From Promethearchaeia archaeon (GTDB lineage: Archaea > Asgardarchaeota > Lokiarchaeia > Sigyniarchaeales > SOKP01), in NCBI GenBank assembly GCA_029856145.1, contig JAHQWK010000002.1, positions 181,936 to 245,935 of the forward strand: DNA of 64,000 bases, read 5' to 3'. The translations under genes and the position numbers were made by a program. Of this stretch, positions 1 through 64,000 are shown piece after piece. Below the pieces are notes generated by a model. The model was not told the origin of the DNA, ran no database searches, and worked only from the letters and a program-made list of their open reading frames with translations. Numbering within the stretch: the stretch's first letter is position 1; every line of letters begins with the position of its first letter.

Positions 1-375
1 GCACGTAGTCAAAGGAGAAGCAAAAGGAAATACACCGGAAAAAAGTATAAACACTTCAGAAAGAAGCGAAAAAGAGAACTTGAAGGTCCTCGAATTGATA
101 CAGCAATAGCTACAGAAAAGAAGAAAAAACAACGAGCAATGGGAGGTAATTTTAAACTTAAATTATTCGCTACGCAATTCATTAACGTTACCGATCCAGG
201 CACCAATAAAACTCAAAAAGTTAGAATATTAGGTTTTGAAGAGAATATTGCTTCAAAAGATTTGAATCGACGGCATGTTCTAACAAAAGGAGCTGTTGTT
301 GAAACAGAACTGGGAAATGTGAGAATTTCCAGCCGTCCTGGTCAACATGGAGTTCTTAATGGAGTTTTAGTTTAA
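1..375 (+). CDS. rps8e: 30S ribosomal protein S8e (5'-truncated by window edge)
   Basis: Frame 1 is open from base 1 (ARSQRRSKRKYTGKKYKHFRKKRKREL) into GGNFK...TKGAVVETELG...SRPGQHGVLNGVLV, typical of eS8. Confidence 0.95.
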   Translation, partial: ARSQRRSKRKYTGKKYKHFRKKRKRELEGPRIDTAIATEKKKKQRAMGGNFKLKLFATQFINVTDPGTNKTQKVRILGFEENIASKDLNRRHVLTKGAVVETELGNVRISSRPGQHGVLNGVLV

Positions 376-383
376 ATTTAACC

Positions 384-755
384 TTATTCTTGAATTTTAA
401 TATTTTTTACATTAGCTTTTTTACCTTCAATTATTTCAGTATTATTACTTCCACAATTAGAGCATTTAAATAATTGAAGTCCTGTAAGTTGTGATTCTCG
501 AGTTAAAGAAACTTCTGAGATTTTATTGCATTCTCGACATTTAATTTTACCGGGAGTAATTTTAATATTCAATTTGGCACCTTCTGCTATTGACCCCTTA
601 GTGGCCATCTCAAAAGAACGTTGAAGAAGTTCAGGAACAATAAGAGTTAATTCTCCAATTTCTAGTATTACCTCAGTAATTTTTTTAGCATTATATTTGA
701 GTGCTGTAGCTTCAGCTACTTTAAAAATATTATAAGCAAAAGCAAATTCGTGCAT
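384..755 (-). CDS. hypA: Hydrogenase maturation nickel metallochaperone HypA
   Basis: N-terminal MHE motif, IGELT, two CxxC motifs (CREC, CSNC). Confidence 0.95.
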   Translation of the reverse strand: MHEFAFAYNIFKVAEATALKYNAKKITEVILEIGELTLIVPELLQRSFEMATKGSIAEGAKLNIKITPGKIKCRECNKISEVSLTRESQLTGLQLFKCSNCGSNNTEIIEGKKANVKNIKIQE

Positions 756-765
756 AATAGGAAAT

Positions 766-1062
766 CTAGGTTTTTGATTGTAATTTTCTTATTTCTTTAG
801 CAATTTCAAGCATTACCTTACTTTTTTTCTTCCCTTTCGCGTTTATTATAACTCTTCCAGGTTCTTCCCACCATGATTTGGGGTATTTATAACTTCTTTC
901 AATTTCAGCATGATAACCTAAATTTGTGGCAGCTTTTACTATCTCTTCTAGATTAACTTTATCTATAGTGAATTTCCTTGGAAGTCGTCTACCATTACTC
1001 CGACTTCTTTTTGCATCAAAATATTGTGGCCAAAAAATTAAAAAAGGTTTTCTAGTCCTCAT
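766..1062 (-). CDS. srp19: Signal recognition particle protein SRP19
   Basis: IFWPQYFDAKRSRSNGRRLP and YPKSWWEEPGRV motifs; start moved to ATG at 1062. Confidence 0.93.
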   Translation of the reverse strand: MRTRKPFLIFWPQYFDAKRSRSNGRRLPRKFTIDKVNLEEIVKAATNLGYHAEIERSYKYPKSWWEEPGRVIINAKGKKKSKVMLEIAKEIRKLQSKT

Positions 1063-1272
1063 TAAGTCGTTAAATAAATAAGTTTTTGATGAGAATAATA
1101 AGAAGTAAAACTTTTTAAGTAATTTAAAAATTATTGGTTTAAGATTTAAGATTAAGTACAAAAAAGATTTAATTACCAGTTTTCACTATTCTTTACATAC
1201 TATATTAAACATGTCTCTTTATTAAAAGAGATAATTTATGAAATCATTAAATAGAAACACCCGTTTAGTAAA

Positions 1273-1377
1273 GGGAGGGTGGTCTAGATTGGTATGATAC
1301 TCGGCTGGGGGCCGAGTGGCCGGGGAAAGACCAAACGTTTCGGTGGTCTTCCGGAAGTTCAAATCCCCCCTCTCCCA
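1273..1377 (+). tRNA. tRNA-Pro(GGG) with a 31-nt non-canonical intron (1326-1356) at position 52/53
   Basis: Acceptor GGGAGGG/CTCTCCC-A; anticodon arm CTCGG-CT GGG GG-CCGAG; removing the intron restores GGGGG-TTCAAAT-CCCCC; BHB-type motif CCGG/CCGG with bulges GGA and AAG. Confidence 0.93.
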
Positions 1378-1472
1378 TTTATTAATCTACAGTTTTTTAT
1401 TTTGTTAAAATTTATAAGTGGATCTAATCTATTTTTTGATAAAAAATAAAAATAAAAAAAGTTGAGTTAAAA

Positions 1473-1775
1473 GTGCCATGGAGTAAGTTGCAAGAATCTG
1501 ATATGTTTATGCGTGTTGTGGCAATTGGTGGAGGAATTATTGCCCTAATAGAATCGTTATTGCATTTGATAGGAATTCTCGAATTTTGGAGTTTTGGATG
1601 GATTATTGAGGTAATTGCTATTGGCCTCGCAATACTTCCTATTTTATTAGGATTAAAGCCAATTCATTATACCCCTACATTCTTAGGCGTTTTTGGTATT
1701 CTTTTGATAATATTTTCAGTTTTCATTGGGGGACTAATCGTGTTTCTCGCAGCAATTATTGGAGCTATTACTTAA
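1473..1775 (+). CDS. Small hydrophobic membrane protein
   Basis: 100 aa, 3-4 hydrophobic segments, GTG start. Confidence 0.75.
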   Translation: MPWSKLQESDMFMRVVAIGGGIIALIESLLHLIGILEFWSFGWIIEVIAIGLAILPILLGLKPIHYTPTFLGVFGILLIIFSVFIGGLIVFLAAIIGAIT

Positions 1776-1956
1776 TCCTATAAATATTTTTTTTTTATTT
1801 ATTTTAAGAATCTTTACCTAATTTTTAAAAATTTTCAAATTAACCACTTTGAATTTATATAAATGCTTCGGATGAAGAATATGATTTTTCAACTTTAATT
1901 AAGAGTTTTGAAAATATTCTCTGATGGCATTAATATTCAAAAATGAAAAAATTGAA

Positions 1957-2826
1957 CTATTTACTTAGCGCAAGTGCTAAAACTAAAGCACCATAGAATT
2001 CAGAATGATCTCCGACTCTAGAAGTATCAATAATAGTTTTATCAATACCCATATAAATGGCTCCGTATGCCTTACCTCCACCTAAATGAACTAATGTACG
2101 ATATATTAAATTTCCCGAAATCCCATCAGGTGCGATAATTAGATTCGATTTATTTTCAACAGCATTTTCTATTAATATTTCATCATGAGTAATCCTTAAA
2201 TTTGGGTATTTTTTCTTCATTACTTTAACAATTTTATCTGCATCTTGTATTGTTTGGTTAACTTTGTCTTCTCTTCCGATATCACCTAATCTTCCTCCAC
2301 TTAAAATACTTATTTTAGGAACAATCTCGATTTCCTGCAATTCTTTAAGCGCTGATTCTATAAAGATAATTTTGTTTTCTATGTTATTACATTCATCAAT
2401 ACCAACCGGACCATAGAAGAATTGATGCTCTTTAAAAGTTTCCAATATTGCTAGTCTATTAAATTCTTGACCATTAAGATTTTGTTTAAGATTTTTTAGA
2501 AATTTACTTGAGCTTAGTGATCCTCTAATAATAGCTTGAATGGAATTGCTCATTAAAAAATCAATAATAGATTTTTCAGGATCTTGACATTCAACAAACT
2601 TTAATTGTGAATTTATTTTATTTTGTGGAGTATGTGGAAGAGATCTATTTAAATAATCCTTTTTTCCGAAAAAAGAAATGGTAGATTTAAAATTTTTTAA
2701 AAAATTTAAACTTGCTGTTAAGATTTTCTGATTGTGGTATTTAGAATCTCCTAATCCTATTCCAATATTTATAGATTTTTTCTCTTTAGCCACTAATTCA
2801 TATTTTTGTAATAAATTCATAATCAA
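1957..2826 (-). CDS. mtxX: Methanogenesis marker protein Mmp4/MtxX family (phosphate acyltransferase-like fold)
   Basis: IRGSLSS, PVGIDE, ILSGGRLGDIGR, APDGISGNLIYRTL, DTSR motifs. Confidence 0.85.
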   Translation of the reverse strand: MIMNLLQKYELVAKEKKSINIGIGLGDSKYHNQKILTASLNFLKNFKSTISFFGKKDYLNRSLPHTPQNKINSQLKFVECQDPEKSIIDFLMSNSIQAIIRGSLSSSKFLKNLKQNLNGQEFNRLAILETFKEHQFFYGPVGIDECNNIENKIIFIESALKELQEIEIVPKISILSGGRLGDIGREDKVNQTIQDADKIVKVMKKKYPNLRITHDEILIENAVENKSNLIIAPDGISGNLIYRTLVHLGGGKAYGAIYMGIDKTIIDTSRVGDHSEFYGALVLALALSK

Positions 2827-2838
2827 TGGTTTTGTGTT

Positions 2839-3981
2839 TTAGAAAGCATAATAAAAAATATATACTACTATTATTGTTAATGCATCATAAACCCCATGAG
2901 TTAAAATTACTGCTATTAAATTCTCATTTCTCCAATAATAAATTAATCCTAAAAATAATGATATTATAAAGTAAGGAATAAATGATAGAACAAATGAAAT
3001 AAGCAAGAGTATTGGTGTATCTAAAAACAAAATAACTATTCCCAATACATGAATCATTGCGAAAACGAATGCTGTTATCAATATTCCTCCCATATTTCCT
3101 AAATTCCGCGTTAATCCTTTTTGCATAAATCCTCTAAATAATATTTCTTCAGAAGTTCCTATAATTAATATCATTATTAAAGATAAGAGAATTAAGCTGA
3201 GAATATCTCCTTCTGAGATGATTATTTCAACATCACTGGTAGTACTACTGAGATCCCTTATAATCTCAACTCCAAAAAAAAACTCCAATGTTATCTCAGT
3301 TAAAAATGAAACCATATAAACTAATAATACTCCTGCCACAGCAAATCCCAATCCTATTAAAATTTCTTTAAATAATCCTTTTCTAGTTAATCCTTTTAGA
3401 GTAAATCCTAATAATCCTAATCTATTTTTCAAAGAAGGATTTTTGAGATATTTCCCTACATATAATACAGGAACTAGTACAAAAATCAATTCGAAGAAAG
3501 AACTAAATATTATGAAATACGGATTTGCTATAAAATCAAATAAAGACTCTAAATTGAAAGAAAAAAAAATCATTATAGCAACGAGCCCAGCAATAATAAA
3601 ATCCATTAGAAGAAAAGCCCCCAGGGATACTCCAATAGACGGCATTGTCCCCCATAATTCAAGATTTTTTGTATTAATTATATCATCATCAGAAATTTTT
3701 TTCGACTTATAAGAAACTGAAGGTACGTAAGGTTGGGGATATTTTTTTGGCAGAATATAAGGATTTATCGATTTCGTTGGTTTTAATTGTTTATATTCTT
3801 TGAGATAATTAAGATCCGTCCCACAATTAATGCAAAATTTAAGTTTCTGAATTTTTGGAATTTTATTACCACAAACAGGACAAAAAGCCCAAAATTTATC
3901 ATTTAACTCTTTTCTATTATTAGAATTGGAGAATTTTTGCTCATTGTTAGGATCTTGAATTTCTTTATCAGTCATTATCAA
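2839..3981 (-). CDS. CPBP (CAAX/Abi) family intramembrane metalloprotease with N-terminal zinc ribbon
   Basis: EEILFRG, FAMIH, HGVYD motifs; CPVC/CINC ribbon. Confidence 0.9.
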   Translation of the reverse strand: MIMTDKEIQDPNNEQKFSNSNNRKELNDKFWAFCPVCGNKIPKIQKLKFCINCGTDLNYLKEYKQLKPTKSINPYILPKKYPQPYVPSVSYKSKKISDDDIINTKNLELWGTMPSIGVSLGAFLLMDFIIAGLVAIMIFFSFNLESLFDFIANPYFIIFSSFFELIFVLVPVLYVGKYLKNPSLKNRLGLLGFTLKGLTRKGLFKEILIGLGFAVAGVLLVYMVSFLTEITLEFFFGVEIIRDLSSTTSDVEIIISEGDILSLILLSLIMILIIGTSEEILFRGFMQKGLTRNLGNMGGILITAFVFAMIHVLGIVILFLDTPILLLISFVLSFIPYFIISLFLGLIYYWRNENLIAVILTHGVYDALTIIVVYIFYYAF

Positions 3982-4060
3982 TTTACAGAAAGATATTTAA
4001 TTACTAAAAGCTTTACATTTCAAATTAAAAATTACTAAAAGAAGTCTTCAAAATTGACTT

Positions 4061-5974
4061 TTAAATTCCAATTCTCATAAATTTAAAAATCCTATTAATT
4101 TCAATGTCACTTTGAAAAATTCCTGAATTTAATACTGGATGATGGCTGTATTTAGCAAGTTCTTCATCCCTTTCAACTTCTAATTCAAGTTTTATTGAGG
4201 GCATCCAAAATGTTTTATTACTATGTTGGTATTCAACCATTACCATATAAAGAAAGTTCCCTATTTTTTTCGGAATAATTTTAGTTTTGATTTTTGTTAT
4301 TTCATTAGCTTTTAACCGTTTAATGCTTGTATACTCTAACTTAGATTCAAATGAATCAGACATAAAAAAGTAAATCTTTATATCCTTAATTTCACTAAAG
4401 TTAGGATTCTCAATGGAAACTGTTATGATTTCTGATTGATCTAACTTTAATTTTTTATTTTGTACTTTGAGATCTATAAAAAGAGGGTATGCTACAACTT
4501 TTTCTTCTAAATTAAAACTTAAATTAATAAGTTTTTTAAGATTGGGTTTTAACTTTAAACTAAATTGATTTTTTTGTTCTTCTAAAGAAAGAACTTGTTT
4601 ACTTCTCGATTCTTCAAACTGTTGAAACATGTGATTAATATACTTTAAGATATATTTATCAAATTCTGAGTGTTTGTTTGATATTAACGAAATTAATTTC
4701 TTGTAATATTCTGCTTCAAGATCTCGAAGCAAAGGTTTCTCGAAAATATCCTTGATAAAATTTTTTAAGAGCTCATCTAATTGGATTAAACCATTATATT
4801 CAATTTCAAATTTCTCAATTTTCTTTCCATTCAACTTATTATCTTGCAAAATATCACTTATTGAATTCAATACTTCAACAGATTCAGAGTTATAGGCATC
4901 AAGAGCCTTTAATATCATTTTTTCTAAGAGATTATTGAATTTTTGAACATTTTTATTTTTGTACCTGATGAATTCTGTACGGTAAGATTCTAAATATTTA
5001 ACTAATTTTCCAGAATGCAGTTTTAAAAGGCTTCTTTGATATCTTTGATATCTTTCAGAAACATTTTTAATCCAATTTCGAACACTATTTAGTTTCTCCA
5101 TATTTTCTTCAGTATTAAATATAAGATTCTCTTCCAAATTATCTGTAGATAACAATGGGCAATCAATTTTTACTTTCTCTAATACTACACATGTATCGCG
5201 CTCTAACTGATATATGTTTTCAATTTGATTATATAAATTAAATTTCTGAAAATCATCTGCTTTGATTTTAATTAGCTTATCAAGTAAATCTTCTAATTTA
5301 TCGGAATAAAATTTCGGATTCTTGTTTAAGATTCTTCTTAATATTGAGGCAAATTCAGAAAGAATAACATACATATCTTTTTTCTTATAAATATTGGAAC
5401 TTGTATTTTCCAATTTAATGATATTACAAAAATCCACGATATTTTGATAGTTTTTCTCGGCAAGTTGATAGTATTTCGCACAATTCTCAAGATATAATGA
5501 GTTTTTTGCCAAATAACTATAATATAATCCTAGTAATGATTTATTGATAATAAAGGAATAATCTCTGAACTCTTCATATTTCTTTCTATTTTCATCATTT
5601 TTTATATGGGGTAATATGAATTCCTCAATAATTATCTCAAAATTACCCGCAGAACGAATTGTATAGAATAATTTTAATGGATCAACATTTATATTATCTA
5701 ATTTAGTAATTATTAAATGCCTATATTCATTAAAATCAGATTTAAGATTATAGAAAAAGGTTTCAATTAGAGATTTTCTTCTCTCGAGTTCTGAATCTTT
5801 AACTATTTTTACAGTTTTAGATAATTTAAGATTTAATATTTCTGCTAAATAATATTTAAAAGAATAGATTGATTCCATATATAAAGTTTTTGCCTCACAA
5901 TAAGGACACTGGGCAACAGATCCTTTTAAAATCGCTAAACTAGACCCACATTTCTTGCAAGGCAAATACCGCAT
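4061..5974 (-). CDS. Hypothetical protein: N-terminal zinc ribbon, long helical region, C-terminal Ig/CARDB-like beta domain
   Basis: CKKC...CPYC; C-terminal ITVSIENPN...IKRLKANE...IIPKKIGNF...VEY pattern. Confidence 0.7.
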   Translation of the reverse strand: MRYLPCKKCGSSLAILKGSVAQCPYCEAKTLYMESIYSFKYYLAEILNLKLSKTVKIVKDSELERRKSLIETFFYNLKSDFNEYRHLIITKLDNINVDPLKLFYTIRSAGNFEIIIEEFILPHIKNDENRKKYEEFRDYSFIINKSLLGLYYSYLAKNSLYLENCAKYYQLAEKNYQNIVDFCNIIKLENTSSNIYKKKDMYVILSEFASILRRILNKNPKFYSDKLEDLLDKLIKIKADDFQKFNLYNQIENIYQLERDTCVVLEKVKIDCPLLSTDNLEENLIFNTEENMEKLNSVRNWIKNVSERYQRYQRSLLKLHSGKLVKYLESYRTEFIRYKNKNVQKFNNLLEKMILKALDAYNSESVEVLNSISDILQDNKLNGKKIEKFEIEYNGLIQLDELLKNFIKDIFEKPLLRDLEAEYYKKLISLISNKHSEFDKYILKYINHMFQQFEESRSKQVLSLEEQKNQFSLKLKPNLKKLINLSFNLEEKVVAYPLFIDLKVQNKKLKLDQSEIITVSIENPNFSEIKDIKIYFFMSDSFESKLEYTSIKRLKANEITKIKTKIIPKKIGNFLYMVMVEYQHSNKTFWMPSIKLELEVERDEELAKYSHHPVLNSGIFQSDIEINRIFKFMRIGI

Positions 5975-6156
5975 GAAAACTATTGTTCAAACTTAAATTA
6001 ATTTATAATTATTCTTACAGAGTTATAAATTGCTAATTATTTATTAAAATTTTATCCTCAAAGTCTAGATTATCACAATATCTTGATGTGTTTTTTTACA
6101 AATTTGATCAAATAATTCAATAAAAATAGGTTCTAGTTTCTTATAAAAATAAATAA

Positions 6157-7917
6157 TCAATGAGTAAAATAACAATAGAGATGATCATCTTCACACTTTA
6201 TAGGGTTAACAAATCCGAACCGTTCGAATTGAATTGTTTGGTTCATAGGTATTTCTAAAAGATTTAATTCCCCCTTTCCTTTTGATAAAATCCCGTCGGG
6301 ATTTAAAATTGAAACATTAATATTTTCATCTTTGGGAACCCATTGTATAATTGAAAACTCTCGATCTAATTCCTTACTATGATATGATGCAAAGATTGTA
6401 TTTTTATTCAAATCAACGGAATTAATCTTGATATTCATCAAATCTTTTAACCGAACAACCTGATCCTTTTTAAAATTTTTCGCATCAGATAAAGCAATTA
6501 ATATATTCGATTGGTTGTTTTTTATAATGCATCTTATGCTTCTTTTTCCTTTTTTTGGTTCAGTCGGATGTAAGAGTGGCTCTGCAATATATTCTTTTTC
6601 GGGAATGTTATCAATAATAGTTAATATTGGATTTTCAACATAAAAATATCTATTAGAGATTTCATCTATAATATCTTGATTTTTCGAATACAACCAATTT
6701 ACAGAAAATGTTATTCCTGATTGAGACATGCCCAGTTCTAATAAGGTTTGTCTTAAAGCTTCTGGTCTTATCCCACGTTTTTTAAGAGATTGTAAACTCC
6801 ATGTCCTGGGGTCTTCCCATCCTTCATATTTTCCATTCTGAATATTATTTCTTGATTTTGTTTTACTTAATTTCATATCAGCAAAATTAAGTCTTCCATA
6901 ATAAAGTAATTCAGCTTTTCTCCAACCAAAATGATCCCAAATAAATTCCTCTATAATACCTTCTTTGACTAAATCGATACCTCTCAATATGTGAGTTGCA
7001 CCTATTAAATAATCGTCAATTGCCCAGGAATATTCTAACATTGGCCACACAACATATTTATTACCTACTCTTGGATGTTCTGCTTCAGAAATCCTCATTA
7101 TGATTTGATCTCTTAAAGCGGGATCTTTTTGATCCATTCCCGTTTTTAATCTTACTACAACATCACCTTCAGAGTATTTTCTATTGAGCATAGCTTTCCA
7201 TTCTTCTAAGTTTTTTTCAATCGTTTGATCCCGATGAGGGCAATTTATCTTTTGTTTCTTATATTTTTCCCGAAATTCGTCAGCAGAACAAAAACAAACA
7301 TAAGTAATATTATCTTTAATTAATCTTTCGCAATAATCATAAAAAATATCTAATCTATCACTTTTATAGAATATTTTGCTATATTTTACACCTAACCATT
7401 CTAAACCGTCTTTTATTAATTCATAAGCTTCTGGTAAAACATATTTAGCTTTAGGACTATCCCGTAATGATTTAGGACTCCCAATTGTATCATCATAAAA
7501 AAGAATAAGTTCACCATTATATTTTTTAATATACTCATGGTTTAATATGATCATTCTAGCATTTCCTATGTGTAATGCACCACTCGGGTAAGGGGCTAAA
7601 CGCATAATAATTTTTTCAAATTTAGTAAGGTTATGTAATTCTGGTAATTCTTTTTTTTCTTCTAACTTTTCTTTTCTATCCAAGGCGTGAGGATCCAACT
7701 TTAATAACTGTTTTTTTTGTTCCTCAACTGTTAATTTTAAAATTTCATCTATAACTTGATCCAGTATGGGTTTAATACCTTTAGTTTGGGTTCTTAAATC
7801 AGGTCTAGAAGCGATTATTTTTTTCATAATTGCCTTTTTGTCTGGGTGTCCATTAAATTCTACAGCATTTTTCAAACTATATAACCAAACCATTTGCTTA
7901 ATATCTCTATCAGACAT
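6157..7917 (-). CDS. gltX: Glutamate--tRNA ligase (archaeal type)
   Basis: RLAPYPSGALHIGN (HIGH), THILRGID, KLSKT (KMSKS), QFERFGF. Confidence 0.96.
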   Translation of the reverse strand: MSDRDIKQMVWLYSLKNAVEFNGHPDKKAIMKKIIASRPDLRTQTKGIKPILDQVIDEILKLTVEEQKKQLLKLDPHALDRKEKLEEKKELPELHNLTKFEKIIMRLAPYPSGALHIGNARMIILNHEYIKKYNGELILFYDDTIGSPKSLRDSPKAKYVLPEAYELIKDGLEWLGVKYSKIFYKSDRLDIFYDYCERLIKDNITYVCFCSADEFREKYKKQKINCPHRDQTIEKNLEEWKAMLNRKYSEGDVVVRLKTGMDQKDPALRDQIIMRISEAEHPRVGNKYVVWPMLEYSWAIDDYLIGATHILRGIDLVKEGIIEEFIWDHFGWRKAELLYYGRLNFADMKLSKTKSRNNIQNGKYEGWEDPRTWSLQSLKKRGIRPEALRQTLLELGMSQSGITFSVNWLYSKNQDIIDEISNRYFYVENPILTIIDNIPEKEYIAEPLLHPTEPKKGKRSIRCIIKNNQSNILIALSDAKNFKKDQVVRLKDLMNIKINSVDLNKNTIFASYHSKELDREFSIIQWVPKDENINVSILNPDGILSKGKGELNLLEIPMNQTIQFERFGFVNPIKCEDDHLYCYFTH

Positions 7918-7985
7918 CTATGGTAATCATCTAATTTTGTTTCTTCTAAAAATATTAAATATTAAAAATTAATTTAAAATAAATT

Positions 7986-8951
7986 TCATAATTTAGAAAG
8001 GTTTTGAATGATTTCATTAGTTTCTTTCATGATTCGTTCAATTAAATCTTTAACTGTAGGTATATCGTGAATAAGACCTACACCCTGACCAACAGAAACT
8101 ACACCAACATCTAAATTGCCTTCATCATACATTAACCTTGATTTAGCTCCAGCAGCAGCATTAAATATTTCCATTTGGTCACTTTTTGAAGTTTCTAATT
8201 CGAGAACTTTTTGTGCTGCTTGATTATTCCATACTCGATGAGTAGCATTAAGCGAACGCATAATAATTATTGTATCATAGATTGTAGCATTTAAAAGAGC
8301 TTGTTTTAAGTTCTCATGAATGGGACATTCTTGTGTAGCTAAAAGACGAGTACCTATTAGTGCAGCTCCCGCTCCTAACGCTAATACTGCAGCTATACCT
8401 CTTCCATCCGAGATACCCCCTCCAGCTACAACAGGGATATCTAAAGCATCAATAGTAGCAGGTGTTAATACGAGTGTTCCAATATCAAAACGTCCTGTAG
8501 CACCCCCATTTTCCCAACCAACTACTTCTACAATATCAGCTCCTAATGAAGCGGCTTTTTTCGCATATCTCACACCAGCACATTTGTGAATCCAAATTAT
8601 ATCATTTTTTTTGAATAAAGGAATATATTTATCCGGAGCTTGATGACCAGAAGTTTCAATAATCTTGACTCCTTCATCAATCATCACTTTAACTAAATCA
8701 ATTTGCTTTATTGGTCTTAGCATAGGAAATAAATTTACATTTACTGCAACTGGTTTATCTGTTAAATCTTTTAATTCGTTTAATGCTTGACGTAATGGTT
8801 CGGGTTTACGAAACATCACGGAAGCCAGAATTCCAAGGGCACCAGCATTTGAACAAGCAGCGGCAAATGAGGGATAACTAATATTCATCATATTTCCACA
8901 GAAAATTGGATATTTTATACCTAACATTTCTGTTACTTTTGTTTTTAACAT
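7986..8951 (-). CDS. Nitronate monooxygenase / FabK-like flavin oxidoreductase
   Basis: LGIKYPI, GWENGG, PVVAGGGISDGRG, GTRLLATQEC. Confidence 0.9.
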   Translation of the reverse strand: MLKTKVTEMLGIKYPIFCGNMMNISYPSFAAACSNAGALGILASVMFRKPEPLRQALNELKDLTDKPVAVNVNLFPMLRPIKQIDLVKVMIDEGVKIIETSGHQAPDKYIPLFKKNDIIWIHKCAGVRYAKKAASLGADIVEVVGWENGGATGRFDIGTLVLTPATIDALDIPVVAGGGISDGRGIAAVLALGAGAALIGTRLLATQECPIHENLKQALLNATIYDTIIIMRSLNATHRVWNNQAAQKVLELETSKSDQMEIFNAAAGAKSRLMYDEGNLDVGVVSVGQGVGLIHDIPTVKDLIERIMKETNEIIQNLSKL

Positions 8952-9053
8952 AAATCTACCACTTTTTTTAGAACATGTTATAAGAAATTAATATAATTAA
9001 TAGAACTATTATTATAAAAAATATAAAATTTCATTTTATCAGATATCGCAATT

Positions 9054-9731
9054 TTACGCAAATAGACTTATAATATCGGCGACGTTAATCTCTGTTAGAT
9101 CTTTAATAATTAATTGAGCACCAAGAAGTTCTTCTTTATCATGTGTCGTTGTAAGGGCAATCGAAATCATTCCCGCTCGTTTAGCTGCTTCTATACCAAC
9201 TGGAGCATCTTCAATAACTAAACAATTTTTTGGATTGATGTTTAGGATTTTAGCAGCATTTAGAAACACATCTGGTTCAGGCTTCCCATTCTTAACATCA
9301 GCTGCTGTAATAATAACGTCAAAATAAGCTTTGATTTTTAGCTGAGATAATAATAACTCCACATTTTCAGGTGGCCCACTTGAACCTACAGCCAATTTGA
9401 AGCCCTCTGATTCTAATTCTTTTATAATTCTTAATACCCCCGGCAAAGGTGTTAACTTTTCTCTTACCATTTCCCGATAATATTGCTCTTTAAGACTAGC
9501 CCATTTTTCAACAATAACTTTATCTACTTCTGGACCTAATAATTTTCGAGTAATTGTGGGTGATTGTTGACCAAAGGTTTGTTCAAACATATCTCTTGTA
9601 AAATTTACACCAATTTCTGCTGCCATTTTAACCCAGCTTTCAAAATGAATGGGTCCAGTATCTGCTAGAACTCCATCCATATCGAAAATAACACAATAAT
9701 CACTAAACATAGTTTTAACTATAAAGAACAA
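9054..9731 (-). CDS. HAD-family phosphatase (beta-phosphoglucomutase-like)
   Basis: FDMDGVL, GKPEPDVF, IEDAPVG. Confidence 0.9.
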   Translation of the reverse strand: MFFIVKTMFSDYCVIFDMDGVLADTGPIHFESWVKMAAEIGVNFTRDMFEQTFGQQSPTITRKLLGPEVDKVIVEKWASLKEQYYREMVREKLTPLPGVLRIIKELESEGFKLAVGSSGPPENVELLLSQLKIKAYFDVIITAADVKNGKPEPDVFLNAAKILNINPKNCLVIEDAPVGIEAAKRAGMISIALTTTHDKEELLGAQLIIKDLTEINVADIISLFA

Positions 9732-9790
9732 TTAGATAATTTTTATAGAGAATCATTAATTTTTAAGAATTACAAATAGAAAATTATAAT

Positions 9791-9895
9791 AGTCCGGTAG
9801 TCTAGTATGGATAGGGCGCTGGCTTGCGGAGCCAGATATCGAGGGTTCAAACCTCTTAGCATATAGCAAGGAGGGAATATATCCCCCCCGGGCTA
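9791..9895 (+). tRNA. tRNA-Arg(GCG) with a 30-nt non-canonical intron (9851-9880) at position 58/59
   Basis: Acceptor AGTCCGG/CCGGGCT-A; anticodon arm CTGGC-TT GCG GA-GCCAG; BHB central helix GTTC/GAAT with bulges AAA and ATA; splicing restores the TTCAAAT loop. Confidence 0.9.
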
Positions 9896-9932
9896 CTAAC
9901 TTTTAAATTACTTGGTTAATATTTAATTTAAT

Positions 9933-10703
9933 TTACTCAATAATATCTAAGATTTCTAAAATATTATTGATTTTTCGTAGATTTGATACATTAATTTCCT
10001 TTTCAAAGGGGAATTTATATTTTCTTTCAAGTAAAATTGATTGTATATTGGCTCTTTTGGCACCAATAATATCGGCATATTCATCTCCACACATAATTAC
10101 TGAATTAGCATGATCCTTTAATCCCATCTGTTCGAGAGTGTAGAGAAATATGTTAGGATCTGGTTTTCTTTTTCCATATTTAGCAGATGTCAGAATAAAT
10201 TCAAAAAATTTTGCTAAGTCATGTTTTTTTAACATATTTTCTATAGTCTGGTGATTAGGATGATTGGAAATTAAAGCAACTTTTACATTTTTTTTTGTTA
10301 ATATTTCTAATGTTTCTCTTGTGTTTTCAAAGGGTTCCCACTCATCTTCCTCGCAAGAATGGTAAATATCAGCTAATTTATCATATGTATTCAAATCTAT
10401 ATTATCAATATTATTGATAATGTGTTCTTCTCTAAGCGATTCTAATACATTTTGAAAAATCAACGATGTTGGAAATTCAGTTTTAGTTTTAATGCTTTTT
10501 CTAAAAAAATGTTGTCTACTTTTAGCAAATTTCTTAACAAACGACTCGTTCGATAATTCTTCACTCCAGACTCGCTTTTCTTTCAAAATGTCAATGGATT
10601 TCAACAATCCTTTTTTAAAACATTCATAATATCTTTCAACCGAAGGATTGTCAAAGTAGAATAGGGTAAAGCCAAAATCAAAAATAATTCCTTTAACGGT
10701 CAT
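9933..10703 (-). CDS. HAD-family hydrolase
   Basis: IIFDFGFTL, ISN, KPDPNIF, GDEYADIIGA. Confidence 0.88.
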   Translation of the reverse strand: MTVKGIIFDFGFTLFYFDNPSVERYYECFKKGLLKSIDILKEKRVWSEELSNESFVKKFAKSRQHFFRKSIKTKTEFPTSLIFQNVLESLREEHIINNIDNIDLNTYDKLADIYHSCEEDEWEPFENTRETLEILTKKNVKVALISNHPNHQTIENMLKKHDLAKFFEFILTSAKYGKRKPDPNIFLYTLEQMGLKDHANSVIMCGDEYADIIGAKRANIQSILLERKYKFPFEKEINVSNLRKINNILEILDIIE

Positions 10704-10841
10704 ATTGTTAATAATTATAAAAATTGATTCGTAATTTTAATTTATCTAAAATAAAATGTAAGTAAGACAGATTCGTTTCTGTTAAATACTTAATAACAAA
10801 CAAATTATTAATATAGGTATTTAATATAACTGAGAACCAAG

Positions 10842-11375
10842 ATGTCGATCGATAAATGGCTTGATGAAAAGGGTTCAAAAGAAGAAAGAATTAAAAGAGA
10901 GAAAGCGTTTAAACAGCTTACGAAAGAGGAGGTTCAGGAGTTAAAAAAGAAGAAAGTTCGAGATATGGTTAAAAAAGAGGTAGAAAAAACGAGTGAAAAT
11001 ACTGAAAGAGAGAAATTTTTACAACAAGTAATTGAATTTAAAGACTGGTTAAACAAGAGAACTTATCTAAAAGGAGATTTTGAAAAAATTGAAATGTGGA
11101 TAAAAAATTTAAATTCAATAGTAACCTTATCATCCGAGCGGAGGGAAAAATCAGCACTTTATAATGAGAAAAAGAAATTAATTGAAAAATATAAAGAAAT
11201 TCCACCGAAATTCTTAGATGAGAAAATACGAGTTGCTATAAATAAATTAATACATGGTGCAAAAAGAACAAATTCAGATAATTATTATATAAGGAAATTA
11301 AAAAGCACCCTTAAGGAAAAACTAAAAGAAGCGGAATATTACAATATATTAGATAAATTAATTAAGATATTATGA
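10842..11375 (+). CDS. Hypothetical protein (basic, helical)
   Basis: 177-aa ORF with host-like codon usage; no recognised motif. Confidence 0.7.
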   Translation: MSIDKWLDEKGSKEERIKREKAFKQLTKEEVQELKKKKVRDMVKKEVEKTSENTEREKFLQQVIEFKDWLNKRTYLKGDFEKIEMWIKNLNSIVTLSSERREKSALYNEKKKLIEKYKEIPPKFLDEKIRVAINKLIHGAKRTNSDNYYIRKLKSTLKEKLKEAEYYNILDKLIKIL

Positions 11376-11462
11376 AATTATAAGGAAATTTCAAAATACT
11401 TTTTATTTTATCAAGTTTTATAATTTTTATATTAAAAATCAGACCCCAGATTTCTATATTAA

Positions 11463-12551
11463 ATGTGGCTTATATGTCCTATTGCTGGCGTTGGCAAAAG
11501 ATTACAACCTTTTACGTATTCTAAGCCAAAGGCTTTCTTGAAGATCGCAGGGAAAAGGTTAATCGATCATATTCTTATAAAGTTGAAAAATTCATTTCCA
11601 AAAGGTACTAACATTTGCTTTATTGTTGGTTATAAAAAAAGGCAAATAGCAGAGTATCTTAAAAAAAAACATTCAGATTATTTTAATCTCCATTTTATAG
11701 AACAAAAACCATTAGGATATGAAGCAGATACACCATTTTTTAGTGGGCTTGGAGATGCGATTTTATTAGCCAAAGATCTTGCTTTAAATGACGATTGCTT
11801 TGTATTTTTAAGCGATAGACTTCCTATAGAGGATTATTCACAAATTTTATTACATTTTCATCAGGATATTTGTGATGGAGTAATAAATGTTAAACAAGTA
11901 AAGAATCCTCAGTTTTACGGTGTAATTGAATTGGATGGAACTGGAATTGTTAAAAATATCGTTGAGAAACCAAATAAACCTAAATCAAATTATGCCGTAT
12001 CAGGAGTGTATCTTTTCGGAATGAGTATGACCCCACGATTATTTGAGTCATTAGAGGAACAGAGTAAAATTCCATTAGAAAACGGTCAAGAACATACCAT
12101 TACACCAATTATTCAACAACTAATTGAAGAAGGTTTTAAACTAAAAATCAATGAAATGAAAAAAGATATATTAGATTTTGGACGACCTGAGAGTTTAATA
12201 GCTGGCAATCGTCTATTATTAGAAGAAGTAAAGATTCAGGATCCCACATATGAGAAATTATTTCAATCTGGTAATATAATCGATTCAAAAATCGTTCCTC
12301 CCGTTTATATTGGAGAGAATAGTAAAATTTCTGATTCTGTTATAGGTCCAAATGTATCTATTGGAGATAACGTAGTTTTAGATAAATGTATTTTATCTGA
12401 ATCTGTTATTGGTGATGGAGCTAATTTGAAAAAGATAATATCTTCTGAGAGTATTGTAGGAGATTTTACAATTTTAGAGGATTTAATCAAGAAAAGTATT
12501 ATTATAGGAGATTCTTCTTATATTACTACTTCTAATATGAAATCATTTTGA
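11463..12551 (+). CDS. Sugar-phosphate nucleotidyltransferase (long-form glucose-1-phosphate thymidylyltransferase-like) with hexapeptide beta-helix
   Basis: AGVGKRLQPFTYSKPK, VEKP, DFGRPE, C-terminal IG-repeat. Confidence 0.9.
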   Translation: MWLICPIAGVGKRLQPFTYSKPKAFLKIAGKRLIDHILIKLKNSFPKGTNICFIVGYKKRQIAEYLKKKHSDYFNLHFIEQKPLGYEADTPFFSGLGDAILLAKDLALNDDCFVFLSDRLPIEDYSQILLHFHQDICDGVINVKQVKNPQFYGVIELDGTGIVKNIVEKPNKPKSNYAVSGVYLFGMSMTPRLFESLEEQSKIPLENGQEHTITPIIQQLIEEGFKLKINEMKKDILDFGRPESLIAGNRLLLEEVKIQDPTYEKLFQSGNIIDSKIVPPVYIGENSKISDSVIGPNVSIGDNVVLDKCILSESVIGDGANLKKIISSESIVGDFTILEDLIKKSIIIGDSSYITTSNMKSF

Positions 12552-12588
12552 ATAAAAAAAAAAGAAAAGACTTCATTAAATTTGAGAC

Positions 12589-14013
12589 CTAATTAAAATT
12601 TGGTCTTTTTTTTTGCCAAGGAGCTATTTCTTCAAAAGCTTGTGAAACTTGTAATACGAGCAAATCATTGAACCTATTCCCAATTATTTGCATTCCCGTC
12701 GGTAATCCTTCATTAGACCAACCACAAGGAATGGATGCTGCTGGATGACCTGTTAAATTAAACGGGAAAGAAAATGGCATCCATGCAGTGGGTGATACAT
12801 TTTTTTCATTGATTTTTGGTGGATACATAATTCCTAATTCAAAAGGAGGAATAGCTATTGTAGGGGTTATTAAAATATCATAATTTTTGAAAAATTTATA
12901 AAATGTCTCATAAATTTTGGTACGTTGACTCATGGCTTTCATTACATCAAGAGCTGAATAACCAATTCCCGCGTCAACCATTCTAACCAATTCAGGATCC
13001 ATTTTTTCTCTCCAATCCTTTAATTTTGGTTTTAAATCAAACGCATAATCCGCTGTATATAATGTGTAAAAAGGTATTTCTGGTTTTCTCATTTTAAAAT
13101 TCACATTTTCAACGCTCCAACCTAATTCTGCAAATTTTTCAGCGGAGTTAGTAACATTTCTCGCAACATCAGGGTCAATTATTTTTGCATAGCCTAAATC
13201 TAAGGAATAGCCAATTTTTAATTTCTCTGGTTTTTTTGAAATATTATCTAGATAGCTAATTTTTTCCTCTGGTAAGCTATATCTATCTCCATCATGAGGT
13301 CCTTTTATAGTATCCAACATCAAAGCTGCGTCTCTTACATATCTAACTATAGGACCTACATGAACATAAGATTCAGCATGAAGCTCTATTCTAGGATATA
13401 CTGGAACTCTCCCTAGACTTGGCTTATGCCCAAAAACACCACAACAACTGGCAGGAATTCTTATTGAACCACCACCATCATTTCCTAAAGTAATTGGGCC
13501 TAAACCTGAAGCTACAGCTGCAGCTCCACCTCCAGTTGATCCACCTGGTATTCTATCTGTATTCCAAGGATTCCGAGATTCACCAAATACAAGATTATGA
13601 GTAACACCGGCATACCCAAATTCGGGTGTATTTGTTTTTCCAAGAAGTACAATTCCTGCTTTTTTTAAACGTTTTACGACGACTTCATCATTCTTAGGAA
13701 CATTGTGTTCATAGATCATACTTCCAAAAGTAGTTCTAATATCTTTAGTCAAAAATAAATCTTTAATAGAAGTTGGAACACCATGTAATAACCCCAGTTT
13801 TTCACCCTTTTTAACAGCTTCATCTGCTTTTTTTGCCATTTCCCTTGCGGTATCGAAGGTAGGAGTGCAGTATGCATTAATTATAGGATTAATTTTTTCG
13901 ATCCTTTCGATTATAACTTCAGTAATTTCTTGTGAAGTTAATTCTTGTCTTAGTATAGCATCTTTCATGTCACAAGCAGACATAAAACAAATATCTTCTT
14001 TATTCATTTTCAT
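12589..14013 (-). CDS. Amidase-signature family amidase
   Basis: GVPTSIKD, GKTNTPEF, PGGSTGG, GNDGGGSIRIPAS. Confidence 0.93.
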   Translation of the reverse strand: MKMNKEDICFMSACDMKDAILRQELTSQEITEVIIERIEKINPIINAYCTPTFDTAREMAKKADEAVKKGEKLGLLHGVPTSIKDLFLTKDIRTTFGSMIYEHNVPKNDEVVVKRLKKAGIVLLGKTNTPEFGYAGVTHNLVFGESRNPWNTDRIPGGSTGGGAAAVASGLGPITLGNDGGGSIRIPASCCGVFGHKPSLGRVPVYPRIELHAESYVHVGPIVRYVRDAALMLDTIKGPHDGDRYSLPEEKISYLDNISKKPEKLKIGYSLDLGYAKIIDPDVARNVTNSAEKFAELGWSVENVNFKMRKPEIPFYTLYTADYAFDLKPKLKDWREKMDPELVRMVDAGIGYSALDVMKAMSQRTKIYETFYKFFKNYDILITPTIAIPPFELGIMYPPKINEKNVSPTAWMPFSFPFNLTGHPAASIPCGWSNEGLPTGMQIIGNRFNDLLVLQVSQAFEEIAPWQKKRPNFN

Positions 14014-14150
14014 CTTTAATTTAAAAAGTTATTTTAGGATAAATTGGGATTTTAACTAATATAAAAATTACTCTTTAAAATGATAAACATGCTTCAAAAT
14101 CGTAAAAATTTTTAGTTTAAGATAGAAGATAAATACTTATTTTAATTATT

Positions 14151-14558
14151 TTAAAATTTAAAATCAGATTGCCATTTTTTATATCCCATTTGCCATAGTT
14201 TCAATCTTGGTTTGTCTACTTTATTATCTACTTCAATCCCAGGTTTAGGATTACTCATCAATTTACGATATCGAGAATAATATTCATCTGCACTCGGGTT
14301 CCCTTTAATTAAATCTAAAATTGCTTTTTCAGTGAAGTATAAAATTAAATCTGGTTTAACATTAGGGTTGTTTTTTGTGAGTTCTAATTCATTCTCTTTC
14401 TTTTTATATAAAAAGTAATGTAGTTTGAAATCTTCTTCATAAGTAGAATTTTCAGTAATAATATATTCCCAACAAGCATTTACCTTAAGATGCCTCATTA
14501 AATCTAAAGTCACTTGAAAATAAGTTTTTAATTTCTCATACAATTCTTCTTTATCCAT
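14151..14558 (-). CDS. Hypothetical protein, possibly SCP2-like; paralog of 16125-16604
   Basis: PDLILYFTEKAILDLI...KLWQMGYKKW resembles the paralog. Confidence 0.65.
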   Translation of the reverse strand: MDKEELYEKLKTYFQVTLDLMRHLKVNACWEYIITENSTYEEDFKLHYFLYKKKENELELTKNNPNVKPDLILYFTEKAILDLIKGNPSADEYYSRYRKLMSNPKPGIEVDNKVDKPRLKLWQMGYKKWQSDFKF

Positions 14559-14570
14559 CGCGTACTCTAG

Positions 14571-16064
14571 CTATTTTATTTTCTTTAAATTTAATGGAGT
14601 CCCATCATAGATATATTTTCCATAAACTAATTCTTGAGGGTAATATTTACAACCCGCGGGATAAGCAGAATCTTTAATGCCGCCTAGTGAAACAGTAATG
14701 TCAACCAGCATAGGTCTGGCATTTATGTAAATATTCGCAGCTTCTAATTCATTCTTAAAAATCTCAATATTTTTCAAGTTAGATGTATAAACAACTGCTC
14801 GCATACCATAATTACTCGCATTTGCTAACCTTATTGCATCTTTCATATCGTTAGCTTTAGTAATAGAACGAACTGGTCCAAAAGCCTCTTCTCGCCACAA
14901 AAATGGAGCTTTAGTTAAATCTTCACATAATTCAGGTTTTATTTCTACCAAAGTAGGTTTGTAAAATAACCCATAATCTTCACCCGTATCGACTTTCTCA
15001 CCACCTGTGTAAATTTTAGCGTCGTATTTTTTTGCATCAGCTACCATTACCTCCATCATCATCAAGATTCTCCTACTTCCCAATGGACCAATATCTACAT
15101 CAGGATCGGTGGGATCTCCATATTTTAACTTTTCAATTTCTTTCATAAGACATTCTACATATTCGTCGTATATATCTTTGTGGACTATAATTCGCTTCAT
15201 CGAGAAGCATTGTTGTCCAGAATTAGTATAACTAGCCATTGCATTCCATTTAGCTACTAGTTCTAAATTTACATCATCCATAACTATTCCCGCGTCGTTT
15301 CCCGCACATTCGAAAAAGAATTGTTTAAATGGCTGAGTATACATAGGAACTCCCATTGATTTATCAACAGTTTTCTTCAGGAATCTACCATAACGAACTA
15401 AGATATCTTTTGCTGTATGAGACGCTGTAATCGTCATCAAAGTTTTGATTAAAGGAGATTGGAGAAATTCATCCACTGCCCATTCCCCAGGAGCTATAAC
15501 CAAACCTAAAGCCCCGAGAGCAGGAAGATCCATTTCTTCCATTATAGAATAAGCTTCTAACATAGTTAATGGACAAGCTGTGGATGGTTTAACGATGGCT
15601 CCATTACCAACTAAATAATTGGCGCCCAATTGATAAAGTGGTAGACTTATAGGAGTATTACGAGGAGAAATGCATGCTGCTAAACCATGAGGAATATATC
15701 TTATTCTGGCGAGTTGTTCTCCTTCTATGCTTGTTAAAGGTTTTTCCTCTATAAATTGATAATACCAATCACAGAATTTGAAACCATTAGTTACAATATT
15801 CAATTCCCATTCCGAATATTTGATTGGTAGTCCCCCTTCTGCTACAATCAAGTCTTTTAATTGTTTTTTTTTGAATCGTAATTTACTTGCAAATTTAGAA
15901 AGGAGTTGGGCTCGTTCAAAAAAATCCATTTCATTTAGCAAATGTTGATTTTTATGAATTTTCTTTATTTTTTCTCGAACTGTTTCTGGTGTGTCCGCAG
16001 GAATAGTTCTTATAATTTCACCAGTGTATTTATTTTTTATTTCCAATTCTTGAACTTTTGACAT
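14571..16064 (-). CDS. Aldehyde dehydrogenase family protein (divergent)
   Basis: PRNTP, VKPS, FECAGND, NSGQQC (catalytic Cys), EEAFGPV. Confidence 0.92.
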   Translation of the reverse strand: MSKVQELEIKNKYTGEIIRTIPADTPETVREKIKKIHKNQHLLNEMDFFERAQLLSKFASKLRFKKKQLKDLIVAEGGLPIKYSEWELNIVTNGFKFCDWYYQFIEEKPLTSIEGEQLARIRYIPHGLAACISPRNTPISLPLYQLGANYLVGNGAIVKPSTACPLTMLEAYSIMEEMDLPALGALGLVIAPGEWAVDEFLQSPLIKTLMTITASHTAKDILVRYGRFLKKTVDKSMGVPMYTQPFKQFFFECAGNDAGIVMDDVNLELVAKWNAMASYTNSGQQCFSMKRIIVHKDIYDEYVECLMKEIEKLKYGDPTDPDVDIGPLGSRRILMMMEVMVADAKKYDAKIYTGGEKVDTGEDYGLFYKPTLVEIKPELCEDLTKAPFLWREEAFGPVRSITKANDMKDAIRLANASNYGMRAVVYTSNLKNIEIFKNELEAANIYINARPMLVDITVSLGGIKDSAYPAGCKYYPQELVYGKYIYDGTPLNLKKIK

Positions 16065-16124
16065 ATATTCTAATTACCTTTTTAATCATTAATGTTAATT
16101 TTAAAATCAGCTTTAAAAAAAGTT

Positions 16125-16604
16125 TCATTTACTATCTATATCATCATCATTTTCGAGGATACCTGCAGTTTGAGCAAATTTACCATAACCCATATCAATT
16201 AGGATTTGCGTTCTTTTATGTAAAACAAAATCAATCCATCCTTTTTTCTCGTCTGGATCGTTATAAAAAGATCCTAAAAGTTGAGCATATTCTACCTTCG
16301 TATCTGTTTGTATTAATTTTTCAACTGCATCTATCGAGAGTGCTAATTCCAAATCTGAGTCAACAGCGCTCCCCGGTTTTATTTCAATCCCATTTCCATT
16401 TCGATAGACATTAAAAATATCTACGGGAGAAACCTTATCATAGGCTTCAAGTGAATCGTAAAGGGCAAAATCAAAGTCTGACCCATTAACTAGATCAGAA
16501 AAAATTTCAGGATATTTTGCTAGAAATGTGGTGTATTTTTTTGCAATTTCTGTCTTATATGCTTTTTTATCGATAATTTGACTCGTCATTTCTTCTTCTA
16601 ACAT
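16125..16604 (-). CDS. Hypothetical protein, possibly SCP2-like; paralog of 14151-14558
   Basis: SDLELALSIDAVEKLI...ILIDMGYGKF. Confidence 0.65.
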   Translation of the reverse strand: MLEEEMTSQIIDKKAYKTEIAKKYTTFLAKYPEIFSDLVNGSDFDFALYDSLEAYDKVSPVDIFNVYRNGNGIEIKPGSAVDSDLELALSIDAVEKLIQTDTKVEYAQLLGSFYNDPDEKKGWIDFVLHKRTQILIDMGYGKFAQTAGILENDDDIDSK

Positions 16605-16622
16605 TTTTGTATTTAACTCTTC

Positions 16623-17618
16623 TTACTTTTTTCCTTTTTCAATAAAATCTTTATACCATTTTATGGTTTGTTCTAATCCTTCTCTTAAAGGGGTAATTTT
16701 ATATCCCAGTTTTTCAATTGCTTTTTCAGAGGAGTATGACCAATTATGATTTATCATTTTGACGGTTGGTCTATTGATATATGGCATTTTTTTAGTCATC
16801 TTTGTTTTGAATTCACAAAATAATGCATACATTGTTCCAAAACTCATTGGAAAATGGCGTGGGTTTTTCTTATTTCCTGCTATTTCAGCAATTAAATCCA
16901 TCCAATCTCGAAATTTTACGTTAACTCCCCCAAGTATGAAATGTTCGCCTTTTAAGTCGTTTCGATCAATAACACTTACAATTCCATCAATAATATCATT
17001 CACATATACGAAATTTCCGATATTATCTCCTTTTCCAGGGCATCCTAAGAATTTCCTTGCTGTGATGTCTAAAATTGTTTGGCCAAAAATATTAAAATCT
17101 CCAGGCCCATAAACTATTCCTGGATAAAAAATGGTCGCATTAAGACCTTTATTAAGGTATTCTTTAATTAATTTTTTGGCTTGGAATTTTGTTTTTGCAT
17201 AATCAAGATATAACCCATCCTCACTCTCATAAGTTTCATCTACAGGATCAATTGGTGTTGCACCTAAAGCAATAAATGAACTGATATATAAGAATCGAAT
17301 TTTTTTTTCTAATGCAATTTTGGCAATATTTTCGGTGCCTTTTATATTTGTATCTTCAATTATTGTTTTATCTTTTGCCCACATTCTAGTGTATGCTGCG
17401 AGGTGATAAATTATGTCAATATTATTTACAGCTTGATTTAAACTATCAATATCTTGAATATTACCGGTAATATATTCAATATTATTTAAATCTTCAAAAG
17501 GAGTTATATCACTACTCTCTCTTATCAATAGCTTTAAGTTATGTCCTAAACTATTTAGCTTTTTTACCAAAGGAACTCCAATAAAACCCGTACCACCAGT
17601 TATTAATATATTTGCCAT
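16623..17618 (-). CDS. NAD-dependent epimerase/dehydratase (extended SDR, HpnA/3-beta-HSD-like)
   Basis: TGGTGFIG, HLAA, YAKTK (YxxxK), VYGPGD. Confidence 0.92.
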   Translation of the reverse strand: MANILITGGTGFIGVPLVKKLNSLGHNLKLLIRESSDITPFEDLNNIEYITGNIQDIDSLNQAVNNIDIIYHLAAYTRMWAKDKTIIEDTNIKGTENIAKIALEKKIRFLYISSFIALGATPIDPVDETYESEDGLYLDYAKTKFQAKKLIKEYLNKGLNATIFYPGIVYGPGDFNIFGQTILDITARKFLGCPGKGDNIGNFVYVNDIIDGIVSVIDRNDLKGEHFILGGVNVKFRDWMDLIAEIAGNKKNPRHFPMSFGTMYALFCEFKTKMTKKMPYINRPTVKMINHNWSYSSEKAIEKLGYKITPLREGLEQTIKWYKDFIEKGKK

Positions 17619-17845
17619 GACTATAATGTTAATGTAATAAAAAGAAATTTTAAAATAATATAAGGTTACATCGTATTAAAGTTAGATCTTAGAGGTGTAT
17701 AGGTTTTACACCTTTTAATATTAGGAAACCTCGGAATAAATAATAAAGTTTTTTCTTGTCAATTTCAGAAGGCATTTATTAAAGAAATTCAATTAATATA
17801 TCTTAGATCTGCCTAAATTTTAACTAAAAGATTAATGAGAATAGA

Positions 17846-18403
17846 TTGAAAAAGAAGCAAAAGATTTTTGAGAAATTTCATTCACAATTAGATTTACCCT
17901 TTCTAGAGACAGACAATGAATTATTAGAAGAAATATTTCAAACGCTAGAAGCGAAATTCGGGTTAAAAACGAATTCAAATCAAAAATTTGTTGATTTGGG
18001 TGCGGGAAATGGAAATATTGTTATTTATACTGCTTTAAATTATAATATTAAATCCTATGGAATTGAAATTGTTCATAACTTAATTAATGAAGCAAAAATC
18101 AAGATAAAATCATTGAAAAAAGAAGGAATTTATAATAAAAGCTTGTTAAAAAAAATAAAGATAAAATTAGGAGATTTTTATTTACTTAATTTAAAGGATT
18201 ATGATTTTATATACATCTACTCATTACCTTCAATGCAAAAATTTCTCCAACACGTTTTTATTACTGCTAAAAAAGGAGCAATAATAATATCGCACAAATA
18301 TCAACTCGAAGGGTTCAAGTATTTATTGAAGGATGAATACAGACTAGCTCATAAGAATGATAAACAAGAAATTTATTCCTTTTTTTATAAGAAAATCTCA
18401 TGA
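17846..18403 (+). CDS. Class I SAM-dependent methyltransferase
   Basis: FVDLGAGNG, YGIEI, GDF, DFIYIY. Confidence 0.85.
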   Translation: MKKKQKIFEKFHSQLDLPFLETDNELLEEIFQTLEAKFGLKTNSNQKFVDLGAGNGNIVIYTALNYNIKSYGIEIVHNLINEAKIKIKSLKKEGIYNKSLLKKIKIKLGDFYLLNLKDYDFIYIYSLPSMQKFLQHVFITAKKGAIIISHKYQLEGFKYLLKDEYRLAHKNDKQEIYSFFYKKIS

Positions 18404-18566
18404 AATAGAGAGGATTTTCGTGAAGAGATTACTCTTATATCAATTATTCAACAAATATTACATTCTTTTAATACAACAAAAAATATAATTATAAATAAAA
18501 CCAAAATAAATAAATATATAATTTTAAAAATTGAATAATTTTACTATAAAATAAGGTGTAAAATGA

Positions 18567-19265
18567 ATGGTATCTGAATTAGGTTTACTAGATGGTTTGA
18601 CCGCTTCTTTAATTATTCTGTCATCAACGACGTTTGGATTATTATCATTATACAAGTCAATAAAAATGAAGGCTAAACTCCTTACAATTGCTGCAATGAC
18701 GATGTTTTTTGTTGGATGTTTCTGGTTAGGTCCAACAATAGATTTTTTTATGGAAGTAATATGGCAAACGAATATTACTCCAATTCATTTCTATGCACTT
18801 CTTAGCTACTTGTGGGTTGCTCCAGCTTTACTCTTCTCAATGTTGCTTGGTGGTGAACTCCTATTCCCAAAAAAGAAATGGATTATTGTAGGAATATATT
18901 TAATTTTAGGGATTGTTTTTGAGTACTTTCTATGGTTTCAAACATATGAATCATTTATATTCACTCCTCCTTCATCTCCGGGTGATTTAATTGATGCAAG
19001 TTTTGTTCGAACTCATCCAACATTTTTATTGGTTGCATTTTTTCTAGTGTCTGTTCTTGTATTTTTAGGTATTGGTTTTGCAATAAAAGCGAAGCAATCC
19101 ACAGGACAATTGAGAAGAAAATTTATATATTTGTCTATAGGATTTACAATATTTGTAATATGCGGTGCTCTAGATTCAATTCTTACTATCCCTGTTGCTA
19201 TAGGAGTTGTAAGAGTTGTAATGGCTACTTTTGCAGGCTTTATGTATCTCGGTTTAAAGACTTAA
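18567..19265 (+). CDS. Multi-pass (about 7 TM) membrane protein
   Basis: 232 aa with about seven hydrophobic segments; GGTG SD-like motif upstream. Confidence 0.8.
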   Translation: MVSELGLLDGLTASLIILSSTTFGLLSLYKSIKMKAKLLTIAAMTMFFVGCFWLGPTIDFFMEVIWQTNITPIHFYALLSYLWVAPALLFSMLLGGELLFPKKKWIIVGIYLILGIVFEYFLWFQTYESFIFTPPSSPGDLIDASFVRTHPTFLLVAFFLVSVLVFLGIGFAIKAKQSTGQLRRKFIYLSIGFTIFVICGALDSILTIPVAIGVVRVVMATFAGFMYLGLKT

Positions 19266-19360
19266 AGAAAAAGACAAACCCGTTGAGTTAGCGGTTATAA
19301 TTAAATCTCCTTTCTTTTTTTTAATTTTATATCATATAATTTACTGCAACCTCTACTGGT

Positions 19361-19705
19361 TCAAGCTTCATTAATTTTTTTAAGGAGTTCTTTCAAAAAC
19401 AATTTCATGAAATATCTTTGATTATTACAGAAATCAAGTTTTTGTGTATTAGTTAATTCTGAGCAATTAGATAAAATCGAGTGAATATCGTTCGAAATCG
19501 CGAGATATTCATCTTTTGATCCGCCTAAAACATATTGCGAACTTAGAATTTCGTTATTATTAATTTTACTAAAAGAAGATTCTTTATTCTCAACAAAACT
19601 TTCAATTGGAAATTTCTCTTTATATTCACTGAGAGAGGTAATCAATAGATCTGAAATGTATTTAAATGACTCTTTTGAATCTATATGATTAAATAACTCC
19701 GACAT
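19361..19705 (-). CDS. Hypothetical protein
   Basis: 114-aa ORF, ATG start; no motif. Confidence 0.5.
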   Translation of the reverse strand: MSELFNHIDSKESFKYISDLLITSLSEYKEKFPIESFVENKESSFSKINNNEILSSQYVLGGSKDEYLAISNDIHSILSNCSELTNTQKLDFCNNQRYFMKLFLKELLKKINEA

Positions 19706-20075
19706 GAGATTAGAAATTATATTATTATTTAAATTTTGAAAACCATTATGGTTAAAATGATTCGATTTCCCTAAGTTCGGATTTTTCTCAAAAGAGAGAT
19801 TAGAGTAATCTTTATTGATAATGCCTTTTGAAATTATACTTCATCTCGGAGATAGTTCAATTTGATATATGTAAAACCGATCTGGTATTTAAAAAAAAAG
19901 CCTCTCTGAATTTAGTGGAAATATGACAAGAATAATAAAATAAAGAAAAGGGATTTGTATCTCAGATGTAAAAATTGTTATTATCTTCCAGAAAATTCAA
20001 TTGGATTAAAGTTGTCTTAAAATTATCAAAAGAATAAATGAAAAAAGAAAAAATGTAATAAATTTTAAGAGAAAA

Positions 20076-20651
20076 TTAAAGATTAGACCCACAATTTGGG
20101 CAGAAATTTCCACTTGATTCTATTTTATGACCACAATAAACACAATAGTTTTTTCCTTCTGTTGGTAAGGGCTCATCCATCTTTTTAGGGGGAGCGATAT
20201 ATTCAGTCGCAGGAGTATATGTTATTGGTTGACCTAAGATAATTTGTCCTGATTCAGCATCAAAACTATATTTTAATATTCCTCTATTTCTTAGATCTAA
20301 TAGCACACGAAGTAATACTCCTGGTTTCATACCAATTTCCAGGGCGATATGCTCTAGTTTATAGGTCCCTTGAAAGTTACGTTGGGCAACAGCATTCTTA
20401 ACAACTTGTTTATATTTATAATTCCTATAAAGTTGTTCAAATCCTCCAATAAATATAAAAAAAGCGGGTATAAAAAGCCAGTAACCCCACCCTGAAAGTC
20501 CTATAAATGAAATGTTAAAAGCTAGGAAAAACAACGACAAAATAGCAACAAAAAGAAAAACTATAGCAACTGCGAATGTTCCGATAGCTGCTTCATAAGA
20601 TTCCTTGTAATAATAACGATGTTTATATTTATCTTGACTCATTTTTCTCAC
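20076..20651 (-). CDS. Membrane protein with winged-helix-like region and C-terminal double zinc ribbon
   Basis: Two TM helices, LEHIALEIGMKP...LLDLRNRG, CVYC...CPNC. Confidence 0.8.
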   Translation of the reverse strand: MRKMSQDKYKHRYYYKESYEAAIGTFAVAIVFLFVAILSLFFLAFNISFIGLSGWGYWLFIPAFFIFIGGFEQLYRNYKYKQVVKNAVAQRNFQGTYKLEHIALEIGMKPGVLLRVLLDLRNRGILKYSFDAESGQIILGQPITYTPATEYIAPPKKMDEPLPTEGKNYCVYCGHKIESSGNFCPNCGSNL

Positions 20652-20951
20652 TTAATATTTTAGTAATAGATTTTATTATAGTTATAAATAAAAATACTTT
20701 GTTTTTATTACATATATAGTCCAATTTTTAAAAGTACGATAAATGAAAGATTCATCTTTATGAGTAAGATTAAATTATAAACCTCCTAAAATAAGAGAGA
20801 AAATTTGAGAAGAGTTTTTTCGAAGGGAAACGAGATTAGCGAATGATTTAATTAGAAATTCTTCTCATATTCTCTCATGTAGGAGAAGGTAATTTAAAAA
20901 AACAATTATTTTTCTTTATTTTTATTTTTAAACTCCTAACTTTTTTGTAAA

Positions 20952-21467
20952 CTAGCATTTAATTTTATCTAAAATATTGTCAATATAATGAACATTTTCC
21001 TTTCCAGCCTCATCTATTAATAACCGTGAGATTGATTTCTTAAAACTCCAGATTTCAATTTCTTTTTTTAATTCTTTTAATTTTTTTACAACATCTAAAA
21101 AATCTGAGTCTCCACTTACCAATATTGCTTTATCATATGTATCATCTTCAGCTAATTCTACAATATCTTTATATATAAAGACATCAACACCCTTTTGTTT
21201 TTTTATACCAGTTGGAGAGATAATAACTGGTTTTGGTTGGATTACAAAACCCTGAGCTTTTAAATAATTTAAAAAATTGAGTTTTTTTGGTAAAATCTTA
21301 TTAGGGATTCCCATATACATAAAAAGTCCAACTAAATGATGATTATTAGTAAAAATATCTTTAAGCTTTAAATAATTAATCCGTATGTTCAGATTTTCGA
21401 TATTATGGAATAAATTTGCGTGATCAATAAAAATTATTACTCGCTTTCTTTCGAGACTTTGATTCAC
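20952..21467 (-). CDS. NYN (LabA/DUF88) PIN-fold ribonuclease domain protein
   Basis: FIDHANL, QKGVDV, LVSGDSDF. Confidence 0.92.
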   Translation of the reverse strand: MNQSLERKRVIIFIDHANLFHNIENLNIRINYLKLKDIFTNNHHLVGLFMYMGIPNKILPKKLNFLNYLKAQGFVIQPKPVIISPTGIKKQKGVDVFIYKDIVELAEDDTYDKAILVSGDSDFLDVVKKLKELKKEIEIWSFKKSISRLLIDEAGKENVHYIDNILDKIKC

Positions 21468-21605
21468 TCTTGGAATCCCTTTATTTTTTCTTTTATTTTA
21501 ATTTGCATGGAATTCTTAATTCAATAACACTTCTATTATCTAATATAAAAAGGCGTATTTTTTTTGAGAATTGGAAAGTAAGAATTGTGGATTGTAAATT
21601 ATATT

Positions 21606-22364
21606 TTATAGATCCTTGTTGTCATTAACCAATTCACTCAACCAACCTGAATTTTCTTTTAATTTCTCATAGGTGTTCTTATCTCCAAAGTCCCCTCTAA
21701 ATTGATTTTTTTTCAATTTAATAACTCGAATTTTCCACTTTCTTGTATTAATTCCAATCTTTAATGCAGCAGTTAATTCAATTTCACCACGCTTAGATGG
21801 TTTAAGATTATTTAAAACCTCAAAAATTTCTTTTGAAAAGATAAAAATTCCAGAATTATTTAGATTTGATTTAGATTTACCTTTAGGTGGCTTTTCTACG
21901 ATGTCCAAACAGAAATTATTTCTTGTATAAACTGCTGCTCCCAGATACGGATCACTAGTATAGTTTGAAACTAAAATAAAATTATGGTGTTTTTGGTTAA
22001 AAAGACTCAAAATATCTTTATATATAGAATACGGTACTAATATATCTCCCCATGTTAGAAAAAAATGTGAGTTTTTAATGACTTTTTCACATTCTAATAA
22101 AGCCCCTCCTGTGCCGTTTAACTTTTTTTGTTCAATATATTCTAAATTGATATTCCAATTCTCTCCATTTTTAAAATAGTCGATAATTTGTTCTTTTTTA
22201 TATCCTACAACCAAAATAAAATCTTTAAACCCCGCATATATTAAACCATTTAATATATATTCTAAAAGAGGTTTGTTATGAATGGGGAGCATTGATTTCT
22301 GAAAAGTATCTGTATATGGTTTTAGACGTTTTCCATAACCGGCACATAGAATTACTCCTTTCAA
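21606..22364 (-). CDS. Sugar-phosphate nucleotidyltransferase (GlmU N-terminal-like)
   Basis: ILCAGYGKRLKP, GTGGAL, VEKP, SKRGEIELT. Confidence 0.9.
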   Translation of the reverse strand: MKGVILCAGYGKRLKPYTDTFQKSMLPIHNKPLLEYILNGLIYAGFKDFILVVGYKKEQIIDYFKNGENWNINLEYIEQKKLNGTGGALLECEKVIKNSHFFLTWGDILVPYSIYKDILSLFNQKHHNFILVSNYTSDPYLGAAVYTRNNFCLDIVEKPPKGKSKSNLNNSGIFIFSKEIFEVLNNLKPSKRGEIELTAALKIGINTRKWKIRVIKLKKNQFRGDFGDKNTYEKLKENSGWLSELVNDNKDL

Positions 22365-22585
22365 TATATATCGACTCTATAACTAGTTTTATATTATATT
22401 GATATTCAACTTATATGAAAATACTATATGGAACACCTAGATAATCATTTTTTATGATCAATTATATTATTCACATATCACTGAAGTATTATAATTCTTT
22501 TTTTTTCCAATTTCGTAGATAATATTAATCGGATAAAAGCAGCAACAGTATTTTTAAAAAGAAACGATATAATATTCTGAGATTA

Positions 22586-23335
22586 ATGATTTGCGATGTT
22601 CTCATAATTAAGGATGGATTACCACTATTATCTAAGAGTCTCTGTAATTCTACTAATATTAAAAATTTGTTTTCAGAAATAGATAACCTAATAATGGTAT
22701 CTGGGTTTTTTTCAGCATTAAATTCGTTTTCTGATTCATTTGATGACTTAGGAACTATAAGCGAATTAAAACTTTCGAATAATAATCTGAAACTCTCTTT
22801 TTTAAAAGATTTAAACATTCCTGATTTAATTTACCTTGCTTCTTATGATAAAAATTCAAAACATATTGATGTAAAAAGATTTTTAAAAAAAATCTCTGAA
22901 TCTTTTTTAAAAGAATTTAATATAGATCAAATTTTAAAGTGGAATGGAAGATTAGACAGTTTTAAATCATTTGGTAATGTAATTGAACGATTTATTGAAG
23001 AAGAGGAGAGAACCAAAAAAGCTCAATATAATGATCAAGTCGTTGATTGGCTAAGAAGTTTTGAAAACGAAGCAGATAAAGGCCCAAAACAAAGAACCGA
23101 ATCAGAAATAGTTGAATCAATTCCGGAATACTATGATTATATCCCAATTTTCACTAGCACCAAAAAAATTAATCCAAAATATTATTTAACAGGAGAAAAA
23201 TCATTCAAGGTTTATAATCATATAGATGGGAAAAAATCGATCATCCAAATATCAAACCAATTAAATATTCAGCAAAATAAAGTGTATAATATATGTAAAA
23301 ACCTTATCAAGATGGGTTTTATCTCATTAAACTAA
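22586..23335 (+). CDS. Longin-like domain protein with C-terminal winged helix
   Basis: VLIIKDGLPLL...MVSGFFSALNSF...ISELKL longin-like pattern; IDGKKSIIQISNQL...ICKNLIKMGFI winged helix. Confidence 0.72.
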   Translation: MICDVLIIKDGLPLLSKSLCNSTNIKNLFSEIDNLIMVSGFFSALNSFSDSFDDLGTISELKLSNNNLKLSFLKDLNIPDLIYLASYDKNSKHIDVKRFLKKISESFLKEFNIDQILKWNGRLDSFKSFGNVIERFIEEEERTKKAQYNDQVVDWLRSFENEADKGPKQRTESEIVESIPEYYDYIPIFTSTKKINPKYYLTGEKSFKVYNHIDGKKSIIQISNQLNIQQNKVYNICKNLIKMGFISLN

Positions 23336-23511
23336 TTATTTCATTAAATTAATTTATTACATTATTTCCATAAATTTTTTTACCACAAAACTTATTGTTC
23401 TGTTTTGTTACACCCTCAATCACAAATTTTTCTTCCCTAGTATATTAATACCATCATTTTCTTATTACAATAGAGTAAAGAATCTTAATAGCAGGCGTTT
23501 TGGTGTAAAAA

Positions 23512-25632
23512 ATTTCCGTATCCTCAATTGATCCTTCATCTATAGATACTCTTATAGAAGAGTTAAAAATCGCAACAGGAATGAAATTTGAACATTATCA
23601 AAGAAAATTTCTTGAAAAACGTATTGATTTTAGGATGAAGAACTTAAATCTAAATTACTATCAAGATTACATAAAATATATTCGTGAAAATCCTGTTGAA
23701 GTTGATTTGTTTTTAGATAAATTTACGATTAACTATACTTATTTTTTTAGAAATTATAATATTTTTAAGAATTTCGAGAATTATATCAAATTCTATGTCA
23801 GTTACACCAATAGACCACTTCGTATATGGTCAGCGCCTTGTGCTACTGGAGATGAACCATATACAATAGCAATGATATTAGAGCAGATGAAAAAGAATAA
23901 TAAAAATTTTCCTGATTTTGAAATTGTAGCTTCAGATATTGATCCCGCTGCCCTTAAAGTGGCAAAAGAAGGGATTTATGGAGAGTATCCAGTACATGAA
24001 ACTCCAGAGAACTATTTGAAGTCTTATTTTTCAATACAAGACACTGAACTCGGTCCAAAATTTATTTTATCCAAAGAAATTAAAGATAAGGTTGAATTAA
24101 TTCAAGAGGATATTATTAAGGGTCATCAAAAAAAAGGAAAATATGATTTTATTTTTTGTAGAAATTTCTTTATATATATAAATCAATTTGCAAGGGAAAA
24201 GTTATTACAAACTTTAGAATCACGGCTTTATGATGGAGGATTATTAATTTTAGGAGGTTCAGAGAGACTTCCCCTTAAAAATAGTAATTTTAAGTCAATA
24301 AATATAAGAGATCGTTTTTATGTTAAAAATTTAACTACTCAAAATGTTGTTTTTAAGAACAAGGTTCATAATCTATTTAAAAGTTACAAAGTTTCTAAAC
24401 CTGAGATCAAAAAGCCAGCAAGGAAACATTTAGAACACGCTACTGATGAGGATGTAAAAATAATCCACACAAAAGCACTAATTAAAACAGTTCCTAAAGA
24501 TCTTTCAAATAAAGTAAAAATTTCTGAAAATGAAATTAAGAAGAAAAAGTCTAAACCTGATAAAGAAATCAAAGAATTAAATAAGCTTGAAAGTATAGAA
24601 ACAGAAGTTAAGATAATTGGAATTGAGATTAATAATGGTTCTAACGGAAATGGCACTAAACTTCAAAATAATCAATTAAAAGAATCTATGAAAGACATTA
24701 GAGAAGAATCTAAAATTTCTTCACTTAAACATTGGGAAAAAAAATTAAGGCAACGAGAATTGCATGTGGAGCAACGTGAAAAAGCTATAGAAGAGAGGAT
24801 TACCTACATAGATGAAAAATATAATAAAATAGAAAGAAAAAGAAAAGAAGTAAACGAATTAGTTAATGAACTTAAGGAAAAAGAAGAGGAAGTTAAAAAT
24901 AGGATAGAAATTTTAGAGCGCCTCACTAAACGAGTAGAACAAAGAGAAAGACTAATAGAACAAAAAGAAAAACAATTTGAACGCAGAATAAGACAAGTAG
25001 GAGATTATACCAGACAAGTTGCACAACAAGAAGTTCAAATAAATGGATTTTCAAAAGATTTTATAGTAAACGAAGAAAACATTAACAAATATGAAGAAAA
25101 ACGCATGGATCGAATTGATAAACCAAATGAGAAAAAGGAATTAAATATTCCTATGGGATACTATGGACTAATTAATTCTTTCGATAAAAATGATGTTGCT
25201 ACTAATTTTGTAATAAAAGGTTTGGGATCAGGTATATCTTTAATTCTTAAAGATTCAGTGACTAATATTTTTGCTTTATCCCATATGTCATTACCTTCTT
25301 CATCAGCCTCAAAACAAGGTTATCATTTCCTTTTCCCTCATACATTTGTAGATACTGCAGTTAAAGATTTATATAATAACCTATTATTTCATGGTGCTAA
25401 AAAAACAAATATTCAAGCTTTAATGGTGGGAGGCGCAAAATTATTCCTAGACTATGATATGACATATCAAGAAAATATTGATGCTGTAAAAAAGCAATTA
25501 AACACATTTCAAATAGAAGTTGAAGCTGAAGATTTGGGTGGATTAAGTGAAAGAGCAGTTATTTACGATACAATAAATGATGCACTTTATGTTAAAAAGA
25601 CTTGGGAGTTTGAGTATAGAAAAATTAACTAG
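23512..25632 (+). CDS. CheR methyltransferase-coiled coil-CheD-like fusion protein (probable ATT start at 23512; first ATG at 23581)
   Basis: CheR: TINYTYFFR, IWSAPCATGDEPY, ASDID, FCRN. CheD: GLGSG, SHMSLP, FVDTAV, VGGA, EDLGG..R. Confidence 0.88.
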   Translation: MSVSSIDPSSIDTLIEELKIATGMKFEHYQRKFLEKRIDFRMKNLNLNYYQDYIKYIRENPVEVDLFLDKFTINYTYFFRNYNIFKNFENYIKFYVSYTNRPLRIWSAPCATGDEPYTIAMILEQMKKNNKNFPDFEIVASDIDPAALKVAKEGIYGEYPVHETPENYLKSYFSIQDTELGPKFILSKEIKDKVELIQEDIIKGHQKKGKYDFIFCRNFFIYINQFAREKLLQTLESRLYDGGLLILGGSERLPLKNSNFKSINIRDRFYVKNLTTQNVVFKNKVHNLFKSYKVSKPEIKKPARKHLEHATDEDVKIIHTKALIKTVPKDLSNKVKISENEIKKKKSKPDKEIKELNKLESIETEVKIIGIEINNGSNGNGTKLQNNQLKESMKDIREESKISSLKHWEKKLRQRELHVEQREKAIEERITYIDEKYNKIERKRKEVNELVNELKEKEEEVKNRIEILERLTKRVEQRERLIEQKEKQFERRIRQVGDYTRQVAQQEVQINGFSKDFIVNEENINKYEEKRMDRIDKPNEKKELNIPMGYYGLINSFDKNDVATNFVIKGLGSGISLILKDSVTNIFALSHMSLPSSSASKQGYHFLFPHTFVDTAVKDLYNNLLFHGAKKTNIQALMVGGAKLFLDYDMTYQENIDAVKKQLNTFQIEVEAEDLGGLSERAVIYDTINDALYVKKTWEFEYRKIN

Positions 25633-25683
25633 GATATCTATAAATACTTAGAACACATATAATAATCTTCAGTAGATATAATC

Positions 25684-25989
25684 TTAAGGTTGTTTTCTCT
25701 TTTGTTGGAATTTTTTTTTCTTGCGTTCTGTATTTTGAATTTCCTCTTCTAACTCATATAATTGCGAATTAGCTTTTCCTTGTAGTTTAAATTGCCCAAT
25801 AATTTTACTTTCTTCTCGTTCACCAGTTTTTGATACTTTTTCAAAAGATAATTCTATGGGTAAGTCTTGTTTTAAGGCTAAATTTATAAAGTTAATAAAA
25901 CCAATATGTTTACTTGGTGCAATATTGAATTTAATATTCACTTCTTTATTTTTCTTTGTACTGGTTTTCAAAATAAGGCGTAGTTTCAA
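25684..25989 (-). CDS. Hypothetical protein
   Basis: 101-aa ORF, GGAG upstream of TTG start. Confidence 0.7.
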   Translation of the reverse strand: MKLRLILKTSTKKNKEVNIKFNIAPSKHIGFINFINLALKQDLPIELSFEKVSKTGEREESKIIGQFKLQGKANSQLYELEEEIQNTERKKKKFQQKRKQP

Positions 25990-26114
25990 TGGTTTTCAAT
26001 CTCCTTCTTGTTTAAATCATTAATTTATATATTTAAAATAACCTAAAATAAAAAAACTATGTTATTTTATAATGTGAAATATATTTTAATTTAACCTATA
26101 AAATAGTATAAAAT

Positions 26115-26738
26115 ATGCCTTCTAAATTTAGATTAAGATATATTTTTAGGCCACTGGTAAATCTAATAGCAAAAGGTTTAATCAGAATTGGTATCACACC
26201 AAATTTAGCTACAATCATTATGTTTTGTTTTTCATTCTTAAGCTTTATCTCTTTGGCATTTTTTCGAAATCTACTATGTTTTTCGATTTTAGTATTTATT
26301 ACAGGAATTATGGATGGGTGTGATGGAGCAATCGCTCGATTGACTAATAAATCTACAAAATTTGGCGGCTTTTTTGATTCATTTATGGACAGAACTTCTG
26401 AGTTTTTTATATTCTTAGGATTGTATATTTACAGCCAAGATCAATTGCTATGGAATTGTTTTGATATGAAACTCATTATCCTAATATCTTTCTTAGCTTC
26501 AATTATGATTAGTTATACTAGAGCAAGAGCAGAAGTATTTTTTAAAGGAGATTTCGATGTTGGACTTATGGCAAGATCGGAAAGATTATTATATCTTGTT
26601 ATAATCTCCATTATCAGTTTTTTTTACGATTTCTTTAATTTATTTTTATTTATCTTTATGTGGCTTGTGATAGGAACATTTCTTTTTAGGATGATAAATA
26701 TCTATTACATAATAAAAAAAAGGAATAATCAAATATGA
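26115..26738 (+). CDS. CDP-alcohol phosphatidyltransferase (archaetidylinositol phosphate synthase-like)
   Basis: ITPN, DGCDGAIAR...GGFFDSFMDR, SYTRARAE, RSERL. Confidence 0.9.
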   Translation: MPSKFRLRYIFRPLVNLIAKGLIRIGITPNLATIIMFCFSFLSFISLAFFRNLLCFSILVFITGIMDGCDGAIARLTNKSTKFGGFFDSFMDRTSEFFIFLGLYIYSQDQLLWNCFDMKLIILISFLASIMISYTRARAEVFFKGDFDVGLMARSERLLYLVIISIISFFYDFFNLFLFIFMWLVIGTFLFRMINIYYIIKKRNNQI

Positions 26739-26758
26739 TATAAAGAGCACTTTTATGC

Positions 26759-27487
26759 TTACTTTTTAGGAAATTCTATTCTTAATCTTTCCCCATCTTT
26801 TAAATTAAGCTTATCTCTTAGGAAAGGAGCCGCTAGGATTTCCACGATATTTTTCTTATGGTGTGTTCTTTTAATTCTCAAAATAGCACCATTTATTTTA
26901 TTAGCCTGATCATCTAAACGAGACACAATACAATCATAACAATCTACTGCTCCATATGTCCGTTTTACGCGCCCTTCTTCTTTTTCTTCTTCCTTTTCAA
27001 ACCCAATAATTCTAACAGGGATTCGATTTTTTAAATTTTCTTCTAATAATTCTTTATTAAGATCACTAAATTGTAGATTTAATGTTCCATAATAAGGTGT
27101 AAATCCTAATTTTTTTTTAAATTGTTCATAATATTCTTTAATTCTAACGTAATAACCTCCTTCTCCCATTCCTTCAGTGACTTCTCCCACTATCAGTATT
27201 TCTTCGAGGATTTGTTTTAAATCTTTATACATTGCAAGTATAACATCAGCACCTGTCTTCGTGATTCTTATAATTTGTTCTTTCCCTGCAATCTTTCTTT
27301 GAATCCAACCTATTTCTTCTAATTGATTAATTCTTCTGGAAGCTGTTTGTTGAGATAAATTGAGGATCTTGCCAAATTCAACACTACTAATATGAATAGC
27401 TTTACGACTTCCAATAATTTGGCAAAGATTATACAGTGCAAACCAATTTGCATAATTATCTGAAGAAATACTATCTTTAGCCTCCAT
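26759..27487 (-). CDS. ribK: CTP-dependent riboflavin kinase with N-terminal winged HTH (RbkR-type)
   Basis: SQQTASRR HTH; GMGEGGYY, PYYGTLN, EILA..LR..L.LKDG; start MEAKD overlaps the ribL end. Confidence 0.92.
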   Translation of the reverse strand: MEAKDSISSDNYANWFALYNLCQIIGSRKAIHISSVEFGKILNLSQQTASRRINQLEEIGWIQRKIAGKEQIIRITKTGADVILAMYKDLKQILEEILIVGEVTEGMGEGGYYVRIKEYYEQFKKKLGFTPYYGTLNLQFSDLNKELLEENLKNRIPVRIIGFEKEEEKEEGRVKRTYGAVDCYDCIVSRLDDQANKINGAILRIKRTHHKKNIVEILAAPFLRDKLNLKDGERLRIEFPKK

Positions 27488-27953
27488 TCTGAAAATTTTC
27501 TTTTTTATTTTCTTTATGTTTTTCAATAATTTTTTGTTTTATTAAACTTGAACTATGCAACTCATATTTATCATAATAGATTTCAAGTCTTCTAACTTCA
27601 ATATGATATAATCCTTTTTCCTTAAGCCCTTTTTTCAGAATTTCTACACTATATTTCTGATCAGGTCCTAAAAGAATAATATCTGGGTTAATTTCCTCAA
27701 CTGTTTTAAGTGTATCATTATCATTTCTGCCTGACCTAGCATCCTTCACATTTTTTAAGTTTTTTATTATCTCTAACCTTTGTTCTTGGGGAATAATTGG
27801 ACGTTCACCTGAAAATAATTCACGATTTTTATCTGTAGCAACAACCACATATACATCTCCTAGTTTTGCGGCCTCATTAATAAGATAGATGTGGCCAGCA
27901 TGAATAAGATCGAATGTACCAGTGACTAATACCCTTTTTTTTAGATCATTCAT
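27477..27953 (-). CDS. ribL: FAD synthase (archaeal RibL-type cytidylyltransferase)
   Basis: GTFDLIHAGH, PDIILLGPDQ, SSSLIK; adjacent to ribK. Confidence 0.88.
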   Translation of the reverse strand: MNDLKKRVLVTGTFDLIHAGHIYLINEAAKLGDVYVVVATDKNRELFSGERPIIPQEQRLEIIKNLKNVKDARSGRNDNDTLKTVEEINPDIILLGPDQKYSVEILKKGLKEKGLYHIEVRRLEIYYDKYELHSSSLIKQKIIEKHKENKKENFQNGG

Positions 27954-27996
27954 CTTTATGTACTTAAATATATAATTCAGATAAACTTAATTGGTT

Positions 27997-28629
27997 TTAG
28001 AGATTATTTTCAAAACATTTTTTCAAGTCATCCATTTGTATCGCTAGAGAGATATCGCCTCTTGTTTTTTCGATTAAATTTCTAGCAACATCTACTTTAT
28101 GTCGTAAATCCTGAGTCACTCCAGCAGGGTAATCCAATGTAAACAAATACGTATAGATCTCATCCATATTTTCTAAAATAGAATTTAAATCTTCAACACG
28201 AGAATTTCTAATATTATCTAGAGCGTACCTTCGCAACTCTCCAACAACATCTGCTAATCCTAATAGAAAATTTAAAGGATTAATCTTTAATTCAATGGGT
28301 GATGGAATCTCTTCCTTACTAATAATTGAATAAAAAGCAATTGATTCAGCAAATTCCTGCTCCGGAGTTTTCAAATATTTGAAAAAAATTCCAGGATTTT
28401 TATTAACTAATTTTAGTAAATCTTTATGTTTGATCTTAATTGTGTTTGTTCTTTCATGAAATTTATCAAACTCTTTTCTATGAATATTTTTTATAGCAAT
28501 ACTACAATCTCTAACTATATCGCGAGACAATTTCAAAATCTCTTCTCTATCTTGATATAATATCTCTAATAAGTCAGTTATGTCTGAAAAAGCTTTTTTA
28601 AGATTCATAATAATAGATATTAATTTCAA
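27997..28629 (-). CDS. Translin/TRAX family protein
   Basis: REEILKLSRD, QEFAE, LLGLADVVGELRR, LRHKVD. Confidence 0.92.
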   Translation of the reverse strand: MKLISIIMNLKKAFSDITDLLEILYQDREEILKLSRDIVRDCSIAIKNIHRKEFDKFHERTNTIKIKHKDLLKLVNKNPGIFFKYLKTPEQEFAESIAFYSIISKEEIPSPIELKINPLNFLLGLADVVGELRRYALDNIRNSRVEDLNSILENMDEIYTYLFTLDYPAGVTQDLRHKVDVARNLIEKTRGDISLAIQMDDLKKCFENNL

Positions 28630-28733
28630 TAATAATTAATTTGAATTTTGAATATAATTATTTATCAAAAGTAAGAAAAATATTTAGAATTTATTATAAC
28701 ATATTGGTTAAAAGACTAAAATAAGGATTTATC

Positions 28734-30794
28734 ATGAAAATCTTATTAATTCACTCTCAAGATGTAGAAGTCGTTAAAAATAAAGAAGCCACCAGCAATC
28801 CACAGGAATTTTCAGAGAAATTTATAAAAATGGAAGGTTTAATTCTTGTTTGTTTTGTTTCTGTTGAAGATCAAGATACATATGATACTAACTTAATAGC
28901 TAAACAAGGAGCAGACGAAATTGAAGCAGCAATATTACAGATTAATGGATTTCCAGAAAAACTTAGAGAAAAAAATGAAGAAATAAGAGAATACAATAAA
29001 AAGATTGAGAAAGGAGAAATAAAGGGAAAGCAAAGAAAAGTTTTGGAACTCATTAAAAATCGCGATAAATATCGTGTTGATAAAGTGTTAATATATCCAT
29101 GGGCTCATTTAAGTAAATTTCTTAGCAAAGATCAAAATGTTGTGGAAGTTTGTCCAAAAATAGCAGAAAACTTAGAAGAGAGGGGTATAGAAGCAAAATT
29201 TTCTCCATTCGGATGGTATAAATCATTTAAGATCGATTGTTTAGGCCATGAGATGGCTGAAATGTATAGAGACGTAAAATTAGCTATAAAACCAGAAGAA
29301 TATGTTAAAAATTCAATATTTAAAATTATTACAACTTCAGGAAAGGAGTTGAATGTAGAGTTTGACGAAAATAATGAAGTTTTACTACCTAAAGAGACAA
29401 AAGATCAAGACTTTCATATGTTTTTAAAATCAGAATTAGGGTCAAGAAAGGTTGATAAAGCAATTGAACCTGTTCATATAAAAATAATGAAAGAATTTGA
29501 ATTAGTGGATTTTGATCCTAATACTGATGCAGGAAATTTAAGGTGGTATACAAAAGGAGTTATAATGAAGAACTTGATTAAAAATTTTATAGAAGATCGA
29601 TTAATAGATTATGGGGCAATACTTATTGATACTCCAATTATGTATACAGTTAAAAAAAAAAAATTAACAGCTCAAACTGCTCGATTTCCAGCTAGAAGTT
29701 ATTGGCTTGAATCTGGAAAAGATAGATATCTTTTAAGATATGCTAGTGACTTTCTTTTATTTGATTTGTTTTCTCAAATGAATTTAAAACCTCAATATCT
29801 TCCATTAAGAGTATATGAGTATGAACAGTATGATTTTCGAAGAGAACAAGAAGGTGAACTATCAGGTTTAAGACGATTACGTGGTTTTATCATGCCAGAC
29901 CTTCATACGTTATGTAGGGATATAAAATCTTCAATTGAAGAGTTTATAAAACAATATGATTTAATTAAGGATCTTGAAAAGGACTTAGGTATAAAATCCT
30001 ATGTTATATTCAGAGTAACAAGAAAGTTTTATGCAGAAAACAAGGATTGGATTATAAATTTAATAAAAACAGAAAAATATCCCGCGTTATTAGAATTATG
30101 GGAAGAAAGATACTATTATTATATTTTGAAATTTGAAAGAAATGTATTGTCTAATCAAAATAAAAGTGCGACCTTAGCTACAAATCAAATTGATGTTGAA
30201 AGCTCGTTAGAGCATATGATTGATAATGATGGTGTAAAAAGGGAAAAGTATAATATTTCTTTTATTGACACTGACGGTCAAGTGAAATACCCAATTATTC
30301 TTCATAATTCTCCAACTGGTGCTGTGGAAAGAATTTTATGGGGTTTGATCGAATCTGCTATTCGAAATAAAGATAAATTAGTTCCTGGGTTCAAGACGTG
30401 GTTATCTCCAATACAAGTAAGAATTATAACTGTTAGTGATGAACAAAACGAATATGCTGAGAAATTACTTAATATCATCAATGGGGAAGAGTTTAGAGCA
30501 GACTTTGATGATCGAGAAGAAACTGTAGGAAAGAAAATAAGACAATCTGAAATCGAGTGGATACCATATACAGTAATAATTGGTAAAAAAGAACAACAGA
30601 ATCAAACAATTTCTATTAGAAAGAGATTGATTGGTGAACCATTTGGTCCAAAAAAACAAACATCAGAACAGATTAATAACGTTAAGTTTGATAAATTGCT
30701 AGAAATGCTTGAAGAAGATACAAGGAATTTCCCAAACTACAAATTACCAATACCTTTTAGAAGGATCTCAACGAGAATTTATTTTAGACATTAA
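28734..30794 (+). CDS. thrS: Threonine--tRNA ligase (archaeal type with N-terminal editing domain)
   Basis: MKILLIH, YPWAHLS, PFGWYK, FRREQEGEL.GLRRLR.F.MPDLH, LHNSPTGAVER. Confidence 0.96.
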   Translation: MKILLIHSQDVEVVKNKEATSNPQEFSEKFIKMEGLILVCFVSVEDQDTYDTNLIAKQGADEIEAAILQINGFPEKLREKNEEIREYNKKIEKGEIKGKQRKVLELIKNRDKYRVDKVLIYPWAHLSKFLSKDQNVVEVCPKIAENLEERGIEAKFSPFGWYKSFKIDCLGHEMAEMYRDVKLAIKPEEYVKNSIFKIITTSGKELNVEFDENNEVLLPKETKDQDFHMFLKSELGSRKVDKAIEPVHIKIMKEFELVDFDPNTDAGNLRWYTKGVIMKNLIKNFIEDRLIDYGAILIDTPIMYTVKKKKLTAQTARFPARSYWLESGKDRYLLRYASDFLLFDLFSQMNLKPQYLPLRVYEYEQYDFRREQEGELSGLRRLRGFIMPDLHTLCRDIKSSIEEFIKQYDLIKDLEKDLGIKSYVIFRVTRKFYAENKDWIINLIKTEKYPALLELWEERYYYYILKFERNVLSNQNKSATLATNQIDVESSLEHMIDNDGVKREKYNISFIDTDGQVKYPIILHNSPTGAVERILWGLIESAIRNKDKLVPGFKTWLSPIQVRIITVSDEQNEYAEKLLNIINGEEFRADFDDREETVGKKIRQSEIEWIPYTVIIGKKEQQNQTISIRKRLIGEPFGPKKQTSEQINNVKFDKLLEMLEEDTRNFPNYKLPIPFRRISTRIYFRH

Positions 30795-30870
30795 AACTAC
30801 TCTTAATTTCTATTAAAAAAATATTTATGCGATCTGTTATTTTAAGCATAAATAACCTTTTTTTATTGTT

Positions 30871-31494
30871 ATGAAAGTTAAAGCAATCATTTTTGATTTA
30901 GGAGGAGTACTTATAGATTTAGATTTTTCTAACTTTTATAATAAAATAATAATTCAATCTCCTTTAAATAAACCTCAAACTCCAATTATGTTAGAGTTTT
31001 TTAGACAATCTGACATGTATCATCAAGGGAATATGACTGATGATGAGTTTTATCAACTTGCATGTGATCTCCTCCAAGTTTGCATGTTGAATCAATCTGA
31101 TTTTTTTGATGCTTTTAACAGTATTATATCGGGTTTTAATTCAAATGTGGCAGAAATAATTAATAAAATCCGAGAAAGTAATCAATATAAGTTAATTGCT
31201 TTATCCAATGTTAATTCCAGCCACTGGGATTATATATTAAATAAAAAATGGAATTTTATTGATTGGTTTGATGAATTAATTTTATCACATGAAACTCATT
31301 TAATTAAACCAAATCCTAAAATCTTTGAATATGCAATTAAAAAGGCCGGTTGTAAACCAAGACAAATTGTGTATATAGATGATGGGTTGAATAATATACG
31401 TTCTGCCAAAGAATTGGGAATAATATGTATAAAATACACTAATTCAGAAGAGCTGTTAGAAGAACTTAAAAAGTTAAATATTATTAAGGAATAG
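30871..31494 (+). CDS. HAD-family phosphatase (YihX-like)
   Basis: FDLGGVL, LSN, KPNPKIF, IDD. Confidence 0.9.
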   Translation: MKVKAIIFDLGGVLIDLDFSNFYNKIIIQSPLNKPQTPIMLEFFRQSDMYHQGNMTDDEFYQLACDLLQVCMLNQSDFFDAFNSIISGFNSNVAEIINKIRESNQYKLIALSNVNSSHWDYILNKKWNFIDWFDELILSHETHLIKPNPKIFEYAIKKAGCKPRQIVYIDDGLNNIRSAKELGIICIKYTNSEELLEELKKLNIIKE

Positions 31495-31513
31495 CATTCA
31501 TGGATTAATTTAA

Positions 31514-32038
31514 TTATTCATTTATATCTTGAAGACACGCTTTTGCGATCTTTTCAAACGCAATTTCTACATTTTCTCCTGTTTTTGCTGAAGCCTCCAT
31601 GTATTCACAACTCAACCTCTTAGCTAAATCTTCTGCTTCTTCTCGATCAACTTCTCTTTCTAAATCAACTTTATTACCCAAAAGTAGCATTGGTATAGTC
31701 TTTTTTACCGTTTTCTTAATAGAACTTACCCACCCCGGAATTTTTAGAAGCGTTTGACTAGATGATAAATCAAAAACACCAAGTGCAGCATTACTACCTT
31801 TAAAGTAGATTGTCCTGAGTTTGTGGAATTGGGGTTGTCCTCCTATGTCCCAGAGAAGAAGACGTATGTTTTTTCCATCGAGTTCTACATCTTTAATAAG
31901 GAAATTGCTTCCAATTGTCTTCTTTAGATCATCACTAAAGTAATCTTTTATATACCGCAATAAAAGAGATGTTTTACCTACACCTCCAGGTCCAAAAAGG
32001 GTTATCTTGAATTTATATTGAGAATCTGGGCTCATCAT
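31514..32038 (-). CDS. Rab/Ras-like small GTPase
   Basis: GPGGVGKT, TIG, WDIGGQ, GNKVD, SAK. Confidence 0.95.
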   Translation of the reverse strand: MMSPDSQYKFKITLFGPGGVGKTSLLLRYIKDYFSDDLKKTIGSNFLIKDVELDGKNIRLLLWDIGGQPQFHKLRTIYFKGSNAALGVFDLSSSQTLLKIPGWVSSIKKTVKKTIPMLLLGNKVDLEREVDREEAEDLAKRLSCEYMEASAKTGENVEIAFEKIAKACLQDINE

Positions 32039-32201
32039 TAAGTTCCTCTTATGAAATCAATATTCAATATATTAATTTGAAAGTTAATTAATACAATTTT
32101 ATATACTATGAATTAACTTTAATGATAATTAATTCATCGCTTATAATTTCATAATATCTTTTAAAGATATTTATATCTTTATAATAAAGCCTAATTATTT
32201 T

Positions 32202-33494
32202 TTAATTTGTTTTAAAAGAGATCTCTTTTACGACTTTTTCTTCTTTTTTTCCAGAACTTCCGATTTTTCTCACCATCCATTCAGGTGTTCCAACACCACC
32301 AAAATATTTCAACCAAATATACATAAGTAACCCTAAAAATCCACAATAACCGACCCAGACAATTGGATAAAATATAATTGAAAATTGGCCGCCATATAGA
32401 GGTAAGAATAAATATTGAATTAAGAAAAGAGAAAGACTCGTTTTTCCGTAAAATAAAACTAATTTTATGACATCATTGGTTTTATTTTTTATATCGAGAA
32501 AATAAAAGCATACTGCAATAAGTAAAAAAGCAACACCAAGATTGTAGAACATATTGTGGGCAGTACATCTTACCATATACATTGGCATTGCGTCAAAATG
32601 ATAATAAGTTTGCTGATTAGCGATTCGCAATAAATCAATATGTAAATACTCCGAAAGCACAAGTTCACCGGGAGTCGAAGGGGACCCAGGAATAACTCGT
32701 GCTAATCCAGTTTCCCATATGTTGAAAGCAACCCCCCTTGGAACAATTACGAATATTCCAACTAAGATAAATACAATACCGTAAATGGCAAATATTCGAA
32801 ATAACCTATAATAAGCTTGTTTAGTCCCTTTTATCATTGCATCGTAAAGAAACTCCCCAAATATAGTAGACATGAAACAAACTGCTAAGAAGGGTAAAAT
32901 TGGTACTTGAGCAAGTGGAGAAGTTATAATAAAATGTAGGATATAAACCCCTATATTTATATCCTTGAATTCATAGAGGAGCTCCCGAATCCATGGAGAA
33001 AAGTAAATAATTATTACACCAATTACAGCTCGAGTAATCTTGTTGAATTTTATGGCATAGTAAGATAAAATCTGAGAGAATCCAATAAACATTAATATGT
33101 TCCAACCCCACAAATTTGCAGGGAATGGAACTGAAACACCTGAAGTTAGTAAAGACATTGGATTGAATAGTATACCTATAATAATGATTACTCCTCCTCT
33201 TATAAAAATCCCATTGCGAATTGCTTTATCTGATACTTTTCCTTTTTTTCTTTTCAAACTGAAAACAACACTAAGAGCTGAGAGAAAAACAAATAAAGTA
33301 GGACCCAAAACATCCAAAAAAGAAAAGATAAGTCCATAGAGATACACCCAATCGCTATCCAACCAACTAACAGCTGCATGAGCTAATATTATAAAAATTA
33401 TCGCAAACCCTTTAACAAAATCTATTGAAGCAATACGTTTTTTTGTATCATTATTAATATCATTGTTGAATTCTTCTTCAATTGTCATCGACAT
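32202..33494 (-). CDS. DUF1624 / HGSNAT-like membrane acyltransferase
   Basis: RIASIDFVKGFAI...AH, FVFLSALS, GKTSLSLF; multi-TM. Confidence 0.85.
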   Translation of the reverse strand: MSMTIEEEFNNDINNDTKKRIASIDFVKGFAIIFIILAHAAVSWLDSDWVYLYGLIFSFLDVLGPTLFVFLSALSVVFSLKRKKGKVSDKAIRNGIFIRGGVIIIIGILFNPMSLLTSGVSVPFPANLWGWNILMFIGFSQILSYYAIKFNKITRAVIGVIIIYFSPWIRELLYEFKDINIGVYILHFIITSPLAQVPILPFLAVCFMSTIFGEFLYDAMIKGTKQAYYRLFRIFAIYGIVFILVGIFVIVPRGVAFNIWETGLARVIPGSPSTPGELVLSEYLHIDLLRIANQQTYYHFDAMPMYMVRCTAHNMFYNLGVAFLLIAVCFYFLDIKNKTNDVIKLVLFYGKTSLSLFLIQYLFLPLYGGQFSIIFYPIVWVGYCGFLGLLMYIWLKYFGGVGTPEWMVRKIGSSGKKEEKVVKEISFKTN

Positions 33495-33676
33495 TTTTTA
33501 TCCTACTCATTCTAATAAGAAGATAAGGAAAACCAATAATTTCCTAACTAAAATTTTATATTACTAATATTGAACATTAACACTATTTAAAACCTTTCTT
33601 TATCGTTATAATTAGTGCAATCTACTCGTAAAAGCTCTGTTTTGCAAAAATAATCTTTATAAATCTTCTATAAATT

Positions 33677-34978
33677 CTATCTAACTTGATTTTTATAATA
33701 CACAATTAAGCAGTAATATAATAGCATCAATAATATTAATCCACCAGCGTTAAAAGGGAAGAATACATAGGTTAGATAAAAAATTCCCCAGAAAATGACC
33801 ATTAATATAGCTAAAAGATAATGAAGATACTTGAACATTTTATAATATCTAAATTCCTTATTGATGAGAATAAAAAAAACCAAAAAAGGAGTTAGAACAA
33901 CAAGATGGTGGGGCCAAGAATCAAAATAAACAATTAGAAGCACCAAAATCCCTGCCATATATCCATTAATTAAATTAAGAGGGTGATCAGAATCTTGAAT
34001 ATATAAAAAATATATTGGAATCAATATAACCAAGGTTATTACAATAAAAACTAGAAAGCCATTAACATCTACAGTTATTAATTGGAAGAAAATTAAAACA
34101 ATTCTTGTAAGACTGAATGATGGATTTATTTCAATGCCTCCTTCAAGAGCATATGTATATTCTCCAGTAAGATTGACAGTAATAAAATCGGCAAACATCT
34201 GAGGATAAATTAAAAAATATATTCCTGAGAGCATTATTAAAATGATAGATCCTAATAATCGAATGACAGATTTTTGAAGATTAAAAGAAAATTTCTTGCG
34301 TTCTCTATCATAATTAAAAATTATTAAAAATGGTAAGATTAAAATTAAGGTAGGGCGAATTAGAATTCCTAATCCTAATAAAAAACCTCCTATTAATTCA
34401 TTCCTAACACCTCCTTTCAAGAAATAAAATAATGAAGAAAGAATGAAAACTGATACCAATATATTTATCTGTCCCAAGAAGTAATTCATAAATTGTGGTA
34501 ACATTATTAGAAAAATGGCACTTTGATGAAGAATAGATTCATTTTCTTCTCTATCAAATACCTCTTTAAAATTATTAAGTTTGTAGTTAAATTTAGAGTT
34601 ATTACGCAAGTTCTTGTAAACCTGAATAATTTTATATATTAAATAAATTATTAAGATGTTTAGAAAAAAATTGAAAATTTGGAATACAAAATAGCCTAAT
34701 TCTAATCCCAAAAGTGAAAATGGAGTAAAAAAATAGGCAGAAAGTGGTAAATATCTAAAAGGAAATGGTGAAAGTAAAGTGTTATATAAATTAGGTAAAT
34801 CTTCTATAACATTCAAACCTGCATAATAAAATGAAAGATAATCATTTTCATCAATATTCATTAAGGGGCTATTTAAAAAATAAAAAAAAATGAAAGTTAA
34901 GATCAAATAGAAAATATTTACAATACAAGCTATTAAAAAAAATAATCGTGTTTTTTGCATTAGAAATCCTGTATCCAC
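33677..34978 (-). CDS. GT87/DUF2029-like GT-C membrane glycosyltransferase
   Basis: DYLSFYYAG, FRYLPLSAYFF, GQIN, WPHH. Confidence 0.85.
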   Translation of the reverse strand: MDTGFLMQKTRLFFLIACIVNIFYLILTFIFFYFLNSPLMNIDENDYLSFYYAGLNVIEDLPNLYNTLLSPFPFRYLPLSAYFFTPFSLLGLELGYFVFQIFNFFLNILIIYLIYKIIQVYKNLRNNSKFNYKLNNFKEVFDREENESILHQSAIFLIMLPQFMNYFLGQINILVSVFILSSLFYFLKGGVRNELIGGFLLGLGILIRPTLILILPFLIIFNYDRERKKFSFNLQKSVIRLLGSIILIMLSGIYFLIYPQMFADFITVNLTGEYTYALEGGIEINPSFSLTRIVLIFFQLITVDVNGFLVFIVITLVILIPIYFLYIQDSDHPLNLINGYMAGILVLLIVYFDSWPHHLVVLTPFLVFFILINKEFRYYKMFKYLHYLLAILMVIFWGIFYLTYVFFPFNAGGLILLMLLYYCLIVYYKNQVR

Positions 34979-34993
34979 TATTTAATAAGCAGA

Positions 34994-36370
34994 TTATTCA
35001 TTTCCATCATCTTTACTTAATTTCTTCATGAAATCTTCCATTTTCTTAACTTTTTCGCGTTTTTTAATTATTGAATACATCTTTTTAGTGGTTTTTTTGA
35101 CAGCCTGTCCTGATTTTTCTCCAATTCGACCTAGCATCACCATTAAAAATTCAGGTGACCCGACTCCTTTAGCATATTCCATCCAAAAATACATAAGGAT
35201 TCCTAAAAATCCTATATATGAAAGACTAATAGTCAGAAATAACGCGATATTTAATAGTTGAGAAAAAAGTGGCATAAATATAAAATGTATCAAGAATAAA
35301 CTTAGGGAGACTTTACCATAATATACTAACATACTGGTGAAATTATTATATTTCTTCTTAATATCAATCAAAAAGAAGAATATTGCAATTATAGTTAAAG
35401 CAGCTCCTTGATTGTAAAACATATTAGCACTAGTACCTCTTATTAAAAATAATGGCATTCCAGGGATCTCAAAGTAAGTTTGATTTTGGGCTATTCCTAA
35501 TAATTCTAAATGTGGATATTCAGCTATTCCTCCAATCATAGTATCAACTGTTTGCAGCTCAAAACCAAAAGAAGGAAGTGGAGCAAAAATCCCGATAATA
35601 ATAAAAACAATACCCCAGACTAAAAATATGCGGAAAAGTCCTACATAGGCATCATCAGTTCCTTTATTCATTGCTTCAAAAATGTATTCACCAAATATTG
35701 TTGAAATGAAACAAATAGAAACCCATGGTAAAAGAGTCAGATGAGGGGTTGGAGAGGTCACTATATAATGGAAAACACCTAATATGAGGTTTCCCGCTTC
35801 CTTTCCTTCAAAAAGAATAGCTCTTAAAGCAGGAGAGAAAACTATTATTATTAATCCAATTATTATCCGCCATTTTTTCTTTAGTTTTAAAATATAAAAG
35901 GAAAAGATCTGAGAGAATCCAATAAAAGTAATGATATTCCAACCAAAAATCACTAAAGTAACTCTCCCGTCTACAATCGCAACTAAATTCGTAAGCATTC
36001 CTAATACAATCATTACGATTCCTCGCGTAAAAATACGATTTCGGATAATTTTTGGGTGAACAATACCTTCCTTCCTTTTAATACTAAATATAACACTTAA
36101 TGCTGAAAGGAATACGAATAAAGAGGGACCAAGAATATCTAATAAAGCATAGAGGAGACCATAAAGATATCTAGAGCTCGGATCAAGCCAGAATTGGGCA
36201 GTATGAGCTAAAATTACAAAAATAATAGCAAAACCTTTAAGGAAATCTATAGACAAAATTCGTTTAGGTGATGCATAATCTCTTATATCTTCAATAGGTA
36301 TCTCTTGTTTTAAATAATTGAACAAAGGAGGGGACTCTGTTTCGATTTCTGATAATGATTGGGAAGACAT
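34994..36370 (-). CDS. DUF1624 / HGSNAT-like membrane acyltransferase (paralog of 32202-33494)
   Basis: RILSIDFLKGFAI...AH, FVFLSALS, GKVSLSLF. Confidence 0.85.
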   Translation of the reverse strand: MSSQSLSEIETESPPLFNYLKQEIPIEDIRDYASPKRILSIDFLKGFAIIFVILAHTAQFWLDPSSRYLYGLLYALLDILGPSLFVFLSALSVIFSIKRKEGIVHPKIIRNRIFTRGIVMIVLGMLTNLVAIVDGRVTLVIFGWNIITFIGFSQIFSFYILKLKKKWRIIIGLIIIVFSPALRAILFEGKEAGNLILGVFHYIVTSPTPHLTLLPWVSICFISTIFGEYIFEAMNKGTDDAYVGLFRIFLVWGIVFIIIGIFAPLPSFGFELQTVDTMIGGIAEYPHLELLGIAQNQTYFEIPGMPLFLIRGTSANMFYNQGAALTIIAIFFFLIDIKKKYNNFTSMLVYYGKVSLSLFLIHFIFMPLFSQLLNIALFLTISLSYIGFLGILMYFWMEYAKGVGSPEFLMVMLGRIGEKSGQAVKKTTKKMYSIIKKREKVKKMEDFMKKLSKDDGNE

Positions 36371-36508
36371 TTTAACTCAATTCTCTATATATATTTATTT
36401 CTTTTTGAAACCTAAGAAAAATTAATATTTTCAAAATTTATTTTAATATTATTCTTTTCGAATTTTTATAATTTTTAAATTTTATCAAAAAAATTTATAT
36501 GAAATTTT

Positions 36509-36931
36509 ATGGAACTCAAAAAATACATTAATACATATATAGTTGGTTTTATTGGTTCATTAGTATTACTATTATCTGAATTTTTTTCATGGTTCTCTGA
36601 CTATAATTTAATTGAGGAATATATTTTTTATAGCATAACACCTATAGAAGACTCTTTTCTATATCTATTTCCGTTATTAAGTGGTATTATTTGCTTAATT
36701 GCTAGTATTTTAGTAATATATAAAATTGAGTTAAAAGTTAAATCTGTTATACTATCTCTTGTTGGGTTAGGATTTTTTGTAGTGTTTTTTATTGATTATA
36801 TTATTCACGAAATTATTACCTTCCCAAACCCAGGTATTGGTTTCTATTTAGGGGTAGCTGGATTTCTATTAATACTTTTTAATATATTAAATATGCTATT
36901 AACAATCGAAAAACAAACAGAAGGTAATTAA
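36509..36931 (+). CDS. Four-TM membrane protein
   Basis: Hydrophobic segments, PGIGFYL. Confidence 0.75.
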   Translation: MELKKYINTYIVGFIGSLVLLLSEFFSWFSDYNLIEEYIFYSITPIEDSFLYLFPLLSGIICLIASILVIYKIELKVKSVILSLVGLGFFVVFFIDYIIHEIITFPNPGIGFYLGVAGFLLILFNILNMLLTIEKQTEGN

Positions 36932-36933
36932 GA

Positions 36934-37824
36934 ATTTCTAATAAACCTAATGAAACTGAGAAAGAATCCAATGAACAAGATGCTGAGGCAAGTTATTATT
37001 ATGCCCTAAGTCATGATATCCGTAGAAAGATAATAAAAATTATTGGAGACAATGAATATACTACTTTTACTAAACTTAAAAAAGAACTTGGAGTAAGCAC
37101 TGGAACTATATACCATCATCTAGATGCATTGTCAGAATTAGTAGAGCAAAAACAAAATAAAAAATATTATTTACAAGAATTAGGAATCTATGCTTATAAT
37201 TCTTTAAAAAATAATGTTGAAACGATTAAGACCCCCGATTTTGCGCATAGGGAACTTAAATCCCCAATTTTACGCAAATTAATGTGGATTACATCAAAAA
37301 GATTTATCCAGTTTGAAAAAAAAGATAAAAAATTCTCTATCATAATTTCATTAGGAATAATCATCTTAGGAACGATTTTTTGTGGATTAAATGGTTTTTA
37401 TTCGTTTTTATTATTTTTTATGGAGATAAGTCAATATAATTTGGAATTGTTTTTTCAGATATTAATCAGTTTAAGTTTTATAGCAAATTTCTTTATATTT
37501 TTCATTATAATTGAGGGGATCTCTCGATTCTTTTATAAAAAGAATGAGAATATAATAGATTTCTTAGTTTCTTTTGCGATTATTCTATATCCCCTGATTT
37601 TATTCCTTTTAATTCATTTAATTTTCAAATGGGTTAACCTATTAAATGTTAGTATATTTAATTTACTGGATAATGTTCTATTGATTATTTTTCAAGTTTG
37701 GTCATTATGGTTATTATCATATAGTTTATGTGTAAAAAAAGGATTAAAAATCGAAAGTAGTCTAATCATTTCACTTTTACTTCATTATGGTGGTTTTACT
37801 ATAATATTGATTTTTTTGGTTTGA
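36934..37824 (+). CDS. ArsR-like winged-HTH protein fused to a multi-TM domain (probable ATT start)
   Basis: Frame open upstream of the TTG at 37129: ALSHDIRRKIIKII...FTKLKKELGVSTGTIYHHLDAL. Confidence 0.82.
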   Translation: MSNKPNETEKESNEQDAEASYYYALSHDIRRKIIKIIGDNEYTTFTKLKKELGVSTGTIYHHLDALSELVEQKQNKKYYLQELGIYAYNSLKNNVETIKTPDFAHRELKSPILRKLMWITSKRFIQFEKKDKKFSIIISLGIIILGTIFCGLNGFYSFLLFFMEISQYNLELFFQILISLSFIANFFIFFIIIEGISRFFYKKNENIIDFLVSFAIILYPLILFLLIHLIFKWVNLLNVSIFNLLDNVLLIIFQVWSLWLLSYSLCVKKGLKIESSLIISLLLHYGGFTIILIFLV

Positions 37825-39103
37825 AGACATTGAAATTCAAGCTTTCTAAAGATTGAATTATCTCATTTAATCTTATTTTTGAGGAGGATAGGTCCTTTGT
37901 TTTTGTAGCAATAAAACAAGAGTATTGATTATATTCATTAAGTGAAATAGGGGGAGTAACAAATTCAGGGATTATTTTCATTAATTTAGGTAATAGCTCT
38001 TCATGAATTAATTCCATATTTTCAAAATTATTACAATTAAAATCAATTCGCGTGAAGTAAGAATAATCATGTAAATCTATTTCAATCTCACTAATATTTT
38101 TAATCTTAGAATTAAAAATTAGTTCCGCACAATTAAAATTAAGAATCTTCCTTAGCCCTATATATGATGTGGTCAATCTAGGGTTAATCTCTATAAAATT
38201 AAATGATTGTTTATTTTTCTCTATGAAGTCAATACCAAAGTATCCTTCAAATTTAAGAATTTTTAATTTTTTGATGAAAATTGATATTTTATTGATAAGT
38301 TCTTTATAATTTTCCAATGGAGTATATCCTCCAAGGTATTCAGATTCTATATTCTTGATATTAATATTTTGAGAATTCACACTCAAGACTAATGGGTTTA
38401 CATATAAATATGGGGATCCTATTAAAGAAAGACTTAAATCTCTTCCGTCAATAAATTCTTGGATTATATAGTTCCTTTTTTTTTCTAACTTTGTATTAAA
38501 GTCCATGAAGAAATTTAATATTTGAGCCTCTTTTTCAAAGTAGTAAACTGATTCCGCTCCAACTCCATCTTCGGGTTTAATAACAATAGGGCATTTTAAT
38601 TTTCTAAATTTATGAAGTATGAAGTTTTTGTCTAAAAGATTCCCTTTGTAAGGTATTCTGTAAGTTTTTGGTGTTAAAACTTTATTTTTTTTAAAGATTT
38701 TATAAGTGATGATTTTTGATGTCCCATATTTAATCCCCTTTAAATTTGTGCTTAAAATAATTTTATCATGGTTTTTAACGATTTTTGTTAATTCATAAAG
38801 AATTTTCGAAGTTTCTGGAGCAATAATAAACACATACTTAGTATTCTTTACTAAATCCTTGAAAATCTTTAAATAATTATTATTTTTTTTTATTTTTCTT
38901 ACATTATCAGCTTGGATGAATTTGGATAAAAAACATATCCTATAATCTAACATTGTATGAATCTCAAAATCTAAGGCCTTAAAGTCTGTAATAAGCGATC
39001 TTAACATACCAAATCCTTCGCAAAAAAGTGAGGTTGGTATATTAACTTGACTAAAACCGCCACCGGAAACAAATTCAAAAATGAAGATTTTATTTTTGTT
39101 CAA
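37799..39103 (-). CDS. ATP-grasp ligase (tyramine--L-glutamate ligase MfnD-like)
   Basis: FEFVSGGG, EGFGML, IIAPE, IKPEDGVG, QEFIDG, GYFGID, IEINPRLTTSY. Confidence 0.85.
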   Translation of the reverse strand: MNKNKIFIFEFVSGGGFSQVNIPTSLFCEGFGMLRSLITDFKALDFEIHTMLDYRICFLSKFIQADNVRKIKKNNNYLKIFKDLVKNTKYVFIIAPETSKILYELTKIVKNHDKIILSTNLKGIKYGTSKIITYKIFKKNKVLTPKTYRIPYKGNLLDKNFILHKFRKLKCPIVIKPEDGVGAESVYYFEKEAQILNFFMDFNTKLEKKRNYIIQEFIDGRDLSLSLIGSPYLYVNPLVLSVNSQNINIKNIESEYLGGYTPLENYKELINKISIFIKKLKILKFEGYFGIDFIEKNKQSFNFIEINPRLTTSYIGLRKILNFNCAELIFNSKIKNISEIEIDLHDYSYFTRIDFNCNNFENMELIHEELLPKLMKIIPEFVTPPISLNEYNQYSCFIATKTKDLSSSKIRLNEIIQSLESLNFNVFKPKKSIL

Positions 39104-39268
39104 TTTCTACTTTTTTCTTTAAAATATATTTTTTCAAAATTTATTAAATAACTTAGTGACTTATCCTTCAAAATTCTTAATGGATTTAAAAATTTCATCA
39201 AAAGATTTTAAAGGAAACATAAAATATTGTTATATAACCAAAATTTATTAAAAATTGCTGGTTCTGAT

Positions 39269-40498
39269 ATGATTTTTGATGAAGAAACCATGAGAAGGAT
39301 AAGGTATCTTCACTTTAAAACTAAACATTTAGAAGATGCTTTAGAAAAAGAAGATGAACAATTTAGTCCAGATGATTTAAATCTAATATTGGAATATACT
39401 AAGATCTTAAATATTAATTATAAAAATGAAAACCATAAAGAAATACTTAGGGAATTGGATATAACTCAAATTTTTGATGATCCTGTAGCAAATAAGGAAA
39501 TTGAAATTCAAGATATAATGTTTGAATGTTCTCATGCTCTATGGATTATGGCAAAAGCTTATTCCCAATTATCTGAAAAGTATGAAGCGGAAGGGGAATG
39601 GGAGAATGCAATTATAGCTATGACAGAATGTAGCAAGATTTATAAAACAGCTGCTTATTTCAGTGCTGCTGTTGTCCATCAAAAAGAAAAAGGAGAAATT
39701 CTTACTTCAGAAAATCTTGAGTTAAATTCAGAAGAATCAAGAATTATTGCTCAAAGCCTTGCTGCCTTACGAGAAGAAACTAATAATAATATTTATTTTT
39801 CTTCAAAACTATATGCAGGTCTTAGTATGTTATCGAAAAGATTATTCTACCTAAAAAAACATGATGAAAAAAAGAAACAGCAAATTAGAGCTCAATTTCA
39901 TTATGATATGGGAAAGGCATGTTATCTCAAAGCACGTGCTTCCTTGGAATCTTCAATTACATTAATTAATAAAGAAAAGGTATTGAAATTACAGGAAAAA
40001 GCTTTATGGTATTATATTAAAGCTAGAGATATTTGGGAGGATATGTTAAGTAATCTATCACTTTCAAGTGAGGAAAAAGAAAATATTGAATTAAATTTAT
40101 CGATAGTGAAAGATAATTTAAAAGAAAACGATGAGGAGCAATTAGATTACGAGGAAATAAAGAAAATACAAGATCCGGAGCCAATTATCATCATCCCAGA
40201 AAATTTAGCTCCATTCGTTCCAAAAAGTATTATCTATCTAACCAAATTTGTACCTAAGGACCTGAATATCAAACGATTTAAATCATACCAAAAGAAGAAA
40301 TTAGAAGAAAAGATCCCTTATAGCAAAAAAGAAAAATTAATTGATCAAAAGGCTGGAGTTGTAAGGACTATAAACGAGTTAAAACTATTAAAGGAAAATA
40401 ATGAAATTGATGTTGATAAATTTGTTGAACTTATAGAAAAATATTCTACAAAACTAAAAATGATAGATTCTGCTATTGAGAAATTAGCTAAAAGATAA
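39269..40498 (+). CDS. Helical-repeat protein, possibly BRO1-domain-like
   Basis: Ordered motifs resemble the BRO1 consensus (see findings). Confidence 0.6.
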   Translation: MIFDEETMRRIRYLHFKTKHLEDALEKEDEQFSPDDLNLILEYTKILNINYKNENHKEILRELDITQIFDDPVANKEIEIQDIMFECSHALWIMAKAYSQLSEKYEAEGEWENAIIAMTECSKIYKTAAYFSAAVVHQKEKGEILTSENLELNSEESRIIAQSLAALREETNNNIYFSSKLYAGLSMLSKRLFYLKKHDEKKKQQIRAQFHYDMGKACYLKARASLESSITLINKEKVLKLQEKALWYYIKARDIWEDMLSNLSLSSEEKENIELNLSIVKDNLKENDEEQLDYEEIKKIQDPEPIIIIPENLAPFVPKSIIYLTKFVPKDLNIKRFKSYQKKKLEEKIPYSKKEKLIDQKAGVVRTINELKLLKENNEIDVDKFVELIEKYSTKLKMIDSAIEKLAKR

Positions 40499-40548
40499 AA
40501 AAATAACATAATAATTTTTCATATTTATAAATCTTCTCCTTGTATTGA

Positions 40549-41028
40549 TCATTTTTCTGTTTCAATGTATTTCTTACGATCTTCTTCTATTTCAGCATCC
40601 CTTCGAGATTCTTCTAAAAAAACTAAATCATAAACTTCTTTAAGAACTACACCAATCAACAGTATCTCCATAAGAATGATAAGAGATATCATTAAAATTT
40701 CTAAATTATGTAAATTTTTAAAAAAAAGGATTGAAAATACAAAAACATGCGGTAGATAGATTAAGGTAGCAATTCCTAAACTTTTAGCAAATCTAATTAT
40801 ATTTTTAGTTTCTAATTTGAAAATTTTTTCTAATCTTATAACATTCCATAAATAATACAAAGAAAAAAAAATATTTATAGAACATAAGATAACAATCATA
40901 TCCCTTTCTTGAGATTGAATCCCTATATATGGTTTTAATACAATTGAACCAATCATAAGAGTTATTGAAAATATAAATAGAATTAAAGCTAAAGATAACA
41001 TTCCATCATGGAAATCTTTAAAATCCAA
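40549..41028 (-). CDS. Four-TM membrane protein
   Basis: Hydrophobic segments, charged C-terminus. Confidence 0.75.
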   Translation of the reverse strand: MDFKDFHDGMLSLALILFIFSITLMIGSIVLKPYIGIQSQERDMIVILCSINIFFSLYYLWNVIRLEKIFKLETKNIIRFAKSLGIATLIYLPHVFVFSILFFKNLHNLEILMISLIILMEILLIGVVLKEVYDLVFLEESRRDAEIEEDRKKYIETEK

Positions 41029-41140
41029 GAGTTGACCACTATTCTATAAATATTATATAAATTGAATTCTTACTTATGAAAGAAAGTTATAATGTATTAA
41101 GGTATTTTGTTTTCATAAATAATTATTATTAAGGATAAAT

Positions 41141-41887
41141 TTGAGATTTATAATGAATGATTTGGAAATTGAAGATGTTGATATTCCTATAAAAACAGAT
41201 AGTATTAAACTGAAAGGATCAATATATTATAACTTAGAAACCCCATTAAAAGCTCCATGGATTATAATTTTAGCAGGATTTCTAGCTCATCGAGGTAGTG
41301 ATTTTGTTAAAGATTTTATTAATAGATTTGTGAGCGAGAGATACTACGTTTTATCTTATGATTATCGAGGTCATGGAGAGAAGATAAACAATGTTGATAA
41401 ATTTGAACTCTATAAATTGACACCAAAAATATTTTCAGATATTTCTGAAGTTTTAAGTTGGGTTTTGGAGAATCAATCTAATAGACTTTTAAAAGAAAAA
41501 ATTATCCTTTTTGGAAGAAGTTATGGTGGTGGTATCGTCTTAACCTATGGTTTTATAGATGTAAGAGTGAAATATTTAATTGCTCTATGTGCTAGATATG
41601 ACTATTCAACAGTTCAATTAAAAATTCCTGATGATCTAAAAATAAAGATGTCAAAAATAATAAGTCCAAAGTATTTTTTAACAAATAATCCAAGAAATAA
41701 TGAAAGAGTCCTTCTAGCACATTGTAAAGATGATAAAAGAATTCCATTTAGCAATGTTCTTGAAATTAAGGAGCATTTAGGTTTAAGGGAAGATAATGTA
41801 TTAATATATGAAAATGGAGGTCATTCATTTGAGGGCCATAAAGATCATATATTTAACCGTATTATAGAATTCTTAAAAGAAATATAA
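41141..41887 (+). CDS. Alpha/beta hydrolase
   Basis: YDYRGHG, GRSYGG nucleophile elbow, DDKRIP, GGH. Confidence 0.9.
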   Translation: MRFIMNDLEIEDVDIPIKTDSIKLKGSIYYNLETPLKAPWIIILAGFLAHRGSDFVKDFINRFVSERYYVLSYDYRGHGEKINNVDKFELYKLTPKIFSDISEVLSWVLENQSNRLLKEKIILFGRSYGGGIVLTYGFIDVRVKYLIALCARYDYSTVQLKIPDDLKIKMSKIISPKYFLTNNPRNNERVLLAHCKDDKRIPFSNVLEIKEHLGLREDNVLIYENGGHSFEGHKDHIFNRIIEFLKEI

Positions 41888-41938
41888 GAAAGGAAATAAT
41901 AAATTATATATCAATTATAATATTAATTGGTGAGATTT

Positions 41939-42841
41939 TTGGAAAAAATAGTTATAGTAGGACCTTCGTCGCAAATTCTTGGCGTTAAAATAGCACAAGA
42001 ACTAGGTATTGAATCAATAAATACAGATATTAAAAAATTTCCAGATGGAGAAAATTATCTTAGAATTAATATAGAAGATGAGACTTTAATTGCCGGAAAA
42101 GAGGTAATAATTGTACAATCAACAGGTCCTAGTGCTAGTGCTGATCAAAATGCTAGGCTAATGGAACTTTTTATGATGATCGATTCGGTTAAACGTATGG
42201 GTGCAGTAAAAATAATTGCTGTTGTTCCTTATTTGGCTTATACGCGTCAAGATAAAATATTTAGACCAGGCGAAACTCAATTTGCAAATGCTATTATCCA
42301 TATGATCAACTATTTTGGGATTGATGAACTTTATTCAGTTGATGTTCATGCGCCAATAGTATTAAATGAGTGTACGTGTAAAGCGATTAACATTGATTCT
42401 ATGAAATTACTTGCTGATTATATTAAATCAATTGGAGCTAGAAATATCGTAGTAGTAGCCCCAGATAAAGGTGCTGTTGAAAGATCTGGTGCTTTTGCTA
42501 ACTACTTTGGTGAGAATGTTCCTGTAGAAGTATTTGAAAAAGAACGAGATGTTAAAACGGGTGAAATAAAAATGAGTGGTGCTCTGAATCTCAAAAATAA
42601 AGATGTTGTTATTGCAGATGATATTATTGCTACAGGGGGTACTATGGCAACTGCAATAAAATTGGCAAAAACTAGTGGTGCTAAGAAAGTCTTTGCAGTA
42701 GCTACCCATGCATTATTGCTGGAACAGGCAAAATATAGGATTCTAAAAGCGGGAGCAGATGAAATTATTGGTACAGACTCAATTGACAATGAAGTTTGTA
42801 AAGTTTCATTAGCCAAAATTATTGCTGATTACTTAAAATAA
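41939..42841 (+). CDS. prs: Ribose-phosphate pyrophosphokinase
   Basis: FPDGE, PYLAYTRQDK, APDKGA, DDIIATGGT; GGTGA SD motif before TTG at 41939. Confidence 0.95.
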   Translation: MEKIVIVGPSSQILGVKIAQELGIESINTDIKKFPDGENYLRINIEDETLIAGKEVIIVQSTGPSASADQNARLMELFMMIDSVKRMGAVKIIAVVPYLAYTRQDKIFRPGETQFANAIIHMINYFGIDELYSVDVHAPIVLNECTCKAINIDSMKLLADYIKSIGARNIVVVAPDKGAVERSGAFANYFGENVPVEVFEKERDVKTGEIKMSGALNLKNKDVVIADDIIATGGTMATAIKLAKTSGAKKVFAVATHALLLEQAKYRILKAGADEIIGTDSIDNEVCKVSLAKIIADYLK

Positions 42842-42855
42842 ATTTTTTTTAAATA

Positions 42856-43398
42856 TCAATAGTTATTAATAATTTCTAACACAGTTTTTCTTGTTTTTTT
42901 CTTTAAATCCTCAATGGAATAATTATTGTGTATTAAATAATCAGCGTTTTCTAAAACTTTATCAAGTCCAAATTCAATTTCTCTTTTATCTCTCTCTTTT
43001 AAATCCTCTAAACTCTTAGGATCGTCACTGCGATTTCTTTCAAATAGGTGTCTGAATCTTTTTTCTTCATCAACTATAATAGCTATAATTGGGAATTTCC
43101 AATATTTTCTAAAAATGTTGACTTCAGAGAGAGACCTAACTCCATCAACAAAAATAATTTCTTTATTCTTCTTTTTTATTAATTCTACACATTTTTCAGC
43201 GATTATCGCGGGTCCACTTTTTTCGCGTAATTCTTTAGCAATTTTACCTATATTTTTCCCAGAAGGTTCTAAATTCCTTTTTTTAACTTCATCTCGAACA
43301 ACATCACCCATTGTTACGATAATCCCTAAATCTTCAATTGCCTCTATTGCAGTGGTTTTCCCGGACCCTGGAAGACCTACTATTGTTATTACTTTCAT
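42856..43398 (-). CDS. P-loop kinase, UPF0200 / dephospho-CoA kinase-like
   Basis: GLPGSGKT, MGDVVR, DGVRS..E, RDKRE..FG. Confidence 0.85.
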   Translation of the reverse strand: MKVITIVGLPGSGKTTAIEAIEDLGIIVTMGDVVRDEVKKRNLEPSGKNIGKIAKELREKSGPAIIAEKCVELIKKKNKEIIFVDGVRSLSEVNIFRKYWKFPIIAIIVDEEKRFRHLFERNRSDDPKSLEDLKERDKREIEFGLDKVLENADYLIHNNYSIEDLKKKTRKTVLEIINNY

Positions 43399-43516
43399 TT
43401 TTAAATAAAAATTTCATTGAATATAATTTATATATTTAGACTTTGTTTAAATTCTATATAGGTTAAGAAATAAAATTTATAAAGTATAACATAACATAGC
43501 ATTAAATGCAGAAGTT

Positions 43517-44647
43517 ATGAAGAAAAATAAAAAGATTGATCCTTTCAAAACTCCAGTACTATTAACTGTAAAAGCATATGAGAGAATTGTAGGGTATGCG
43601 ATAAGATATGCTAATGAGGATCAAAACCCGGACAAATGGCGTGAAGTATATGGAATCTTAATTGGATCTATTGAGAATAACGCTAAAGTCATTGTAAAAG
43701 ATGCAATTCCGATGGTTGTTGGCAGTAGAGCGGGAGTGCAATTCGAAAATAAGCAGTATGTTGATATGTCTCAAATTGATGCATCTGTGTTCGAGCGATC
43801 TATTCAAGATAAGAAAAACGATTTTATAATAGGTTGGTTTCACACTCACCCTGGATTTGGGTTTTTCTATAGTCCTATCGACTGTATGACTCAATTAGGA
43901 TATCAGATCCCTAATCCTTATGCTGTCGGGTTAATTTTTGATCATTGTAAGAAAGAATCTGATCTACATTTTCTAGGAATTGCAGGATTAAGATTAAAAG
44001 ATCCTGAATTAGGGATTTCCTCATCCTATGATTTAATAGAAATGAAATATGAAATAGAAGAGAAAAAGATGGTACAGGAAATTGAGACTGTAATAAAAGA
44101 TGTAGATAAAAATATCGGTAAAGCCTTAAAGGAAATTAAATATATTGATGAAGGACTCCGAAAGAAGGGCCTAGCTCAGTTACAGAGGAACTATGGATTA
44201 ATTTTAGTACCTAAGGAAGATATAATAGTTACTGACGATGAAGAAATTGCAGAAGAAGATGAAAAGTATTTATATGAGTGGGATCCTGAATTTTTTAAAA
44301 AATCTTACCGTATTCCGAAATTTAGAGAAAAAATCGAAAAAGTAGTTGCTACTGCTTATGACGAATTAGATGATCTACTTGGAAAAAACGATAAGGAAAA
44401 ATGTGAGATTAGAAGAGGAAAATTAACTAAAAAAATTCAAAATTTATTAAAAAAACCAAATGAATGGTATGATAAATTAATGGATGATTTTTCAAAAAGA
44501 ATTGAAACTATATTTCCATATTATTCATATTTAGATACAGATGAAAGGAAAGTTATTGAATATTTCGAAGAGAGAAGTTCTGAATATTTCAAGATTTTGG
44601 ATGAATTGAATAGAAGATCCAAATTAAATTTAGAAGGATTTGGATGA
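43517..44647 (+). CDS. JAMM/MPN+ metalloprotease (Rpn11/CSN5-like) with long acidic helical C-terminus
   Basis: EVYGILIG and GWFHTHPGFGFFYSPID (complete E-HxH-S-D motif). Confidence 0.9.
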   Translation: MKKNKKIDPFKTPVLLTVKAYERIVGYAIRYANEDQNPDKWREVYGILIGSIENNAKVIVKDAIPMVVGSRAGVQFENKQYVDMSQIDASVFERSIQDKKNDFIIGWFHTHPGFGFFYSPIDCMTQLGYQIPNPYAVGLIFDHCKKESDLHFLGIAGLRLKDPELGISSSYDLIEMKYEIEEKKMVQEIETVIKDVDKNIGKALKEIKYIDEGLRKKGLAQLQRNYGLILVPKEDIIVTDDEEIAEEDEKYLYEWDPEFFKKSYRIPKFREKIEKVVATAYDELDDLLGKNDKEKCEIRRGKLTKKIQNLLKKPNEWYDKLMDDFSKRIETIFPYYSYLDTDERKVIEYFEERSSEYFKILDELNRRSKLNLEGFG

Positions 44648-44788
44648 AAATATTTTGTTTTGTAATTATCAAACTTTAAAAATATAAAAAAATATAATCA
44701 ACTTAGGAACTTTAATAAAATGTTATGTATATAATATAATTATTAAGAATTAGCTTCTTTTTAATAAAGTATAAAATTTTCACGGTTA

Positions 44789-45124
44789 ATGAGATTCATG
44801 GTTAATCAGACTACAATTATAATAAGACACAGAAACGATAAAGAGAAGTCAATTAAAGACGCTATTTTTGCATTTTCTGGAGGCAGAAAATCATTATTAA
44901 TAAAGGGTGAAGGGGAAGAAATCAGCACAGCAGTGGAAGTAGCTGAAATTCTAAAAAATCGCATGTATCCTAGATTAGAAATTGCAAATGTGTCTTTAGG
45001 AAGTCGTCCCTATTTTGTTAGCAGACAACGTGGGTACCAGAATAAAAATACTAAAACTAATAAGAAAAAAATTGATAGAGTTTCTAACATTGAAATTACT
45101 CTTCAAACTATATCAATAACATAA
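44789..45124 (+). CDS. Alba-family nucleic-acid-binding protein (divergent)
   Basis: IKGEGEEISTAVEVAEILKNR...SLGS...VSNIEITL. Confidence 0.82.
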   Translation: MRFMVNQTTIIIRHRNDKEKSIKDAIFAFSGGRKSLLIKGEGEEISTAVEVAEILKNRMYPRLEIANVSLGSRPYFVSRQRGYQNKNTKTNKKKIDRVSNIEITLQTISIT

Positions 45125-45127
45125 GTT

Positions 45128-45298
45128 ATGAAAGCTAAATTTGAACATTTAGGGCCAATGATCTCGGAAACGAGAACTCCTGCGGTATGTGAGATCTGTA
45201 ATAATTTCATTTATAAACGAATTTACTACGATGAAAACTCAGAGAAAAAAGAGAAAACTGTTTTTGTTTGCAAAAATTGTTTAGAAAAAGATAAATAG
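45128..45298 (+). CDS. Small zinc-finger protein (56 aa, not in ORF track)
   Basis: MKAKFEHLG...CEIC...CKNC...; starts 3 nt after the Alba stop. Confidence 0.75.
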   Translation: MKAKFEHLGPMISETRTPAVCEICNNFIYKRIYYDENSEKKEKTVFVCKNCLEKDK

Positions 45299-45432
45299 TT
45301 GATTTGCTTTTTAGCTTTTCAAATAGATGTCATTATTATTTATTTAACTCGATTGCAGGAGCAAGTTTCAATAATTTTTTCGTTGAACAACCTGTTATAA
45401 TAAGAATTCACTAAGTATATTTTCACATTCAT

Positions 45433-46257
45433 TTATAGATCTAATTTTTTATTGAGCTTCTTCTGGCTTCTCTTTTCAAGAAATTTTGTCCAATCAAACG
45501 CCATGATAAAAAACATAACTGTTATAGTTACTAATAATAGTATGGCTTCAGTTATTATGCTAGGGATATCATTAGTTTGAATTCCTTGAGCTACAAATCC
45601 AATAGCTACTAAAATTGGCCAGCAACAATAAAATAAAGTGGTAAAATTTTTTCCCAACCAGCCAGGAATAATACATTTCCAAAAAGGGTATTTAATCATT
45701 CCCAGAGGTAAGAATAATATATCATCTGGGAGTGGAGTTAACGCAAATAAAAATATGTATAATGGTGTACGTTTTTCATTTTCTAAAATTAATTTACCAA
45801 ATCCATCTATATTTTTTAGCAATTCAGAATTCCTTTCTTCAGTAATTTTCTTTGTTCCATATCCAACGAAATAGCCAGTAGATTCTCCCAAGGCGCTCCC
45901 TAACCCTCCTATTAATGCTAGTCCTAGTATTTCTAACCAAAAAAAACCATTTTGTAATATTTGTATCAATTCTAATCCACTATTAATATATTTAAGATAT
46001 ATTGAATTTGAAAGTGAAAACAACACAAATGGAAAAGGAATAGGGAATCCAATTGATGCTGACCCTAAAAAACATATTCCAAGAGAAATTAATAAAGCCC
46101 AAAAATAATTTGAACCTTCTGTGATAATTGTTAAGTTTTGTCTAGTACTGATAATAAATTCTTGGAAACTTGGGACAAATAAAAACAGAAATATGTAGAT
46201 AATTACAGATAAATAAAATCCTGTAAAAACTATCATTAATTTCTTTGGAACAGCCAT
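45433..46257 (-). CDS. VTT/DedA (VMP1/TMEM41-like) membrane protein
   Basis: GSALGESTGYFVG, FALTPLPDD, GK motifs. Confidence 0.85.
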   Translation of the reverse strand: MAVPKKLMIVFTGFYLSVIIYIFLFLFVPSFQEFIISTRQNLTIITEGSNYFWALLISLGICFLGSASIGFPIPFPFVLFSLSNSIYLKYINSGLELIQILQNGFFWLEILGLALIGGLGSALGESTGYFVGYGTKKITEERNSELLKNIDGFGKLILENEKRTPLYIFLFALTPLPDDILFLPLGMIKYPFWKCIIPGWLGKNFTTLFYCCWPILVAIGFVAQGIQTNDIPSIITEAILLLVTITVMFFIMAFDWTKFLEKRSQKKLNKKLDL

Positions 46258-46264
46258 AATCTTA

Positions 46265-46639
46265 TTACTTCTTAGAAAATTTTGTATTTAAGCCATTTCT
46301 CGCTTCTAATAATATATCTAGATTAGTATCTACCTTTCCAATTTTATTTACTTTATTTGCCATTTCTATATCTTCTAAAGCTATTATCAATTCATCAGTT
46401 TTTGGATTGTAAAGAATGTCTCCTTTTTCTACATTATCTGTCGATTTAGAATTGGGTCCTTTATATATTTCTACTCCTGGTAACGTCCAATATTTTTTTG
46501 AACCAAAACTAAATCTACCTCTTAATACAAGGGGTAATTTATCAATTATTGCATCTGCTGTAAGAGGTGCAATATATCGGATAATATTTCCTTCTATTAT
46601 GCCAATTCCAAATAAATCAATCTTTATTGGTATACTCAT
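46265..46639 (-). CDS. Cyclophilin-like fold protein
   Basis: APLTADAI..KLP, VEKGDILY.P, VNKIGKV. Confidence 0.78.
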   Translation of the reverse strand: MSIPIKIDLFGIGIIEGNIIRYIAPLTADAIIDKLPLVLRGRFSFGSKKYWTLPGVEIYKGPNSKSTDNVEKGDILYNPKTDELIIALEDIEMANKVNKIGKVDTNLDILLEARNGLNTKFSKK

Positions 46640-46744
46640 TTTTTATAAATAATGTAATTTCTGTTATTTATATTATTTTAAAATAATTCTTATAATCATC
46701 AAATTTTTGTTGAAAATATTGAAGATTTTATTATTTTCCTTAAT

Positions 46745-46759
46745 AACAAGATTTAAATA
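46745..46759 (+). promoter_or_regulatory. Archaeal BRE/TATA promoter of the candidate ncRNA
   Basis: Purine-rich AACAAGA followed by TTTAAATA (46752-46759), centred about 27 nt upstream of G46783. Confidence 0.6.
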
Positions 46760-46782
46760 GTCAAAGTTTCATATAATTATTT

Positions 46783-47274
46783 GGACAATAGGTCAATTTT
46801 GCATTGGAAATGGATACAAAATTACGGTTTTTACACCGAATTAATTGTTAACTGAAACTGAATTAGTTTTTTACTACCGATAAATTTTTTTATTCGGGCT
46901 CTAAGAATCTTAAATCAACCTAATTTATCATTCAAGGGTATTATTAATCATTCATTCCTTTTTTAACGTTGGATAAATATTTATAACACTTCTAAAGTAG
47001 TAAGTTGAAACAGGAATTTATTTTTCACATACATATCTACTCGAATTTATGCAATCTTGGTATATGAGACAATTTGACATTAATACTTATATTCGTGTCG
47101 AATTATGAGTTTTAATTATTTAGTGCCAGAGACATTGAAACTTGAGTACTCTGTATCGAAATTAGTTTAGATTTGTAAATAGGAGCTTTGATTACCTGAT
47201 TGCTTCATTGGAAAAAATATAGCCAAAGTCCTTTGATTCAATTATACTTTGATTAATCGGAGCACCTATTGTCC
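46783..47274 (+). ncRNA. Candidate large structured non-coding RNA (~492 nt), family unknown
   Basis: 11-bp terminal helix GGACAATAGGT/ACCTATTGTCC, about 12 nested helices with G-U pairs on the + strand, no ORF of 60 aa or more in the track, TATA upstream, T13 downstream. Confidence 0.68.
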
Positions 47275-48126
47275 TTTTTTTTTTTTTAGGTTTTTTAGAT
47301 CCTTTTTATTATCAATATCATAGAATTGATGTTTATTTTCAATTTCAAAAGCAAGTACTTTCTTCCCATTAAAAATTATAGAGTTTAAAGTTTCCCAAAT
47401 TGTTTTATTTAGATTTTCTCGATTCATATTTAAGATTTCATTAATTGAATCATAGCTTAAAGCAGTAATAGGTATTAATTGATTTAAGGTATTCTCAGAA
47501 AGAATATCTCTTATTTTTAATTGAGAAATTTTTTTTAATATAATTTCTGAACCTAATTTAGTAATTTCAGCATTAGAAATAATTCTATTTATACTATATA
47601 GTTCTTCTAATGTTTTTAATCCTATAATTCTATAAAAAACAAAGGGATATTTATGAATCAAGGTATAATTCTTAGAAATTATGTATATAATTTCTTTTAA
47701 AATACTATAATCAAATATGGTGTCACCTGGGATTACTAAATAGTAATTGTTCCTCGTAAAAAAGCTTTTATTCTTAGTTATCGATAAAAAGGAGTATAGT
47801 GGACCTAATTTATACTGATTTTCCGTATCAATTATTATCAGTTTATCTTGTAAGGTATGGTCATTTTTTTTTATTGTTGTAAGATACTCACGGATACTAA
47901 CTCCTAAATGACCAATAACTATAGCAATTTTATCTATTTCAAAATTGAGTAGAGTTTTAATATTATAATAGAGAATTGAAATACTATTTAATGGTTCAAT
48001 TTTTATTAGTGGTTTAGGAGTGGTTTTTGTAATTTTTTTAAGTCTAGTTCCCTCTCCAGCGCACAATATAACAATAGATAGGTTTTTTTTAACCTCATTC
48101 TTTAGTATTGACAATACTATTCCCAT
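47266..48126 (-). CDS. NTP-transferase (nucleotidyltransferase) family protein
   Basis: VILCAGEGTRL...PKPL, PGD, FYDID. Confidence 0.85.
   Translation of the reverse strand: MGIVLSILKNEVKKNLSIVILCAGEGTRLKKITKTTPKPLIKIEPLNSISILYYNIKTLLNFEIDKIAIVIGHLGVSIREYLTTIKKNDHTLQDKLIIIDTENQYKLGPLYSFLSITKNKSFFTRNNYYLVIPGDTIFDYSILKEIIYIISKNYTLIHKYPFVFYRIIGLKTLEELYSINRIISNAEITKLGSEIILKKISQLKIRDILSENTLNQLIPITALSYDSINEILNMNRENLNKTIWETLNSIIFNGKKVLAFEIENKHQFYDIDNKKDLKNLKKKKGQ
47275..47287 (+). terminator. Oligo-T terminator of the candidate ncRNA
   Basis: 13 consecutive T immediately after the terminal helix (also encodes the poly-Lys end of the convergent gene). Confidence 0.45.
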
Positions 48127-48144
48127 TCAATATTTTTCTTTAAT

Positions 48145-49071
48145 CTATTCCCTTGTTGTGACGATTAAATTGCCAGTCATATCAATAACTAGCGTATGCT
48201 CTTCTTGAGCTACGGGTTCATTTGTTTTTTCTACTAAAATAGGATATTTATCTATTACTTTTTTACCTATAAAAAATTCAAGAGTTCTCTGTATTTTATT
48301 TTTAGGTATAATATTATTATTTTCTATCCATCGAGGGGAAAATGGGAGGTGCTTATAGTTTTTTTCAATTTTATTCATATAAGCTAAGTGTTCATATGAC
48401 ATATTTTTTTTTACTTTTTTTACAAATCGAAAGATATATGCATTTTTTCCATTTTCTACTTTTCCAATTCCAGACGTAGCAAAAGGTTCACAAGCATATG
48501 CATCTCCTGGTTTAAGTATTTGATCATGCATTTTTTCTTTATAATTTGGAATAAAAGGCCCTGCATGTAAATTATATCGCTTTAATTCATGACCACCTAA
48601 GTTTGTTATTGGTCGTAATCCTCGATTAATAATCTTTTCAGCAATCACTTCACCTAATTCATATAATTTAACTCCTGGATTAAACTTTTCAATTGCTGCT
48701 TCAAGCGCTTCTTTGGCAGCCTCAATGTAATTCTGAAGCTTAGGATCTTCATTAATATTAATTGTGAATGCAGAATCTGCGATATACCCATCATAATGCG
48801 AACCAATATCTATTTTTAATAACCCTTTTTCTGGAATTTTAGTTTGATCATCAATAGGAGGACTGTAATGAGCTGCAATTTCATTGAGAGACATATTTAT
48901 TGGAAATGAAAGATTACATCCACTCTTAATTATCTCAGCTTCACATCTATTTCCAATTTCTAAAAAGGATTCTCCTGGCTTTATTAGTTTTTTAGCTAAT
49001 TTTTTAGCAGCTATAACTGCTTTTCCAGCCTTGATGTAAGCTTGAATAAAATCATCCGTCATTTTTTTCAA
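48145..49071 (-). CDS. map: Methionine aminopeptidase type II
   Basis: AAHYSP, KIDIGSHYDGYIADSA, NLGGH, LHAG, ACEPF, QEEHT. Confidence 0.95.
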   Translation of the reverse strand: MKKMTDDFIQAYIKAGKAVIAAKKLAKKLIKPGESFLEIGNRCEAEIIKSGCNLSFPINMSLNEIAAHYSPPIDDQTKIPEKGLLKIDIGSHYDGYIADSAFTININEDPKLQNYIEAAKEALEAAIEKFNPGVKLYELGEVIAEKIINRGLRPITNLGGHELKRYNLHAGPFIPNYKEKMHDQILKPGDAYACEPFATSGIGKVENGKNAYIFRFVKKVKKNMSYEHLAYMNKIEKNYKHLPFSPRWIENNNIIPKNKIQRTLEFFIGKKVIDKYPILVEKTNEPVAQEEHTLVIDMTGNLIVTTRE

Positions 49072-49090
49072 ATATTTTCTATTATTACAC

Positions 49091-50410
49091 TTAGGGTGTT
49101 AATCGATCGGGTGTTCTAGGATACATTACTACTTCTCGAATATCATCTAATCCACATAATACTGTTAACCACCTGTCAATTCCAAGGCCGAAGCCTGCAT
49201 GTGGTGGCATTCCATAATCAAATGCATTAAGATGTGAAGTAAATGCTAAATGGTTAAGACCTTTTTCTTCAAGGGCTTTTATCAATTGTTCTTTATTGTG
49301 AACTCTGGTACCTCCAGAAGTCAATTCTAACATACCTTTTTGCAGATCAAATGATTCACTGTACTTAGGATTTTTTGAAGGCATAATATAAAAAGTCTTA
49401 ATAGACATTGGCCAATGAGTAATATAATAATATCCAGGTAGTTCTTTACCTAATTTTCTATATGCCTCAGTAGAAATATCTTCTCCAAACTCTATGTCAA
49501 ATGAAAATCTTTTATTAATTAAAGCAATGATTTCTTCATACTTATACCTTGGAAAAGGGATCTCTGGTATAACTGTTTGTTTATCTACCTTTAAATATTT
49601 TAATGCAGACATTTGATTTTCAGTGATATCTTTAATAGCATTATGAACCATTTCTTCCAATATTTTAAGAACATCTTCCATTGGTGAAAATGCAATTTCA
49701 ACATCTAAAGTAAAAATTTCGCATATGTGTCTTTTTGTGCGACTTTTTTCAGCTCTGAAACAATCACTTATTTCAAAAACTCTCTCATAAACCCCACTCA
49801 ATTGTTCTTTATATAATTGGGCGGATTGAGTAAGAAATGCCTCTTTCTCAAAATAGATAATAGGAAATAACTCAGTACCCCCCTCGGTTGCAGAAGCTAT
49901 TATTTTGGGTGTAGTTATTTCAGTAAAATTTCTTTCGAACAAAAATTTCCTAATAGATCTAAGCAATTCTCCTCTAATTTCAAAAATAGCTTGATTTTTG
50001 AGTGATCTAAGATCTAAAGCTCTATTATTTAACCTAAGGTCTAATTCTGATACTGTTTCACCAGTCATGTCTATAGGCAGCTTATCAGGGGTGGTATTTA
50101 ATATTTTTATTTCAGATGGAATAATTTCTACTCCTCCTGGTGCATCTTTGAACGCTTTCACAATTCCTTTAATCATTATACAATATTGATAGCTAACTTT
50201 CGATTTTTCAAAAATCTCATCAGAAATAACTCCCTTTTTTATAGTTATTTGACGTTCACCATATTTATCTTGTAGTGATATAAACTTTAAACCACCAAGA
50301 TCTCTAAAATTTCGGACCCATCCTCCTAAAATTACTTCTTTACCAGCTAAATCTGGGGTAATGTCTTTAGTGTAATGAGTTTTTCTCCAATCTCCTAGTT
50401 CATCTAGCAT
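49091..50410 (-). CDS. aspS: Aspartate--tRNA ligase (archaeal type)
   Basis: OB-fold GWV..RDLGG, ATEGG, QSAQLYK, FRAE, GMPPHAGFGLGIDR, PRTPDRLTP. Confidence 0.95.
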   Translation of the reverse strand: MLDELGDWRKTHYTKDITPDLAGKEVILGGWVRNFRDLGGLKFISLQDKYGERQITIKKGVISDEIFEKSKVSYQYCIMIKGIVKAFKDAPGGVEIIPSEIKILNTTPDKLPIDMTGETVSELDLRLNNRALDLRSLKNQAIFEIRGELLRSIRKFLFERNFTEITTPKIIASATEGGTELFPIIYFEKEAFLTQSAQLYKEQLSGVYERVFEISDCFRAEKSRTKRHICEIFTLDVEIAFSPMEDVLKILEEMVHNAIKDITENQMSALKYLKVDKQTVIPEIPFPRYKYEEIIALINKRFSFDIEFGEDISTEAYRKLGKELPGYYYITHWPMSIKTFYIMPSKNPKYSESFDLQKGMLELTSGGTRVHNKEQLIKALEEKGLNHLAFTSHLNAFDYGMPPHAGFGLGIDRWLTVLCGLDDIREVVMYPRTPDRLTP

Positions 50411-50501
50411 ATATTCGTATCATCTTATAATTTTTTTCAAAGAAATTATAATTCTAAAATTTAAATTAAAAATTAAATTTTTTCCTTCCTATCTATTATT
50501 T

Positions 50502-51992
50502 ATGGTTGTGTTGAAATGGAATGGTAAAAAAAAAAGAAATGATATTCTTTTAGCTAAGCAAGAGACTAATCTTTTTCATATTACTGACATTTATCCTCCT
50601 TTTGGAATTGACTTTAAATTGGAAGAAAAATGGCAAAATTTGCTTATTTGGGGAGAAAATAAGTTAGTACTGAAATCACTATTAAAAGAATTTAGAAAAA
50701 AAATCTCTCTAATATATATCGATCCTCCGTTTGCCACAGGAGGAGATTTTAATCTCAAGATTCAAATAGGCGAAGGTGGAAAAACTCTTGATAATATCGC
50801 CTACAAAGATAAGTGGAGTGAAGGATTAGACTCTTATTTGGACTTCTTGTATGAAAGAATTCTTTTAATGAAAGAATTATTAGCTAGTAATGGTTCCATA
50901 TATGTACATTTAGATTGGCATAATTCCCATTATATAAAACTAATAATGGATGAGATTTTTGGAAATGAGAATTTTAGAAATGAAATAGTTTGGGCTTATC
51001 CTGCTGCCTCAGTTAAGACAAGGCGTTTTTTTATTAGATCCTATGATACTATTCTTTTCTATTCAAATTCTGATGATTACATTTTTAATGATGATCCAAA
51101 TATTTATATGGAATATTCAAATCGTGTTAAAAATGCTTTGAAGAAAGATGAATATGGAGTATTTTATTACCGTGGTGGAAGCCATAATGGAAAAAAATTA
51201 TCTAGAAAGGTTTATGTAGAACAAGATGGAATCTTCCCTAGAGATGTTTGGAATGATATACCTTACATAAGGGCAAATACATCAGAATATCAAGGTTTTT
51301 CTACTCAAAAACCAGAACGTCTTATAAGAAGAATTATCTTAGCTTCTACAAATGAAAGCGATATTATTGCTGATTTTTTTTGTGGTTCAGGTACCACATT
51401 AGCTGTAGCAGAGAAATTAGGAAGGCGTTGGATTGGGTGTGATTCAAATAAACATGCAATCCATATGATAAAGAAAAGAATTCTAAGTTTAAGTGAAAGT
51501 AATGATATTTTGAATTGGAAAAAGAAATACCAAAGAGAGCCGAGATCTTTTAAAATCTTAGCGATTGAAAAAAAGAAGGAAATGGATTCCATTCCTATAA
51601 TATTTTTAAGACAAGCTATAGATAAGGAGAAAAGACTTGAAATTAAAGAAACTCCAAATTTTAATGTAAAAATACACCAAAATGGAAATGAAATTGAGAT
51701 AGAATTGCTCAATTATGAAATTCCTTTTACAAATTTAATATTGGACAAAGTTAAAGAAAGTGTAAAATCATTCTCTGATTGGATTGATTATTGGGCTATT
51801 GATTTTGAGTACAAAAATAATGTTTTTAAAAACATTTGGACTTCCTACAGAACTCCTAAAAGTAGAATAATAAGCTTAAAATCAGACTCTTATCACTATA
51901 ATGAACCTGGCAATTATCGTGTAGTAGTAAAGACAATTGACATTTTTGGAATTGAAATAACAAAAAACTTTGAGATTAATATTATTTTATAA
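50502..51992 (+). CDS. Site-specific DNA amino-methyltransferase (beta class, Mod-like)
   Basis: IYIDPPF, TQKPERL, DFFCGSGTT, WIDYWAIDF C-terminal domain. Confidence 0.92.
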   Translation: MVVLKWNGKKKRNDILLAKQETNLFHITDIYPPFGIDFKLEEKWQNLLIWGENKLVLKSLLKEFRKKISLIYIDPPFATGGDFNLKIQIGEGGKTLDNIAYKDKWSEGLDSYLDFLYERILLMKELLASNGSIYVHLDWHNSHYIKLIMDEIFGNENFRNEIVWAYPAASVKTRRFFIRSYDTILFYSNSDDYIFNDDPNIYMEYSNRVKNALKKDEYGVFYYRGGSHNGKKLSRKVYVEQDGIFPRDVWNDIPYIRANTSEYQGFSTQKPERLIRRIILASTNESDIIADFFCGSGTTLAVAEKLGRRWIGCDSNKHAIHMIKKRILSLSESNDILNWKKKYQREPRSFKILAIEKKKEMDSIPIIFLRQAIDKEKRLEIKETPNFNVKIHQNGNEIEIELLNYEIPFTNLILDKVKESVKSFSDWIDYWAIDFEYKNNVFKNIWTSYRTPKSRIISLKSDSYHYNEPGNYRVVVKTIDIFGIEITKNFEINIIL

Positions 51993-53367
51993 GCTCTCTA
52001 ATTAACATTGTTGCATAACTTCCCTTCTGAAGTGAAAATTCTATTTTGACTTTATGCTTTCCAGGATTAAGTTCATCATTTGTAAATTCTAAGATTTTTA
52101 GCGAGGTTGGTTTAACCGTCATCGCCCTAATAGAACCTTTAAATTTTGTTTCCATGATTATTTTACTGGAGAAAATATTTTTATTGATATTTTCTTGTTT
52201 TGCAATTTCTTCAAATAATAATTTCATTAATGGAAATTCATCTAAATTAGTATTTGTACCGATAATCGGGATTATTATTGCTGCACGATTCAGATTTAAT
52301 GCTTTATTTAAATAACTATCATAAGAATTCCCATAAATGTATTTTACGGGAGTGATGTTTCCATTATAGTCGTCTAATATACTAATAACATCCCCCCTTA
52401 CAGGTTTAAATAAAGGAAGACCTTTTTCAACTCTTATTGATAACATTCTGTTAAATAAATATGATTGAAAAGAACTAATTAATAATTTTATCAAATCAGA
52501 GTGTAATGTTTTGATACAACCCTCATAATCTTCTGGATTATTAATTAAACAGTTGATCAGATTTCTTTCATATGTCAAATTTTTCGGAAATTCCCCATAA
52601 GCTTTTTCAAGATTTCCAGTATGTCTAAATTCTCTTCTAACTATTTTTGATTCTAAAGACTCAGTTGAATATGTGGTTGATACGATTTCTTCAAAAGCCT
52701 TTTTAAAATTAGCTTCCAGAAGACTACGTCCAACTATATGTGAATTTGGTCGATAATTTCCAAATCTTTGAAGCCCAAAATAGTTAGGAAATCCAAATTC
52801 ATTTAGGAATTTTATAAATTTCTCAATATTGCTTTTTAAATTCTTGTTAGGTACTAGATTTCTTAAGACAATTGTGAAATTATTTCCCCGATGACTTCCT
52901 AATTTAATTGGTTTTCTCGCTGGATGTATACTTCTAATAAAGATGTCATTTATTTTTAATTTTCTTAATTTTTCGATATAATTTCCCTTTATAGAAACTC
53001 GTTGAACTGAAATGGAATTTTTATCTTTTAACCCTGAATAATTAAATAGATCATAAGGAATTTTTAAGGCTTTACTAATTTTTCCTATGGCGTTAAAAGT
53101 ATCCCGGTTAACTTTTATCAAATTAAAAATTGTAAATTTATCCTTTAAATCCTCTGAAAAAGTGGTGATCGTATAATCTTCCTTTATATTAAGGATTTTT
53201 CCATTATTTATAATTTCTTTAACGATAAAATCCTTAAAATTTTTCTTGTATTCTCCCTTAATTCCCCTAATTTTGCTTGTGGCAAAAGCTTCAATTCCTA
53301 CAAACTTTTCTACTTCTCTTTCATCATCATTTATAAAAATATAAGAATCTATTTCTCGATCAGACAA
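51982..53367 (-). CDS. truD: tRNA pseudouridine(13) synthase TruD
   Basis: DFIVKEI, SGLKDK, GNNFTI, PNYFGLQRFG, GSYATMLIRE. Confidence 0.95.
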   Translation of the reverse strand: MSDREIDSYIFINDDEREVEKFVGIEAFATSKIRGIKGEYKKNFKDFIVKEIINNGKILNIKEDYTITTFSEDLKDKFTIFNLIKVNRDTFNAIGKISKALKIPYDLFNYSGLKDKNSISVQRVSIKGNYIEKLRKLKINDIFIRSIHPARKPIKLGSHRGNNFTIVLRNLVPNKNLKSNIEKFIKFLNEFGFPNYFGLQRFGNYRPNSHIVGRSLLEANFKKAFEEIVSTTYSTESLESKIVRREFRHTGNLEKAYGEFPKNLTYERNLINCLINNPEDYEGCIKTLHSDLIKLLISSFQSYLFNRMLSIRVEKGLPLFKPVRGDVISILDDYNGNITPVKYIYGNSYDSYLNKALNLNRAAIIIPIIGTNTNLDEFPLMKLLFEEIAKQENINKNIFSSKIIMETKFKGSIRAMTVKPTSLKILEFTNDELNPGKHKVKIEFSLQKGSYATMLIRELIK

Positions 53368-53390
53368 TTTTTTATCCTATACTTTTAATA

Positions 53391-53747
53391 TTATAATAAT
53401 TTTAAATCTCCCGTAATTTTATCAATCTTTGTCGATAAAACAGGCCCAATACCAACTGCAGTTGTAGTACCTGGTGTTAGTTGAGTTAATCCCGCATCAC
53501 TAACAACAAAATATGGAATTTCATTGGAATCAAGTTTGATTAATAATTCTTTTAATTGATCCATAGTTTGAATTTTAAGTACAACCTTTTTTTGCCCTGA
53601 ATTCTTCCAATTCTTCCATATTGTTTTATTTTGGACTCGGACAAAATCAGAGGCGGACACACTAGCATGACAAGACTGCGCACATTTTTTCCCGGTGCCC
53701 ATTTTCAAATCTATTCTAACTAAAATAACTTGTTTATATTCTTCCAC
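53391..53747 (-). CDS. pth2: Peptidyl-tRNA hydrolase Pth2
   Basis: [38 protein letters not shown]. Confidence 0.95.
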
Positions 53748-53793
53748 GATAATCCTAGTAAATATTAAGAAATTAGCTAAATAAACTTATTGA

Positions 53794-54306
53794 TTATTGA
53801 AATTCTACTCTAGTAATATTTCCCGTCAATTCATAAATCAGTTCTTCAAGTTCTTCTTTAGTAAATAATAACTTTTCTCTATCATCATCCCAAAGGACAG
53901 CTCTGAATTGAATGTCACCAGTAGCTAAAAAAATTTCATTTAAAGATTTTAGTTTATAGGGATTGATTAAAGCTTCTACAACTGGGCGAGGTTTATTTGT
54001 TTTTTCAATAAAGATTAACTCATCAATTTCATATGTTTCTTTAATCCATGTAATCAAATCTGGTTTTATTTTTAATTTATCTTTCTTCCCAACTACCAAT
54101 ATTATTAAATCTTCATAATCAATCGCTTTATGAAATGAAATATTTCTAAGGAACGCAAATCGCTCCTCTTCTTCCTCTAATTGAAGCAAATCTTTTGCCA
54201 TATCAATCTCAAATTCAGTTATTTCTCCAGAATCAAGTCTAGCTTGACAATTAGTACATAAAAAGCCGGAATTTATACACGTTTTATCTGCTGGAAGATT
54301 TTTCAT
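53794..54306 (-). CDS. Archaeal NusA-like KH-domain protein (with Cys cluster)
   Basis: Typical position before pth2/truD; C..SG.LC..C...LDSGEITEFEID N-terminus. Confidence 0.7.
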   Translation of the reverse strand: MKNLPADKTCINSGFLCTNCQARLDSGEITEFEIDMAKDLLQLEEEEERFAFLRNISFHKAIDYEDLIILVVGKKDKLKIKPDLITWIKETYEIDELIFIEKTNKPRPVVEALINPYKLKSLNEIFLATGDIQFRAVLWDDDREKLLFTKEELEELIYELTGNITRVEFQ

Positions 54307-54529
54307 TGGTTTAAAACCAGGTTAAAAATTTCATGTTTTACATATTTCCAATATATCATCTTGATATAGAGTGCTACAATTGAGATCTATTAAAAATTGT
54401 TAATTAATTTTTTCATAAAGTCTCTTAAATATTACATTTATAAACAATTGAATCCTACGAATTAAACCAATCTCATAAAAAAGAAGAATATAACTAAAAA
54501 CACTTCATTTTTGAATTTATAGTATATTC

Positions 54530-55450
54530 TTATAAGCCTAATGATAGATATTCATTTATTTCTTGCTCAATTATTGAGATTTCTTGAAGATGTTGTTTAA
54601 ACTCCTCTTTTGGTATTTTGTCTCTGTTGAGTAAACTTTTTGCGAGAGTCTTATACTTTAATATAAAATTAGGGTCAGCAAAATTTTCAAGTTTTATACA
54701 AAAGGAATAAAGATATGAATAAGTTTCAGCATATTTAGAATAATCCAATGACTCTTTAACTTTATCTAAATAATACTGTAATCTTATTTTTCGATCTTTA
54801 ATCTCATCTTTAAGAGATTTTGATTCTGTTTGATACTCAATAAATTTCTCATCATCATGAAGTTTTTCTGAGATCTCTATCAATTTCTTTGAAATTTCAT
54901 ATTTCTTGATAAAGTTTTGTTCAATTAAATATTGAAGGCTAAGATCTTCTCTTTCTTTTAACAAATCTTCTCTTAATTGCTCAGATAAAGTCCCCTTCTG
55001 TTCCCAAATTGATTTTAAAAGTGTACTCTGATCAGTTGTTAGGGATGATCCTGCAATTAATTTTTTATCTGTAAGAATTAGCTGAATAATTTTTAAATCA
55101 AACATTTCAAGTTTTTCTGGTTTACGATCCCAATTAATAAATAAATCTTGATGATTAAATATAATTTCATTTATTTTAGGAATTAACTTTTGGACTTCTT
55201 TTATGTCTTCCTTATCAGTAATTATAACTAAATCAGATAATATTTCTGCAATTCGAGTAATTATTACAAAATATTTGCCCAATTCAATCGTATTCAATGA
55301 TTCTGTACTGCTTTCTGTAAGTTCTGACACAAATGTTTGTAGCGCAGAGAAGAATGAATCAAACATCTCTAATTTTTCATCACTTTGGAAACTTTTATTG
55401 TACAAAAGGTCTTTTGATTTACTCTGAAAAATGTAAAGTGCTTGAATCAT
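54530..55450 (-). CDS. Longin-like domain protein with helical C-terminus
   Basis: MIQALYIF...LLY...MFDSFFSALQTFVSE...LNTIELG. Confidence 0.72.
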   Translation of the reverse strand: MIQALYIFQSKSKDLLYNKSFQSDEKLEMFDSFFSALQTFVSELTESSTESLNTIELGKYFVIITRIAEILSDLVIITDKEDIKEVQKLIPKINEIIFNHQDLFINWDRKPEKLEMFDLKIIQLILTDKKLIAGSSLTTDQSTLLKSIWEQKGTLSEQLREDLLKEREDLSLQYLIEQNFIKKYEISKKLIEISEKLHDDEKFIEYQTESKSLKDEIKDRKIRLQYYLDKVKESLDYSKYAETYSYLYSFCIKLENFADPNFILKYKTLAKSLLNRDKIPKEEFKQHLQEISIIEQEINEYLSLGL

Positions 55451-55644
55451 CTTTAAATTACATTTTTTATAATTTATCTTAAAAATAAAAAATTACAACA
55501 TAATTTATAATTATCTTTTTCAAAAACAGGGTTTAATGAGTAGTAACTTCTATATATAAACGATTTTCAAAATAATCCTTGGAGTAAGTCAATCTCCGAA
55601 AATTTTAGTAGAATAAATTAAAGGAAATTAATTTAAATGGGATT

Positions 55645-55839
55645 TTATAATTCTATAATATCACAACTAATATTTCTCAGTAATCTTTCTGCACTTGCTG
55701 GATCAGTTTTATAAGTATAAAGAGTCTTCTTAGTTCTTAATTTTAATTTCACAAATTCCTTTAAACGCTTAACTCGACAATGAATTGCAAACTCAGAAAT
55801 CTCTAGAAACTTTTCTTGATCAAAAATTTCTCTTGGCAC
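55645..55839 (-). CDS. rpl38e: 50S ribosomal protein L38e
   Basis: MPREI.D.EKFLEI...CRVKR...VKLKLRTKKTLYT. Confidence 0.88.
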   Translation of the reverse strand: MPREIFDQEKFLEISEFAIHCRVKRLKEFVKLKLRTKKTLYTYKTDPASAERLLRNISCDIIEL

Positions 55840-56030
55840 GTTAACTCAACTAATCTTCCATAATGTAAAGTATGAATAGATCTATTAATTATAGAATTTT
55901 AATTTTATTATATTTTACAATGTTCTAAACAAAAATTTTATTTTGAATTATGTGTTTTAGAAAGTATTCTTATTTTTATAAATTCTAAATTTAATACTAA
56001 GAAACTGGAAAAAAAGAAAGGCTCAAGAAA

Positions 56031-56192
56031 ATGCCGATTGACGACCCTGTGAAACGCAGAATAGCCAGATACCATTTGTTGGAAAAATCAATATGCAGAA
56101 GGTGTGGAGCACTAAATCCAGTTAGAGCAAAGAAGTGTAGAAGATGCCGTGGGAAAGATCTTCGATTAAAGCGAAGAGAACTCACTAAATAA
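56031..56192 (+). CDS. rpl40e: 50S ribosomal protein L40e (53 aa, not in ORF track)
   Basis: MPIDDP...ICRRCGALNPVRAKKCRRCRGKDLRLK. Confidence 0.95.
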   Translation: MPIDDPVKRRIARYHLLEKSICRRCGALNPVRAKKCRRCRGKDLRLKRRELTK

Positions 56193-56379
56193 TTTAATAT
56201 CGTATTCTTTTTAGAGAAATCTCTGATTATTTAATCAAATAATTATAAAATTTGATTATATGATATTTTAGATTTCTAAATTCGTAAACTTTTTTAATTT
56301 TATGACTTAGAGATCTATATAAAGAAAATAAATATTAAAAAAATTATTCAATAATTAAATTAACAAAAAGTGAAAAATA

Positions 56380-58065
56380 ATGGCACAATTAGGCGGAACA
56401 CCCGTATTAATAATGAGAGAAGGTACAGAGAGACAACGCGGCAGAGATGCTATGCAAAATAATATCGCTGCTGCTATCGTTATCGCTGAAGCGATACGTA
56501 CATCATTAGGCCCTATGGGTATGGATAAAATGCTTGTTGACCAATTTGGTGATGTTGTCATTACCAACGATGGAGCAACCATTTTAAAAGAAATTGATGT
56601 ACAACATCCAGCCGCAAAAATGATGGTCGAAGTTGCAAAAACTCAAGATTCTGAAGTTGGTGATGGAACAACCACATCAGTGATTCTAGCAGGAGAATTA
56701 TTAAAAAGAGCCAAAAAACTTTTAGAACAAAAAATTCATCCAACTGTAATTACTGAAGGTTTTCGAAAAGCTGCTGATAAAGCAATTGAAATTTTAGACC
56801 GCATATCAGTAAAAAGTGGAATTGATGATAAAGAAGGCTTAAAAAACGCTGCTATGACTTGTATGTCCAGTAAGATTGTCTCAGAATCAAAAGAGAAATT
56901 AGCTCAAATTTGTATGGATGCAATTGTAGCTATTGCTGAACAATCTGATGATGGAAAATGGATTGCTGATATTGATAAAGTCCAAATTCAGAAGAAAGAA
57001 GGAGATTCAATTGACGATACTGGATTAATCAAGGGTATTATCCTAGATAAAGAAGTTGTAAGCCCTGGTATGCCAAAAAGCGTAAAAGATGTAAAAATCC
57101 TTTTACTTCAATCAGCTATCGAAATTGAAAAAACTGAATTTGATGCTAAACTTCAAATCACTAGCCCAGAGCAAATTCAGCAATTTTTGGATGAAGAAGA
57201 ACGTATGCTAAGAACAATGGTCGAAAAAATCGAAAATTCTGGAGCAAATGTTGTAATCTGCCAAAAAGGAATTGATGATATGGCTCAACACTTCCTTTCT
57301 AAAGCAGGAATCATGGCAGTAAGACGTGTTAAGAAATCTGACATTGAAAAACTCGCAAAAGCCACCGGCGGAATGATTTTTACGAATCTTGATGATATTA
57401 CCGCTGAAAAACTTGGATGGGCAGGATTGGTAGAAGAACGAAAAATCATGAACGACTCATGGATTTTCATCGAAGAATGTAAAGACCCTAAATCTGTTGT
57501 AATCCTTATAAGAGGTGGAACTGAACTTATCATTGATGAAGTTGATAGAGCTATTCATGATGCACTTTGCGTAGTAAGAGATGTCGTCGAAGACCAAAAA
57601 CTTGTAGGTGGTGGTGGCGCTCCAGAGGTTGAGACTGCTATCCAATTAAGAAAATTTGCCTCTACTCTAGGTGGACGTGAACAACTTGCTGTTGAAATAT
57701 TTGCCGATTCACTCGATATAATCCCAAAAACCCTCGCTGAAAATGCGGGCCTTGATCAAATTGATGCACTCATGAATTTAAGAACAGCTCATCAAAAAGG
57801 AAATAAATTCGCGGGAACTGACCTAGATACGGGAGATGTTGTTGATGATATGTTCAAAATTGGCGTCGTCGAACCAACCGTAGTTAAAATTCAAGCAATT
57901 AGAAGCTCTACCGAAGCAACGTCAATGATATTACGCATAGATGATGTTATTGCCTCTGCTAAATCCGCAATGCCTCCAATGCCTCCTGGTGGAGGAATGG
58001 GCGGTGGAATGGGTATGCCCCCGGGGATGGGCGGTGGAATGGGTATGCCCCCAGGTCTTATGTAA
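56380..58065 (+). CDS. ths: Thermosome (group II chaperonin) subunit
   Basis: LGPMGMDKM, TNDGATIL, GDGTTT, GGGAPE, RIDD, GGM-rich tail. Confidence 0.97.
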   Translation: MAQLGGTPVLIMREGTERQRGRDAMQNNIAAAIVIAEAIRTSLGPMGMDKMLVDQFGDVVITNDGATILKEIDVQHPAAKMMVEVAKTQDSEVGDGTTTSVILAGELLKRAKKLLEQKIHPTVITEGFRKAADKAIEILDRISVKSGIDDKEGLKNAAMTCMSSKIVSESKEKLAQICMDAIVAIAEQSDDGKWIADIDKVQIQKKEGDSIDDTGLIKGIILDKEVVSPGMPKSVKDVKILLLQSAIEIEKTEFDAKLQITSPEQIQQFLDEEERMLRTMVEKIENSGANVVICQKGIDDMAQHFLSKAGIMAVRRVKKSDIEKLAKATGGMIFTNLDDITAEKLGWAGLVEERKIMNDSWIFIEECKDPKSVVILIRGGTELIIDEVDRAIHDALCVVRDVVEDQKLVGGGGAPEVETAIQLRKFASTLGGREQLAVEIFADSLDIIPKTLAENAGLDQIDALMNLRTAHQKGNKFAGTDLDTGDVVDDMFKIGVVEPTVVKIQAIRSSTEATSMILRIDDVIASAKSAMPPMPPGGGMGGGMGMPPGMGGGMGMPPGLM

Positions 58066-58098
58066 AATCAATTATTTTATTTAATTTATTTTTTCTTT

Positions 58099-58275
58099 CT
58101 ATTTTTCTTTTAAAATTTTTGCAATATTTTGGGTTAATTCACATCCAACTATATCGATTCCGTTGATTGCCCATTTAAGTTGTTCTTTTATATCTTTTGA
58201 GGTCACGGATTTTTTTAATGCAGTTAAATCTACTCTCACTTCTACTAACAAATTGATAATTTCATCAATACTCAT
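58099..58275 (-). CDS. Small hypothetical helical protein (58 aa, not in ORF track; may extend to ATA at 58317)
   Basis: MSIDEIINLLVEVRVDLTALKKSVTSKDIKEQLKWAINGIDIVGCELTQNIAKILKEK. Confidence 0.55.
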   Translation of the reverse strand: MSIDEIINLLVEVRVDLTALKKSVTSKDIKEQLKWAINGIDIVGCELTQNIAKILKEK

Positions 58276-58478
58276 ATAAGGTGGGTTTACTTTTTCTTCT
58301 GTCTGATTATCTGTTATTTGACATCAACTCTTTTTTTTTATTTTTTTACTAGTATTTTGTCTGTATCTATTTAAACAAAAATCCCTTTACTTGATGGCAT
58401 TATATGGAGTTTTCCTTAACAAATGATGTTTAAATACTTTTTTTTAGACATAGTTTAAAAAAAGACATTAAATTAAAA

Positions 58479-60554
58479 ATGGTTAAAGAAAAAGAATCTC
58501 CGTATGGTTATATATATCGAGCAACTAATATTCAGAATGGAAAAAATTATATTGGACAAACCGTTACAAGTCGATGGGCAGATGATAAGATACCTATAGA
58601 AGAACGTTGGAATGAAGAGATTCGAGAGGGCTATGCCAAACAAAAAAGGGGAGAAAAACTTCGTTACATAGAAAATGCTGTTATTAAACATGGTGAAGAA
58701 AATTTTGAATTAAAAGTAGAAGATGTAGCAAATAATCAAGAGGAATTGGATGAAAAAGAGGATCATTATATAATAAAATATGACACAATGAATCCAGATA
58801 AAGGCTATAATATGAGAGAGGGAGGTCGAGGAGGTAGATTAAGTGAGGCACTAAAAGAATACTTAAGTAAAAGAGGAACAGAAAAATGGCAAGAGGATCT
58901 TGAATATCAGAACAAACAGATAAATGAAAGGCGAGAAAGAGCAAAAGATCCAGAATGGCTTGATAAGATGGCTGAGGTAAATCAAGAGATAGCAAGAAAT
59001 CCAGAGACTTTAGAGAAGATGAGTGAATCACTTTCAGAAAAATGGAAAGATCAGAAATATCAAGAAAATGTAAGTAGAGGAGTAAAAAATAATTGGCAAA
59101 CTGTTAAATTTCGAGAAAGACAGTTCAAAGCTAAAGTTCAAGGAAAGAGAGAAATCCAAGATAAAGGAGAATTCTTAAAAGATATTCAAGAGATGAAAAA
59201 AAAGGATTTGAACCTAAAACATGATATGGATGGTAAATGCATCAATGATAGAATAAAAGAAATGCTTGGACATCATGGAATAAACAATTTTTCTCAAGCT
59301 AAAAAATATCTTGAAAATAAAAATCTAGATAATGTGTTAAAAGATATCAATGAGAATATGAAGACTCAATCCCAGGATTTTAAGGGAAAAAAGGAAATCT
59401 CAAATAAACGAGAGTTTTTGGAAGATATTCAAAATATGCAAAGAAAAGATATCGATACCAAATACAATATGAATAGGACAACTGTTAATAAAAGAATCCG
59501 AGAGATGTTAGGTGAGCATGGGGTTAAGAATTATACAGAGGCGAAAAAATATCTTGAGGGTAAGAATCTCGATAAAGTTGTAAAGGATATAAATGAAAGA
59601 TTGAGTGATCAATCCCATAAATATGAGGGAAAGACTGAAATCTCTAATAAGCGAGAATTCTTAGAAGATATCCAAAACTTACAGAAAAATGAGATTGATA
59701 TGAAATATGGAATGGATGCAAAAACAGTGAATAACAAGATAGAAGAGATGTTAGGTGAGCATGGAGTAAGAAATTATACTGGGGCAAAGGAATATCTACA
59801 AGATAAAAATCTTGATGATGTTGTTAAGGATATCGAGGACAGAAGTAGTGAGAAACAAGATGATACTCCAGTATCAGAAAATGGTCTAAAAGGTTCAGCA
59901 CACGAGTCCAGAGAAGAGTCTGATATTAAAGTTCCTAATCAGGAATCTGATGAGGAAAAGAGTGAGGTGTCTATTGAAGATAACTCTGAGAAATCTTCTG
60001 AAGATGATAAAGAGGATACCAAAGAAGAATCAGCAACTGAAACCGCACATGAGTCTTCTATAATCAAGGCCAAAGATACTCCTGAAGAGGCGAATAATGA
60101 ACAAAGATTAGAGACAAGCGGGCTCCCACCAGGTAAACGTTCAGATCAAGAGATGATAGAAGAGCATATTAAAGCACATGAGGATTTTTTAGATAGAATG
60201 AATGAACTAAGTAAGAGAGGATGGGTTGATTATTACGTAGGTAAAACAATAGTTGTAAAAGATAGGAGTATGGACAATTGGGAACGCCCAGAACCACATG
60301 AAAATACAAGTGGAAAAGATTATGATGGAATTGATAATTATTCCGATGCTGGTACTTCTAACTTAAATTCTGATTATAATGGTATTGACAAGTCATCTGA
60401 GAATGAATCTGATGATTTAAGGGGCATTGATGAAGACAATGAAGAGGGGGGAAAAGATTTTGAAGGAATTGATGATCACTCACGTGAAGGGAGTAAGGAT
60501 TATGAAGCGAGAGATGAGGAATATGGTACTGGTGAACATGGAGGAGAAGCATAG
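58479..60554 (+). CDS. GIY-YIG nuclease-domain protein with three 81-aa repeats and an acidic tail
   Basis: GYIYRATNIQNGKNYIGQT...R...E...GYN (homing-endonuclease-type GIY-YIG); internal repeats. Confidence 0.85.
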   Translation: MVKEKESPYGYIYRATNIQNGKNYIGQTVTSRWADDKIPIEERWNEEIREGYAKQKRGEKLRYIENAVIKHGEENFELKVEDVANNQEELDEKEDHYIIKYDTMNPDKGYNMREGGRGGRLSEALKEYLSKRGTEKWQEDLEYQNKQINERRERAKDPEWLDKMAEVNQEIARNPETLEKMSESLSEKWKDQKYQENVSRGVKNNWQTVKFRERQFKAKVQGKREIQDKGEFLKDIQEMKKKDLNLKHDMDGKCINDRIKEMLGHHGINNFSQAKKYLENKNLDNVLKDINENMKTQSQDFKGKKEISNKREFLEDIQNMQRKDIDTKYNMNRTTVNKRIREMLGEHGVKNYTEAKKYLEGKNLDKVVKDINERLSDQSHKYEGKTEISNKREFLEDIQNLQKNEIDMKYGMDAKTVNNKIEEMLGEHGVRNYTGAKEYLQDKNLDDVVKDIEDRSSEKQDDTPVSENGLKGSAHESREESDIKVPNQESDEEKSEVSIEDNSEKSSEDDKEDTKEESATETAHESSIIKAKDTPEEANNEQRLETSGLPPGKRSDQEMIEEHIKAHEDFLDRMNELSKRGWVDYYVGKTIVVKDRSMDNWERPEPHENTSGKDYDGIDNYSDAGTSNLNSDYNGIDKSSENESDDLRGIDEDNEEGGKDFEGIDDHSREGSKDYEARDEEYGTGEHGGEA
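59142..59840 (+). repeat. Three tandem 243-bp (81-aa) coding repeats
   Basis: Units start at 59142, 59385 and 59628 with GKxEI.(D/N)K.EFL.DIQ...EMLG.HG..N(F/Y)..AK.YL..KNLD.V.KDI. Confidence 0.9.
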
Positions 60555-62496
60555 TATTAGCATTAGAGAGGAGGAATTATTTTGGCAGGCTCGCATTCAG
60601 ATAACACAAGCTCCAGAACCATTTAGACCTCGAGAAATTCCAGAAACGGCTGTTCCTTTTTATCAAAAACATGAGGATCTTAGGTCCTTTCTCTATGATC
60701 CGTTTGGGGTAGACCCTCCAGGAGTTTACGGTCTCGAATTAACTGCAAATGATAATATAGAGGTTGTATTTTTCACTAAGGTACTCTCAAAAATGGAAGC
60801 AATCAAATTAGGTCATGCGTGGCTTTCTAATTTGCGTTTTAAATTTATTGGGTTGGATGGAAATGTTGAAGCGAAGCCAATAAGAAAAGACAACCAAGAT
60901 ATATTGAAAAAGAGTCAATTATTTGAAATTATACTTCCCATGGGGTATATTAAGAACAAAATCAATATAATTGAAAGGTTTATTAGTGCTTTTTATCATA
61001 AAACAAGCCACACTTCGCAGTTAATTATCTTATGGCAGAGAGAACCTCGTACAGAGAAATCTCAAGAGCAATCTAATTTATTTAATATAAGGGTCTTTAT
61101 AAAATGCGATTTGAACAATTCAAATGTAGAGGATAGATTAAAACTTGAGGGTACAATACAATTTCTGGCGATGGATATTGAAAACCAAATGGGGGATCGT
61201 GCGAGGGTTGTTAATCCGTCTGATGTTTCATATCGAAATATACTGGAAGGGAGTGTGTTTAATGACAGTCATGAATCCTTGAGAAATTTTGTACAAGAAG
61301 ATGTGAATTTTGATTTTCCAGAGAATCTGCCATTACCAAGACTTCCTATTTTGAAAAATGAAAATGTTAGGTATATTGATATCCATGAAAAGTTTAAGAA
61401 AAGAGCGATAACAGTAGGACATCATATAAAAGATGGTGTTATAACAAAACATGAAACTTTTGTTCCAATTAATAAGCTTCCTCAAGATTTAGCTATTTTC
61501 GGGAAGTCTGGTAGTGGTAAAACCTATTTTCTTGCTCGATTCATACAAGAACTTGCTGAAAAATCAAAAAATGTAGGGATTTTAGTTCTGAATGTTGCTA
61601 AGGAATCTCAAGAGATTTTCTATCATAATTTTGATAAGGTAAAATATTCTGATGATGATTTTCATATACCTTATTTTATTCAAACTAAAAAAGAAACTCT
61701 TAAAAAACGTTTGCAAGAAACAGCTACATATATTTGTGCGTCGTTAGGATTGAAAAATGTGTTTGAAAAGATTATCTATCGTACTGAAATAGGTTTTTTA
61801 GAATTAAAAGATAAGGTGCCTGAATTTTTTATAGGTTTGCTAAGAGGTGTAGAGACTTACATTAAGAATAATCCCTATGGCCCTGAAGAACAAGCTAATT
61901 TATTACAAGTTTTCAGAAACCGAATGAATGTTTTTAATGAAGTAAAAGTCCAGAATGTATTAAAAATAACTGAGAATCTGCCAAAATGGGTTGATGATTG
62001 GTTAAACGGTAAAAATATCTTCCTTGATTTATCCATGTGCAGTAAATTTGTAAAAATGCTGATAGTAAATGCAATATTTCAGCTTGTAAGATCTGTTACA
62101 AAAGATAGCGAAGCTGAGGAGCTAAAATATCTTATTGTTATTGACGAGGCTCATGCTATTTTGGAAAAGCCTATTACTACAAACAGTGACGATGCTGATT
62201 TTATCATGAAAGAACAAATGGCAAAAATATTTTCTGAGCTATTGAAAGAATATCGAAGCCGAGGAGTAGGGTTTGTTATTGCTGATCAATCTCCTGATAA
62301 CTTGTTTAAGGATGCGACTTCTCAACCAAGCATAAAAATCATTTTTAGGGAAGACTTTCCAAATAATACTCTTTTTTCTGAAGATCCTACAGAGCGACAA
62401 ATGCTTACGCAATTAGAGAATAGGTTGGCATTGGTTATAAATGGAGCTAGTGGTGAAAAATATCTGATTAAAACATTAGATTATAAATTAGTTTAA
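60538..62496 (+). CDS. HerA/DUF87/VirB4-like P-loop ATPase
   Basis: Walker A GKSGSGKT, Walker B LIVIDEAH, EYRSRGVG...DQSP; GGTGA then ATG at 60538 overlapping the upstream gene end. Confidence 0.88.
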   Translation: MEEKHSISIREEELFWQARIQITQAPEPFRPREIPETAVPFYQKHEDLRSFLYDPFGVDPPGVYGLELTANDNIEVVFFTKVLSKMEAIKLGHAWLSNLRFKFIGLDGNVEAKPIRKDNQDILKKSQLFEIILPMGYIKNKINIIERFISAFYHKTSHTSQLIILWQREPRTEKSQEQSNLFNIRVFIKCDLNNSNVEDRLKLEGTIQFLAMDIENQMGDRARVVNPSDVSYRNILEGSVFNDSHESLRNFVQEDVNFDFPENLPLPRLPILKNENVRYIDIHEKFKKRAITVGHHIKDGVITKHETFVPINKLPQDLAIFGKSGSGKTYFLARFIQELAEKSKNVGILVLNVAKESQEIFYHNFDKVKYSDDDFHIPYFIQTKKETLKKRLQETATYICASLGLKNVFEKIIYRTEIGFLELKDKVPEFFIGLLRGVETYIKNNPYGPEEQANLLQVFRNRMNVFNEVKVQNVLKITENLPKWVDDWLNGKNIFLDLSMCSKFVKMLIVNAIFQLVRSVTKDSEAEELKYLIVIDEAHAILEKPITTNSDDADFIMKEQMAKIFSELLKEYRSRGVGFVIADQSPDNLFKDATSQPSIKIIFREDFPNNTLFSEDPTERQMLTQLENRLALVINGASGEKYLIKTLDYKLV

Positions 62497-63555
62497 CACT
62501 TTATAAATTCTACAATGAAAGTTAAAAAAAAAATAAGATGAATTTATTATTAATAAACTAATTTTCATTGCACTAGTAGACTATTGCTGAAGAAAATGAG
62601 TTATTGAAACTATGCGTGGCAAAATCTAAAGTAGGTACATGAGTCGCAAAATACATCCACGCCCCACCATAATTTATATCAGTAAATAGCTTGCCATAGC
62701 TTGCACAGTCAATTATCAGTGAAGATGCTCTGTTATCAAAGCCTTTACCAAATATATCTTTGCAATAACCAAGATTTGGATAAGCTCTGGAATACCTTAT
62801 GCCACAATAAGAGTGTCCTCCTGGAAGTACTACAAAAACCCATGGTGGCATATACATAACACCATCAAAGAGATATAAACTATGTGATTTGAATTTAAAA
62901 TGTGGATCATGATCTTCTAAAATTTCTCTTCTCTTTTTTAGTTCGCCTGGCTTAAGGTTATGTCGCTCCAAAAATTTTTTATACTTTTGATTAGCTCTTT
63001 TTACCTCCTTCATTTGATATTGCTTTATTTCCTCATCTTCTTCAGGGGTTCTTTTTCTCTTCAATTTTTTTTCTAGCTCTTTCATTTTTTGGTATTCATC
63101 AAACCTATTGGTATCTTTCAACCATTTTTCCAGTTTTTCTTCATCAGAAAAACCAAACGCAGTTCCATCTTCAGCTGCTTCACGCGGTACATATATTACT
63201 TGTATTTTTCCTCCTTTTTCTTTCCTAAAATCTTCTGCTGTAAATTTCTTCTTTGGCCCTATATATTGCTTTCGATCTTCTGAAATAGAATATTCTTCTC
63301 CATCTATTATAAACTTGGAAATATCTTTAACCATTTATATCAACTCCTATATCTTTTTTTGGATTTCAAATCTCTCCTCCCAAATTATTGAGAAGAAATA
63401 TTATATTTATATGAAATTGAGCTTTTAAAGTCTTTGCCAAAAATGTAAAAAAAGCATTATCCCTTTTTTTAGGAAGTGGTATTATGGCATTGGCCATATA
63501 TAGAGCTACGGGAGAAAAATATCTGATTAAAACAATAGAATTTTATTTAAAATGA
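62425..63555 (+). repeat. Degenerate 72-bp direct repeat of the ATPase 3' end (62425-62496 and 63484-63555)
   Basis: Colinear, 55/72 identical by hand count; perfect core GAAAAATATCTGATTAAAACA. Confidence 0.85.
62573..63334 (-). CDS. Protein with charged N-terminus and C-terminal beta/gamma-crystallin-like domain
   Basis: FDNRASS...LFTDINYGG...FNNSFSS Greek-key signatures. Confidence 0.72.
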   Translation of the reverse strand: MVKDISKFIIDGEEYSISEDRKQYIGPKKKFTAEDFRKEKGGKIQVIYVPREAAEDGTAFGFSDEEKLEKWLKDTNRFDEYQKMKELEKKLKRKRTPEEDEEIKQYQMKEVKRANQKYKKFLERHNLKPGELKKRREILEDHDPHFKFKSHSLYLFDGVMYMPPWVFVVLPGGHSYCGIRYSRAYPNLGYCKDIFGKGFDNRASSLIIDCASYGKLFTDINYGGAWMYFATHVPTLDFATHSFNNSFSSAIVY

Positions 63556-63947
63556 TTTTATTAATGGACAATCTATTATTAAATAAGGGAATATTCTTAA
63601 ATTGAGAAATTTATTGGGCTTTAAATAGGAGTGTTTCGAATACTTAGTAGCCCTGATCACTACAAAGAAAAGAGAAATATACCATGACAAATCTTAAAAT
63701 CCTTAATCCTCTTTTTTCTTCTCTTTTCATATTTCACATCTTTTTATGAAGGTTATTTAGAAAGATAGTTTTAGTCCAGATGTATTTAAGAAAAAGATAG
63801 AGCTTCTTAAACTAATTGATAATAGATGTAAGATATTTAGCAGATGTAAATCTAATAAAAATAATCTATTATAGACGAATTTTAGAAAATATTTTTTAAT
63901 AAAATAACATTTGAAAAATTATAGAAAATCTAAAAATGTGATATTAT

Positions 63948-64000
63948 ATGGCAATTACGTTATCTTCAAGAGATAAAGGGATAAAAATTTGGCCTGGACC
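63948..64000 (+). CDS. Start of a possible CDS running off the window
   Basis: ATG GCA ATT... (MAITLSSRDKGIKIWPG) is open to the window end. Confidence 0.35.
   Translation, partial: MAITLSSRDKGIKIWPG

Follow-up and report, generated by a model that had tools for sequence, protein, structure and literature searches.

The window analysed here, a stretch of 64,000 nucleotides, belongs to contig C2 of a Lokiarchaeial assembly (3.55 Mb, 32 contigs, 97% complete) and is AT-rich, with a G+C content of about 28%. On its forward strand, a single protein of 706 amino acids is encoded, closed by a TAA stop, in which a CheR methyltransferase, a linker, a long helix and a CheD domain without its nucleophile (pseudo-CheD) follow one another (Table 1). 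An earlier note, made from the sequence, had described a CheR, a linker, a coiled coil and a CheD joined in one polypeptide, and Pfam, AlphaFold and Foldseek all agreed with this layout. The open reading frame matched the Pfam families CheR (PF01739, E 1.6e-45, 155.4 bits against a cut-off of 27) and CheD (PF03975, E 2e-15, 57 bits against a cut-off of 25). In the AlphaFold model, built from an alignment of 90 homologues, residues 1-290 formed the CheR part and residues 530-706 a CheD fold, both with pLDDT about 90, and between them lay a disordered segment (residues 291-401) and an uninterrupted helix (residues 397-510). A protein search returned more than 110 full-length homologues of 600-740 amino acids with 32-79% identity, all of them from Asgard metagenome genomes. 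The upstream neighbour had been read as a longin-like and winged-helix gene; the longin-like assignment was not confirmed, and the winged-helix one was backed by weak Pfam matches only. A functional tie between this neighbour and the fusion was rejected, since the neighbour was intact wherever the fusion had decayed. The 101-aa open reading frame downstream gave no significant Pfam match.

Table 1. Features of the fusion gene, in positions of the window.
Feature	Position	Strand	Basis
Whole gene, CheR-linker-helix-pseudo-CheD	23512..25632	+	ORF, translation, Pfam, more than 110 full-length homologues
Start region: GGTG, in-frame TAA (23506-23508), AAA, ATT (23512)	23502..23514	+	Same in G201, G336 and independent contigs
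CheR, N-terminal helical and SAM-dependent methyltransferase domains, residues 1-290	23512..24381	+	Pfam, 5ftw, invariant columns, AlphaFold, Foldseek
Disordered Lys-rich linker, residues 291-396	24382..24699	+	pLDDT below 30; low column identity
Linker island EVKIIGIEINNG	24601..24639	+	Column identity 40-80%
Helix of 114 residues, residues 397-510	24700..25041	+	AlphaFold, pLDDT up to 92; heptad count
Pseudo-CheD, residues 530-706	25099..25629	+	Pfam, 2f9z_C, Foldseek; many columns with at least 90% identity
Gly574 codon, at the position of the CheD nucleophile Cys	25231..25233	+	Alignments, independent contigs
His591 codon, His of HxxLP	25282..25284	+	2f9z_C alignment; Asn/Tyr in 22 of 90 homologues

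The frame is open for 707 codons (23509-25632, forward strand), and its first ATG, at 23581, would yield a protein of 683 amino acids. Between the in-frame TAA and this ATG, no ATG, GTG or TTG was found in frame. The Pfam match to the N-terminal CheR domain (CheR_N, PF03705) was partial, and when the protein was read from ATG 23581 it began at profile position 17. The homologues encoded 23-31 residues ahead of the Met that matches ATG 23581, and such residues were conserved in this sequence. In the AlphaFold model the residues before the first ATG folded as helix 1 of CheR_N (helix 8-22, pLDDT about 88), and the N-terminal helical domain of CheR was complete only when translation began at ATT 23512. 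Two other species (G201 and G336) have the same arrangement, TTG-GTG-TAA-AAA-ATT-TCC, followed by synonymous changes, and independent contigs of the runs X4 and X7 carry an identical start region. Since TAA-AAA-ATT is kept in two species and the residues preceding the first ATG fold as a CheR_N helix, ATT 23512 is the simplest reading of the sequence and the probable translation start. No RNA data set was listed for this stretch; contigs of 250 nt in two runs labelled metatranscriptomic were identical to parts of the gene, and were flagged as probably DNA.

The N-terminal 303 residues aligned with B. subtilis CheR (5ftw) with an E value of 2.7e-35, and the modelled domain superposed on the same structure with a TM score of 0.90 in Foldseek. 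The motifs TINxTxFFRN, IWSAxCxTGxEPY, ASDID, CRNxxIY and GGxLxxGxSE were all kept with respect to 5ftw, and the SAM-binding and catalytic columns were invariant or nearly so across the 90 homologues. The linker that follows contains 23 Lys in 106 residues and is poorly conserved. One island of 12 residues within it, with the family consensus EVRITGIxVNNG, stood out from a background column identity of 10-30%; it was predicted to be disordered by AlphaFold and may be a short binding motif. The Glu-rich helix runs through 16 unbroken heptads, in which 94% of the “a” positions are hydrophobic and the “d” positions are mainly Arg or Lys. It is probably a dimeric coiled coil with an unusual core, and because of the charged “d” positions it is not certain that it forms a classical one.

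The C-terminal 163 residues aligned with T. maritima CheD (2f9z_C) with an E value of 7.7e-17 and 32% identity, and the two domains superposed with a TM score of 0.89 and an rmsd of 2.1 Å. In this alignment the Cys of GLGSC in 2f9z_C paired with the Gly of GLGSG in the fusion, and the His of AHVMLP paired with the His of SHMSLP, as the earlier note had read from the motifs. Among the 90 aligned long-fusion homologues, the nucleophile column contained Gly 75 times, Ser 12 times, Glu twice, Asp once and Cys never, and the His column contained His in 68, Asn in 12 and Tyr in 10. The missing Cys is not an artefact of sequencing or assembly, given that this column contains no Cys at all and that the Gly574 codon was identical in contigs of two independent metagenome studies. 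Apart from the lost Cys, the domain retains the CheD motifs GLGS, HxxLP, GGAxxF and GGxxxR, and across the homologues GLGS, the Pro of HxxLP, GGAK(L)F and GGxSER were nearly invariant. A Phe corresponding to F102 of B. subtilis CheD, a residue located at the CheC-CheD interface (PMC3513319), was kept in 74 of the 90 members. In B. subtilis, binding of CheD to CheC and to the receptors outweighs its deamidase activity for chemotaxis (PMC3513319). Judged by these alignments, the CheD domain of the fusion has no catalytic activity and is expected not to deamidate MCP glutamines; the loss of Cys is ancient and shared by the whole family.

The earlier note had described the gene as an orphan, with no other chemotaxis gene in the window. 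The second part is correct, as no other che or MCP gene was found in the window and all other matches in the host genome were on other contigs; the first part is true only locally, because the genome encodes a che cluster and MCPs. The cluster lies on contig C3 and comprises CheW, CheY, CheA, a CheW-CheC/CheX fusion of 659 amino acids, two CheB, a CheD and a CheC-like open reading frame, which is the complete set elsewhere in the genome that the note itself had said would make the gene a conventional component. The CheD of this cluster has 179 amino acids and carries GLGSC and SHILLP, i.e., it is Cys-bearing. A third CheB was found on C28, a stand-alone CheR on C29, and four MCP genes on contigs other than that of the fusion. 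The MCPs carry two to three strict methylation sites each (e.g., SASSEQQTAS and TASMEEITAT), in which EQ and QQ pairs are included, and a C-terminal pentapeptide was absent from all of them. In this genus, the fusion is distant from the che cluster and stands amid unrelated housekeeping genes. A study of Ca. Lokiarchaeum ossiferum and other Lokiarchaeia reported genes for chemotaxis and putative receptor arrays and does not mention the fusion (PMC9834061), and we found no description of it in the open-access papers searched.

Two of the host MCP genes (C9:134746-135108 and C24:95940-96128) lie in frames of about 277 amino acids (256 from the first Met in one of them) with consensus methylation sites. 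This type recurs at 276-277 amino acids in many genomes of the genus, and its members are probably soluble receptors. In the che cluster, four genes had no function assigned by Pfam (3909-4742, 7914-9935, 9985-10836 and 12975-13520 of locus L016, which covers C3:32000-51999); they encode 277 amino acids, a 673-aa DUF11 protein, 283 and 181 amino acids, respectively. Their order within the che cluster is fixed in four other genomes from three genera, and they are candidates for the output of the pathway.

Full-length fusions were confined to one family among 301 genomes sampled from the phylum, with three candidates scored per genome. A wide spread over the Asgard archaea, which the submitters' labels on the homologues (Thor-, Odin-, Hod- and Hermodarchaeota) had suggested, was rejected, since in this sample, with three candidates scored per genome, full-length fusions occurred in one family only. 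In the genome G356 of genus g4, 2 kb separate the fusion from a complete che cluster, and a CheY-like gene precedes the fusion. This gene (15914-16285 of locus L018, contig C8) encodes a 124-aa receiver; it is the immediate upstream neighbour of the fusion, and the che cluster is on the other strand. Three genomes of genus g5 (G362, G363 and G364) have the fusion as the direct neighbour of cheB, alongside their che cluster, and in G362 it overlaps cheB by 4 nt. The fusion is the sole gene with a CheD domain in four g5 genomes (72-97% complete), and the only other CheR in these four is a giant protein of 1100 amino acids. Most genomes with a long fusion also retain a separate CheR and a separate CheD.

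The 135 genomes of the family were then searched with the C-terminal half of the fusion, CheW and MCPsignal. The fusion and CheW were found together in 38 genomes, a count to be read qualitatively, as the genomes are related rather than independent samples and co-occurrence counts overstate the case. Six genomes (81-98% complete) had no CheW match and the fusion was reduced to fragments in each; an MCP match was also missing in five of them, and the sixth (G252) has one. The remnants are at the syntenic locus, with the same neighbours as in the window, and these neighbours are intact with 62-95% identity. The deletions differ between genomes: residues 300-597 are gone in G132 and residues 89-458 in G252, and G323 and G156 retain no more than the final 100-120 residues. 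Since deletion remnants persist beside intact neighbours in all six, the gene can be dispensed with in genomes that gave no CheW match and, with one exception, no MCP match either.

In five other genomes, the fusion was intact and a CheW match was absent, as was a CheA match. All five have MCPs plus CheB and/or CheR, with CheB in four and a canonical CheR in three. Because several of these CheB, CheR and MCP genes sit at contig ends, the che cluster of the five genomes is probably merely unassembled; they may otherwise represent a kinase-independent use of the fusion. Given the full che cluster and MCPs in the host genome, the synteny in other genera and the decay in relatives without CheW, we conclude that the fusion belongs, as a conserved component, to the chemosensory system of one Loki-type Asgard family and is not a repurposed orphan.

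We consider it likely that the fusion acts as a Lokiarchaeial chemosensory adaptation enzyme, in which CheR would methylate glutamates of the cell's own MCPs and the dead CheD would serve for docking. The note had proposed that the pseudo-CheD is a binding adaptor for the methyltransferase. This idea is sensible, given that the domain retains every other CheD signature motif as well as the Phe at the CheC contact; delivery to a substrate other than an MCP, which was part of the same proposal, is disfavoured, and the MCPs are the favoured substrate. As a docking module, the dead domain would be akin to the substrate-trap version of a cysteine hydrolase. Its partner could be the Glu/Gln adaptation helices of the MCPs or the CheC domains of the CheW-CheC array protein. 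Docking would hold CheR at the receptor array, the 114-residue heptad helix would probably dimerise the protein, and the helix together with the flexible linker of 110 amino acids could let CheR reach neighbouring receptors. With CheC as the partner, CheY-P could govern the position of CheR, and this would couple methylation with the CheC/CheD adaptation loops.

In E. coli, CheR tethers to the NWETF pentapeptide of the receptor, and this flexible tether keeps CheR locally concentrated at the array. The logic proposed for the fusion is the same, except that the tether would be on the enzyme instead of the receptor. The CheR fusion may point to a way of tethering receptor methylation unlike the E. 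coli pentapeptide, and it adds a defined and testable part to the chemosensory system of the Lokiarchaeia, a group in which receptor arrays have been seen (PMC9834061).

A more specific version of the docking reading is possible, and we offer it tentatively: the CheD domain would either read the receptor adaptation site or bind the CheC domains of CheW-CheC in a CheY-P-dependent manner, which would merge the two adaptation loops in one protein, and the fusion would be the sole adaptation methyltransferase of the pathway in some Lokiarchaeia. Neither archaellin (PF01917) nor CheF (PF04283) was found in this genome. If the reading is true, the pathway could act on the architecture or surface behaviour of cells that are related to the eukaryotes.

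An alternative places regulation first, with the CheD-like domain mainly modulating CheA activation through receptor binding, or competing with the canonical CheD for CheC, and with CheR serving mostly to localise it. This assignment of roles agrees with the B. subtilis protein, which works in chemotaxis by binding rather than catalysis (PMC3513319), with the conservation of the pseudo-CheD, which equals that of the CheR domain, and with the separate CheR and CheD kept in most long-fusion genomes. The invariance of the catalytic and SAM motifs of CheR over 90 sequences argues for a working enzyme instead, and in genus g5 a canonical CheD as competitor is missing, as is any further CheR of the che type. 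We therefore regard it as unlikely.

The fusion could also be a repurposed module independent of the che system, as the note had supposed, which methylates its own Glu/Gln-rich coiled coil or another coiled-coil protein that is not an MCP. The lack of che neighbours in this genus, the Glu-rich helix and the five fusion genomes without a CheW match would fit such a role. In its strict form, the MCP methylation consensus ([ASTG][ASTG]xx[EQ][EQ]xx[ASTG][ASTG]), which is present in the host MCPs, was nevertheless found in none of the 90 family members, and a loose form occurred in 25 of the 90 at a position that is not conserved, which speaks against the self-methylation that the note had suggested. 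The helix was modelled as straight and single, not as an MCP-like hairpin. Other genera have the fusion within or next to their che clusters, it decays in the six CheW-less relatives, and the five CheW-less exceptions retain MCPs plus CheB and/or CheR, so we consider the repurposing of the module highly improbable.

It is equally hard to credit that the CheD domain is still a hydrolase with another nucleophile, such as Ser573 or a Ser/Thr at the Cys position: Ser does take that position in 12 of the 90 homologues and Thr or Ser in the long fusions of g5, and the His is kept in 68, but Gly occupies it in 75 including this protein, the His has become Asn or Tyr in 22, and in G308 the CheD motifs are almost wholly degenerate and the domain nevertheless persists.

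Compared with the CheR of B. subtilis (5FTW) and Salmonella (1AF7/1BC5), the fusion shares the two-domain fold, the SAM-binding and catalytic motifs and a genome with MCP, CheB, CheA and CheW; it differs in about 420 extra C-terminal residues, and the MCPs here are without the pentapeptide tether. With the CheD of T. maritima (2F9Z) and B. subtilis it shares the fold, the four motifs and the CheC-contact Phe, whereas it has Gly for Cys, has lost the His in about a quarter of its members and is fused behind a CheR. A C-terminal module for protein interaction is also present in the CheR-TPR fusions (PMC3447774), most of which are found in chemosensory pathways with an output other than flagellar motility (PMC3447774). 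In place of TPR repeats, the module here would be an inactive enzyme domain that stems from the chemosensory pathway itself.

The nearest counterparts are short CheR-CheD fusions, which also carry CheR and then CheD in one polypeptide. They differ from the long fusion in having 450-520 amino acids, a linker of about 40 amino acids and no long helix, and in keeping GLGSC and HxxLP. In genus g7 of the same family, the short fusion was found in three genomes (loci L030-L032; G270:C28, G304:C146 and G305:C267), with open frames of 467-512 amino acids, a linker of about 40 amino acids, and GLGSC and SHILLP retained. Bacterial short fusions with both Cys and His were found as well (P0117, P0118 from Aeoliella, and P0121). 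By its motifs, the CheD of the short fusions is probably an active deamidase, and a CheR-CheD fusion thus occurs naturally with a CheD that looks catalytically intact. The g7 protein, with its Cys and His, looks like the precursor state of the long fusion, and the order from short to long is a likely evolutionary path. The series from a short, presumably active fusion through a long, dead one and degenerate motifs to deletion remnants would make a clear case of pseudoenzyme evolution. The family is also a natural experiment on binding versus catalysis in CheD, as it offers a nucleophile-less CheD in many species and as the sole CheD in one genus.

Proteins of 1100-1340 amino acids with an N-terminal CheR domain were observed in many genomes of the family (G138:C167, G159:C112, G071:C30, G083:C22, G276:C16, G177:C12, G030:C31, G174:C20, G135:C25 and G186:C300). 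In several of these genomes CheW and MCP were absent or present only as fragments or below the cut-off (e.g., G071, G083 and G138, with weak matches in G030, G177 and G276). These large CheR proteins would be independent of the che system, and would be better candidates for a repurposed CheR than the fusion.

Follow-up and report, generated by a model that had tools for sequence, protein, structure and literature searches.

A putative end-paired non-coding RNA of about 490 nt with a conserved gene neighbourhood in one family of Loki-type Asgard archaea

The window analysed here, a 64,000-nt stretch of DNA from a Loki-type Asgard archaeon, very probably contains a single-copy, independently transcribed non-coding RNA gene of about 490 nt, which runs on the + strand from 46783 to about 47280. 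The gene lies in a 626-bp gap between a cyclophilin-like gene (46265-46639, minus) and an NTP-transferase gene (47266-48126, minus), and neither strand of 46653-47265 holds an ORF of 30 aa or more. The RNA element itself spans 46783-47274 (+), has a GC content of about 26%, with flanks that are not lower, and gives a single BLAST match in its own genome. The locus combines the generic features of archaeal ncRNA genes: BRE and TATA elements about 24 nt before +1, an oligo-T run, no conserved ORF, conservation beyond that of the neighbours, covarying helices and a transcript. A preliminary description, made from the letters of the window alone, had suggested that an Asgard archaeon encodes here, on the + strand, a large and structured RNA not described before, and this proposal is now supported by conservation, synteny, covariation of the terminal helix P1, G-U pairs and contigs from RNA libraries. 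The observations on which it was built, namely the absence of ORFs, a perfect 11-bp helix between the ends, an upstream promoter-like box, a T13 run after the 3' end, repeated short words and an overlap with the last 9 nt of the NTP-transferase ORF, are all present as described.

Both ends of the gene are framed by transcription signals. In 20 congeners the promoter sequence TTAATAA.AA.ATTTAAATA is invariant or nearly so, and a TTTA[AT]ATA box is present in the homologs read from genera g20, g22, g18, g21 and g24. The distance from the end of the TATA box to the first paired base of P1 is 21-23 nt in 64 of 64 homologs, which is the usual TATA-to-start distance in archaea; transcription is predicted to start at G46783. 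From the sequence we infer the strand of the transcript and its exact ends. At the 3' end, the RNA's 3' arm and the NTP-transferase ORF share 9 nt, and because the TAG stop codon of the NTP-transferase sits inside the 3' arm of P1, the two convergent genes share their ends. The C-terminus of the NTP-transferase is a poly-Lys tail (..KKKKGQ before the stop), for which the strand opposite the RNA's T13 terminator codes (47266-47290). On the opposite side of the gap, the promoter and leader of the cyclophilin-like gene (46640-46700, minus) show 82-85% identity over 20 species, equal to that of the coding sequence.

P1, the helix that joins the two ends, takes the form of a perfect 11-bp inverted repeat in the window (GGACAATAGGT / ACCTATTGTCC, at 46783-93 / 47264-74). 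Across genera it comprises 10-16 bp and covaries. Its 10-bp core is 97-100% paired in 39 distinct arm pairs, with positions 0 to +6 paired in all 39 of them and compensatory changes at three positions. The outermost pair turns from G-C into A-U in g24; position +3 is C-G, U-G or U-A, leading from C-G through U-G to U-A in g19; and the innermost position, +9, where 38 of the 39 are paired, takes the forms G-C, U-A, A-U, G-U or U-G. Alignment A3, with its 67 sequences, has GC at this innermost pair in 31 sequences, UA in 26, AU in 5, GU in 2, UG in 2 and another combination in 1. Extensions on the outer side of the helix are matched as well (GAUGG/CCAUC, GAGG/CCUC and GAAAAGG/CCUUUUC), and some clades lengthen P1 into the T run, with a C or AUC placed exactly opposite the G or GAU of the 5' extension. 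Clades with a slid 5' arm, in which GAAAAGGACAAU replaces GGACAAUAGG, still begin the helix at the same distance from TATA; there the slid arm pairs with AUUGUCCUUUUC and draws part of the T run into the helix, and the C at this place occurs only in those clades. An internal AAUAGG (47178-83) is able to pair with the same CCUAUU as the 5' arm. As an alternative partner of the 3' CUAUU, however, the internal AAUAG was rejected, since the deciding column is paired in 38 of 67 homologs with it and in 66 of 67 with the 5' arm.

The same pairs indicate the strand. The P1 core contains 10 G-U cells and a single A-C cell, so its G-U pairs fit the + strand only, in agreement with the polarity that the preliminary description had read from such pairs. 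Of 67 homologs, 59-65 retain a tandem U-G in the 3' hairpin (47188-89 with 47259-60), which would turn into A-C if the opposite strand were the RNA. Additionally, a covariance model of the RNA's 3' domain (CM R1) scores 42-122 bits on the + strand and only 28-40 bits when these loci are read on the opposite strand. RNAfold, a check suggested earlier, gives -102.9 kcal/mol and z = -3.15 against dinucleotide shuffles, a signal that is real but modest, and because the reverse complement reaches z = -3.04, folding energy is uninformative on the strand.

Conservation of the locus extends well beyond the window's own genome. By BLAST, the region is present in all 36 genomes sampled from the same GTDB genus, and the order of cyclophilin-like gene, gap and NTP-transferase gene is kept in the 19 loci examined within it. 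The length of the gap is kept too; its ends (46625-46834 and 47225-47284) share 75-89% identity with the window, a level equal to or above that of the neighbouring coding DNA, and its middle is only 45-69% identical. At the level of the order, 87 of 151 genomes have a CM R1 match, always a single one, and all of these genomes belong to family f1; by genus, the counts are 47 of 52 in g1, 33 of 42 in g20, 5 of 8 in g22 and 1 of 1 in g29. The block of VTT, cyclophilin-like, RNA, NTP-transferase and M24 peptidase genes is intact in 38 further loci in which the RNA was located.

Within the same family, genera g18, g19, g21 and g24 carry a strongly diverged homolog in the same gap, recognised by reading. 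In these loci a promoter box is followed, after about 22-24 nt, by the 5' arm and a GCAUUG(G) box, and 480-630 nt further on by the matching 3' arm and the T run. The promoter is the canonical TTTAAATA in g18, g21 and g24 and only a TATA-like TTTATAAA in g19, and CM R1 reaches only 13-18 bits on these syntenic loci. The pattern GGAYAATAGN{3,16}GCATTG, which describes the 5' arm and the box, matches 77 of 134 f1 genomes and adds genus g23; the 17 matches inspected outside f1, which have neither promoter nor partner arm, are due to chance. The RNA is found in at least nine genera of one GTDB family (f1) of Promethearchaeota, Loki-type Asgard archaea represented by sediment MAGs, and it was not found outside f1 among the genomes searched. 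MAGs that share one GTDB genus or family carry the submitter labels Promethearchaeota, Hermodarchaeota, Hodarchaeota or Thorarchaeota.

RNA libraries also contain the element. Six metatranscriptomic runs include part of the stretch, and the contigs of four of them, from four independent sediment studies, were mapped on 46200-47900 (Table 1). They are confined to 46816-47214, and in these four studies no contig falls on 46200-46770 or 47283-47900, so that neither flanking gene is covered; the stretches 46783-46815 and 47215-47274 are likewise uncovered, which is uninformative about the ends of the RNA. Two more contigs represent the 3' domains of relatives, one of which continues into a GAGACA box. 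Although the contigs carry no strand, no ends and no reliable abundance and could include DNA carry-over, the recovery of the non-coding gap alone in four studies is what would be expected from an abundant, stable RNA. Since contigs bridge the internal T run, read-through RNA exists.

Table 1. Positions in the window of the promoter, the parts of the RNA, the terminator and the mapped RNA-library contigs
Feature	Position	Strand	Remarks
Promoter	46740-46759	+	Purine-rich BRE-like TTAATAACAAGA, then TATA box TTTAAATA (46752-46759)
P1 5' arm	46783-46792	+	GGACAAUAGG; pairs with 47265-47274
Single-stranded box	46799-46809	+	UUGCAUUGGAA; directly 3' of P1; C, A, G and G of CAUUGG invariant in 67 homologs
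5' hairpin region	46813-46850	+	GAUACA box and CGGU (46825-28) / ACCG (46835-38); averaged base-pair probabilities, consistent within g1
First U-rich loop	46877-46897	+	CCGA (46877-80), U7 (46885-91), UCGG (46894-97)
Central hairpin domain	46954-47017	+	Averaged pair probabilities and single-sequence folds
Box 1	47092-47103	+	Consensus CUCUUGUUGAAU; window UUCGUGUCGAAU; conserved in all four genera aligned
Box 2	47122-47141	+	Consensus GAUACNNGAGACAUNNAAAC; window AGUGCCAGAGACAUUGAAAC; G, A and C of GAGAC invariant in 67 homologs
3' domain	47185-47263	+	Imperfect hairpin of ~80 nt; most sequence-conserved part of the RNA
3' helix a	47185-93 / 47255-63	+	94% paired
3' helix b	47196-47207 / 47234-47245	+	70% paired; 6 of 7 pairs change on both sides
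3' helix c	47210-12 / 47229-31	+	86% paired
P1 3' arm	47265-47274	+	CCUAUUGUCC; contains the stop codon of the convergent NTP-transferase gene
Oligo-T terminator (T13)	47275-47287	+	T-rich run directly after the 3' arm in all homologs read
X15 contig	46817-47185		369 nt, 100% identical
X16 contig	46855-47214		360 nt, 100% identical, depth 20
X19 contigs	46816-46966, 46981-47129		Two of 151 nt
X20 contig	46903-47129		227 nt, close strain

Between the arms of P1, invariant boxes alternate with helices that vary by clade. The UUGCAUUGGAA box next to P1 is also present in the diverged homologs of g18, g19, g21 and g24, and a second CAUUGGA lies at 47206-47212. The fold of the adjoining 5' hairpin region is not kept family-wide, and g20 pairs differently. 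About 98 nt from the 5' end, 61 of 64 homologs have an internal T run of 6-12, and the stems of this first U-rich loop take the form CCGA/UCGG, UGUGA/UCACA or UCUGG/CCAGA depending on the clade; support for the stem is modest, because one of at least 5 bp is found in 72% of cases compared with 48% for shuffled flanks. After a variable stretch follows the central domain, which pairs AUUCCU with AGGAAU and UUUAAC with GUUGAA in the window and reads UGUUCC..GUGCU ... AGCAC..GGAGCA in most relatives. On A3 its outer helix is 75% and its inner helix 77% paired. The inner pairs change on both sides (GC/UA/AU and CG/UA), with GUGCU/AGCAC replaced by GUGUU/AACAC, AUGCU/AGCAU or UAAC/GUUG.

Further downstream, box 1 has two pairing options: with box 2 it is 86% paired and shows no covariation, and with the upstream AAUUUGACA it is 65% paired with weak covariation. 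At the family level, the boxes of the box 2 region include GAUACNNGAGACA. In many relatives a second U-rich hairpin loop lies between boxes 1 and 2, and the stems 5' of box 2 again vary by clade (GGUAU/AUACC, GAGUA/UACUC, CGUGU/ACACG and UAGCA/UGCUA). Oligo-T runs occur within the RNA gene at 46885-46891 and at about 47107-47127, and these could possibly represent an attenuator, the end of a short isoform or a protein-binding site. In the window RNA, CATTGGAAA occurs twice and CTTTGATT three times, as counted earlier. Several boxes of the 5' part also recur in the 3' part without a change of order, namely AAUAGG (46787/47179), UGC..CAUUGGA (46799/47201) and GAGACA-UUGA-AC (47064/47129), a hint of either an ancient duplication within the RNA or alternative pairings.

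The structure was tested as a whole with P1, the central domain and the 3' hairpin, a set of 44 pairs, on alignment A3 (67 sequences). In this set 84% of cells are paired, compared with 38-53% when partners are slid. Against a shuffle control that ignores phylogeny, there are 95 doubly changed cells where shuffles have 54.5, and the covariation score is 0.135 where shuffles give 0.095; 0 of 500 shuffles reach either value. Pairs that show any double change number 12, no more than in the shuffles, and the 3' hairpin taken by itself hardly covaries within the genus. An all-against-all scan of column covariation ranks P1 first and otherwise returns mostly spurious pairings with the T run. The MAFFT alignment is poor in the variable middle third, and the core fold stays ambiguous there. 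RNAalifold on the plain MAFFT alignment recovers only the base of the 3' hairpin at full length and nothing in the core, and group-wise alifold folds disagree with one another in the middle.

These data also qualify the hand-drawn fold of the preliminary description. All of its 14 helices can form in the window sequence, yet only about five of the 14 are kept in relatives, a helix-by-helix count that rests on the MAFFT alignment with its poor middle. Across 67 homologs, helices 1 (terminal, 90%), 2 (71%), 3 (66%), 5 (65%) and 14 (68%) are paired clearly above the slid-partner background. Helices 4, 6-9, 11 and 13 reach 40-54%, which is the background level (slid partners 38-53%), and helix 12 exceeds it only slightly, with 57%. 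Helix 10 has a conserved domain as its counterpart, but the register is shifted in most relatives.

Searches for known RNA families, which had been recommended as a check, return no match in the RNA. Rfam 15 finds nothing at gathering score in the window RNA and nothing at E up to 10 in 46500-47450, and within the RNA of 17 other diverse homologs (18 with the window) there is no match at E up to 10 either, the only matches being chance ones outside the RNA. At this E limit, the window and the 17 homologs show no match to U6 or other snRNAs (ACAGAGA box, AGC triad with ISL) or to group II domain V. ARAGORN predicts 0 tRNA or tmRNA genes in 46500-47500, and Rfam also gives none. The sole Rfam match at gathering level in the 64-kb window is a partial tRNA at 9798-9857 (29.7 bits, model positions 8-63). 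Neither Rfam 15 nor the searchable literature was found to describe an RNA of this kind. The RNA family has no detectable relative, and its mode of action could still prove familiar in kind.

In general build, the RNA resembles archaeal RNase P RNA (RF00373) and SRP RNA (RF01857), with which it shares a length of 300-500 nt, a single copy, its own promoter, a helix that joins the ends and unpaired boxes between variable helices; a housekeeping-type character and abundance in transcriptomes can be listed among the common traits. Unlike these universal RNAs, it is restricted to one family, has about 26% GC and contains internal U runs; it matches neither in sequence or structure, and both coexist separately with it in these genomes. 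A second comparison is with OLE, ROOL, GOLLD and the raiA-motif RNA, large orphan RNAs that are bacterial or phage-borne and are all included in Rfam 15. Like them, the RNA is several hundred nucleotides long, lineage-restricted, abundant and recognised through conservation and covariation, but it matches none of them and is archaeal, strictly chromosomal and syntenic, with a terminal helix that starts at +1.

Sm-class snRNAs, archaeal RNAs bound by SmAP/LSm proteins and Ro-bound Y RNAs offer a third comparison. With the Sm-class and SmAP-bound RNAs, the RNA shares U-rich single-stranded A-U(n)-G/A tracts beside stems and an oligo-U end, and with Y RNA the pairing of its 5' and 3' ends. It also contains words that we take to be U6-like (AUUGGAA..GAUACA, and GAUACNNGAGAC compared with GAUACAGAGA of U6), a likeness noticed post hoc that may be due to chance. 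Unlike Sm-class and Y RNAs, it is four to five times longer and has no Rfam match to snRNAs or Y RNA at E up to 10.

Taken as a whole, an independent end-paired ncRNA that may act as an abundant RNP scaffold is the best explanation of the locus, and we consider it likely. The mechanism itself, in which the RNA would act in trans as a stable and abundant ribonucleoprotein subunit or scaffold, is proposed more tentatively. P1, running from +1 to the terminator, would seal both ends against exonucleases, while proteins or a target RNA may dock at the two U-rich loops (A-U6-12-G/A) and at the invariant unpaired boxes. Sm-like (SmAP/LSm) proteins are candidates for binding the U-rich loops. The Sm-site consensus is RAU4-6GR; an A/G-U6-12-A/G run that may serve as such a site is present at about +98 in 61 of 64 homologs, with a second one 5' of GAGACA and flanking stems modestly above shuffled ones. 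The U runs appear to function in the RNA, since they are kept although oligo-T terminates archaeal transcription and is hence costly. Transcription in archaea should stop at the conserved internal T6-12 run, so that an RNA of only about 105 nt may be a major product; its formation, with an end at the first U run, is possibly regulated. It is improbable that the RNA is a family-specific RNP core of a more particular kind, either a new large ribozyme or an Sm/LSm-loaded RNA related or analogous to eukaryotic Sm-class or spliceosomal RNAs, as the U-rich sites and the U6-like GAUAC..GAGAC box might suggest.

Several other readings compete with the RNP scaffold. The RNA could be a new large ribozyme, guide or antisense RNA whose invariant boxes GAGAC, GCAUUGG and UGUUGAAU make up an active site or bind a target, for instance rRNA or tRNA, by base pairing. 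Invariant nucleotides in apparently unpaired boxes amid varying helices agree with this, and the size and multi-domain build resemble those of catalytic RNAs, but no known ribozyme or guide family matches and no C/D or H/ACA boxes were seen on reading, so this remains unlikely. Less probable still is a cis-acting or antisense regulator of the neighbours, which would work through its overlap with the 3' end of the NTP-transferase mRNA or as an RNA that arises divergently at the promoter of the cyclophilin-like gene. The strict synteny over the family and the 3' arm lying over the last 9 nt of the NTP-transferase ORF point in this direction; however, the whole five-gene block is syntenic anyway, the overlap amounts to only 9 nt and the terminator, RNA libraries contain the RNA and neither neighbour, and conserved boxes and helices over 490 nt exceed what such a role needs. 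That the RNA is an mRNA encoding one or several very small proteins is very improbable. Chance ORFs reach 91 aa in some homologs, but the window copy has none that reaches 30 aa, the longest ORF of each homolog has a median length of 33 aa on the + and 36 aa on the - strand, indels of all lengths occur throughout the alignment, and what is conserved is boxes and paired arms, not a reading frame.

A DNA element, either an origin with inverted ORB-like repeats or a domesticated MITE, has about as little probability and is largely refuted. Inverted terminal repeats do surround an AT-rich stretch of about 470 bp, and CATTGGAAA loosely recalls what we take to be ORB cores. Against a mobile element, which the preliminary description had named as the outcome that would overturn its proposal, stands the one copy per genome, both by BLAST in the window's own genome and by the covariance model in 87 genomes, with the same flanking genes everywhere. 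A replication origin was rejected as well: the neighbours are the cyclophilin-like and NTP-transferase genes, no Orc1/Cdc6 gene adjoins, promoter and terminator frame the element exactly, the compensatory changes of the arms via G-U make sense only in a + strand RNA, and RNA libraries contain the region without its flanks. The possibility raised earlier of a very divergent RNase P or SRP RNA, to which RNase MRP RNA may be added, is refuted for RNase P and SRP and has next to no probability overall. The size class, the helix closing the 5' and 3' ends and the lack of any RF00373 match in the window's own assembly speak in its favour. Nevertheless, RF00373 (gathering score 84 bits; P4 helix, CR-I to CR-V boxes) has no match in the window RNA or in 17 homologs, nor has any other Rfam model at E up to 10 in the 18, and 29 of 36 congeners that also carry the RNA have an RF00373 match of 87-136 bits at another locus; in genome G005, for example, RNase P RNA lies at 1529701 and the element at 1742138. 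RF01857, whose model covers the helix 8 motif, matches nothing at this locus; its only match in the genome, the SRP RNA, is on another contig (G000, C23:12880-13199, L022), with 83.8 bits. Since this is below the Rfam gathering score of 96.5, standard annotation would miss the SRP RNA of this genome. The window's own assembly is 97% complete, and its RNase P RNA is probably unassembled rather than absent. In another genome, two adjacent head-to-tail RNase P RNA matches (G017:C66:15325-15981; 130 and 91 bits) may be a tandem duplicate.

To our knowledge, very few large ncRNAs other than rRNA, RNase P RNA and SRP RNA have been recognised in archaea, and no description of a large ncRNA was found for the Asgard group, to which eukaryotes are more closely related than to any other known prokaryotes. 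With its promoter, predicted ends, closing helix and invariant boxes mapped, the RNA is defined well enough for direct experiments. RNAs of such a kind usually work with dedicated proteins, and a conserved, syntenic RNA of 490 nt that appears in sediment metatranscriptomes implies a cellular machine or a regulatory layer that is missing from the current annotation of these archaea.
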